A DNA stretch of 63,940 nt, the filler included, from Octopus bimaculoides (lineage: Eukaryota), in the NCBI RefSeq assembly GCF_001194135.2. It is 8 parts of 7 records of this genome, joined end to end, with 100 filler letters (N's around TTAATTAATTAA, not from the genome) between each part and the next. Parts side by side here need not be neighbours in the genome. Positions count along the whole stretch, not along the records: positions 50,975 to 63,940 come from NC_069007.1; 7 more parts are not named here. The stretch is one strand, 5' to 3'. Below, piece after piece: positions 1 to 63,940 of the stretch; the first letter of the stretch is position 1; the number at the start of each line of letters is the position of its first letter. The translations under genes were made by a program, and so were the position numbers. Below the pieces are notes generated by a model that did not search any database, was not told the DNA's origin, and saw nothing but the letters and a program-made list of their open reading frames with translations.

Positions 1-13344: not shown

Positions 13345-15460
13345 CATAATAATAATAATAATGATTTCTTTATTAACTACAGATGTTTACATGAAGGAAA
13401 ACATTATAGACAGCCAGGACAAAACAAAAATGTGTGTATGTATGTGTGTAAAAAAAAGAGATCAACAACAATCCTCAATAGGGAGTAGACGTTCGAGAGC
13501 TGCTCATGGAAAAACCCCATAAAAACCTTGGATGCCCAGACTTTTGGGGTGTCTTTTTTCGTTTCTTTTCCTCTTTCCAACTATAGGCGTATGTTCAGGG
13601 CAATCCGTGCACTCGTATCATTCTTGCCACTTTCATTCACCTTTCAGCAAACTAACTAGAAGACAACACTTCCCACTCAACCCTTATTTTCATTTACAAG
13701 TGAAACTTGAAGAAGTTCATCAGGGATTGGCCAAAGAGAAAAGTGTTTGTCTTCAACCCCTTCAGTCTCGGCCGCCAAACAAAATTCTTTCGCCATGGCC
13801 ACCAGGCATATAAAAACAGCCTTTCGTTCCCGTTAAAGGAAGGCGACGGGGCGATCTTCATGATGAATTCAGTTGACAGCCGGATCCGTCCTACACGCGA
13901 CAGCATGTATTCGACATAAACCCACAGGTCAGCAATGCTCGAGCACTGAACGAGTGCATGCAGGACCGTCTCGTCGTCCTGCGCGCATTTCGGACATGCT
14001 CGGCTGACGGCACTTCTGTACCTGTNNNNNNNNNNNNNNNNNNNNNNNNNNNNNNNNNNNNNNNNNNNNNNNNNNNNNNNNNNNNNNNNNNNNNNNNNNN
14101 NNNNNNNNNNNNNNNNNNNNNNNNNNNNNNNNNNNNNNNNNNNNNNNNNNNNNNNNNNNNNNNNNNNNNNNNNNNNNNNNNNNNNNNNNNNNNNNNNNNN
14201 NNNNNNNNNNNNNNNNNNNGGGCAAGTGTCTTCTACTATAGCCTCGGGCCGACCAAAGCCTTGTGAGTGGATTTGGTAGACGGAAACTGAAAGAAGCCCG
14301 TCGTATATATGTATATGTATATATATATGTGTGTGTTTGTGTGTCTGTGTTTGTCCCCCCCAACATCGCTTGACAATCGATGCTGGTATGTTTACGTCTC
14401 CGTAACTTAGCGGTTCGGCAAAAGAGACCGATAGAATAAGTACTAGACTTACAAAGAAAAAGTCCTGGAGTCGATTTGCTCGACTAAAGGTAGTGCTCCA
14501 GCATGGCTGCAGTCAAATGACTGAAACAAATAAAAGAGTAAAAAAAAGAGAGTAATCCCAGCCCGAAAGTTCTCCGAAAAAGAGCGACTAGCTGATCTTC
14601 TTCGACGCCCAACGTCTCCCTAAGAACGTCATTGCACTTTTTCTAACTAATCCTCTATAAAAGTGGACGTTCCACCTGTCGCACTGTCCGATTGGCTGAG
14701 GGCTGTGAGCGCTTGAAGACATTCCAGTTTCCAAATGCATCCTCTCGGTCTCTGTTTTACCCACGGAAATGCGAGATTGGCGAACGTAGCGGATGCTGAC
14801 AGCAGATAGACCGCCTGACCATCAGGACACTCCCTTCCACAAGAAGCGGAAGAGTATACGCTCCTGCGTAATCAGACGGTGACCAGTACAAGTCACAACA
14901 GTCAGACGATAGTAGATGACGGACGTGATATGTGCGTTAGCCATCTCTGCCCGACCTTCCAAAGATAGTTTTCTCCCGGCCCATTTCTGAGTGAGAGTAG
15001 TCACCCCGTTCGTTACCTCGTCCCAGTTTTGTCCATCTGAAGGTCCGAACCGAACCAGACCCCGAGCAATTTAACCGGTCCGTCCGTCCAGCGCCCAACT
15101 ACGCAGTTGGACAGCATGGACATGCTTCTCCAGGTGCTGAGTCGCAGGCCCACTGATTTTTCCTGATTAATTGTCTCCCCTGAAACCGCCACGTAGTCCC
15201 TGAGAGCAGTGTCGATCATTTCTATGTGTTTATGATCCGACACCACTACGGTGACAACGTCGGCATATGCCGACGTGCATTTCCCACGTCCTAGATCACG
15301 TGTAATGTTTCTAAACGCCTCCAGTTTGTGTAGTAGTGGCTCGAGAGTCAGTGCGTACAAGAGAGACGAGAAGGGACAGCCTTGCCGGACCAAGTGCATG
15401 ATGTTGAACGGCTCTGGGAGGTAACTGATCACTCTGACCACGGTAAGCACACACAACTTT
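13345..15460 (-). mobile_element. 5'-truncated Tx1/L1-type LINE ORF2 (RT, C-terminal Cys/His finger, 3' UTR, (ATT)n tail), interrupted by a SINE
   Basis: RT motifs VRQGCPFSSLLY and SAYADV (second catalytic D lost) and INQEKS are present, followed by RKLSLEGRA, FRFLWKG and CPKC..ETVLHALVQC. The 3' end has an AATAAG-like signal and (ATT)n at ~13345-13375. Confidence 0.9.
14220..14550 (+). mobile_element. tRNA-derived SINE, family A (head lost in gap), nested in the Tx1 LINE
   Basis: ggcaagtgtcttctactatagcctcgggccgaccaaagccttgtgagtggatttggtagacggaaactgaaagaagcccgtcg plus a long tail; near-identical to 56330-56737. Confidence 0.9.
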
Positions 15461-15600
15461 GCTTAAAAAACAGAAATAACTGACCTGTCTCACAAAACTG
15501 GGGGCAAAAGCAGGAAAGTAAACTCACCATTCGACAGCAAATAACTTGTTGTCCACAAGTGTGGCTTACCAGGCTAACGGCCATATTAATAATAAGAATG

Positions 15601-15889
15601 ATCATCATCATCATCATCATCGCTTAACGTCCGCTTTCCATGCTAGCATGGGTTGGACGATTTGACTGAGGACTGGTGCAACCGGATGGCTACACCAGGC
15701 TCCAATCTAATTTGGCAGTGTTTCTACAGCTGGATGCCCTTCCTAACGCCAACCACTCAGAGAGTGTAGTGGGTGCTTTTACGTGTCACCCGCACGAAAA
15801 CGGCCACGCTCGAAATGGTGTCTTTTATGTGCCACCCGCACAAGAGCCAGTCCAGGGGCACTGGCAACGATCTCGCTTGAAAACCCTAC
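15601..15889 (-). mobile_element. 3' end of an RTE-type LINE (or its SINE partner) with (GAT)n tail
   Basis: Reverse complement is near-identical to 55068-55284, which follows an RTE RT fragment. Confidence 0.8.
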
Positions 15890-15994
15890 ANNNNNNNNNN
15901 NNNNNNNNNNNNNNNNNNNNNNNNNNNNNNNNNNTTAATTAATTAANNNNNNNNNNNNNNNNNNNNNNNNNNNNNNNNNNNNNNNNNNNNTATA

Positions 15995-16029
<35 letters not shown>

Positions 16030-16417
16030 TTATATATATATATATATATTTTATATATATATATATATAATGTGTGTGTGTGTATATTTATATATATAAA
16101 CACATATATGTATCTATGTATATATGTATGTATTATGTATGTATGTATGTATGTATGTATGTCTTTATATATGTATTTATGCATGTACGTATGTGTTTGT
16201 TTACGCACAGACACATACATACACGCACACACACATCTAAGTAGTTACCACTAACCATCCCACCAACACCATCATTCTTCCCTTCAATAGTTTTTCCTTA
16301 AGTGCAAAACACCCTGAACAGAACATTTATCAAACAAGGGTCAACATGTTCGCTGTGACAAAGACGACGGCATTACCAAGAACAAAAACAGCCACAACAA
16401 CCGCAACAACAAAATAG

Positions 16418-16455
<38 letters not shown>

Positions 16456-16732
16456 GCTACTGTGATGAAAAAGACGTGTAGTTTTTATACTCCTCCGTCG
16501 TTTTGTCTACTACGTACTACCTTTTAAATTCCTTCTGTATCGCCTTCGTTTCCATAACCGTAAACAAAATCGCAGTATTTTTTTTCCCCCTATGAGTAAT
16601 TCACCAAGAATCTCGTTTGAATCTTTGACCCCCGTTCACGTTATATATACATTCATAGAATATATAAATACATACGTAAATACATATCTTTCTATCCATT
16701 CATATATAAGTGTATGTGTTTGTATGTGTGTG

Positions 16733-16789
<57 letters not shown>

Positions 16790-18065
16790 NNNNNNNNNNN
16801 NNNNNNNNNNNNNNNNNNNNNNNNNNNNNNNNNNNNNNNNNNNNNNNNNNNNNNNNNNNNNNNNNNNNNNNNNNNNNNNNNNNNNNNNNNNNNNNNNNNN
16901 NNNNNNNNNNNNNNNNNNNNNNNNNNNNNNNNNNNNNNNNNNNNNNNNNNNNNNNNNNNNNNNNNNNNNNNNNNNNNNNNNNNNNNNNNNNNNNNNNNNN
17001 NNNNNNNNNNNNNNNNNNNNNNNNNNNNNNNNNNNNNNNNNNNNNNNNNNNNNNNNNNNNNNNNNNNNNNNNNNNNNNNNNNNNNNNNNNNNNNNNNNNN
17101 NNNNNNNNNNNNNNNNNNNNNNNNNNNNNNNNNNNNNNNNNNNNNNNNNNNNNNNNNNNNNNNNNNNNNNNNNNNNNNNNNNNNNNNNNNNNNNNNNNNN
17201 NNNNNNNNNNNNNNNNNNNNNNNNNNNNNNNNNNNNNNNNNNNNNNNNNNNNNNNNNNNNNNNNNNNNNNNNNNNNNNNNNNNNNNNNNNNNNNNNNNNN
17301 NNNNNNNNNNNNNNNNNNNNNNNNNNNNNNNNNNNNNNNNNNNNNNNNNNNNNNNNNNNNNNNNNNNNNNNNNNNNNNNNNNNNNNNNNNNNNNNNNNNN
17401 NNNNNNNNNNNNNNNNNNNNNNNNNNNNNNNNNNNNNNNNNNNNNNNNNNNNNNNNNNNNNNNNNNNNNNNNNNNNNNNNNNNNNNNNNNNNNNNNNNNN
17501 NNNNNNNNNNNNNNNNNNNNNNNNNNNNNNNNNNNNNNNNNNNNNNNNNNNNNNNNNNNNNNNNNNNNNNNNNNNNNNNNNNNNNNNNNNNTATATATAT
17601 ATATATATATATCTGCTAATAGAGAAGTGTGATTCAAAAGTCCCATAAGATAGGCGGTCAGTTAACTTCAAGCAGATATACGGCTCGTATAAATGACATA
17701 ATGCAGGTGGAAGTTGATCAACAAAGTTTATTATGCAAGGTATGTTATATTCTTAGTGCAATGTCAAATTTGCTGGAGATTTCGATAAGATGAGTGCTAC
17801 TATATAACTCACGGTTGCGCAATGAAAATTGATAATTATGTGTTTTTTGAATTGGTATGTGTAGGACGGAGAAGGTAAATTCGTTCTACATGTTTCCAAG
17901 TAAAGCTGACGATGTGTGACATAATTTAAAACTGTAAGTTATAAATTTGGTTTGACTCTTCTTCAAGTACCTTTGCCTGCTGGTTACAAATTCTTAATTT
18001 TTCTCTAGCATGAATGAAAGTTATATAGCTAGCATATGTTCACCTTCCTCTGAAAACCTCTATCA

Positions 18066-18096
<31 letters not shown>

Positions 18097-18152
18097 TACA
18101 CACACACACATGCATACGCACACACACACACACACATGCACACACATCTATA

Positions 18153-18445
18153 TTATCAGGTCAGGAAAACCTTGCTACTGGTGCCATGTAACCCAGTACT
18201 ACAGTCGAGTGGTCGGGGACTAAATTGCCAATCCCCACGCCACCGATGTTATCCAAAGGAAAGGCAGATGCCGATAAAGCTCGGCACGAGTGACGCCGCA
18301 ACTCATTTTTAGAGATGAGTAAACTAGAGCAACCTGAAATTAAGTGTTTTGTTCAAGAACATAACACACAGCCCGGTCCGGGAATCGAACTCGATACTTC
18401 ATGATTGTGAATCCGTCGCTCTAACCACTGAACCATGCGCCTTTA
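18153..18445 (-). mobile_element. tRNA-derived SINE with B2-type head and a distinct 3' body
   Basis: Head ggcgcatggttcagtggttagag..gagttcgattcccggaccgggctgtgtgttatgttcttgaacaaaacactt matches the head of 36543-36865. Confidence 0.65.
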
Positions 18446-18554
18446 CATATGTATGCATATGTAGAAGGTTGAAAAGGAACACACGAGTTGATACATATAT
18501 ATATGGAACTAAAGTCAAGGTAGAAAATGCTACAATAATTTTATAAAAAACATT

Positions 18555-18592
18555 TCAGTACCGGTTTCGGTCATTAAGAGTTTTTCAACTGT
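18555..18592 (-). ncRNA. Degenerate minimal type I hammerhead ribozyme relic (Penelope-type)
   Basis: CAG-TTGAAAA-ACTCttaatGACC-GAAA-CCGG-TA-CTG: stem I CAG/CTG and palindromic stem III ACCGGT, with a mutated core. Confidence 0.4.
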
Positions 18593-18730
18593 AAAAATTA
18601 AATGAAAAGTATTTTAGAAGAATATTTGCATAGTATTCAAATACAAGGGGAATTTTCCTTGTTTCTGCCTGTCTCTGTCTCTCTTGTTTACTCTTGTGGG
18701 TTCGAGGTCAGTCTGAATTCTTGGCAGAGG

Positions 18731-18902
18731 AGAAGAAGAAGAAGAAGAAGAAGGAGAAGAAGAAGAAGAAGAAGAAGAAGAAGAAGAAGAAGAAGAAGAA
18801 GAAGAAGAAGAAGAAGAAGAAGAAGAAGAAGAAGAAGAAGAAGAAGAAGAAGAAGAAGAAGAAGAAGAAGAAGAAGAAGAAGAAGAAGAAGAAGAAGAAG
18901 AA
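18731..18902. repeat. (AAG)n microsatellite, ~57 units
   Basis: Directly visible. Confidence 0.98.
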
Positions 18903-20215
18903 TTAAATTCTGGTGGCGAGTGTCATGTATTGAATTCCTAATGAATATATAACAAACGCTGTATATTTGTTTAAATAATTAAGAACCGCCAGTCACAAGG
19001 CATGTATGAGTTTTATGCAGACTCGTCCGTTTTTTTTTTCTTATATATATTGCGATTAAGATAAACGGGGGCTCACAATTGACTCCTTCGCCACAGGATC
19101 ACGGCTGATGTTACCCCTTCTCAAACTTTCAACTGTTGTTTGTGCTTCCGTTACGGTGAGATAGAAATTCACAGTTTACGACAATTTGATCCTTGTTCCT
19201 ATACCGGTGCTTATGAAATAAACAAATTACAAAACTTGACAATGGCTAAATCTGAACATAGTCATCATCTTTATTAAAATTTATGATCCTTGCAGTGTAG
19301 GTGTCACCACAGGTACTCCATAGTTTGTGCCTTTGTGCCACATTCACATATAGCAATGTTTATAGTTGTAGTTGTAATTGTTTTAGTATCACTTTCGATC
19401 TATCAGCTCCTATTCTCAGCCCATTAATTTCCATTTAACCCTGAGTGAATACAGACAAAGGGATAGTTGTTCACTTAACACCATTTCTATTGCTGTTCAT
19501 AGTGGAAGACTTGTGTTTCATTCCACAAGGTTGTTATCACCTCATTTGTTGTGATGTCACCCTCAAGGGGTTAGCTCATATCTAATGGAGATTTATTTTC
19601 ATTTCAGGTGACTCTGAACTATTATTTGGTTGAAAACAGAATGCATTCATCAATTTACTGGCGTTGACGCTAATCTGCATTGGTTGTTGATCTACAATAC
19701 CAACCAAAAATAAAGAGATTATCTGATACAGGTTGCGAGTAAGTCGACAGGATGGATATAGCTTCTTGGTTTGGATAGTTATTTCTCATACTTGGCTAAC
19801 GTTACAGCAGTAGAGCAGGATAAAACTTATGTAAGTTAAACGCTGAGTCTGAGGACTTTTTTCCTCTTCAGGAAAATGTGTGATATAACACGTTGTTGTT
19901 ACATGCAAGCGCTTTCATCAATGTCTTTCGGATATATATCAAGTTAATCCAGTGAGTATCTCCACTGTTTTAGATTTGTTCTCGATCAAGTTATCTGATA
20001 TTCGATATTAGTGCTTTGCTTTACGGTTTACTACAGATTCATCGTCAAGGACTGAAACCCGAGTCTTCATGTTCGTTTCATTTGTTCTCTACAATTGTGC
20101 ATTTAATAAGTTTATTTAACTTCTCGGAAATTCGCCATCGTCTTAGGTAAAACTGATATGAACGTAAACAAATCTAATTCACTTCCAATTACAACGATCT
20201 AATTCAGTGTCGACC

Positions 20216-20259
<44 letters not shown>

Positions 20260-20389
20260 TTCTGTCTGCTTGTCTGTTTGCCCCACAGAGTGAAACTAAG
20301 ACCAGACACCATCATGATTTTCTTTCTATGTCTCCCCTATTCTCTCTCCTCGCTATATTCTCTGTCTGTCTGCTTGTCTGTCTCTCTAT

Positions 20390-20560
20390 CATGCTACTTC
20401 AAAGCGTAAAATAGGTACAAAGATTCAATGTCATTCAGGTATTAAGTTTGGAACAACAATTGGTAGATTATATACTGTACATCCTACCCAAAATGAATGC
20501 TTTCATCTCAGAATGCTTCTTCATGTAAATTCATGTAAAAAGAGGACCATACAACAATCC
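20390..20560 (+). mobile_element. Helitron Rep/helicase fragment
   Basis: KRKIGTKIQCHSGIKFGTTIGRLYTVHPTQNECFHLRMLLHV..GP matches the Helitron IGRxYTVHPxQxECFxLRxLLxxVxGP motif. Confidence 0.75.
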
Positions 20561-20743
20561 ACGCTGCAAAACTCTGCATAATCACCACCAAATATGAAGT
20601 ATACCAAGATTCATAATCTACATAATTATGCGCTCGTGCGTGTGCGGCTGTGTTTGCAAAGTCGACCTCTACGGAATTAGTGGAAGAAGAAGGAGGAGGA
20701 GGAGGAGGAGGAGGAGAAGAAGAAGAAGAAGAAGAAGAAGAAG

Positions 20744-20774
<31 letters not shown>

Positions 20775-21876
20775 TTTTACAAAGGCATCAAGTCACAATT
20801 TTGGGAGATTTGGCCGAGAAGTTACGCAATCTCAGAAAGAAACACACATAACTACATATTCCGAGTCATGTTCGCGGCTCAACCTATTTGAACACTTTAT
20901 ATGCTATCAGGTTTTATTACCAACGTAACCTTAGAAAGTTATATTTTCTCACACATGTATTATAAAATTACAGTAAGGTTTAAGGTTTAGTTTGCATTAC
21001 TAAAACACCGGAAGATAAAAGAGATAACAATGCATAGATCTGTGCTATTTTGGGCTGATGCATCATATTTTAACCACGTCTATTTTTAGAGTGACTGTCG
21101 GTTAAAGCAAACAAAAGATAGCAAACTTCATTACTATAACTGGAGATATTTTGTATGATATCATCTAGGTCATCCAAATTAAAATTTATATTTAAACTGT
21201 CGATCGGTGTTGGGTAGATAAAAACAAAGTCTGTGTATATGTAGGTTACATAACGAGGATAGAATATATTGTAATCAGGCAAAAATTGTTAGCTTGAAAG
21301 ACCGGCGATGCTTGTCGTCAAGACATAAATTTTGTGCAGATTAGTGTATTTATTTCCTGATCCTTCTTTTTAAAGGGCAAAAATAAGACTCATAATAGAA
21401 TATGATATTTGTAAGTATATCATATTTGTGTGTAAATATAAATATATATATATGTATAAAATTATAATTTAGGGTATCTAAGAGATACCGCCATGCTGAA
21501 AATAGCAGCCAAATCTTGACTCTAAACCACAATAAAATGTTCATATAGCACACAGGAGCGAAGACGAAGAAAACAAAATAAACTAGCAGAAATTACTAGA
21601 TAATTCCAGATCCTGGATTTCTGGCTTTGCATTAGAAATACTTTGCCTCCTCAGCAGAATACACTCAGAAAAGCACATAAATACAAATATATATATATAT
21701 AACACGATATACTTACATATACGAACGTATACATACATATACATGCATGTATGCACACAACCAGTTTAAACAATTTAAACTGGCTGTGTGCATACATTCA
21801 TTCATAAACTGCACACATAACATGGACACAAGCAATTTTTTTTTCTTAAGAAAATACGTATTTAAATAAATTTTTA

Positions 21877-21908
21877 TGTCATGATTAGCGAAGCGAAACC
21901 GGTCGACA
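21877..21908 (+). ncRNA. Degenerate minimal type I hammerhead ribozyme relic
   Basis: TGTC-ATGATTA-GCgaaGC-GAAA-CCGG-TC-GACA: perfect 4-bp stem I, stem II, palindromic stem III and a GUC site; core has C3A and G8U. Confidence 0.5.
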
Positions 21909-22025
21909 AACAAAATATAAGATATATTAAAAATTATATTAAAACTATGTAAAGTGTGTGCATTTTCCTTCTTTAATTTCTTATATATATATATGTATAT
22001 GTGTGTGTGCGTGTGTGTGTGTGTG

Positions 22026-22060
<35 letters not shown>

Positions 22061-22076
22061 AATATATATGTATATA

Positions 22077-22116
<40 letters not shown>

Positions 22117-22149
22117 TACGTATGTATGTACTCATATATGGTTAGTCAA

Positions 22150-22388
22150 TATTACTCCTAAAGGGGTATTGGGCCAGTTTCTCAGTGCCTTTGGTGTATA
22201 TGTTCTCCACCTGACGGGACCCGGGTCTGTCGCAGTATTACTCACCTTTACCAACTGAATGGACTCGCTCAAAATGAAATTAAATGTTTTGCTCGAGAAC
22301 GCATCACATCAGTTGATCCAGGAATCGAAACCACAATCTTGAGGTCTTGAGTTCAATACCGTCACCACTGAGCCATGCGCCTCCACTA
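22150..22388 (-). mobile_element. Diverged tRNA-derived SINE (B2-type head)
   Basis: gtggaggcgcatggctcagtggtgacgg..ggtttcgattcctggatc head on the minus strand. Confidence 0.55.
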
Positions 22389-22410
22389 TACTCATATATA
22401 TATGTATGTA

Positions 22411-22449
<39 letters not shown>

Positions 22450-22476
22450 ATCTATATATATATATATATATATATA

Positions 22477-22660
22477 GGAGAATATACGAAAAAACAACAA
22501 CAGACGAGGACAGGTGGTGTAAATAACAAAAGGATGTATTAGTATGACGCTCGGGAATACGGAAAGTCTTTGACGTTTCGAGCTACGCTCTTCAACAGAA
22601 AGAATACGGAGACAAGGAGAAAAACACGGAGAAAAAAAATTGAATAGTGTCCAGTTATAT
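22477..22660 (-). mobile_element. Penelope-like pseudo-LTR-type repeat carrying a variant hammerhead motif (22567-22603)
   Basis: TCTTT-CTGTTGA-A-GAGCgtaGCTC-GAAA-CG-TC-AAAGA. A homologous copy lies at 51011-51185. Confidence 0.55.
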
Positions 22661-22676
22661 ATATATATATACACAA

Positions 22677-22711
<35 letters not shown>

Positions 22712-22724
22712 TATGTATGCTTTG

Positions 22725-22887
22725 TAGGCACAGGTATGTCTGTGTGGTCTAGACACTCGCTTTGCAACCGCCACATGGTTTCACGTTCAGTTCTGGTGTG
22801 TCTTCTACTATAACCTCGGGCCGACCAGTGCCTTGTGAGGGAATCTGGTTGACGGAGAATGTGTGAAAGCCTGCTATATTCGTGTGT

Positions 22888-22954
<67 letters not shown>

Positions 22955-23080
22955 AGTGTGTATCTTTGTGTTCGCGTAAGTCCCTACACTTACCTCGTAA
23001 CAATCAGTGTTGCTTTGCTTACGTACCCATAACTTTGCAGTTCGTCAAAGAGACCGACAGAATAAGTACCTGACTTAAGA
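22725..23080 (+). mobile_element. Diverged SINE, family A
   Basis: tgtcttctactataacctcgggccgacc..ccttgtgag core, (GT)n, and tail gagaccgacagaataagtac. Confidence 0.7.
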
Positions 23081-23389
23081 GAAAAAAAAAAAGAACTGTG
23101 GTGGATTTTTTCAAGCATAGCCCAAGTCCAATGGCTTAAGCCACTAAAAGAAATGAAACATTATAAATCTACTTAGAAGTAACTGTATGCTGAAGATAAG
23201 ACTACTCTAATAAGATAAAGCTGTACGGGAGATAAAGCTGTGTAAGTAGTGATGAACCTATCATAAACGTACTCTATTGTACACTTGTTGTACCAGTTTC
23301 AGTAGTACATATACTAATACTGAAACGATAGAGAAAGATTAGCATGACATCCGCGCAAAGGTGACACGCAAATTCATGAAGCGTTCCCA

Positions 23390-23710
23390 GGCGGTGAGCT
23401 GGCAGAATCATTAGCACGCTGGGCAAAATGATTAGCGGCATTTCGTATGGCATTGCGAGATCCAATCACACCAAGGTCGACTTTGCCTTTCGTCCTTTCG
23501 AGGTCAATGAAGTAAGTACCAGTTGGGCACTGGGGTCGCTGTAATCGACTTAACTCCTCGTCTGAAATTGCTGGCCTTGTGCCAAAATATGAAATCAATA
23601 TTGTACACTTGTGAAGGCGGCGAGCTGGTAGAATCGCTGGTAGCATGCCGGACAAAATGATTAGCGACATTTCGTCTGTCCAAAGACAGGCCTTGTACCA
23701 AAATTTGAAT
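23390..23710 (+). mobile_element. Two tandem SINE family C copies (second internally deleted)
   Basis: Heads ggcggtgagctggcagaatc at 23390 and ggcggcgagctggtagaatc at ~23616; both end in ggccttgt(g/a)ccaaaat. Confidence 0.75.
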
Positions 23711-24124
23711 TCAATATATTTAATGAGTGAAAATTAAGAATATAATTAAAAATAATTGACGTAAAATAAAAATTAGCGTATTTTACGGATCGTGGAGAAA
23801 TTACTCATTTTATGCTTCTCTCTAAAAGATATTTGGTTTACTTCAGAGAAACTAGTATTGGTGTGTTGCCGGAAGTCAATTTACTTGAACAACAATTACG
23901 AAACAAAAAAGAAAAAAGAAAAAACAAATACAATTTCAAACGTTAGATTTCTTTATTTTACTGATCTACGGAAATTATGAATAACATTCGCAGAATACAA
24001 TAGTCCGGTATTATAATCAGCAGGAGGTGTATTTCCGGTTTATTAGACATTATTTCAATTGTTAGCGAAGAATAAACTTCATCAACCTGTGGCTGTGCTT
24101 ATATCATTTTGAATTATGAATCAT

Positions 24125-24164
<40 letters not shown>

Positions 24165-24280
24165 ACTCTCTCACACACGAGCGCATGAATCTATATATAT
24201 ATATATATATATATAGATAGATACATACATACGTATATATATAAATATACATACGCGTGTGTACACACACACACATACAT

Positions 24281-24363
<83 letters not shown>

Positions 24364-24364
<1 letters not shown>

Positions 24365-24512
24365 GCAGGTGGGGCTGTGTGGTAAGAAGCTTGTTTCCTA
24401 ATCACATGGCTCCGGGTTGAGTCCCACTGCATGGCACCTAGGGCAGGTGTCTCCTACTGTAGCCTCGGGCTAACCAAAGCATTGTCAATGGATTTAGTAG
24501 ACGGAAACTGAA
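24364..24512 (+). mobile_element. SINE family A, 3'-truncated
   Basis: ggctgtgtggtaagaagcttgtttcc..gggttgagtcccactgc (A/B-box-like head) through ggaaactgaa. Confidence 0.8.
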
Positions 24513-24626
24513 AAAATAGACGTCAAAAGACACTATTACCACCATAGATTCTCCATTATGTTGTGCTGTGTTATTCTCGGAGAAGTTATGGTGGTAATAG
24601 CGTCTTTTGACGTCTATTTTTTCAGT
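24507..24626. repeat. Long inverted repeat (hairpin), 40-bp arms with 1 mismatch
   Basis: 24507-24546 actgaaaaaatagacgtcaaaagacactattaccaccata pairs with 24587-24626; an inner ttctcc/ggagaa extends the pairing. Confidence 0.9.
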
Positions 24627-24669
24627 GCGTGGTGAGGCATGTATGTATGTATGTATGTATGTATGTATG

Positions 24670-24703
<34 letters not shown>

Positions 24704-25875
24704 TGTATGTAGTGTTGTTAAATAAGTGAATGTCTTTATTCCAACGGTGGCTGTTGAAATGAATACTCATTGTAATATCTATTGTGTCTCGAGAGAAACT
24801 TATAATGAATATACCATATTTTCTTTGAGATATATTTGGGATCCAACTTCTTCGTTTGATAAAATTTACATAGACATAAAGTCGTAACACCGACTAAGTG
24901 AGGAACCGTTGTGCGCTCTCAGAGAACAAAAACTAGCGGAACAAAAATTAATGGATGATATTTCAAGCTTTCGGGGAGTATCTTTCCTATAAAATTGAAA
25001 CAAACACTCCAAGTCTGTAATGAAAATCTCACGACAACATAAAACAATATAGAATACTGTGCCCAGCTGAGTGGCGTTTAAATCTTTCAGCTGTTATCCA
25101 TTAATTTTACCAACGAGTTGACGAATGCACTCAACCGTACCTGATGAGTTGTACAAAACCATTACGGGTAGATTAATCCCATTTTTGCTTTCGCAGGTAT
25201 GCACACAATATAGTCTATGCAATTAAAATGCAAGTCTGTTTTTAAACGATAAACATATTACATACACAAAGGCACTCACTCATCCATGCGTGCGTGTATG
25301 TGTGAGTATATGTGTGTGTGTATGAGTGCGTGTGTATGTATGTGTATGTGTGTATGTATGTGTTCACTAAACAGTGTAAATAAGATGAATTTAAATAAAT
25401 TTGAATATTATTATGTTTCAGCGTGGGTTCAATAGTTCAATAGTTTTTAAGACTGTAAAACACATGTATCCTTTACCATTGATGTGCAGAAATAAGTGAC
25501 AGGGTGTCTACTAATAGATCCTTTCACGATTTATTGACTGCTCCTCAAAGAGATGTACCTAGTTCGTTTTCCAATAAATAGCACAGATCATTTGCTTCTA
25601 AAGAAGTGATGAATTAGGCTAGCACCATAGTGGAGTGCTTATTTCGCATACTTTTGCTTTTGACGGCTTGTCATTAATTGACAGTTCTTAGGGAAGTCAG
25701 CCATACACTAATCTATAAAATTTATTCAGGAAGGAAACTAGATACACACACACACAGACACACACACAGAGACGATTACATACACGTATATGTCTATGTA
25801 TATGTTTGTATGTGTATAAATATATGTGTGTATAAATGTATATGTAAATGTCTGTGTGCGTCTTTCTCTCTCTCC

Positions 25876-25913
<38 letters not shown>

Positions 25914-26011
25914 NNNNNNNNNNNNNNNNNNNNNNNNNNNNNNNNNNNNNNNNNNNNNNNNNNNNNNNNNNNNNNNNNNNNNNNNNGTGTGTGTGTATGT
26001 ATGTATGTATG

Positions 26012-26064
<53 letters not shown>

Positions 26065-27647
26065 GTATTTTTTTATGTATGTATATCGGTGTGCGCGTGT
26101 TTGTGTTGTAAGATAAACTTAACGTATAAATATAAACTACTAAATCTATAAAGTTAAAATTTTCCAATTCACTATAAAAATTCTAATCTACTGCAAGGAA
26201 TTCGATGTATGATAGCTAGAATACTAGCTGTAAAGTACAAGTAAACAGACGAGCAATACTCCACTGCTAAACTACATTAAATATGACGAAAATAAGGACA
26301 AGCTTCATGCTATTTTCTCGTGCAGTGTCATGACAGCGCGAAGGAGATATGTTTTACCGTGCGTGTGTTTCGTTGTAAGTGTTTGCCTCTAACGATTTCA
26401 CTAACATCTACTTCATGCGAGTGTGTTTAGTATATACGTTTGTATATACACATGTACATAGATATATACATCTATATATCTACACATACACACACATTAT
26501 TTCCAAAATTCAATTGAATCGAGGTATTTTAATAATAAGGGCACTAAGAAAGAGTCGAGAGTAGCATATCCGTCTATCAACAGTGTATACGCACACTCAC
26601 GCCCATACTAATGTATACATAAGTTGTTCTACATCTTGCATACACATCCATATGGGCAGACCAATATACTCATTGATATGAATATACATGTATATACTAA
26701 ATAACATACAGACGTACTCCGATATGCAGTTTCGCGGTTCACTTCATGTTCCAAGTATGGTGCATAACAAATAAGAACATAGATGGATTCAGGTTCACTC
26801 CAGCTGTTTCAGAACGTTTTTTTTTTATTGATGAGCATATCAATTACAACATGAATAAAAAAAAAACAAAAAAAAAACAAAACTGATTTCTTCGTGTGCA
26901 TAAAAAATTAACCCAAAAGTTAAAATTTAAGATTTGACTCATAACGAATATAGTTTTTGACTCCTTCATCTCAATGATAATCAGAGAAGAAAACAATTTT
27001 TTTTCATGATGTAATCCATTTGGTCATCGATAAAAAATGCGTCTGAAACAGGTGTTGCGAACCTCAAACCATTTGTGTTCTTACATATACATGTATGTAT
27101 AAACGTGTAGACGTTACATTAGAAATCTATTAAGATTTCTCTATTTGAGGTTTCTGAGATTCATCTTCCTACTTCGATCTTCATGAGAGAACAAGGAATT
27201 TATAAGCACACATTATATAAGCTTATTCAGTTTAGTTAGTGTTTGTTATTTGCTTGCTGATCAGTAGTAACTAAGTTGCACTACCGATTGTCAATGCAGA
27301 CCCAGAAAATAGCATTAACTGATAATCTAATTATAAGGAAGGCTGACCATACATTTAAGTAAGAAAACAGCGAGTTTAATGATTTCTTACGTTTTTAACA
27401 TCATCAATAACCGAAGTCGGGTCGAATGCGGTATTTAAGGAAAATATTGGATATTATCTGACATTATTCTTTGACCAAGCAAGCAAGGGAGATAATTCTA
27501 ACCGTTTCAGGTTAACTGCGTATCATGAGCAGCCGTAAAAACTTCACCATTGCTTGCTGTGTACATTTGTTACTGGCTTCCGCTATTGGACGGTAGCTGC
27601 GCAGCGGTATCCCTTTTAAAAGTTTAGTAATATCAATATTGATCCCT

Positions 27648-27860
27648 TAAGGCGGCGAGCTGGAGAAATCGTTAGTACGCTGGACAAAATGCTTAGCGGC
27701 ATTTTGTCTATTTTTTACGCTCTGATTTCAAATTCTGCCGAGATCGACTGGCTTTTCATCCTTTTGCGGACGATAAAATAAATACCAGTTGAACACTGGA
27801 GTCAATGTAATCGACTTCCCTCTAACTACCTCCCACGAACTTGCTGAAGCCAATATCTAC
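27648..27860 (+). mobile_element. SINE family C
   Basis: ggcggcgagctggagaaatcgttagtacgc..caaattctgccgagatcgact..ttcatcctttt. Confidence 0.75.
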
Positions 27861-27904
27861 ATCAATCTCAGTATTTATATTATTGTTCACATAATGATGA
27901 ACGG

Positions 27905-28068
27905 TACACGACGCGCATCCTTTCAGTTTCCGTCTACCAAATCCACTCACGAGGCTTTGGTCGGCTCGAGGCTACACTAGAAGACACTTTCCCAAGGTGT
28001 CACGCAGTGGGACTGAACACGGGACCACGTAGTTGGGAAGCAAGCTTCTTACCACATAGCCACGTCTG
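27905..28068 (-). mobile_element. SINE family A
   Basis: Reverse complement of the family A head and core (tttcagtttccgtctaccaaatccactcac..gggaagcaagcttcttaccac). Confidence 0.85.
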
Positions 28069-28716
28069 AATAATCGTGCAGAAATAATCAAATGCTGTAA
28101 TGTATTTTTTCTTGTTCATTACAAATCTTTCCGCCATGAATGCAAGTGTATGCAGGGACATGATTACTGACGTAGTAATTTTCTACTACTACTAAGAGCT
28201 ATTCATTTCCTATTCTTCAATACGCTTCCTTCATACCATCTTCTTACCACCTTGCATTCCCTTCTCTTTAGCTCTCTTCCCCTCTCTTTTTCTTTTATAA
28301 TGAGCTATATACATATAAATATATATAATTATGTATGTATATATATATATGTATCTATGTATGTGTATATGTGTGTATGTATGTATGTATGTATGTATGT
28401 ATGTATGGCGACCTCTCTATCTACATATATTACACACATATACAGGTAAATTATCTCCTGTTGCTACGAAACTTGTACGTTTCTTTGTAACCATGGAGAC
28501 TAGCAGTCTCCGATGTTTACTTGTAAACTGTTAGAGATATAGCTATCAATAGCCTGAAGGGATCCACAATCACCCACTCATACAACGATAACAGCAACAG
28601 CTATCTATCTGTCAATCTATCTATCTATCTACCTATCTATCTGTCTATCGATAAATACATTATATATACGTACATAAATATATATATGTATGTATGTATA
28701 TATTTATGCATGTATG

Positions 28717-28770
<54 letters not shown>

Positions 28771-29034
28771 TGTATGTGTGTGTATGTGTGTCCGTCTTCT
28801 TAAACAAATGCGTATATATCATCCTTCCGTGTGGACATCTGCGTGTACATACATACATACATACATACATACATACACATGAACCCACGCACAAACACAT
28901 CCACATACGTATGAATATATAAATATGCGTGTATGTGTGTACACGTGTATGTGTGTATAACGTATGCATGCTTGTATGCATGTATGTATGTATGTATGTA
29001 TGTATGTATGTATGTATGTATGCATGTATGTATG

Positions 29035-29070
<36 letters not shown>

Positions 29071-29159
29071 CAGATACTCTCTCACACGTCGCTCACTATA
29101 TCCGGTGCTAGGCCACTTCCATTTGGGCGTTTACGGACGACTTGACTGTGAAAGCGTAC

Positions 29160-29408
29160 GACTTTATGGTTAGGCTATTCGGCTTACGATGAGTTCGATT
29201 CCCGGCGGCGCATGGCGTCCTTGAGCAAGACACTTTATAATATGCTGCTCCTGTTCACTCACCTGGAAAAAATGAACAGTACCTGTAATTCAAAAGGACC
29301 AGCCTTGTCAGATTTCGTGCCACGCTCAATCTCCTGGAATGCTCAGCCATTTCTACGTTAATTTCCCGAGCATGTTGGAACATTCATCGCCATAACCGAC
29401 GGAGAGCC
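29160..29408 (+). mobile_element. Diverged SINE family B2
   Basis: tggttaggctattcggc..gagttcgattcccggc..gtccttgagcaagacactt head, plus B-type tail ..cataaccgacggag. Confidence 0.7.
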
Positions 29409-30270
29409 AGGTCAGATGACCAAACTGTAATAATACTGTTGGTCACGTGGAGCTGGAGAATTCTGAATACCTTGAATTAGAATTGCGGAGTGAAACTCAC
29501 GCGAGTCAAGTCTGTAATTCTTGAGGGACAGGTTCAATAGCAAGGTCTGCATTGTAATTGCTTGTTCAGAGAAGTAAAAGAAAACATCCATCACCGAGAA
29601 ACTAGTGAATAGCCTCGGAAAGGTGTTTAATTGAAAGATACAGCGTGCGACTACCAATTGGAGGCCTGACTTTGTACCTGACATGTTTAAGGTCTAGAAT
29701 TCTTTAGCTACCGAGGTTCCAATATCCGCAGTGGATTACTTTGAGAAATGTGTAAGAGATACTTATGGAGAAGTCTGTGGCTTCCTCAGAGCCTTCGCAG
29801 AAGAGCTTCATCAAGTTGAAGCTCTCCTTCAGCAGTTTGAAAATTCTGGTGACTTGTGCTGGGTGGAGGTCTTTTCGGTACGTATTCAAGCCAACGTAAG
29901 ATATAAATGGAAAGCAAAGGAGGATTGAAGTAGCAGCGTTGCGCTAATGTAAAGAGTGTTGATAGGTGTAGTATCTTGAGGAGAGGCTGGCCTGGATAAC
30001 AACACAACTCGCTATGACAAAGTGAGTGAGGTACAACCAACGAATGAAGAGGAGTGAGCCTGCATGGGTAACACGATGCTGCAACGGGACCTTGGGTTTG
30101 ATGGGAGTAAGCGGTAGCCGCAGAGTATCACGGCTAGAGGGTAGAGAGTCAACGGATTAAAATTTCTGATTTCGGCAGTTTACGATATTCTACTGAGCCC
30201 ATCCAAATTGTTCGGCGGAGTAAAGTTGGAGTTGCCAGCTATGTACAGCGTGTCTGAGGAGGAGGACACC
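29409..30270 (+). mobile_element. Hero-like RLE non-LTR retrotransposon relic (RT C-terminal half to thumb)
   Basis: Broken translation gives DD(L)TV..RIL, ITEKLVNSLGKVF, EVPISAV, YKWKA, RVLIGVVS*GEAGL, QQGPW..WE and LKFLISAVYDILLSPSKL. These match Hero-type motifs (EKPVKSLG, EVP.STV, RKW.A, GTVAxGRAGLG, QQGAW, IKFLIxAVYDVLPSPSNL). Confidence 0.75.
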
Positions 30271-31071
30271 GGCTTTCTAAAATCCCGGCTGAGTTATTTT
30301 GACTCAAGTGAAAGAATTTACGTAAAAGCTTTCATAAGAAGTGGGGACGTTAGACGCCTGGGTAACATAACATGGATCATACAACATAAATAAAGAAAAA
30401 CATAACGACCAAGGAACATAAAGTCCGTGGATAATAAGTACGAGCTTGAGATGTTGAAATTGCTTAGCCGTGATGTCTCTTCTTCATATTCATAGATGAA
30501 AAGCTTATATCAAACTTCGTTGATGGCTACAGATGTTGTTCTTTAACTGTAGATTCTATCCTGGTTGCGTAATACTTTGAACAAAGTCTTTACCATCCTG
30601 TCTCTTTATTTATTTCTTTTTTTGTTATAGTATATATTGGGTCACATTATCCATTATGCAGAAGATTCAGCTGCTATTTCTTGAAGGACGAGCGACTAAC
30701 TGGAGGGTTCAGAAAATTAACAGATTTTATTTCTGAGAAAATGAGATCATTTAATCTAAAGGGCAAGATTATGATGAGATAATAGAACTAATGACAAGTA
30801 TGGGGAAAACGACCACGTCAGCAGATATTGCCAACGCTATAAATACGTATATATATGATGCATTCTGATGATTTCATCAAAAACAAGCAACCGGTCATCG
30901 ACCTACATGAGTTATCAGGTACATATATATGTCTGCATATATGTCTGTCTGTTTGTATGTATGTATATATGTATGTCTATTATATATATATATGACTATA
31001 TTCATATATGTGTGTTTGTATGCATGTGGGTATGTATATATGTATGTATGTATGCATGTATGTATGTATGA

Positions 31072-31132
<61 letters not shown>

Positions 31133-31989
31133 ATCTATCTGTACATGAACATTTTGCCTCATACAAATAGAGACGCAGGCTTGAATTTACATCTAACAAT
31201 ACCTTTATTCAAATAATTCGAGATCAAAAATTAACAACGATCCAGATAAGGGAATAGGATTCACGTGTAAATCCCCAAGCAGGTGACTGCACACTTAATT
31301 ACTCCAGAGTGACCATTCTCTTCGAGTAGGTATAACTCACCATTGCTTCAATAGATTTGTAAAACCGAAACTCGGCGAACATATTCCTTTATCTACGCGT
31401 GTAGCTACACATATTCCTGCTAACTATATATATATATATATATATNNNNNNNNNNNNNNNNNNNNNNNNNNNNNNNNNNNNNNNNNNNNNNNNNNNNNNN
31501 NNNNNNNNNNNNNNNNNNNNNNNNNNNNNNNNNNNNNNNNNNNNNNNNNNNNNNNNNNNNNNNNNNNNNNNNNNNNNNNNNNNNNNNNNNNNNNNNNNNN
31601 NNNNNNNNNNNNNNNNNNNNNNNNNNNNNNNNNNNNNNNNNNNNNNNNNNNNNNNNNNNNNNNNNNNNNNNNNNNNNNNNNNNNNNNNNNNNNNNNNNNN
31701 NNNNNNNNNNNNNNNNNNNNNNNNNNNNNNNNNNNNNNNNNNNNNNNNNNNNNNNNNNNNNNNNNNNNNNNNNNNNNNNNNNNNNNNNNNNNNNNNNNNN
31801 NNNNNNNNNNNNNNNNNNNNNNNNNNNNNNNNNNNNNNNNNNNNNNNNNNNNNNNNNNNNNNNNNNNNNNNNNNNNNNNNNNNNNNNNNNNNNNNNNNNN
31901 NNNNNNNNNNNNNNNNNNNNNNNNNNNNNNNNNNNNNNNNNNNNNNNNNNNNNNNNNNNNNNNNNNNNNNNNNNNNNNNNNNNNNNNNN

Positions 31990-32024
<35 letters not shown>

Positions 32025-33093
32025 GGAACACAAACGCAACAGAGGACAATAAAACACTCGGACAGATAGACAATACAAAGGCGGACAGGAGAAACAAAAA
32101 ATAGGACAGGCAAAAAAAGACCCGTTATTCGTGGCCTTCTTTCCTCAGTCAAGTATACCAGAAATCCTTACTGTTTCGGACAGTTACATTTGAGACAATT
32201 CGATCTGGTTGCCCTCCAAAAAGTCTAAGCTAAGACCATTAGACCTTTTTGTAAGAAAGCTAGCGAATGTGTACGGCTTCATAGACAAAAACGGAGAACA
32301 TCGTACACAATTACAGATACAAGCAACAAGAATATAACAACAGGTGTCTTTCGACAGAGAACGAATCAAATTGAGCTGGCGTGTATAAAGTGAAAGCCTA
32401 AAGCCCAGAACATAGGAGATGGCCATAAGAGCTGTTGGCGGTCGGCAGTCAGGCCAAGAAAGAAAGGTCATAGCTGGCCGGACACCGGTCACGTGGAAGG
32501 AAGAGAGAGAGGTAGGGGCAGCCGGATTGAAGGATTAGAATAAAAATTAGACAAAGGGAAAGGTACAGGGGATATAAACGAGGAGGAAAAAGTGGGAGTT
32601 CAGGAAAGAGAGGGCCAATAAATGTGAGAAAGAAAGGGGGATCGAGAAAAACAAAAGAGGAAGAAAGTATGAGGGTGACTAAAAGATAGAATAAGAGTAG
32701 TACACAATTTAGATACATACCCACTATAAGGCGAGCATTAGTGTGTACGTACGCCGCTATATGTATATATAAATATAAAAAAATGGAACAAAAACGTGTA
32801 TGTGTGTCTGTGTATCTGTGTGTGTATCTGTGTGTGTGTGTGTCTGCTAGTCGCACGCACACACCCACACGCACAAATACACATAATATTTGTATGTATC
32901 TGAGTTAAAACATTGATTTGATATACTCCTTTATTTCGGTATCTACACACACATATGATCTTCTTTTCTTAATAAAAACCATCAGTAGTCGGCCACTTGA
33001 ACCTGCTTGTATTTTACGTATTCTAACATCTGCTACATGTGTGTTCATAACATTCTCTCGTTATGGTTGTAATGTGGTTAGTTAAAGGAGATA

Positions 33094-33163
33094 TTACATC
33101 TGCAGCATTATTTTGCTGCTTTCCCAAAACACTGCTTTAATATCATCTTTCTTTATATCAAAC
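33094..33163 (-). CDS. Candidate terminal coding exon of an unidentified host gene
   Basis: Good acceptor (attattttgcttgttttcag|G) is followed by G-TTT GAT..CAG ATG TAA = FDIKKDDIKAVFWESSKIMLQM*. It joins in frame with the micro-exon at 33521-33537. No homology was recognised. Confidence 0.3.
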
Positions 33164-33520
33164 CTGAAAACAAGCAAAATAATCAAGAAGGGGAAACGGT
33201 TTACCTATTGAAAGCTACACACATATTATATTTGACATATTATATTTGATTACACTTAGGAAAGTGTCTGCGATAGGCATCACGCTCAGCAGAACCAATT
33301 ATACTTTATGATTTAATGATACTCTTATATGAGAATATATACAGAGGCAATTATGTGGATAAACAAGTCTGCACCTTTTGCTTTCCCTCGTTTTGTATAT
33401 ATACATATATACATATTTGGTATTTCATACCCAAACTATTGTATTTAAAATATTTAATATATTTAATGTATTCAGATAATTGCCTCTATACCCGCTCAAC
33501 TTTTTTTTACCTTTCCTTAC

Positions 33521-33537
33521 CTTGTGGAATCGATCCC
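33521..33537 (-). CDS. Candidate 17-nt micro-exon
   Basis: tgtctttacag|GGGATCGATTCCACAAG|gtaagg has a strong acceptor and donor. Confidence 0.3.
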
Positions 33538-33624
33538 CTGTAAAGACATGGAGTCCAAATTTGATTCTTTTGAGCACTACAAAGTGTCTTCTATACTGAG
33601 AATCTCTGCATTTCATTTGTGAAC

Positions 33625-33688
<64 letters not shown>

Positions 33689-33702
33689 GCGAGAAAGTGA
33701 GG

Positions 33703-33740
<38 letters not shown>

Positions 33741-33904
33741 CATATGCACGCACTCACACACAGACACACACATGGATGTGTGTGTGTATGTGTATGTGTG
33801 TGTGTGTGTGTATGTGTGTGTGTGTGTGTGTATGTGTCTATGTGTCTAAGCCTTGAAAGCAAAGCTATCATAGATAAGCAGAGGTGTAGATCCTGTAACA
33901 GTCA

Positions 33905-34115
33905 GTGATGTATTCTCATTTAGAAAATGCATATTAATATGAGAAAAGAAGTGGAAATAGCAACAAACTTGCAGACAATAGAAGCCAGGTGTAATAATCG
34001 ATGTAGGCTATGTGGAATGAATGCTGAAAGTATGACTCACATTATTATTCGTTGTCCAACATTGAAACTGCGTATTAACTTCCAGCGAGGCATTGTGTTA
34101 GAGTAGAAATTTTTA
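33905..34115 (+). mobile_element. Zinc-finger region of an RLE non-LTR retrotransposon
   Basis: SHLE..EIATNL..NNRCRLCGMNAESMTHIIIRCPTL..(Y)LPARH gives a CCHC finger and RH motif, same style as 3962-4268. Confidence 0.7.
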
Positions 34116-34214
34116 TGCAAAACAGCAGTTTCTGAAACACAACTCAGGACATTGACACAATGAACGTGTCAATGGAACGCAGAAGCCAAACTGTAAGTTT
34201 CTGCATGGTGGTCT

Positions 34215-34500
34215 TCGACTTAGGAGAAATAGCTACAAAATCTCCATTCCAGCAATCATTTTCTGCCACTGTCTTAAAATAATTAAAGGACGCATTGGAC
34301 AATATAGCTTTCCATATAAAAAAAAGGAGGGATGCTCTGGAAAAGTGGAGGTGGGGACAAGAATAATGACTTACTTGATAAATCCATTATGTCTGAAACA
34401 AAAAGAAGAAGAAAAAACCAAAACGGATGGCCACGGTTGGATTCCTTTTGATAATACATCTGCCGGAACAGTGCTGACCACCTGGGACTAAAAACAACAA
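34215..34500 (+). mobile_element. SINE-like family E copy
   Basis: gagaaatagctacaaaatctcc head and gctgaccacctgggactaaaaacaacaa tail. Confidence 0.45.
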
Positions 34501-34925
34501 AAGTATCAATCAAATGCATATATATTAGAGAGAGAGAATGGGAAAATGAGAACTGTAGAAGATAACTAATGAGAAATCAACCAAACAGAATTCAGTGTTT
34601 TCCGTCAGGCACTCTAGAAATAGCAGCTAAGTTACCTGTTATGGGAGAATCCTGAATACCCTCATGTGACTGCAGATGGACTAACCGATTACAATAGACA
34701 AGAACTGAGTGAAATGTCATTGTTGTTGACATTGTTGGTTCGACGTCTGTTGGTTTAAAAGTCGGTAGTTGAACCGTGAATACTGAGTATCGGACCTACT
34801 TTCGAGTAGTACGGAGTGCGTTCTGTGTTAATATATATTTCTGCGATAGATTATTTTTAGATAACGACAACCAACTATTTATTTGTGTAATGCCGTTTTA
34901 TACCAGACGTGTATATCTTCCTATT

Positions 34926-35334
34926 TGTTGGCACTCCGTCGCTTACGACGTCGAGGGTTCCAGTTGATCCGATCAACGGAACAACCTGTTCGTGAAATTA
35001 ACGTGTAAGTGGCTGAGGACTCCAGTGGCTGAGCACTCCAGTGGCTGAGCACTCCACAGACACGTGTACCCTTAACGTAGTTCTTGGGGATATTCAGCGT
35101 GACACAATGTGACAAGGCTGACCCTTTGAATTACAGGCACAACAGAAACAGGAAGAGTGAGAGAAAGTTGTGGCAAAAGAGTACAGCAGGGTTCGCCACC
35201 ATCCCCTGCCGGAGCCTCGTGGGGCTTTTAGGTGTTTTCGCTCAATAAACACTCACAACGCCCGGTCTGGGAATCGAAACCGCGATCCTATGACCGCGAG
35301 TCCGCTGCCCTAACCACTGGGCCATTGTACCTCC
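34926..35334 (-). mobile_element. tRNA(Arg)-like SINE family B with internal 16-bp triplication
   Basis: Near-identical to 42314-42703 and 62115-62501. agtggctgag(g/c)actcc occurs three times at 35008-35055. An imperfect TSD reads atc(t/c)tcctatt. Confidence 0.9.
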
Positions 35335-36298
35335 ACATCCTCCTATTAACATTACCTCAAAGCACATAACTCGTAACATCTTAATGAAAGGAAAACTTAG
35401 ATACACTGCATCTGCATTTGATAAAAATAAACGTAAAAAAAAGGACGGAATGGTCATGTCTAGCACGCTTTTGATCATAGTTCATCTTCTTTAGTCTCGG
35501 ACTGACCAATATTCTGTAAGTGCAATGCGGTAGGCAATATCTATGCGGAAATCCGTCGCATTTGCCTATGTCTACGTACATACACCGGTGAAAAATATCA
35601 ATATTGATATCATCAATAAAGATTTTATGGAGTATATCTTAGATAAAACCGTAAACCGGTATATTTTTAAAACAAATACATTGTGGTATTTGCTCCACCC
35701 GAGTTGCATAAACGCTCCCGTGTTACTCATACCCACGTAAAAGCAGTGAACCAGTGATTGTCTCCTTCTAATGTGCAACTAAAAATGCTATTATTCAGAA
35801 GAAGCAGCTTAAAATATAAAATCAAACTAAACAATAACTAAAATATCACAAGAAATTATAAAATTTCGAGAGAATGTGAAATAATTCGTTTTTGCGACAA
35901 TGGATTTCGAAGCACATAAATTTATAAATAATAGCTTATAAATAAAAAATACAGGTGATGTGTGTGTGTGGGGGGGGGGATAGAGAGAGAGAGAGACAGA
36001 GAGACATAGAGTGTATGTGTGAGTGAGTGTGTTAACAAAACTTGAGGAAAATATATACATACACACATGTATGTGCATATATATATATATATACATATAT
36101 GTATGTATGTAGGTATGTATATACATACATATATATGTATATATATNNNNNNNNNNNNNNNNNNNNNNNNNNNNNNNNNNNNNNNNNNNNTTAATTAATT
36201 AANNNNNNNNNNNNNNNNNNNNNNNNNNNNNNNNNNNNNNNNNNNNTGTGTGTGTATATGTGTGTACATGTGTGCGTGTGTATATATATATATATTGT

Positions 36299-36487
36299 TG
36301 TATTTGGGGATGGTCATGTTGCCAGTTTAGCCACACTATGTATATTAGGGGTTAATTTGCTTCAGCTTTGTTTTAAATTAATCGTATTCCGGCCAGAGTT
36401 CTTTCGTCACGCTTCTGTGACCTCATCAGTGGTCCTTAGAGTATGTTTTTATTGGCTAAACTGGCAACATGACCATCCCCAAATACA
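36299..36487. mobile_element. 189-bp foldback/MITE-like element with perfect 35-bp terminal inverted repeats
   Basis: 36299-36333 tgtatttggggatggtcatgttgccagtttagcca is the exact reverse complement of 36453-36487. Confidence 0.85.
36391..36435 (-). ncRNA. Minimal type I hammerhead ribozyme motif inside the foldback element
   Basis: GGACCA-CTGATGA-G-GTCACagaagcGTGAC-GAAA-GAAC-TC-TGGCC: intact core, 5-bp stem II, extra G after A9, CUC site. Confidence 0.6.
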
Positions 36488-36542
36488 CACGAATTCACAT
36501 CAAGAATCTTGCAACACACACACACACACACACACACACATA

Positions 36543-36865
36543 GGTGAAGGCGCGTAACTTAGTGGTTAGGGCATTCGGCTCATAATCGTATGGTCGTACG
36601 TTCGATTCCTGGTGACGCATTGTCCTTAAGCAAGACACTTTATTTCACGGTGCTCCAGTTCACTCAGCTGGCAAAACTGAGTAGTACCTGTATTTTAAGG
36701 GGACAGCCTTGTCACACCCTGTGTCAAGCTGAATTTCACTGAGAACTACGTTAAGGGTACACGTGTCTGTGGAGTGCTCAGCCACTTGCACGTTAATTTC
36801 ACAAGCAGACCTTTCTGTTGATCGTATCAGCTGGGACCCTCGTCGTCTTAACCGACGGAGTGCTC
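36543..36865 (+). mobile_element. SINE family B2 (own tRNA head, tail shared with family B)
   Basis: ggcgcgtaacttagtggttagggc..gttcgattcctgg..tgtccttaagcaagacactt head is followed by the family B tail gagaactacgttaagggtacacgtgtctgtggagtgctcagccac. Confidence 0.85.
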
Positions 36866-37646
36866 CTTTAACATATATAAATAGATATATATCAAGACCC
36901 ACTCTCTTTCCCTCCTTTCCCCTACCTACATCCCTATCTCATCCCTTCGTTCTTCTTTCACATTCTCTCTCTCTCTCTCTCCCTCTCTCTCTTATTTTTA
37001 TAGCGTCTTATCTTCTTCATTGTCCTCTCCATCGTAAAAATCATTTTCTGTTAGTTCACGCATGAGAAAGTAAAGAAACAAAATCGACAAAGAGACCAAA
37101 GAAGGCGATAAGTTCGTTCAAATAGCAAGTTAACATTAATAGTCAAAAATAATATAGGTGGCGGGATTGCGTGTGGCGGGGTGAGTACATATACATTTTG
37201 TTAGTTCGCTTAGGCATAACGATACTAATAACCTGATATTAGGACCCAATATACAGATTTTTCAGAACGAAGGGTCAGTCGAGCACGGAGCAGTAATATA
37301 CTAAATTGAATTGAAAAAAGAAATTTGTCAGGAACTTCATTAGCTTACAGCTGTTTCTGCTATCAGATGCAATGCACTCATAGTTATACGTTTGTGAATC
37401 TCTATTGCTTCATCGGAGCGTCAAGCATGTAGTGAAACTTTATCACGGAACGCATTTACATTTATGTTCATGTATTTACTTTGAAAGATTCTTGGTGTGA
37501 AATCGTGTGTTGAAACATTTTGTTATATTTCGGGGTGGTCATTTTATTTCTTTTATTTTTATAAATTTTCGCCAAACAAACACGTGCATTATATATTCGT
37601 TCTTCGTTTAGATTTATTTTATTATTGTTCTTATTTCATCTCCTGT

Positions 37647-37690
37647 GTTTGGAAATCTTTCGTCACACGTTCTGTGACCTCTTCAGCAAC
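37647..37690 (-). ncRNA. Minimal type I hammerhead ribozyme motif, related to 36391-36435
   Basis: GTTG-CTGAAGA-G-GTCACagaacgtGTGAC-GAAA-GATT-TC-CAAAC: intact core and the same stem II with the extra G. Confidence 0.55.
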
Positions 37691-37739
37691 TCTCCATCTC
37701 ACGTGTCTCCTCCTGTTCTGTTTAGTCCATTTATATATA

Positions 37740-38997
37740 CACAGACATGCAGGAAGTAAATAGACACCTTTAATTTTCAAAATCTTTTATTTAATACGCA
37801 AAGTGAACAATCGAAACGTAATCGATAGGTAGGACTACATACTTTAGTATTTAGTTGACATTCCCTTTGCAGTTTTTAATTCAGAAACTCTTTTTAGCAT
37901 TGAACTGATGAGCTTTGTGATTGTCTCTTGTGGAATTTCTGTCCACTTTTTACGCAACAATCGAAACAATTCATCTTTAGATTTAGGTTTCTGTCGAGTT
38001 TTTCGTATAGCTCTATCTTGTATGCTCCAAAGATTTTCAATTGGGTTCATGTCAGGAGATTGGCTCTGCCAAGGAAGCTTTTTTGATCCCATTTTCAGTC
38101 AGCCATTGTTGATTGCTTTTTGCTTTGTGGCATGGAGCCCCATCTTCCATGAATAAAAACTCATTTTTCGTTATGTTATCGTGTGAATACATCAGAAGTA
38201 GTCCTTGCTTAAGTATTTCGATGTATTTTTCAGAGTTTATGGTTCCAACACATTCGATCAGCTCAGAACGACCATTGCTGGTGACAGCTCCCCATACCAT
38301 TGCAGAGATACCGCCATGTTTCACAGTTGGTTGGAGTCGTTTCATATCAAATTCTTGATTGGGAAGCCTCCAGACCCAAACACGTCCACTGTCTGAAAAT
38401 AATGCAAATCTGGATTCATCTATTCCAAANNNNNNNNNNNNNNNNNNNNNNNNNNNNNNNNNNNNNNNNNNNNNNNNNNNNNNNNNNNNNNNNNNNNNNN
38501 NNNNNNNNNNNNNNNNNNNNNNNNNNNNNNNNNNNNNNNNNNNTATGCAGATATGTAGCACGCGTTCTTGGACTAACTTCTAGCTGTTTTGCAATGTCAG
38601 AAGCCTTCGAACGGGGTTCGTATTTCACAATTCTCTTCAAATAGCGAAGCTTCCTTTATGAGGGCCCAGGCCGGCCGGGACGAGAATCTATTGATTCTTT
38701 TCTTTGGCTTTTGAATTGCACTATAATTCTATTTACAGTAGCAAGAGGAATTTGAAGATTTTCGGCAATTTTTCGCTGGCTAAGACCAGCCTCAGGTTGC
38801 CCAAGAATATGACCTCTTTGAAAATCTGACAGTTCTGCTGAATTTTTTTTGTGCGTGGCATGGTTACTCTTCGCAAATGTTTAATATAATGGCACCTGGA
38901 ATGCAAAAGAACAATTACATTGTAAATTATACACCGCTGAATACATATTAAGACGCTTAGATCAGACATTTTGAAAATTAATTCCTGCATGTCTGTG
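37740..38997 (-). mobile_element. Tc1/mariner (DD34E) DNA transposon, both ends present
   Basis: A 16-bp perfect TIR CACAGACATGCAGGAA (37740-37755 / 38982-38997) is flanked by TA on both sides, and a transposase lies inside. Confidence 0.92.
37844..38861 (-). pseudogene. Tc1-family transposase pseudogene
   Basis: The N-terminus has an HTH ([21 protein letters not shown]) and SRPGRP. The catalytic triad is GIDESRF, FMEDGAPCH and SPDMNPIENLW, with D-to-E spacing 34 after removing a +1 A at ~38080. It carries stops, frameshifts and an assembly gap. Confidence 0.9.
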
Positions 38998-39049
38998 TAT
39001 ATATATTAGCTGAGGTACCCGGTAATACCCGGGAGCAGGGATTTTCCCA

Positions 39050-39243
39050 GTACCCATTACAAACAAAGGGATTAAGTCGATTACATCCACCCCAGTGCAT
39101 AAATGGTACTTAATTTATCGACCTCGAAAGGATGAAAGGCAAAGTCAACCTCGGTGGAATTTGAACTCAGAACGTAACGGCAGACGAAGTACGGCTAAGC
39201 ATTTCGCCCGGCCTACTAACGTTTCTGCCAGCTGACCGCCTAC
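39050..39243 (-). mobile_element. SINE family C
   Basis: Reverse complement reads aggcggtcagctggcagaaacgttag..ctgagttcaaattccaccgaggttgactttgcctttcatcctttcgagg. Confidence 0.85.
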
Positions 39244-39856
39244 TTGGATAAATCTCCCTCAACAACAACTCCTTACGTGAACGGGCCATGGTACCACAAA
39301 ATTTGTCTTAGATCCTATCAGCTAGTGCTATTAAGTTAGACATGACCTAGGTCAATCTTTGGCCGAAACATATCTATGTTTTCTATGCTATTAGTCTCTT
39401 TTACTCATTTTCATTTTCATTGAATTATTCATTATCGATATTGTATGCACACTGTTGATCTAAATTCATTCCTAAGTTTTGTCCCTAAGCTGTCACCGAG
39501 TTTATAATTTACCATCATCTAAAAATTAACATTTACTTTTTTTCTTAACCCCCTGAACTTTTATAAACAGTCATTCTTTTCATCCGTGGTTATTGCGGTT
39601 AAATTATGAATTGAATGCAGGTGAAAGGTGAGCAACACGATCGAAATGTACAAACACAAGATATACAATGACCACATTTATCAAAACTTAAATACTTAAT
39701 TCGACATTTAAATTTTCCCAGATGACGTTTGAATGACGTTTTTAGATGACACAAGATAACTGGAGTTAGACCTCCATGATTTTCGGGATTTGGTGCCAAT
39801 GATAAACGAGTTATTCTCTGACCGTGTTATTCGAACTGTTATTAATCGAGATTTGC

Positions 39857-39867
39857 TCTGTGTGTGT

Positions 39868-39963
<96 letters not shown>
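39857..39963. repeat. (TG)n microsatellite
   Basis: Directly visible. Many other (TA)n, (TG)n, (TATG)n and (TAGA)n tracts occur throughout the window. Confidence 0.98.
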
Positions 39964-39965
<2 letters not shown>

Positions 39966-41311
39966 ACATGTGTGTGTGGGCATGTGTGTGCGTGTATGTG
40001 TGTGTGCATGTGTGTTTATTTGCGCGTGTGCATCTGACAAAGACGGGAACAGGCATGTGAGCTTAGCTGGAAATGTAAACCGAATATATGAAATACTTTT
40101 GATAAACATAAACTTCATACATTAACATAGCAACATACGTTTTTGGATTGTTTGTTTTTGAATTTCATTTCATTTATATGCCCGAACAAATATAATTAAT
40201 TATAGGGTTATAGTTATAGTTTATGAAAGCAAAAGCTGTAGTCGGATATTTCGCCATACATCCGTGTTTTATTTTGATTTTATTTTAATAATGTGTTCAT
40301 GTTGCCACCGGCTCAATATTTCAACCATTTTTGTGTCTTGTTTTCTTGTTTTGTTTTTATAGTATATATTTTATTTTGTTATCTTCTGCTCCAAACAATA
40401 GTTTACAATGTAACGTCTGCTTCTTTACAATTGTCAAAAAGCTATCTGCTGTTTCTTACAAAACGTCAAAAGCTTTTTATGTCCTACTTTTATATTAATT
40501 TCATTTTTGTTCTTGTAATTTTAGTTTCTTGTAACTAATTATTTGAAAATTTTATTAGTTTTAGATATTGGGGACGTGTTTCTCGTATTTACTTTTCCCT
40601 TCTTTCATTTCCTAGACATGTGAAAACAAAAACTAGAGTTGATTCCCACATGTACGAGAATTTGTCGAAGCACACACACGTATACACTCTAACACTAATG
40701 CATATATGCACGCGCACACACACACACACACACACACATACAGAGAAACAAACACTATCGCACATACAATAACATTTCCAAACATTTTTGGTCAACTCAC
40801 CGCCCTAAGTCAGTAATGTGACACCCTCACGTTTAGGCCATGTCACCTCCTTATTTGCGTAAATCGTTTCTTACATTAACATATAATTTAGGGGAGAAAT
40901 AACGTCGATGAAAAACATAAAGTCGACTATATGGTGAACAGTGGTATTAACAATTAACTCTAAACCATTACTTGAATGTTATTCGTTTTGTTTTGTTTTA
41001 TCGACGCCAGAAGAATGAAAGGCGGAGTTGATCCCGGCGGGATTGATTTGAACTCTGAGTGTAATATGAATGTAAGTAAATAAGACAAGAGGAAAGAAGT
41101 GTCTTTTCTTTTATTAGCCACAAGGATCAACAACTTTGGAACAATACAAGGACAAAACAGAAAACAGAGTGAGTTTATATCGGATAAAAAAGAAAACAAC
41201 AATAACACTTACAACAACAACAAATTGCAACGTAATGTGAACAAGGGAAACTTCCAATATACTGAGGCAGCCATCTAAATCCAGTCAAGATAACCAATTA
41301 GTCATTTGGTT

Positions 41312-41680
41312 AGTTCTCTCCGTACCATGAGGCACATAAGGCCGCAACATGATCTCTCCAACCAGTTCTGTTTTCTGCTACCGTTCTGGCTTCATTCCAG
41401 CTTCTCGTCTCCTTTCTTTGTCAATGGTCCTTCGGCATATGGCCCTACCAGGCTACAAGTAGCACCTGTCCGTCCAAGTCCAGCAAAGACCAAATAACGG
41501 CTTTGTTTCCACGTTGCATCTGTGCCGGCCGTAACCATCGAAAAGCTTTCGTTTCTTTGTCTCTGAGAACACGTATCTCCGCTCTGACTATACAATCTTC
41601 GTATAACACATTAAACAAATGGTCGAGGGCCATTTTCGCTGGTAGAATTGTTGGTCGCAACATCTTTCCTTGTAACTTTC
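41312..41680 (-). mobile_element. 3' end of an RTE-type LINE (second family), decayed
   Basis: The terminal translation RRTIDKERR..WNEARTVAENRTGWRDHVAALCASWYGEN* resembles RTE C-termini. Confidence 0.55.
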
Positions 41681-41694
41681 CCTAATTTTCTCAC

Positions 41695-41835
41695 TATCAG
41701 CTGAGTGAACTGGAGTAACGCGAAATAAAGTGTTTTGCTTAAGAACACAACACGCAGCCCAGTCTGGAAATCGAACTCACAGCCTCACGGTCGTAAGCTC
41801 GACGCTATAATCACTGAGCTATGCGCCTTCACTTT
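41695..41835 (-). mobile_element. SINE B2-type head fragment
   Basis: gtgaaggcgcatagctcagtgattatag..gagttcgatttccagac..gtgttcttaagcaaaacactttatttc..ctccagttcactcagctg. Confidence 0.65.
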
Positions 41836-42313
41836 TTGTCGGTATATAACCAATTTATCGTACATAAACTTTAGCAATAAACTCTTACGTGGATCCCCAA
41901 CTGTTATATAGGTCGCGGTTGAGAACCGCTGTTGCAGATTCGTTCATTACTGTCACCCAAATTTTAAAAGAATTTCCCATGGAAGGCAGCTTCCTTGGCC
42001 AGCAAAACAAATTGGGTGTCTTCAAGTCTTTTCGGTCTTGGCCGCAACACGCATATTCTCTGCTTATTATTATGACTGCTGAACAACTGTGTATGATTGA
42101 AAAGATGTCAAAACAACGAAGTAAGAAGGTAGGGTAATCACTGGAGGAGGATAAGAAGTAGAGCAACCAGAAACAGATAGAGAGAGAGGTGAGAGAGAGA
42201 AAGAGAGAGAAGGAGAAGGAGAAAGTGAGAGAGAGAAAGAGAGAGAGAGAGAATACGGTAATGTTATTTACGTAATGTCCATTCAACAGATTGACATCTC
42301 TCCGTCTATGTGT

Positions 42314-42703
42314 GGTGGTGGTTGGCACTCCGTCGCTGACGACGACGAGGGTTCCAGTTGATCCGATCAACGGAACAGCCTGCTCGTGAAATTAACGTGC
42401 AAGTGGTTGAGCACTCCACAGACACGCGTACCCTTAACGTAGTTCTCGGGGATATTCAGCGTAACACAGAGTGTGACAAGGCTGACCCCTTTGAATTACA
42501 GGTACAACAGAAACAGGAAGAAAGAGTGAGAGAAAGTTGTGGTGAAAGAGTACAGCAGGGTTCGCCACCATCCTCTGCCGGAGCCTCGTGGAGCTTTAGG
42601 TGTTTTCGCTCAATAAACACTCCCAACGCCCGGTCAAGGAATCGAAACCGCGATCCTATGACCGCGAGTCCGCTGCCCTAACTACTGGGCCATTGCGCCT
42701 TCA
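42314..42703 (-). mobile_element. Full-length SINE family B with 11-bp TSD
   Basis: TSD CGTCTATGTGT at 42303-42313 and 42704-42714; tRNA-like head aggcgcaatggcccagtagttagggcagcggactcgcggtc. Confidence 0.93.
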
Positions 42704-42753
42704 CGTCTATGTGTAGTATGTGCGATACATTGGTTTTATACGTAACTCAGACG

Positions 42754-42800
<47 letters not shown>

Positions 42801-43162
42801 CTGGTTGTTTAGCCACGGGTCAGCCCCGATCCGTCATTTCAAACACTAGAACTTATTTCAGTACGATACTTCGTTAAATGATATTTGTTGATGCGTTATG
42901 TTACAAATACGACATTTAAGGGATACAACACAAACACCTAACTGGGTTTTAGACCGGTGTAATCAAATAGATAGATAGATAGATAGATAGATAAGCATAT
43001 GCACGTACGTACATATACAGCAACTGTATATAAATATATGTATATATACAATTGCTTTGATGGACGTCATTTTCAAGACTTGTTTATATTGCGAGTTCAG
43101 CGGCGTTTCACATTAAACTGCAATACGTTATGCAGTCCAATTTTACAGCAATGTGTGTGTTC

Positions 43163-43202
<40 letters not shown>

Positions 43203-43607
43203 TGGGGTGATTATGCGTGTTTGTATATGTGTATGCGTGTCTGTCATCAATGTCTCTGCCAGGTGGTAGTAAACTGTAATATACGCACCTACGTGCTATG
43301 GTTTTCGTTGGCATCTAATTTATGATAAATAACTACATACACACTTCCACTCATACACACATGCGCGCGCACGCACGAACACACACACACACACACATAG
43401 GCATACAATACATTATTAATTCTCTGCCAGTAGTCAGTTTTATGACATACTTTCTCTACATTATTCAGAGAACCCCTCTGCCACTTGGATATGTGCAGTG
43501 TCTTGCTTTGGCTTGGATTCTTATTATTAAAGGTATTCTACGTAATTTGTGCATAGCATTTGATTGCTGCTTTCCCTGAGTTACATGCATATTTGTAAGT
43601 ATTGAGA

Positions 43608-43648
<41 letters not shown>

Positions 43649-44381
43649 NNNNNNNNNNNNNNNNNNNNNNNNNNNNNNNNNNNNNNNNNNNNNNNNNNNN
43701 NNNNNNNNNNNNNNNNNNNNNNNNNNNNNNNNNNNNNNNNNNNNNNNNNNNNNNNNNNNNNNNNNNNNNNNNNNNNNNNNNNNNNNNNNNNNNNNNNNNN
43801 NNNNNNNNNNNNNNNNNNNNNNNNNNNNNNNNNNNNNNNNNNNNNNNNNNNNNNNNNNNNNNNNNNNNNNNNNNNNNNNNNNNNNNNNNNNNNNNNNNNN
43901 NNNNNNNNNNNNNNNNNNNNNNNNNNNNNNNNNNNNNNNNNNNNNNNNNNNNNNNNNNNNNNNNNNNNNNNNNNNNNNNNNNNNNNNNNNNNNNNNNNNN
44001 NNNNNNNNNNNNNNNNNNNNNNNNNNNNNNNNNNNNNNNNNNNNNNNNNNNNNNNNNNNNNNNNNNNNNNNNNNNNNNNNNNNNNNNNNNNNNNNNNNNN
44101 NNNNNNNNNNNNNNNNNNNNNNNNNNNNNNNNNNNNNNNNNNNNNNNNNNNNNNNNNNNNNNNNNNNNNNNNNNNNNNNNNNNNNNNNNNNNNNNNNNNN
44201 NNNNNNNNNNNNNNNNNNNNNNNNNNNNNNNNNNNNNNNNNNNNNNNNNNNNNNNNNNNNNNNNNNNNNNNNNNNNNNNNNNNNNNNNNNNNNNNNNNNN
44301 NNNNNNNNNNNNNNNNNNNNNNNNNNNNNNNNNNNNNNNNNNNNNNNNNNNNNNNNNNNNNNNNNNNNNNNNTATATATAT

Positions 44382-44417
<36 letters not shown>

Positions 44418-44699
44418 GGTGTGTATGCACTGTGTGTGTGTGTGTGTGTGTGTGTGTACAGATGATTATGCAAACGAAAAGAAAAAGCACTCACTACATA
44501 TTGTGGAAGTTAAACGTGATTATTGAAGGGTTGACTCAATCCGGAAGTACTTGATGATTCATAGACAGAAAACTACGTCCAGCTCATTGTGTGTGTGTGT
44601 GTGTACAGGTACATATAATACGCAATTATATGTGTGTGCATACGCACATATATGATACACAATTATGTACGCATGTGTGTGTGCGTATGTGTACGTAAT

Positions 44700-45085
44700 T
44701 CAAAGATACATCTCATGGAATCTCTTGGGATGCATCATCAGTGACTTTTCTGGGGTCTTCAAGGGTTTCTGGTCTTTGAACATCAGACCTCGTCCTCGCC
44801 CAGATGACCCAACCAGGTATGACCAAGTCCTACCTTGCATCCTTGTGGCCACAACTTACTGGCCTGCACTCTTCATCCAAAGCCATCTGGTAGCCTTGTC
44901 TGCAGCTTCGATGGTGGAATGTATGACCTTCCATTCAACTACAGCTTTGAACTCTAAGCTCAGTCAGATCTTTGCAGAGGGGACACCGATCTAAGAACGC
45001 AGCAACCTGCTTCGGCTGCAAGATTTCATATATTGTCATCGAAGAAGACTTCCAGGGGAACTGAAAGGCTTAATATCACAAGGCA
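44700..45085 (-). mobile_element. 3' end (RLE C-terminus and 3' UTR) of a Hero-like retrotransposon
   Basis: VIL.LSVP..E and HSTIEAADKATRWLWMKS (cf. EAAEKASRWLWxKR) are followed by a 3' UTR with gggtcatctggg..gtctgatgtt..gaaaccc..gacccc..cactgatgatg. Confidence 0.65.
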
Positions 45086-45913
45086 AAAACTGGTGTAGTG
45101 TATTTGCCTTCTTCTTCTTCTTCTTCTTCTTCTTCTTCTTCTTCTTCTTCTTCTTCTTCTTCTTCTTCCTCCCCCTCCTCCTCCTCCACTTCCTCTTCNN
45201 NNNNNNNNNNNNNNNNNNNNNNNNNNNNNNNNNNNNNNNNNNTTAATTAATTAANNNNNNNNNNNNNNNNNNNNNNNNNNNNNNNNNNNNNNNNNNNNAC
45301 ACGCACACACACACACACACACACTTACTCACTCACAGAGTTAAATGCGTTGTTAAAACCTCCATCCAAATTCGAGTTCACCTAAGAAGACCAGTTCCCG
45401 CGCTCGTGTAGACTAAACATGCCAGTCACATATGTCACACATACGGCAGCTTAAAAGAGAGATGATAACAAAGCTATATAGATTAGATATTATTTAACCC
45501 TATGTAAGTACGGATCGACCCCCCACCGACGATCACAACCAACCATAGCTTCCCGTATTTTTTTGTTTCTCGATTACACTGCATTTAAAACTACCTTATA
45601 CCACGTGTTTGTTCTTCTAAACGGTATGCTACGATTTGAGGAAGATTTGGCTACAATCTGCGTGTAGGCGCAGGTGGTTTTGTGGTAAGATGTTTGCTTT
45701 CCGACGAAATGGTTCCGGTTTCTGTTCCACTGCGCTGCACTTTGTGCAACTGTCTTTACTATAACCTGGTGGATTTGGTAAATGGAAGCCCTTTTGCTAC
45801 AAGAAGACTACCTGCGGTCTGGCCACTAAGAAAGGATTGTTCTCAAGAAAATTCGGCAAACACCAGAACGTAAGCAAGCAAGAAAATAAAAAGATACAAA
45901 ATATAAAGAATTA

Positions 45914-45985
45914 ATCATAGACCGGTTTCGGTGTTAATTACTTACGTAATTACTTACCTAATTGTCTGCAACTCTTCGGTATGAT
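45914..45985 (-). ncRNA. Degenerate type I hammerhead motif with long loop II
   Basis: ATCATA-CCGAAGA-G(T)TG...CACC-GAAA-CCGG-TC-TATGAT: perfect 6-bp stem I, palindromic stem III, GUC site, U4C. Confidence 0.5.
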
Positions 45986-48079
45986 CGTCCTTTGCAATAT
46001 AATTTGCAGAACAATACACGAGACGTCCGCATGAGATTGAACATGTATATAGTTCTACCAATTACATTTGAGGTTATATTTCAAAATGCTTCGTTTTGGC
46101 GCGCCAAATACTGGAAATACANNNNNNNNNNNNNNNNNNNNNNNNNNNNNNNNNNNNNNNNNNNNNNNNNNNNNNNNNNNNNNNNNNNNNNNNNNNNNNN
46201 NNNNNNNNNNNNNNNNNNNNNNNNNNNNNNNNNNNNNNNNNNNNNNNNNNNNNNNNNNNNNNNNNNNNNNNNNNNNNNNNNNNNNNNNNNNNNNNNNNNN
46301 NNNNNNNNNNNNNNNNNNNNNNNNNNNNNNNNNNNNNNNNNNNNNNNNNNNNNNNNNNNNNNNNNNNNNNNNNNNNNNNNNNNNNNNNNNNNNNNNNNNN
46401 NNNNNNNNNNNNNNNNNNNNNNNNNNNNNNNNNNNNNNNNNNNNNNNNNNNNNNNNNNNNNNNNNNNNNNNNNNNNNNNNNNNNNNNNNNNNNNNNNNNN
46501 NNNNNNNNNNNNNNNNNNNNNNNNNNNNNNNNNNNNNNNNNNNNNNNNNNNNNNNNNNNNNNNNNNNNNNNNNNNNNNNNNNNNNNNNNNNNNNNNNNNN
46601 NNNNNNNNNNNNNNNNNNNNNNNNNNNNNNNNNNNNNNNNNNNNNNNNNNNNNNNNNNNNNNNNNNNNNNNNNNNNNNNNNNNNNNNNNNNNNNNNNNNN
46701 NNNNNNNNNNNNNNNNNNNNNNNNNNNNNNNNNNNNNNNNNNNNNNNNNNNNNNNNNNNNNNNNNNNNNNNNNNNNNNNNNNNNNNNNNNNNNNNNNNNN
46801 NNNNNNNNNNNNNNNNNNNNNNNNNNNNNAAAAAATATATATATATATATATAATCTTACTCTCCCTCCCTTATTCTCTCTTTCATAGAATTTCTTCAGG
46901 CATAATTCTTCTCTCTCCTTTCATTCTATGATTCACTATCATTTCCTCTCACTCATTCCATCTCCTCTAATTTTCTTCTATCACATCCAGTCTTCTCCAT
47001 TTTATTCTCTCTCTTCGTGTTTCTCTCTATCTCTCTCTCTTCTTAGTCACTCTCTTCCTTTCTGTCATTCCATTGCTCTCCTTTCTCTACTTCTCCCCCC
47101 GCCCCAACAATGTCCTCTGTACTTTACTATTCTCTTCCATACAGTTGTGTCCCGTGCCCACCCGACCCTTCGCTATTCTATCTAAACGAACTCTCGCTCA
47201 TATATCAAGTTCCTTAAAACTTCTGTTATGTATGTACGTATGTATGTATGTACGTATGTATGTATGTATGTATGTATGCATGAATGTATGTACGTATGTA
47301 TGTATGTATGCATGTATGTATGCATGAATGTATGTACGTATGTGTACGTATGTGTACGTACGTACGTATGTATGTATGTATGTATGTATGTANNNNNNNN
47401 NNNNNNNNNNNNNNNNNNNNNNNNNNNNNNNNNNNNTTAATTAATTAANNNNNNNNNNNNNNNNNNNNNNNNNNNNNNNNNNNNNNNNNNNNTCTGTGTG
47501 TGTGCGCGTACACACTGTTAAATATGCTCGGAGTATATATTTACGCTCAAAAACATTTTATGAACTATGAGAGATAGTACTATTTAAACAAATTCGAACA
47601 ACCTCACTCTCCCTATATTCAATAAAGATCATGTTTTAAATATTTGCCTTATCTGTAGGTGCATTCTGGAATCATTTCCATGTAATTATCGATTAAAAAT
47701 TTTAGATAAAATCTGTAGCGTCAATACCAGTCTATAAATTATTGATTGAAACAAACTTTTAATTAATTAAACTGAAAGACCATTATTGAATATTTCTTTT
47801 TATTGCATACACNNNNNNNNNNNNNNNNNNNNNNNNNNNNNNNNNNNNNNNNNNNNNNNNNNNNNNNNNNNNNNNNNNNNNNNNNNNNNNNNNNNNNNNN
47901 NNNNNNNNNNNNNNNNNNNNNNNNNNNNNNNNNNNNNNNNNNNNNNNNNNNNNNNNNNNNNNNNNNNNNNNNNNNNNNNNNNNNNNNNNNNNNNNNNNNN
48001 NNNNNNNNNNNNNNNNNNNNNNNNNNNNNNNNNNNNNNNNNNNNNNNNNNNNNNNNNNNNNNNNNNNNNNNNNNNNNNN

Positions 48080-48132
<53 letters not shown>

Positions 48133-50036
48133 CACACAAAAATATATGCATTTGCTCACATACGCACAGACAAACATACATATAACACACAAATGCACAA
48201 AATATACATATATATATATACAAAACCTAAGTAAACCTTATCACAAATGTCTCTTTATGAAGTTCTTTCTCAAACATTAAAAAATAACGTAAGTTCGTAT
48301 CATGAAATTAAATCAAACTGTTTGTGTATATTTTATTCGTATATTTTCTCTATTTGTGTTATACTAATTTTGTTTTCTTTCTACTGAATTTAATTTTAAT
48401 TTTCATATAAGCACAACGTTTAATCATTCGAAAATTAAAATCATGGCACTTCAGAAATAAGCAATAATATAGATGCTAATGTTTTTATTAAGGAAACATA
48501 TATTATATCGGTTTTCATCTATAAAACGATTTCCGAATGTTAGTATTCAATGAATATTGATATATACCTTGAAATTTATAGTATATTTACCTTAAAGTCA
48601 CTAGTGACTTCAAACATTACATAATTAAGCTGTGTGTGTGAAGTTATAGCAGTGTGTGTAAAATATGAAATGGAGTAAAAGGAAATATTTCACTCGCATC
48701 TAATCTAAAAGTGATTATTTGAAATTCACCCAAGACAAAATAACAGCATATAGCTCAAATTTAAATAAAATGTAGGCACAGTTGTACCAATTTTGAAGCC
48801 AGTGCGTTTTCGTTACAATTCTACTTCTTTTGAAATAGTAATTATATTTAATTCAAATGCTCTGACATTACGTTTCAATTCTTTCTGTTTCAATTGTTAC
48901 TTAATAAAGTATTCACAATATATATTCTTTTTACCACGTATGTTATGAATGTAACTTTTATTTGTGAGATCACTGGCTGCGAGTGCTGCAAATAATCTTA
49001 TTATCTTTGTGGCAGTTGCTGTTGTTTAGTCAGTTATATGACATTATTGAGTAAAATTATGGCCAAAATATTTCTTAACAGAAAACATATTATTTGGATT
49101 CCATGCGTGTTATCTTGATATATTTTTCAGTTTCTATGATTGCACGGTGTTCTTTCAGGTCAACATTGTTGCAATTACTTGCATATCAAACAACCACCAA
49201 AATAATTTTTTTATTCATTTTGGAAAGAGTCCTACTAACCTATTTTAGTTAATAGAAGTCACTGGAAATCAACTATGACAAAAACCAATATTATGTCATT
49301 CATCTTGCATTCAGCTTTTAAAAACATGGTTCCACATTTATTCATAGCAAGCGACTTATTTCATACGTATACTCTTTGGATCGTATTTATTCTATATGTT
49401 AAAGGCAAAACACCCGCACAATACCGTCATACCTTCATATGTATATCCGTTGAGAAAATAAATTTCTTACTCGCAGTTTCATATTTCCAAATTCCCATGA
49501 CATTTTCCGGCAGTGAAATACATCAAACGCTGCAGTTACGTAATGTCGGCACTTTATTTATTTATTGTTTTTTTTTCATAATTTCATAATTTTTTTCAAG
49601 ACATCATTTATAATTTGCAATAATAAATATTGAAAATTATGTTGTAATAATGATAATTTTGATNNNNNNNNNNNNNNNNNNNNNNNNNNNNNNNNNNNNN
49701 NNNNNNNNNNNNNNNNNNNNNNNNNNNNNNNNNNNNNNNNNNNNNNNNNNNNNNNNNNNNNNNNNNNNNNNNNNNNNNNNNNNNNNNNNNNNNNNNNNNN
49801 NNNNNNNNNNNNNNNNNNNNNNNNNNNNNNNNNNNNNNNNNNNNNNNNNNNNNNNNNNNNNNNNNNNNNNNNNNNNNNNNNNNNNNNNNNNNNNNNNNNN
49901 NNNNNNNNNNNNNNNNNNNNNNNNNNNNNNNNNNNNNNNNNNNNNNNNNNNNNNNNCCATACTTATGCTTATAATACTATAGCTACCTGTATACGTGTCA
50001 ATAGATATATTTCTAAAACTTCCCCTCCATCTCTCA

Positions 50037-50115
<79 letters not shown>

Positions 50116-50974
50116 GGTGTGTGTGTGTGTGTGTGTATGTATGTATACATAGAGAGAGAGAGAGAGAAAAAGAGAGCGAGTTTTATGCACGCAAACACAC
50201 TTACACAGTTATTTTTGAAGTCGATCGATTATCAAGTACTGATTTCTTTACCTTTTAAAACGTGTTCTTTATTATAAATACACATCAAACACATTGATAT
50301 AAAAATGGAACGTTTTTAATAGAATTTCGAACTAAACTTCACTATTTGTCCGGAACATATATTCAGACTGAAAGATATAATTTTTATTTGATCATCTAAT
50401 TTTCTCTACATAAATAGTTATTTTAATGGTTCGTTGTCTATAGGCCAAATATCGTTTTATTCAAATAGGTATTGAAAGAATTTATTTACTTTAAATGAAC
50501 TAATGACAAACACAGAAGATAAATTTGTATTTCACAGACAATTCTAGTAAATTTGGCGTATCACATTTATATGCATATAAGTGTGATGATAACTCTGTTG
50601 AATAGTTCCTTGCATAATAGAATGTAATTGTGGAATATTCGTCTAAATTGTTATTGAAACAAATGAGGATAAATGGAATAAATACTTGATTGCTGCAAAA
50701 CATGGTCAATTATGATATATCTGAATTTAAAGCCGAAAATAATATAAATGATTTCTAAATGATTGTGTATTTATTATTTTCTTATATTTTTGTATGAATA
50801 TTCTATGTAATTAATGTGTTTTCGTGTATGTATGTATGTATGAACATCCATCTATCTATCTATCTATCTATCTANNNNNNNNNNNNNNNNNNNNNNNNNN
50901 NNNNNNNNNNNNNNNNNNTTAATTAATTAANNNNNNNNNNNNNNNNNNNNNNNNNNNNNNNNNNNNNNNNNNNN

Positions 50975-51010
<36 letters not shown>

Positions 51011-51014
<4 letters not shown>

Positions 51015-51185
51015 CAAATTTACAGAAAAACAAAAGACAAAGACAGGTGTTGGAACAACAAGCAGGTGTATTAGTTTGACACTCAGGAAAAAATAGAAAA
51101 GTCTTTTACGTTTCGAGCCTATGCTCTTCAATAGAAATGAATAAGAGGAAAAATGGAGAGAGAAGAAAAAAAAAGAGAAAAAATC
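51011..51185 (-). mobile_element. Second copy of the Penelope-like repeat with variant hammerhead (51102-51137)
   Basis: TTT-CTATTGA-A-GAGCatagGCTC-GAAA-CG-TA-AAAGA; flanks are homologous to 22477-22660. Confidence 0.5.
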
Positions 51186-51864
51186 TGTGTAGAGTTCAGC
51201 AGTCCAACATGGTGAGGTATTGGCCTAGGGCTATAATAGAAGAAACTTAACCAAGTTGCTGTGCAATGGGACTGAACCTAAAACTACATGGCTCTCAAGA
51301 TGAGATTCTTAACTACACAGCAACACATATCTTTCCATCTGTGAACGTTCCATTTGTTTTAGGCTTTTCTCTCTGTGTATGTCTCTGTGTGTGTGCATGT
51401 GTGTATGTGTTTGTGTGTGTGTGCGTGTGTGTGTGTGTGTGTTCATGCATGTGTATGTGTGTGTTTTCTTTCTGTCCAAAATATTCACCCTTTACACTTA
51501 CACTAATGTATCCTGGCTTTAAACAACCATTGACTATTGACAAATCTATTAAGATGAACATTTTGTTGTGATATTTTATTAAACGTTCATATCGATTCTG
51601 TTGGTTCTTTATACAACCAAAATATATTGTTTGGAAGTAGGCAATTATGGCTGTCAAAAGTAATTACCTGTAGCGTGGAAATAGAACTGAATAGTTCAGA
51701 TAACAGTGTGTGTATCATTTGATGTATAATGTATACACATATGTAGAATAGCTGTAGCTGTAGGATAAATATACACATGCAAAACAGCATTAGATTAAAA
51801 TACCTTCTCTTTAGAGACATTGTGTGTTAAAAACACAAGATATGTTCTGAATGACATCAGCAGA

Positions 51865-51911
51865 CCATCAGACACAGATGTTTTGGGTTAATTTTGTCTT
51901 GTCAGTGATGG
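51865..51911 (-). ncRNA. Type I hammerhead ribozyme, array copy 1
   Basis: CCATCA-CTGACAA-GACAAAATTAACCC-AAAA-CAtctgTG-TC-TGATGG (G8A, G12A). Confidence 0.7.
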
Positions 51912-52102
51912 AAACACCCATTCTTTTGGAACTGGCTAGGAACTTTTATTCCTATATAGATCTTACCAAATTTGCTGGTTTGTGCAGAAGCTGGCCAGGC
52001 TTCATTGAATAAATACACTTGAAACAGCTTTAGGTTAAAATAACTTCTCTGTAGAGACTTGGTGTGTTAAAAACACAAGATGTTCTAAAGTGTATCAGTA
52101 GA

Positions 52103-52150
52103 CCATCAGACACTGCTGTTTCAGGTTTATTTTTACTGCATCAGTGATGG
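52103..52150 (-). ncRNA. Type I hammerhead ribozyme, array copy 2
   Basis: CCATCA-CTGATGC-AGtaaaaataaacCT-GAAA-CAgcagTG-TC-TGATGG (only A9C deviates). Confidence 0.78.
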
Positions 52151-52358
52151 ACACACTTGGTTATTTTGAGCTAACCTGGAACTTTTATTCCTATATAGAA
52201 ATTAACAGAAATTAACATGAAATATTTGTAGGTTCGTGTGAAAGCTGGTCGAACTTTAATCAATATACACATGCATAACTTCATTAAATGAAACATAACT
52301 TCTCTTTAGAGACTTCACATGCTAACAAAACCAAAATGCTCTGAATGATATCAGCAGA

Positions 52359-52404
52359 CCATCAGACACCACTGTTTTAGTGTAATTTTACTTCATCAGA
52401 ATGG
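52359..52404 (-). ncRNA. Type I hammerhead ribozyme, array copy 3
   Basis: CCATT-CTGATGA-AGTaaaattacACT-AAAA-CAgtggTG-TC-TGATGG (G12A). Confidence 0.72.
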
Positions 52405-54067
52405 ACAATCCTATACATTTTGAACTAGATAAGAACTTTTATTCATAAAAAGAAATCAAGAAATCAAACATTTACTGGTTTGTGCAGAGGTTGGTCAGGC
52501 TTCAGTTAAATAAATATACACACTTAAAACAGTATTTTCTCTATTCCTCATATTTACTAAGTTCATAACCATGTGATTTTGGGTTTCAATCCCACTGTGT
52601 GATACCCAGGGCAAGTATCTTTTATATATACATGTGTGTACGTGTTTGTGTGTGTGTGTAGCTGTATTGATGAATGTGTGTCTTTGTGTCTGTGCTTGTC
52701 CCAACCATCACTTGACAACTGATGTTGGTGTGTTAATGTCCCTATAAGTGGAGAGGGGTTTCTACATTGAAGATTAGAACTACATGACACTGCTTGTATG
52801 ATGGTTACACTCGTTTACAACTATCATTCAATGTCAGGACAAGGAGACACTAACACACACACCCATGCATATACACACATGCATACACACATGCACAAAC
52901 ACACACACATGTACATCCATGCACACATATATAATGATATAGTTTGGGCAGCTCAGCAAATCAGTCTTAACAAAAAATACAAAGCACAGGGATCGATTTG
53001 CTCAATTAAAATGCTTCAGCGCAGTGATCCAGCATGGCCACAGCCGAATGAATGAAACTAGCAAAAAAATAGAAGAATCAAGGGAAATGTATTTTTTAGA
53101 GTACATTTTTGGATAACTTATGAGATTCTGCATAATACCAAAAGTCAACAGCAAAATGTATTTCTGAAAAATCCAGAATCGCATTACGTTTTTGTGAAGA
53201 TGCAATGTGAGAAGATGATTCTAAATTTAACTCTCCCAAGAATGAGACTTATCTTAAAGAAGAAAGAGTTTAGCTGTGTTTTCTAAATTCTTTTTTTTTT
53301 TCTTTTTCACAGTTTTAAAACTATCAACTACTAAACAACTTTAAAACCACATGATAAGTTTATAACGATCAGCCTATACACACACATACTCATGCATNNN
53401 NNNNNNNNNNNNNNNNNNNNNNNNNNNNNNNNNNNNNNNNNNNNNNNNNNNNNNNNNNNNNNNNNNNNNNNNNNNNNNNNNNNNNNNNNNNNNNNNNNNN
53501 NNNNNNNNNNNNNNNNNNNNNNNNNNNNNNNNNNNNNNNNNNNNNNNNNNNNNNNNNNNNNNNNNNNNNNNNNNNNNNNNNNNNNNNNNNNNNNNNNNNN
53601 NNNNNNNNNNNNNNNNNNNNNNNNNNNNNNNNNNNNNNNNNNNNNNNNNNNNNNNNNNNNNNNNNNNNNNNNNNNNNNNNNNNNNNNNNNNNNNNNNNNN
53701 NNNNNNNNNNNNNNNNNNNNNNNNNNNNNNNNNNNNNNNNNNNNNNNNNNNNNNNNNNNNNNNNNNNNNNNNNNNNNNNNNNNNNNNNNNNNNNNNNNNN
53801 NNNNNNNNNNNNNNNNNNNNNNNNNNNNNNNNNNNNNNNNNNNNNNNNNNNNNNNNNNNNNNNNNNNNNNNNNNNNNNNNNNNNNNNNNNNNNNNNNNNN
53901 NNNNNNNNNNNNNNNNNNNNNNNNNNNNNNNNNNNNNNNNNNNNNNNNNNNNNNNNNNNNNNNNNNNNNNNNNNNNNNNNNNNNNNNNNNNNNNNNNNTA
54001 TATATATATATAGATAGATAGATAGATAGATAGATAGGAAGATAGATAGATAGATATAGATAGAGAT

Positions 54068-54124
<57 letters not shown>

Positions 54125-54555
54125 CAAACAGATATACATAAAAATACATATATATATAGATTGACTGATAGACAGATAGATACACATTCAGAAACAAACA
54201 GGCAGACAGGCACACAGTGAGTGATACATTGCTGTACAAAGTTTTATTACTGTACTTTGGAAATAAATCTTAGGATTGATGCCATGCCAAAACCCGATTA
54301 TTCTCTCTGGGTTACAAAAGGGAAACTTGTTTGCTTGCGCTGTCAATCAATCTGTCCGACTCCAAACAAGCTTATACCTACATACATACATACATACATA
54401 CATGCATGCATATATATATATGCAAGTATGCATGAGCATATATGAGTGTGCACATGCATGTGTGTAGACATGTATATATATATATATATATATATATANN
54501 NNNNNNNNNNNNNNNNNNNNNNNNNNNNNNNNNNNNNNNNNNNNNNNNNNNNNNN

Positions 54556-54592
<37 letters not shown>

Positions 54593-54645
54593 CATACATA
54601 TATATACATGCATTTACATACATATATATGTGTGTATATTTATAT

Positions 54646-55284
54646 AGATTTAGATGAGATTTAGATAGATTTAGATTTAGATGAGATGCAGTTTGGGTTC
54701 GTGCCAGGTAAAAGCACTACTGATGCCTTATTTCTAGTGAGACAGTTGCAGGAGAAATACCTAGCTAAGGATAAACCTCTGTACCTGGCTTTCGTTGACA
54801 TGGAGAAAGCCTTTGACAGGGTCNNNNNNNNNNNNNNNNNNNNNNNNNNNNNNNNNNNNNNNNNNNNNNNNNNNNNNNNNNNNNNNNNNNNNNNNNNNNN
54901 NNNNNNNNNNNNNNNNNNNNNNNNNNNNNNNNNNNNNNNNNNNNNNNNNNNNNNNNNNNNNNNNNNNNNNNNNNNNNNNNNNNNNNNNNNNNNNNNNNNN
55001 NNNNNNNNNNNNNNNNNNNNNNNNNNNNNNNNNNNNNNNNNNNNNNNNNNNNNNNNNNNNNNNNNNNAAAAGACACCATTTCGAGCGTGGCCGTTTTCGT
55101 GCGGGTGACACGTAAAAGCACCCACTACACTCTCTGAGTGGTTGGCGTTAGGAAGGGCATCCAGCTGTAGAAACTCTGCCAAATCAGACTGGAGCCTGGT
55201 GTTGCCATCCGGTTTCACCAGTCCTCAGTCAAATCGTCCAACCCATGCTAGCATGGAAAGCGGACGTTAAACGATGATGATGAT
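54646..55284 (+). mobile_element. 5'-truncated RTE-type LINE (RT fragment, gap, 3' tail with (GAT)n)
   Basis: MQFGFVPGKSTTDALFLVRQLQEKYLAKDKPLYLAFVDMEKAFDRV is a classic RTE RT segment. The tail ends gcggacgttaaacgatgatgatgat. Confidence 0.9.
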
Positions 55285-55381
55285 ATATATATATCTACAT
55301 GCATATAAATATAGATAAATGAATACTTATACATACATACAAATACATATATGTATATATATGCATGCATATGTGTATAAA

Positions 55382-55413
<32 letters not shown>

Positions 55414-55425
55414 CATATCTCTTTC

Positions 55426-55476
<51 letters not shown>

Positions 55477-56329
55477 ATATATGTATATATATGTATGTAT
55501 GTATGTTCATACACACAGGCATACGAAGGGGAAGAGAGGTCTATATAACACAGGCAAGTACACAAAACACATCACCATTGCTGTCGATCAAGGAATTAAA
55601 GGAGAGAGAGAGAGAGACAGACAGAGAGAAAGAGAGAGAGAGAGAGGAAGTGTAATGTTTCTATGATTGAGCTGTGTGGAAAGAGGAATCTCCTGTTTCC
55701 ACAATGGTACAATGGGGAAGTAATAAGCATTTACATTACATTGATTGATGAAGATGACATCAGATAGGAATTGGATAAGGAGTTCTCTAATGTTTAAAAA
55801 TCAATAACTTTGTCTTTGTATTGATTTTTTTTTTATATTCTCCTTATTTGCTGAATTTAGGGAAACGGTTTTGATTCTTTTGTCGTTTATTATGCTGTGA
55901 TGTTTCTTCTTTCTCGTTTTCTCTGGTTTTGGGGTTTCTACTTAAGTTACGATTTCTTTGATTGATGGTGGTAGTGGTGGTGGTGGTTAAGAAGTTACTC
56001 CCCAACCACATTGTTTCAAGTTCAGCTCCCACTGCGTAGCACCTTGGGAAATTATCTCCTACTATAGTGCCAAAACCCTGAAAGGTTTTGAATGGCTTTG
56101 TTTGGCAGAAATTGAAGGAAGCCTAACATATGTATATGTGTATATATATTCATATCTATGTATCTATCTATCTATCTACCCTAGTTTCACTCACTGCAAT
56201 GAAAAATAACATTTGCCCAAGATACCACACCCTGAGATTGAACTCACAGCTTCATGGTTACGAAACAAACTTCTTCACCACTCTGCCATACATTATATTG
56301 TATGATTTTTGCTGTTTCACCTTTACTCT

Positions 56330-56737
56330 TTTTACTCTTTACTCTTTTACTTGTTTCAGTCATTTGACTGTGGCCATGCTGGAGCACTGCCTTTAGTCGA
56401 GCAAATCGACCCCAGGACTTAGTCTTTGTAAGCCTAGTACTTATTCTATCCGTCTCTTTTGCCGAACCGCTAAGTTACGGGGACGTAAACACATCAGCAT
56501 CGGTTGTCAAGCGATGTTGGGAGGGACAAACACAGAAACATATACACACACATACATATATATATATACATATATACGACGGGCTTCTTTCAGTTTCCGT
56601 CTACCAAATCTACTCACAAGGCTTTGGTCGGCCCGAGGCTATAGTAGAAGACACTTGCCCAAGGTGCCATGCAGTGGGACTGAACCTGGAACAATGTGGT
56701 TGGTAAGCAAGCTACTTACCACACAGCCACTCCTGCA
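56330..56737 (-). mobile_element. Full-length SINE family A
   Basis: tRNA-like head, core, internal (TA/CA) tract and tail are all present and near-identical to 14220-14550. Confidence 0.92.
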
Positions 56738-57121
56738 ACTTCCTGCGATTGTTTATTTATTTGTTTATTTATTGAACTGTTAACTACTATTAACAGATAA
56801 CTAAACGCAATAAAATTTTCCCAACCAATACACAAAGGTAAAAGACATGAAATTTCAATACCTATTACACTATTAAACATCAGCAAACACAAATCCAATT
56901 AATGTTTTGTCATTAAATTATCACTAATTGGTTTATAATGATCTGTACATTTTACACTGCTACATATGCAAACCAGTTTCCTGTTTTGTCATAACTAGCT
57001 TGTAACTTATCAGAATAAATTAGATGCAGACACGGCTGTGTGGTTAAGATGCTTGCTTTGTAACCATGTAGTTTTAGGTTCAGTCCCACGGTGCAACAAC
57101 TTGACAAGTCCCCTGCTATTA

Positions 57122-57426
57122 TTGTTGGTACTCCGTCGCTTATGACATCGAGGGTTCCAGTTGATCAGATCAACAGAACAGCCTGCTCGTGAAATTAACA
57201 TAAAAGTGGCTGAGCACTCCACAGACACGTGTACCCTTAACGTAGTTCTCAGGGATATTCAGCATGACACAGTGTGACAAGGCTGACCCTTTGAAATACA
57301 GGCACAACAGAAACAGGAAGAAAGAGTGAGAGAAAGTTGTGGTGGAAGAGTACAGCAGGGTTCGCCAGCATCCCCTGCCGGAGCCTCGTGGAGCTTTAGG
57401 TGTTTTCGCTCAATAAACACTCACAA
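57122..57426 (-). mobile_element. SINE family B (head in gap)
   Basis: Near-identical to the body of 42314-42703. Confidence 0.88.
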
Positions 57427-57725
57427 NNNNNNNNNNNNNNNNNNNNNNNNNNNNNNNNNNNNNNNNNNNNNNNNNNNNNNNNNNNNNNNNNNNNNNNNNN
57501 NNNNNNNNNNNNNNNNNNNNNNNNNNNNNNNNNNNNNNNNNNNNNNNNNNNNNNNNNNNNNNNNNNNNNNNNNNNNNNNNNNNNNNNNNNNNNNNNNNNN
57601 NNNNNNNNNNNNNNNNNNNNNTATACTGCCAGCTTAACCAATGTCATGTGAGTAGTAGCTGGAAACTATGAAGATATACATACATATAGGCAAAGGAGTG
57701 ACTGTGTGGTAAGAAGCTTGCTTCC

Positions 57726-59234
57726 GGTTACTGCGCATGCATTGATTCAGTTGCTGGTTTGGTTTTTTTTTGAGAGTCGGACAGGAGTTTTGTGCTGCTT
57801 CGCAGCGGTTTAGAGAAAATGTATTCAGACTTTAGAGGGTCTGAATTGTTTTCAGCAGAAGAGGAGCTGGTGAAGGTGGTGAGAAGAATAGATGGAATAT
57901 TAGAGAGAACAAGAAGTTTTTCTGAGGCGGCGGAGGTGAAGAGAAAGGATGTAGACCTGGCTTGACTAAAGGAATAAGGGAAAATGATGCAGAGGGTGGG
58001 CGGCGACGTGAAGTTGTTGCTGCCTAAAAGAATCATGGAGCAAATGGAGAGGAAACTATCACCTATAGGGTGCACTTGCTGAAGAACAAAAAGGCTGAAC
58101 AGGTGGAAGTGAAAATAATAGAAAAAGCGCTAAGAAAACGGTCGAACCAAATAATGTATATAACCAAAGGATGTAAATATGGGACAGAGGTCATCCAGTT
58201 TGGGACAGAGGTCATCCAGTTTGGGACAGAGGTCATCCAGTTTAGAACAGTGGAGGAGGTGAGGAGGCTGGCGAGGACAGAAGAGGTGGTGCTTCTGCCC
58301 ACATATCTTGGAAGAAAGACTTCCAAGGTAAGGGTGGAAGCAATCCCACCTGATATAGAAGTTAGAAGTGGCTTGGGTGGAGGCAGCCGTCCTTGTTGGA
58401 AGTGAGGAGGAGGTGGCTGTCCCACAAGCCACGGAAATGGAAGAAGGAGGATGGAGAGGGAAATCACTGGATCTCATCCTGCAGGCAGAGGAGAAGCAGT
58501 TAGAGAGTCTGGTGGAGACGGTGACGTTGGGAGAAATTGTGTTCAGAGAGTGGGTGGATGGCAGGGTCCCACGTTGCTTTAAATGTGGCCAAAAGGGCCA
58601 CATTAGAGCACACTGCCCTCTACAGAAGAAAAGAGTAGATGAAACAGCAGACGAACCAGTTGAGGAGATGGAGGAGAAAACAGAGGAAGAAGAGATGGAG
58701 GAAAGGAGGAAGAATGGATAGTAACAGAGAGTAGAAGAAGAGGAAGAAAAGAAAGAACACTGAGTGTGATGTGGTACACCAGTCCAACTCAATCCCACCC
58801 AAGACCACTCAGACCCACCCTCCCCATACAGACACCAGACCCACCCACACCCTTTTCCCACAAGAAATAAAAGGAAAAGAGCAGACACCATAGAATTTAG
58901 AAGACCCCCTCCCCCAGTGAAAAAGGTTACGAAAGAGTGTTGTCATTGAGCGATAGCGAGAGCGGAAATAGAAGGACTAGACCAGAGACTAAAGAGGAAT
59001 TAGGACTGAGAGGCAGCAAGTGGTGTTACTCAGTGTAGGGTGAGTAGTACACTCTTCATATTTTCATTTTCAGAAAGCATTCATGTTATCATAACCTTAA
59101 TTTATTTTCTCATGTTCATTTTCGCGTCACTCATAGTATCATATTTTATTTTTACATATTTTTCATTGTTATATGTCCCAACATGTTTTGTAGTGTCCCC
59201 TCTATGTTATGCTTTATGGCAAAATATTGAAATA
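57726..59234 (+). mobile_element. Complete 1509-bp ORF1(gag)-only LINE derivative with 15-bp TSD
   Basis: TSD AAGAAGCTTGCTTCC lies at 57711-57725 and 59235-59249. The insert has a short 5' UTR, ORF1 with a CCHC knuckle and an AT-rich 3' UTR ending in an AATAAA-like signal; no endonuclease or RT is visible. Confidence 0.85.
57819..58721 (+). pseudogene. Decayed gag-like ORF1 with CCHC zinc knuckle
   Basis: MYSDFRGSELF..; IMYITKGCKYGTEVIQF(x3)RTVEEV..LLPTYLGRKTSKVRVEAIPPDIE..; GRVPRCFKCGQKGHIRAHCP (CX2CX4HX4C). It carries stops and frameshifts. Confidence 0.85.
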
Positions 59235-59350
59235 AAGAAGCTTGCTTCCCAACCACATAGTCCCTTGGGCAAGTGTCTTCTACTATAGCCTCAGGCTGAC
59301 CAAAGCATTGTGAGTGGATTTGGTAGACAGAAACTGAAAGAAGCCCGTCG

Positions 59351-59409
<59 letters not shown>

Positions 59410-59687
59410 TTATTTGNNNNNNNNNNNNNNNNNNNNNNNNNNNNNNNNNNNNNNNNNNNNNNNNNNNNNNNNNNNNNNNNNNNNNNNNNNNNNNNNNNNN
59501 NNNNNNNNNNNNNNNNNNNNNNNNNNNNNNNNNNNNNNNNNNNNNNNNNNNNNNNNNNNNNNNNNNNNNNNNNNNNNNNNNNNNNNNNNNNNNNNNNNNN
59601 NNNNNNNNNNNNNNNNNNNNNNNNNNNNNNNNNNNNNNNNNNNNNNNNNNNNNNNNNNNNNNNNNNNNNNNNNNNNNNNNNNNNNAT

Positions 59688-59885
59688 CCCATCATCATCA
59701 TCATTACCATCATTTAACGTCTATTTTCTATGCTGGCATAGGCTGGACAGTTTGACCAGAGCTGGCCAGCCAGAGAACTGCACCAGGTTCCAGTCTAATT
59801 TGGCTAGATTTTACAGCTCAAGGCCCTTCCTAATGCCTACCACTTTTCAGTGTCTGTTGGGTGTTTTTAACATGGCACCAAAACA
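59688..59885 (-). mobile_element. Old copy of the RTE-type 3' tail
   Basis: (CAT)n-tttaacgtc..tatgctggcatagg..gcccttcctaatgcc matches 15601-15889. Another degraded copy lies at ~61436-61590. Confidence 0.6.
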
Positions 59886-59904
59886 AGCACATTTGATATA
59901 CATA

Positions 59905-60015
59905 AACAGAGTGGCTGTGTGGTAAGAAGCTTGCTTCCCAACCACATGGTTTCAGGTTCAGTCTCACTATGTGGTATTTCGGCAAGTGTCTTCTATAACC
60001 TCGGGCCGACCAAAG
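59905..60015 (+). mobile_element. SINE family A, partial
   Basis: gtggctgtgtggtaagaagcttgcttcccaaccacatgg..ggcaagtgtcttctataacctcgggccgaccaaag. Confidence 0.8.
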
Positions 60016-60309
60016 TATGTATGTATGTGTGAGTGTGTCTGTGTATGTGTGCGTGAATCCATATGTGTGTATGTGTGTGTAGTGATGGTGGGGATAATGA
60101 TGATGATGATGATTACACTAATGCACTTCAACAAATATGAATCTAATTAATGCTTCATCAGTAACCAATCACTAATGAGTTTAAAATGATCTGTATATTT
60201 TACACTCCCATGTGTACAGATCATTTTCTGCTTTGTCATAAATAATGTATAACCTGTTAGTATTAGACACATACATAGCTGTTTGGTAAGAAGCTTTCTT
60301 TGTTTCTAA

Positions 60310-60500
60310 AGGTGGCGAGCTGGCAGAAGCGTTAGCACACCAGGCGAAATGCTTAGCAGTATTTCGTCTGTCGCTATGTTCTGAGTTCAAATTCCACTAA
60401 GGTTGACTTTGCCTTTTATCCATTCGGGATCGATTAAATAAGTACCATTTACGCACTGGGGTGGATATAATCGACTTAATTCGTTTGTCTGTCCTTAGAG
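60310..60500 (+). mobile_element. SINE family C
   Basis: ggtggcgagctggcagaagcgttagcac..ctgagttcaaattccactaaggttgactttgcc. Confidence 0.85.
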
Positions 60501-61380
60501 GAGTTAGATGAAGAGGGAAGGAGAGTTGAGCCCATGTGGTGCAAAGGAGCAAAGAGAGAAGATTAATTCTTGTTCATGACAAAGATGGGAATCCAGATGG
60601 CCCCTGTGCAAACATAATTCTAACACAGACAGGTGTTGTAAAGAATGACCAGTAGAGCAGAAATGGCATGAGACTGGGGTGTAAGCTGCCGATGTCTCGG
60701 AGGTGTTCCGCAAACCAGTCAGCCAAGCAGCGTCCCGTTTGACTGATGTACAGAGAAGGACAGAGAGAGCCAGAGATACAATATATATATGTATGTATGG
60801 ATGGATATATGTATGTGTATATATATNNNNNNNNNNNNNNNNNNNNNNNNNNNNNNNNNNNNNNNNNNNNNNNNNNNNNNNNNNNNNNNNNNNNNNNNNN
60901 NNNNNNNNNNNNNNNNNNNNNNNNNNNNNNNNNNNNNNNNNNNNNNNNNNNNNNNNNNNNNNNNNNNNNNNNNNNNNNNNNNNNNNNNNNNNNNNNNNNN
61001 NNNNNNNNNNNNNNNNNNNNNNNNNNNNNNNNNNNNNNNNNNNNNNNNNNNNNNNNNNNNNNNNNNNNNNNNNNNNNNNNNNNNNNNNNNNNNNNNNNNN
61101 NNNNNNNNNNNNNNNNNNNNNNNNNNNNNNNNNNNNNNNNNNNNNNNNNNNNNNNNNNNNNNNNNNNNNNNNNNNNNNNNNNNNNNNNNNNNNNNNNNNN
61201 NNNNNNNNNNNNNNNNNNNNNNNNNNNNNNNNNNNNNNNNNNNNNNNNNNNNNNNNNNNNNNNNNNNNNNNNNNNNNNNNNNNNNNNNNNNNNNNNNNNN
61301 NNNNNNNNNNNNNNNNNNNNNNNNNNNNNNNNNNNNNNNNNNNNNNNNNNNNNNNNNNNNNNNNNNNNNNNNNNNNNNNN

Positions 61381-61431
<51 letters not shown>

Positions 61432-62114
61432 GGAGCTGAAAGCCAGACAGATGCAACAGGCTCCAATTGTCTGTTTTGGCATAGTTTCTACAGAGGGATG
61501 CCCTTCCTAGTGCCAGTCACTTTACAGGGTGTACTAGGGGCTTTTTACGTGGCACCAGCATGGGTGCTCCTTGCATGGCACTGACGCAGTTAAATTTTAT
61601 GTAATACTGGCATGAGTGCTTTTCCCTCAGCACTGGCTTGGGTGCATTTTATGCAGCAGTAGTGCAGGTGCTTTTTTATATGGCATATATATGTATGTAT
61701 GTGTGTATATGTATGTATGTGTCCGTGTGTATTTTGTTCTATTTGTGCTCTGTATAATTTTTCAGCTCCAAGCAGAAATGTTGCTGACATCTCCCCTGAT
61801 AATTCTCCTGCCAACAAATCAGCCACTTGCTTCACACATTTGAAGATATATGAAATTAGAGATTGCATACTTGAAAATCCGCAAAGGTTTAGCAAGAAGA
61901 CAAGTATCCAGCTGTATAATAATACCTCAATAAAATATTCATCTAATGCATGGCAGCATACAAAAACAGACGTAAAAACAAATATACTTTCAGTTTGTGC
62001 AATTCATCCTGATGCTATTTTTAAATAAAGGGGCCCCAATCTTTATATAGCTTAAGGCCTCATGGACTTTAAATCTGGCACTGTATTTTTATGTTTTGCT
62101 TAGTATTTTAACTA

Positions 62115-62501
62115 GTGAAGTCGCAATGGCCCAGTGGTTAGGGCAGCGGACTCGCGGTCATAGGATCGCAGTTTCGATTCCCAGACCGGGCGTTGTGAGC
62201 GTTTATTGAGCGAAAACACCTAAAGCTCCACGAGGCTCCGGCAGAGGATGGTGGCGAACCCTGCTGTACTCTTTCACCACAACTTTCTCTTACTCTTTCT
62301 TCTTGTTTCTGTTGTGCCTGTAATTCAAAGGGTCAGCCTTGTCACATTCTGTGTCACGCTTAATATCCCCCGAGAACTACGTTAAGGGTACACGTGTCTG
62401 TGGAGTGCTCAGCCACTTGCACGTTAATTTCACGAGCAGGTTGTTCCATTGATTGGATCAACTGGAACCCTCGACGTCGTAAGCGACGGAGTGCCAACAA
62501 C
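62115..62501 (+). mobile_element. Full-length SINE family B with 13-bp TSD
   Basis: TSD AGTATTTTAACTA at 62102-62114 and 62502-62514; tRNA-like head tggcccagtggttagggc..gtttcgattccc; (CAA) tail. Confidence 0.93.
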
Positions 62502-63940
62502 AGTATTTTAACTACTCTTTTATTATCGCCCCCAAAAAGATTCAAGGTAAAGCTAACTTTAGCTGGATTTGAACTCAGAGTTTAGAAAGCTAGAAAAAAT
62601 TATAGTAAATACATTCTTTCCAATATTTTAATGTCTCTATCAGATTGGCTAACCCAGAGGTTAAGCAACAAAAACAGCAACAAATACATCTGGGTTGTTT
62701 GTTGTTGTTTCTTAGTTACCTTTCACCCAAAATGTCTAACATTAAATTTATCTAAAGAAAATATTTGTAATTCTCATAATAAAAGGAAAACTTTGATTGA
62801 AATAAAAACGAAGCAATGATACATTTTTCAAAACCACAATGAAAGAAAACATTATAAACACAAACACATACAAAAATACACGTGCAAAAACACAGAAAAG
62901 ACAGGAAAAAACACAAAAAAGACAGAAAGAAATAGAAAAGGAGAAATCAGTTTTCTGGGTAAATCAAATTAATTGTTGCAAGCTATTATGCAATACTACT
63001 TATTTGTTAATACTGTATAGCATTTAATATAATGTAATTATCATCAAAGTATGGAATGGTGAAACTAATAGTCGCAATGTTTAGATTGTATCTCTATAAA
63101 AGTCACGTCGAAGATAAAGGTAAAAGAGAAGACAAAGAAAAATACATAAATACAAGAGATGAAGAGATATGAAACATCATGTCTTAGTTTCTATTGTCAT
63201 TGCTTGTTCTTGACCATCATTGTTGTTGATGTTGCTGTAATTGTTGTTGTTGTTGTTGGTACTGATTTTTAAAGTTGTTGTTCATAATTCTCTTGTTGCT
63301 CTTATTGTCGAGATAATGCCCTCTCTCGACCTTCGCTTTTGTCGCAAATACAAAAATGGTTATTGTTACGTTAAAATAAAATATTTAGAAGAAACTAAAA
63401 AGGAAATCTCATAAATAAAAACTCTAAATGAAATATAAAAACACCAAAAAGAAAACCTACAAGAAATCATTATTTGTATTATTATTGTTCTTGTTGTGAA
63501 GTTGTTGTTGTTAGGGTTATTGTGATCATTTCACTTGTCCTTGTTGTTGGTGCTGTTACTATTGTTGTTGTTATTAACAAATATTCTTGAATACCACGGG
63601 TCCAAAAGTTCAACAGAATTTGAGTTAAAACAAAGTAGAAAATTAGAACTGTATATATACATAGACACTTACATACATACATATGTATATATGTATGTAT
63701 ACAAATGTGTGTATATGTGCATATCTATATATATATGTATATCTATATATATAAATATATATGCGCGTATATGTATGTGTGAGCATGTATATGCATATAC
63801 ATGTGTGTGTGTAGAGAGAGAGAGAGAGAATGAGATATATACATGCATGCATGCATACATACATATGTATATATGAATAACTGTGTGGGTGTTTGTATAT
63901 ATGTATTGTGTGTATGTGTGTATATATATATATATATATA

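What the first reader, a model, noticed from the sequence alone, without database searches (positions are those of the whole stretch)
51766..52532. Tandem ~250-bp repeat with one type I hammerhead ribozyme per unit: candidate cephalopod retrozyme (circRNA-producing element)
Seen: three diverged head-to-tail units. On the minus strand each reads stemI-CUGANGA-stemII-GAAA-stemIII-GUC-stemI'. The consensus is CCAUCA CUGAUGA AGU..ACY GAAA CA-NNNG-UG UC/UGAUGG, with a perfect 6-bp stem I and 3-bp stem III. Predicted cleavage sites are at + coordinates 51871, 52109 and 52365, giving monomers of 238 and 256 nt. Stem I appears to continue past a UCU(G/A)CUG bulge (GUGUGU/AUACAC in copy 2, GAAUG/CAUUC in copy 1), as in tertiary-stabilised type I ribozymes. 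Each copy has a different core lesion (G8A+G12A; A9C; G12A), so the consensus is canonical, and helix-forming segments stay conserved while spacers drift. Established: tandem 170-400 nt units with one type I hammerhead are the architecture of metazoan non-LTR retrozymes (newt satellite 2, schistosome Sm-alpha, cricket pDo500). Inference: this is a retrozyme family yielding self-cleaved monomers or circRNAs and spreading via a LINE/Penelope RT; these particular copies may be dead. I do not know whether this family has been described.
Basis: partly seen in the sequence, partly recalled or inferred. Interest (0 to 1): 0.9.

Follow-up and report, generated by a model that had tools for sequence, protein, structure and literature searches.

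The report
Decayed hammerhead-ribozyme tandem repeat (retrozyme relic)
A three-unit, roughly 250-bp tandem repeat carries one mutated hammerhead-ribozyme-like motif per unit and is most likely an old, dead copy of a known kind of animal mobile element (a "retrozyme"), so it is a modest addition rather than a surprise.

Summary
The tandem repeat is real. It has 3.1 head-to-tail units at window 51764-52544, spaced 238-256 bp, 71-75% identical to each other and 33% GC.

No copy has an intact catalytic core. Rfam reports no hammerhead family, even when only 71 nt are searched.

A covariance model built from four experimentally validated retrozyme hammerheads (coral, mussel, two axolotl) ranks the three copies as the top three hits in the 13-kb piece: 24.4, 16.0 and 12.0 bits, against 6.4 for the next hit. 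A descriptor null gives about 3e-5 per 250-nt unit for a consensus this good. The resemblance is therefore unlikely to be chance.

It becomes canonical only if CpG decay is assumed, which is plausible but not shown. Covariation, extra conservation of the motif and strong self-pairing are all absent.

No other family copies could be retrieved. A decayed Penelope-like endonuclease gene lies 8 kb away.

Verdict: a probable fossil non-LTR retrozyme, a new member of a known kind, inactive at this locus. The cephalopod origin is unverified.

The parts
51764..52544 (-). Tandem array of 3.1 units (period 238-256 bp, 33% GC), non-coding
   Evidence: the repeat finder families D1, D2, D4 and D6. nhmmer with the unit profile gives three full hits (E 1e-71 to 1e-74) plus a 36-nt partial. 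The longest ORF is 53 aa. GC content.
52294..52544 (-). Unit A (5'-most on the minus strand), contains motif copy 3
   Evidence: MAFFT alignment of the units
52040..52293 (-). Unit B, contains motif copy 2
51800..52039 (-). Unit C, contains motif copy 1
51764..51799 (-). Partial fourth unit (first ~36 nt of the unit phase)
   Evidence: Repeat family D4, fourth copy. nhmmer partial hit with E 0.0024.
52359..52404 (-). Hammerhead-like motif copy 3: CCAUU-CUGAUGA-AGU..ACU-AAAA-ACA GUGG UGU-C/UGAUGG. It has G12A and a 1-nt deletion in stem I. C17 is at 52365.
   Evidence: Retrozyme-hammerhead model R1: 12.0 bits, E 0.08 in 13 kb. Sequence.
52103..52150 (-). Hammerhead-like motif copy 2, the best copy: CCAUCA-CUGAUGC-AG..CU-GAAA-ACA GCAG UGU-C/UGAUGG. 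It has A9C and only 2 bp in helix II. C17 is at 52109.
   Evidence: Model R1: 24.4 bits, E 1.4e-5 in 13 kb. It is the only site in the piece that meets the descriptor with <=1 core and <=1 helix mismatch.
51865..51911 (-). Hammerhead-like motif copy 1: CCAUCA-CUGACAA-G..C-AAAA-ACA UCUG UGU-C/UGAUGG. It has G8A and G12A, and helix II is reduced to the G10.1-C11.1 pair. C17 is at 51871.
   Evidence: Model R1: 16.0 bits, E 0.005

Best explanation
This is an old, inactive insertion of a non-autonomous, hammerhead-bearing tandem-repeat retroelement, that is, a metazoan non-LTR retrozyme.

Inferred life cycle of the live family (not shown here):
1. The array is transcribed as an oligomer.
2. The type-I hammerhead in each unit cuts after GUC, releasing monomers of about 240-255 nt.
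3. A tRNA-ligase-type enzyme circularises the monomers.
4. A Penelope-like or LINE reverse transcriptase copies the circle by rolling circle into a tandem cDNA, which integrates.

At this locus a roughly 3.1-unit array inserted, or was amplified, once. Its units have since diverged neutrally by about 0.17-0.19 substitutions per site each (my estimate, from the ts/tv counts). That left 1-2 lesions in each catalytic core, so none of the three copies can be expected to cleave.

Shown here: the tandem structure, the significant hammerhead-like motif, the lesions, and a Penelope-like element relic in the same piece. Inferred: descent from an intact ribozyme, and every RNA-level and mobilisation step.
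For: - Tandem array: 3.1 units of 238-256 bp with star-like 71-75% identity. It is 33% GC and has no ORF above 53 aa.
- Model R1 was built from four experimentally validated retrozyme hammerheads (sequences from Supplementary Table 2 of PMC7229834; alignment). With filters off, it ranks the three motif copies first, second and third in the 13-kb piece at 24.4, 16.0 and 12.0 bits. The next hit scores 6.4 bits.
- R1 scored at most 8.2 bits on 9.7 kb of related-genome contigs. It scored at most 10.4 bits on unselected sites in 68 kb of other DNA.
- Sequences chosen only for the same stem I plus CUGAYGA plus GUC reach just 11-16 bits. Copy 2 therefore gains about 8-13 bits from the GAAA box and helices II and III.
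- Descriptor null on 50 Mb of Markov sequence: <=1 core mismatch with perfect helices occurs at 6e-8 per nt, or 3e-5 per 250-nt unit on both strands. Copy 2's class occurs at 5e-7 per nt.
- Stem III (ACA-tetraloop-UGU-C) and the contexts UCA|CUGAUGA and GUC|UG match the coral retrozyme hammerhead.
- The lesion load of 1-2 per 11 core positions equals what neutral decay predicts at the observed divergence.
- The splits at N7-G8 (UG, UG, CA) and at 11.1-G12 (UA, UG, CA) are the patterns expected from CpG decay of canonical CG dinucleotides. The piece has a CpG observed/expected ratio of 0.42. Copy 1 still keeps G10.1-C11.1.
- A frameshifted Penelope-like GIY-YIG endonuclease relic lies at 60507-60760 on the same strand. 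This fits the reported co-occurrence of retrozymes and Penelope-like elements (PMC7229834; bioRxiv 10.64898/2026.07.22.740005).
Against: - No copy has a complete core. The majority-rule consensus has A at G12.
- The CpG-decay rescue is not statistically established. There are 6 CpG-type double-transition sites against 4 GpC-type control sites. My rough likelihoods for the two ancestors differ only about two-fold.
- Helix II is only 2-3 bp and AU-rich. The hammerhead fold is far from the minimum free energy: about -5 against -13.6 kcal/mol for the consensus segment.
- Rfam hammerhead models report nothing.
- There is only one compensatory change, which is not significant.
- Monomer RNAs fold no better than shuffles, with z of -0.5 and -0.6. 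The circular consensus reaches z -1.8.
- No target-site duplication was found.
- No second locus of the family could be found in any accessible collection, so dispersal as a mobile family is unproven.
- Copies 1 and 3, taken alone, are at chance level.
- The three copies are not independent observations.
Confidence: 0.6

Rival explanations
1. It is an ordinary local tandem duplication (a minisatellite-like repeat) whose unit resembles a hammerhead by chance. Under this reading there was never a ribozyme.
For: - Every copy is catalytically defective, and the majority consensus lacks G12.
- Rfam finds no hammerhead.
- Part of the motif is low in information. CAUCA-C-UGAUG is a near-palindrome and UGAUG occurs three times, so stem I and CUGAUGA are not independent.
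- Sequences with only that part already score 11-16 bits.
- At genome scale, motifs of copy 2's quality are expected in the thousands: 5e-7 per nt times about 5e9 nt.
- There is no target-site duplication and no second locus.
Against: - The chance of such a motif in the consensus of a given 250-nt repeat is about 3e-5 to 2.5e-4.
- R1 gives E of about 1e-6 within the array region.
- The motif coincides with the unit size, low GC and stem III design typical of retrozymes.
- The array has 3.14 units rather than a whole number.
Confidence: 0.22
2. It is a relic of the hammerhead-bearing terminal repeat (pLTR) or tandem junction of an autonomous Penelope-like element, not a separate non-autonomous retrozyme family.
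For: - Penelope-like elements carry type-I hammerheads in their pLTRs and insert in tandem (PMC8557442).
- A 2026 preprint relates pLTRs to retrozymes.
- A Penelope-like endonuclease relic lies in the same piece on the same strand.
Against: - No reverse transcriptase or endonuclease coding sequence adjoins the array. The endonuclease relic is 8 kb away, across other repeats and gaps.
- Three complete short units of about 250 bp are not the usual pLTR-ORF-pLTR layout.
- Hammerheads of Penelope-like elements are described as minimal variants with a 1-bp helix III (PMC7229834). Here helix III is 3 bp with a tetraloop.
- Related endonuclease-bearing contigs show no such motif.
Confidence: 0.12
3. 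The motif is another structured RNA or DNA element, such as a C/D-box snoRNA-like unit or simply an imperfect hairpin, repeated in tandem.
For: - Copy 2 has a sub-threshold SNORD72 match of 24.3 bits through UGAUG...CUGA and a terminal stem.
- The minimum-free-energy folds of copies 1 and 2 are long imperfect hairpins with an A-rich loop.
Against: - The score is well below the gathering threshold of 43 bits, and 43 model positions are skipped.
- The boxes do not abut the terminal stem, and the motif is only about 47 nt long.
- UGAUGA and CUGA are automatic by-products of CUGAUGA and of a stem I complementary to it.
- Only copy 2 gives the hit.
Confidence: 0.03

Closest known systems
Metazoan non-LTR retrozymes (Cervera & de la Pena 2020, PMC7229834), e.g. 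coral Acropora millepora (220-240 bp), mussel Mytilus galloprovincialis (350-390 bp) and axolotl (330-350 bp)
   Same: - Head-to-tail repeats within the 150-450 bp range, low GC, non-coding, and no LTR, PBS or PPT.
- One type-I hammerhead-like motif per unit on one strand.
- A 6-bp stem I ending ...UCA|CUGAUGA.
- Cleavage context GUC|UG.
- Stem III is ACA-tetraloop-UGU, the same design as the coral ribozyme ACA-GUAC-UGU.
- Penelope-like elements are present in the same genome.
   Different: - All three cores are mutated.
- Helix II is only 2-3 bp with an A-U closing pair and an 8-11-nt A-rich loop. The validated ribozymes have 4 bp, closed by G-C in three of the four (Ax353 has a U-U mismatch there).
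- There is no sequence similarity outside the core.
- The RNA is not strongly self-paired.
- Expression, circular RNA and multi-locus dispersal are untested.
Classical satellite-type hammerheads: newt satellite 2, Schistosoma Sm-alpha, cave-cricket pDo500 (named in PMC7229834; details from general knowledge)
   Same: [quoted passage not shown] A short helix III may require dimeric action.
   Different: Those families are highly repeated and cleave in vitro. Here only one decayed three-unit array is in hand. Loop 3 is not palindromic, so a dimer mechanism is not indicated.
Minimal hammerheads in Penelope-like element pLTRs (PMC8557442; cited in PMC7229834)
   Same: Type-I topology and tandem insertion. 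A Penelope-like endonuclease relic lies nearby.
   Different: No adjoining ORF from a Penelope-like element. Helix III here is 3 bp with a tetraloop, not the minimal 1-bp form.
Rfam Hammerhead_1 (RF00163)
   Same: The order of elements is the same: stem I, CUGANGA, stem II, GAAA, stem III, UH, stem I'.
   Different: No match was listed at E<=10 even in a 71-nt search. The extant copies therefore do not qualify as members by the curated model.

Membership tests
Metazoan non-LTR retrozyme | Head-to-tail tandem repeat with a unit of about 150-450 bp, from dimers to multimers | tested here: met
   3.1 units with a period of 238-256 bp
Metazoan non-LTR retrozyme | A type-I hammerhead motif in each unit, all on the same strand | tested here: inconclusive
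   A model built from validated retrozyme hammerheads gives 24.4, 16.0 and 12.0 bits as the top three hits. However, each copy has 1-2 core lesions, and Rfam hammerhead models are silent.
Metazoan non-LTR retrozyme | [quoted passage not shown] This is the 'active retrozyme' criterion of bioRxiv 10.64898/2026.07.22.740005. | tested here: not met
   Copy 1 has G8A and G12A. Copy 2 has A9C. Copy 3 has G12A and a stem I deletion. TRF also fails to call the array.
Metazoan non-LTR retrozyme | Low GC (<45-50%), non-coding, no LTR/PBS/PPT | tested here: met
   GC is 33% and the longest ORF is 53 aa. No terminal repeats were seen beyond the units; PBS and PPT motifs were not searched for specifically. 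This feature discriminates weakly, because the whole piece is 37% GC.
Metazoan non-LTR retrozyme | Target-site duplication longer than 4 bp (only 'when present') | tested here: inconclusive
   The flanks share no k-mer other than the repeat itself. The array is old, so a duplication could have decayed.
Metazoan non-LTR retrozyme | Dispersed multi-copy family in the genome | not testable with these tools
   Only 11 kb of this genome is in hand. No copies were found in the metagenome, viral or prokaryote collections, or through ORF look-ups.
Metazoan non-LTR retrozyme | Expressed as self-cleaved linear and circular RNAs of about 170-400 nt | not testable with these tools
   No RNA data are available.
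Metazoan non-LTR retrozyme | Highly self-paired monomer or circular RNA | tested here: not met
   Extant monomers give z of -0.60 and -0.50 against shuffles. The circular majority consensus gives z -1.83.
Metazoan non-LTR retrozyme | Co-existence with Penelope-like elements in the same genome | tested here: met
   A frameshifted GIY-YIG endonuclease relic lies at 60507-60760 (-). It has 61 homologues with E<=1e-3, several of which match PF01541, and shows the YIGxTGR...EH...GHS...E..LIF...G(L/I)N motifs.
Hammerhead ribozyme type I (Rfam RF00163) | Match to the curated covariance model at or above the gathering score | tested here: not met
   No hammerhead family was listed at E<=10 in the 13-kb, 901-nt or 71-nt searches.
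Hammerhead ribozyme type I (Rfam RF00163) | Compensatory changes that support helices I-III | tested here: inconclusive
   Of 13 pairs, 10 never vary. There is one double change (A-U to G-C at 10.1/11.1), and 194 of 500 shuffles do as well. With only three related copies the test has little power.
C/D-box snoRNA (SNORD72-like) | Match at the gathering score, with C and D boxes abutting a terminal stem | tested here: not met
   The score is 24.3 bits against a gathering score of 43, in copy 2 only, with 43 model positions skipped.
Penelope-like element pLTR | Repeat flanking or adjoining an RT-EN ORF of a Penelope-like element | tested here: not met
   No such ORF lies next to the array. The nearest endonuclease relic is 8 kb away, beyond other repeats and N gaps.

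The most novel reading that the evidence does not exclude
The array is a fossil of a retrozyme family not yet described in the source lineage, probably a cephalopod. That family would still have intact, self-cleaving copies elsewhere in the genome that produce abundant circular RNAs of about 250 nt and are mobilised by Penelope-like elements.
Probability: 0.3. Interest if true: 0.45.

Novelty: new member of a known kind. Interest (0 to 1): 0.3.

Why it matters
If confirmed genome-wide, this would extend hammerhead retrozymes to another molluscan lineage. In the literature searched here, they have been shown in molluscs only for mussels. It would also point to a possible source of abundant small circular RNAs, and offer another case for testing the proposed link between retrozymes and Penelope-like elements.

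The locus itself is dead and has no evident function. Its practical value is as a seed sequence for a genome-wide search. It also shows that pipelines based on TRF plus a strict motif, or on Rfam, miss decayed arrays of this kind.

Tried and rejected
1. Rfam cmscan at E<=10 on 13 kb, 901 nt and 71 nt found no hammerhead. It returned only microsatellite-driven sub-threshold miRNA matches and a sub-threshold SNORD72 match.

2. Searches for other family copies all failed:
- Exact and degenerate patterns in JGI metagenomes gave 0 hits, then 11 GC-rich bacterial chance hits that lack GAAA.
- IMG/VR gave 1 hit and prokaryote genomes gave 25; by my estimate about 35 were expected by chance for the latter.
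- A protein search with the 53-aa ORF that spans the motif found nothing.

3. Attempts to identify the source organism all failed:
- An exact look-up of a 253-aa window ORF found nothing on record.
- The zinc-knuckle ORF has one unnamed metaclust homologue, which is not on any contig.
- The run accessions of related contigs, and k-mers from the SINE-like repeats, are not in the literature library.
- The cephalopod origin therefore rests only on my recollection of octopus-type SINE sequences.

4. A word-indexed protein search with the frameshift-joined endonuclease relic found nothing. The exhaustive search did find homologues.

5. Contigs carrying the closest endonuclease relatives (L038-L044) contain no hammerhead and no copy of the unit.

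6. The search for a target-site duplication or empty site was negative.

7. There is no similarity to the coral or mussel retrozyme sequences outside TCACTGATGA.

8. The idea that the upstream SINE-like element drives pol III transcription through the array was rejected on reading the sequence. The minus strand has many T4+ runs.
Full report
WHAT IS IN THE SEQUENCE

The usable piece is window 50975-63940, about 11 kb of bases plus six N gaps.

The repeat finder shows three head-to-tail copies of several blocks with start-to-start spacing of 238-256 bp between 51765 and 52544. A profile of the three units finds three full units and a 36-nt start of a fourth, and nothing else in the piece. The array is therefore about 3.1 units, at 51764-52544. 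Tandem Repeats Finder does not report it, because the units are only 71-75% identical.

The three pairwise identities are nearly equal (70.9%, 74.8% and 72.7%). This fits units that were identical when the array formed and have since diverged independently, at a Kimura distance of about 0.37 per pair (my calculation from the ts/tv counts).

The array is 33% GC, against 37% for the piece. Its longest ORF is 53 aa.

THE MOTIF

- Copy 2 (52150-52103): CCAUCA CUGAUGC AG-loop-CU GAAA CA GCAG UG U C / UGAUGG.
- Copy 3 (52404-52359): CCAUU CUGAUGA AGU-loop-ACU AAAA CA GUGG UG U C / UGAUGG.
- Copy 1 (51911-51865): CCAUCA CUGACAA G-loop-C AAAA CA UCUG UG U C / UGAUGG.

C17 falls at 52109, 52365 and 51871, giving monomers of 256 and 238 nt.

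Every copy is damaged at positions essential for hammerhead catalysis: A9C in copy 2, G12A plus a stem I deletion in copy 3, and G8A plus G12A in copy 1. Helix II is 3 bp at best, and complete only in copy 3. It closes with A-U in copies 2 and 3.

IS IT MORE THAN CHANCE?

Rfam gives no hammerhead family at E<=10 in the 13-kb piece, in 901 nt, or in 71 nt around the best copy. The only hit there is a sub-threshold SNORD72 match (24.3 bits against a gathering score of 43). It arises from UGAUG...CUGA, which any hammerhead with this stem I would contain.

I applied two independent tests.

First test: a type-I descriptor. It required a 6-bp stem I, a 3-bp stem II, a 2+1-bp stem III and 12 scored core positions. 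I ran it on 50 Mb of first-order Markov sequence with the composition of the piece.
- <=1 core mismatch with perfect helices (the class of the majority consensus) occurs at 6e-8 per nt. That is 3e-5 per 250-nt unit on both strands.
- <=1 core and <=1 helix mismatch (copy 2) occurs at 5e-7 per nt.
- <=2 and <=2 (copies 1 and 3) occurs at 8.7e-5 per nt, or about two per 22 kb. The piece does contain unrelated hits of that quality.
- Copies 1 and 3 are therefore chance-level on their own. Copy 2 and the consensus are not.

Second test: a covariance model (R1). I built it from the four hammerheads whose self-cleavage was shown experimentally in Cervera & de la Pena 2020: coral Amil224, mussel Mg353, and axolotl Ax353 and Ax330. 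The sequences come from Supplementary Table 2, with the alignment and the model.
- With filters off, the top three hits in the 13-kb piece are exactly the three copies: 24.4 bits (E 1.4e-5), 16.0 bits (E 0.005) and 12.0 bits (E 0.08). The next hit scores 6.4 bits.
- Control: 9.7 kb of contigs from a related genome give at most 8.2 bits.
- Control: 68 kb of unrelated DNA give at most 10.4 bits at unselected sites.
- Control: eleven bacterial sequences selected only for CCATCACTGAYGA...GTCTGATGG score 11-16 bits.
- Stem I plus the first box thus accounts for about half of copy 2's score. The GAAA box, stem II and stem III supply the rest.

The three copies share descent, so they count as one observation. 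At whole-genome scale a single 24-bit hit would not be significant. The weight comes from its coincidence with a retrozyme-sized tandem repeat.

THE ANCESTOR

There is a rescue. At N7-G8 the copies read UG, UG and CA. At 11.1-G12 they read UA, UG and CA. These are the products expected from decay of CG dinucleotides. The piece has a CpG observed/expected ratio of 0.42, with TG and CA in excess. Copy 1 still has G10.1-C11.1. The CpG-restored ancestor would read CUGACGA ... CGAAA, a fully canonical core.

The rescue is not established, however. CpG-type double-transition sites (6) are not clearly more frequent in the unit than GpC-type controls (4). My rough likelihoods for the two ancestors differ only about two-fold. 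This point stays open.

The lesion load of 1-2 per core equals the neutral expectation at the observed divergence. The data are therefore compatible with an ancestor that was intact when the array formed.

CONSERVATION, COVARIATION AND FOLDING

- Invariant columns make up 65% of the motif and 52% of the rest of the unit.
- The longest invariant run, GTGTCTGATGGTCT, covers stem III, the cleavage site and stem I. Its shuffle P is 0.018. A second 12-nt run lies outside the motif.
- Ten of 13 pairs never vary. There is one double change (A-U to G-C at 10.1/11.1), and 194 of 500 shuffles do as well.
- The hammerhead fold is not the minimum-free-energy fold: about -5 against -13.6 kcal/mol for the consensus segment.
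- Monomer RNAs fold no better than shuffles, with z of -0.6 and -0.5. The circular consensus reaches z -1.8.
- Nothing indicates selection on these copies.

CONTEXT

The piece is a mosaic of repeats.
- A reverse-transcriptase fragment lies at 54686-54823 and a zinc-knuckle ORF at 58368-58721.
- Several dispersed SINE-like copies and many microsatellites are present.
- At 60507-60760 on the minus strand there is a frameshifted relic of a GIY-YIG endonuclease of the Penelope-like type, with the motifs YI.QTGR...EHLRD...HF.S.GHS...E.ELIF...GLN.
- An exhaustive search with that relic gives 61 homologues. Several match PF01541, and the match usually lies at their C-terminus.
- Its nearest relatives sit on short Logan contigs of one run series (SRR1186938x-9x). 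These contigs contain no hammerhead and no copy of the unit.
- No target-site duplication flanks the array.
- I could not verify the organism. The SINE-like sequences look to me like octopus repeats, but that rests on recollection, not on a test.

RELATIVES

No other copy of the unit could be found in any collection open to me. Whether this is a dispersed family, which is the key property of a mobile element, remains untested.

INTERPRETATION

The best reading (confidence about 0.6) is a fossil array of a non-LTR retrozyme, the class defined by Cervera & de la Pena 2020. That class consists of low-GC tandem repeats of 150-450 bp with one type-I hammerhead per unit. [quoted passage not shown]

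The stem III design and the contexts around both boxes match validated retrozyme ribozymes, most closely that of the coral.

The rivals are:
- a chance resemblance in an ordinary tandem duplication (about 0.22);
- a relic of a Penelope-like element's pLTR (about 0.12);
- a different small RNA or a plain hairpin (about 0.03).

By the operational criteria for an active retrozyme (TRF-detectable, at least two consecutive complete hammerheads), this array fails. It is a relic by descent, not a working element.

NOVELTY AND SCORE

[quoted passage not shown] Full-text searches found no report of hammerhead retrozymes in cephalopods.

If real, this is a new member of a known kind, seen here only as a dead copy. 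Interest is 0.3.

Noticed in passing
window 60507-60760, minus strand: A frameshifted relic of a Penelope-like GIY-YIG endonuclease domain (YISQTGRCLADWFAEHLRDI / PVSCHFCSTGHS...EQELIFSL...GLN). A SINE-like sequence follows within about 25 nt of its stop codon. Pfam does not recognise the relic itself, but its homologues match PF01541.
   Followed up: yes
window 54686-54823, plus strand: A fragment of a reverse transcriptase (RVT_1, E 1.9e-5; FGFVPGKSTTDA...FVDMEKAFDRV). It is cut by a microsatellite on one side and by an N gap on the other.
   Followed up: partly
window 58368-58721, plus strand; 58180-58250: A gag-like ORF with a CCHC zinc knuckle (PF00098). Its only database homologue is one unnamed 197-aa metaclust protein (66% identity). 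Just upstream lies a 21-nt tandem repeat, TGGGACAGAGGTCATCCAGTT x3.4.
   Followed up: partly
window 62193-62500 vs 57122-57426; 59263-59399 vs 56526-56664; 59909-60015 vs 56622-56732; also 52550-52625 next to the array: Several dispersed SINE-like repeats occur in both orientations at 72-92% identity. One has a B-box-like GGATTGAAACC and lies directly 5' of the array on the minus strand. They resemble octopus SINEs from memory, but the taxon was not verified.
   Followed up: partly
window 60300-60480, minus strand; L038 1-90: A second SINE-like element (..GGTACTTATTTAATCGATCCCGAATGGATAAAAGGCAAAGTCAACC..GAATTTGAACTCAGAAC..) is also present on a Logan contig of run SRR11869394. This suggests the same or a closely related organism.
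   Followed up: partly
window 52866-52936, 54380-54461, 55353-55517, 63653-63923: TG/TA-rich microsatellites give many sub-threshold Rfam matches to mir-297, mir-3149 and mir-466 (up to 55 bits against a gathering score of 90). These are low-complexity artefacts, not miRNA genes.
   Followed up: no
window 51913-51924, 52152-52163, 52406-52417 (minus-strand read GAATAAAAGTTC): A second fully invariant 12-nt block lies outside the hammerhead-like motif in all three units. It forms a small hairpin (GGAAU AAAA GUUCC) in the predicted folds. Its significance is unknown.
   Followed up: no
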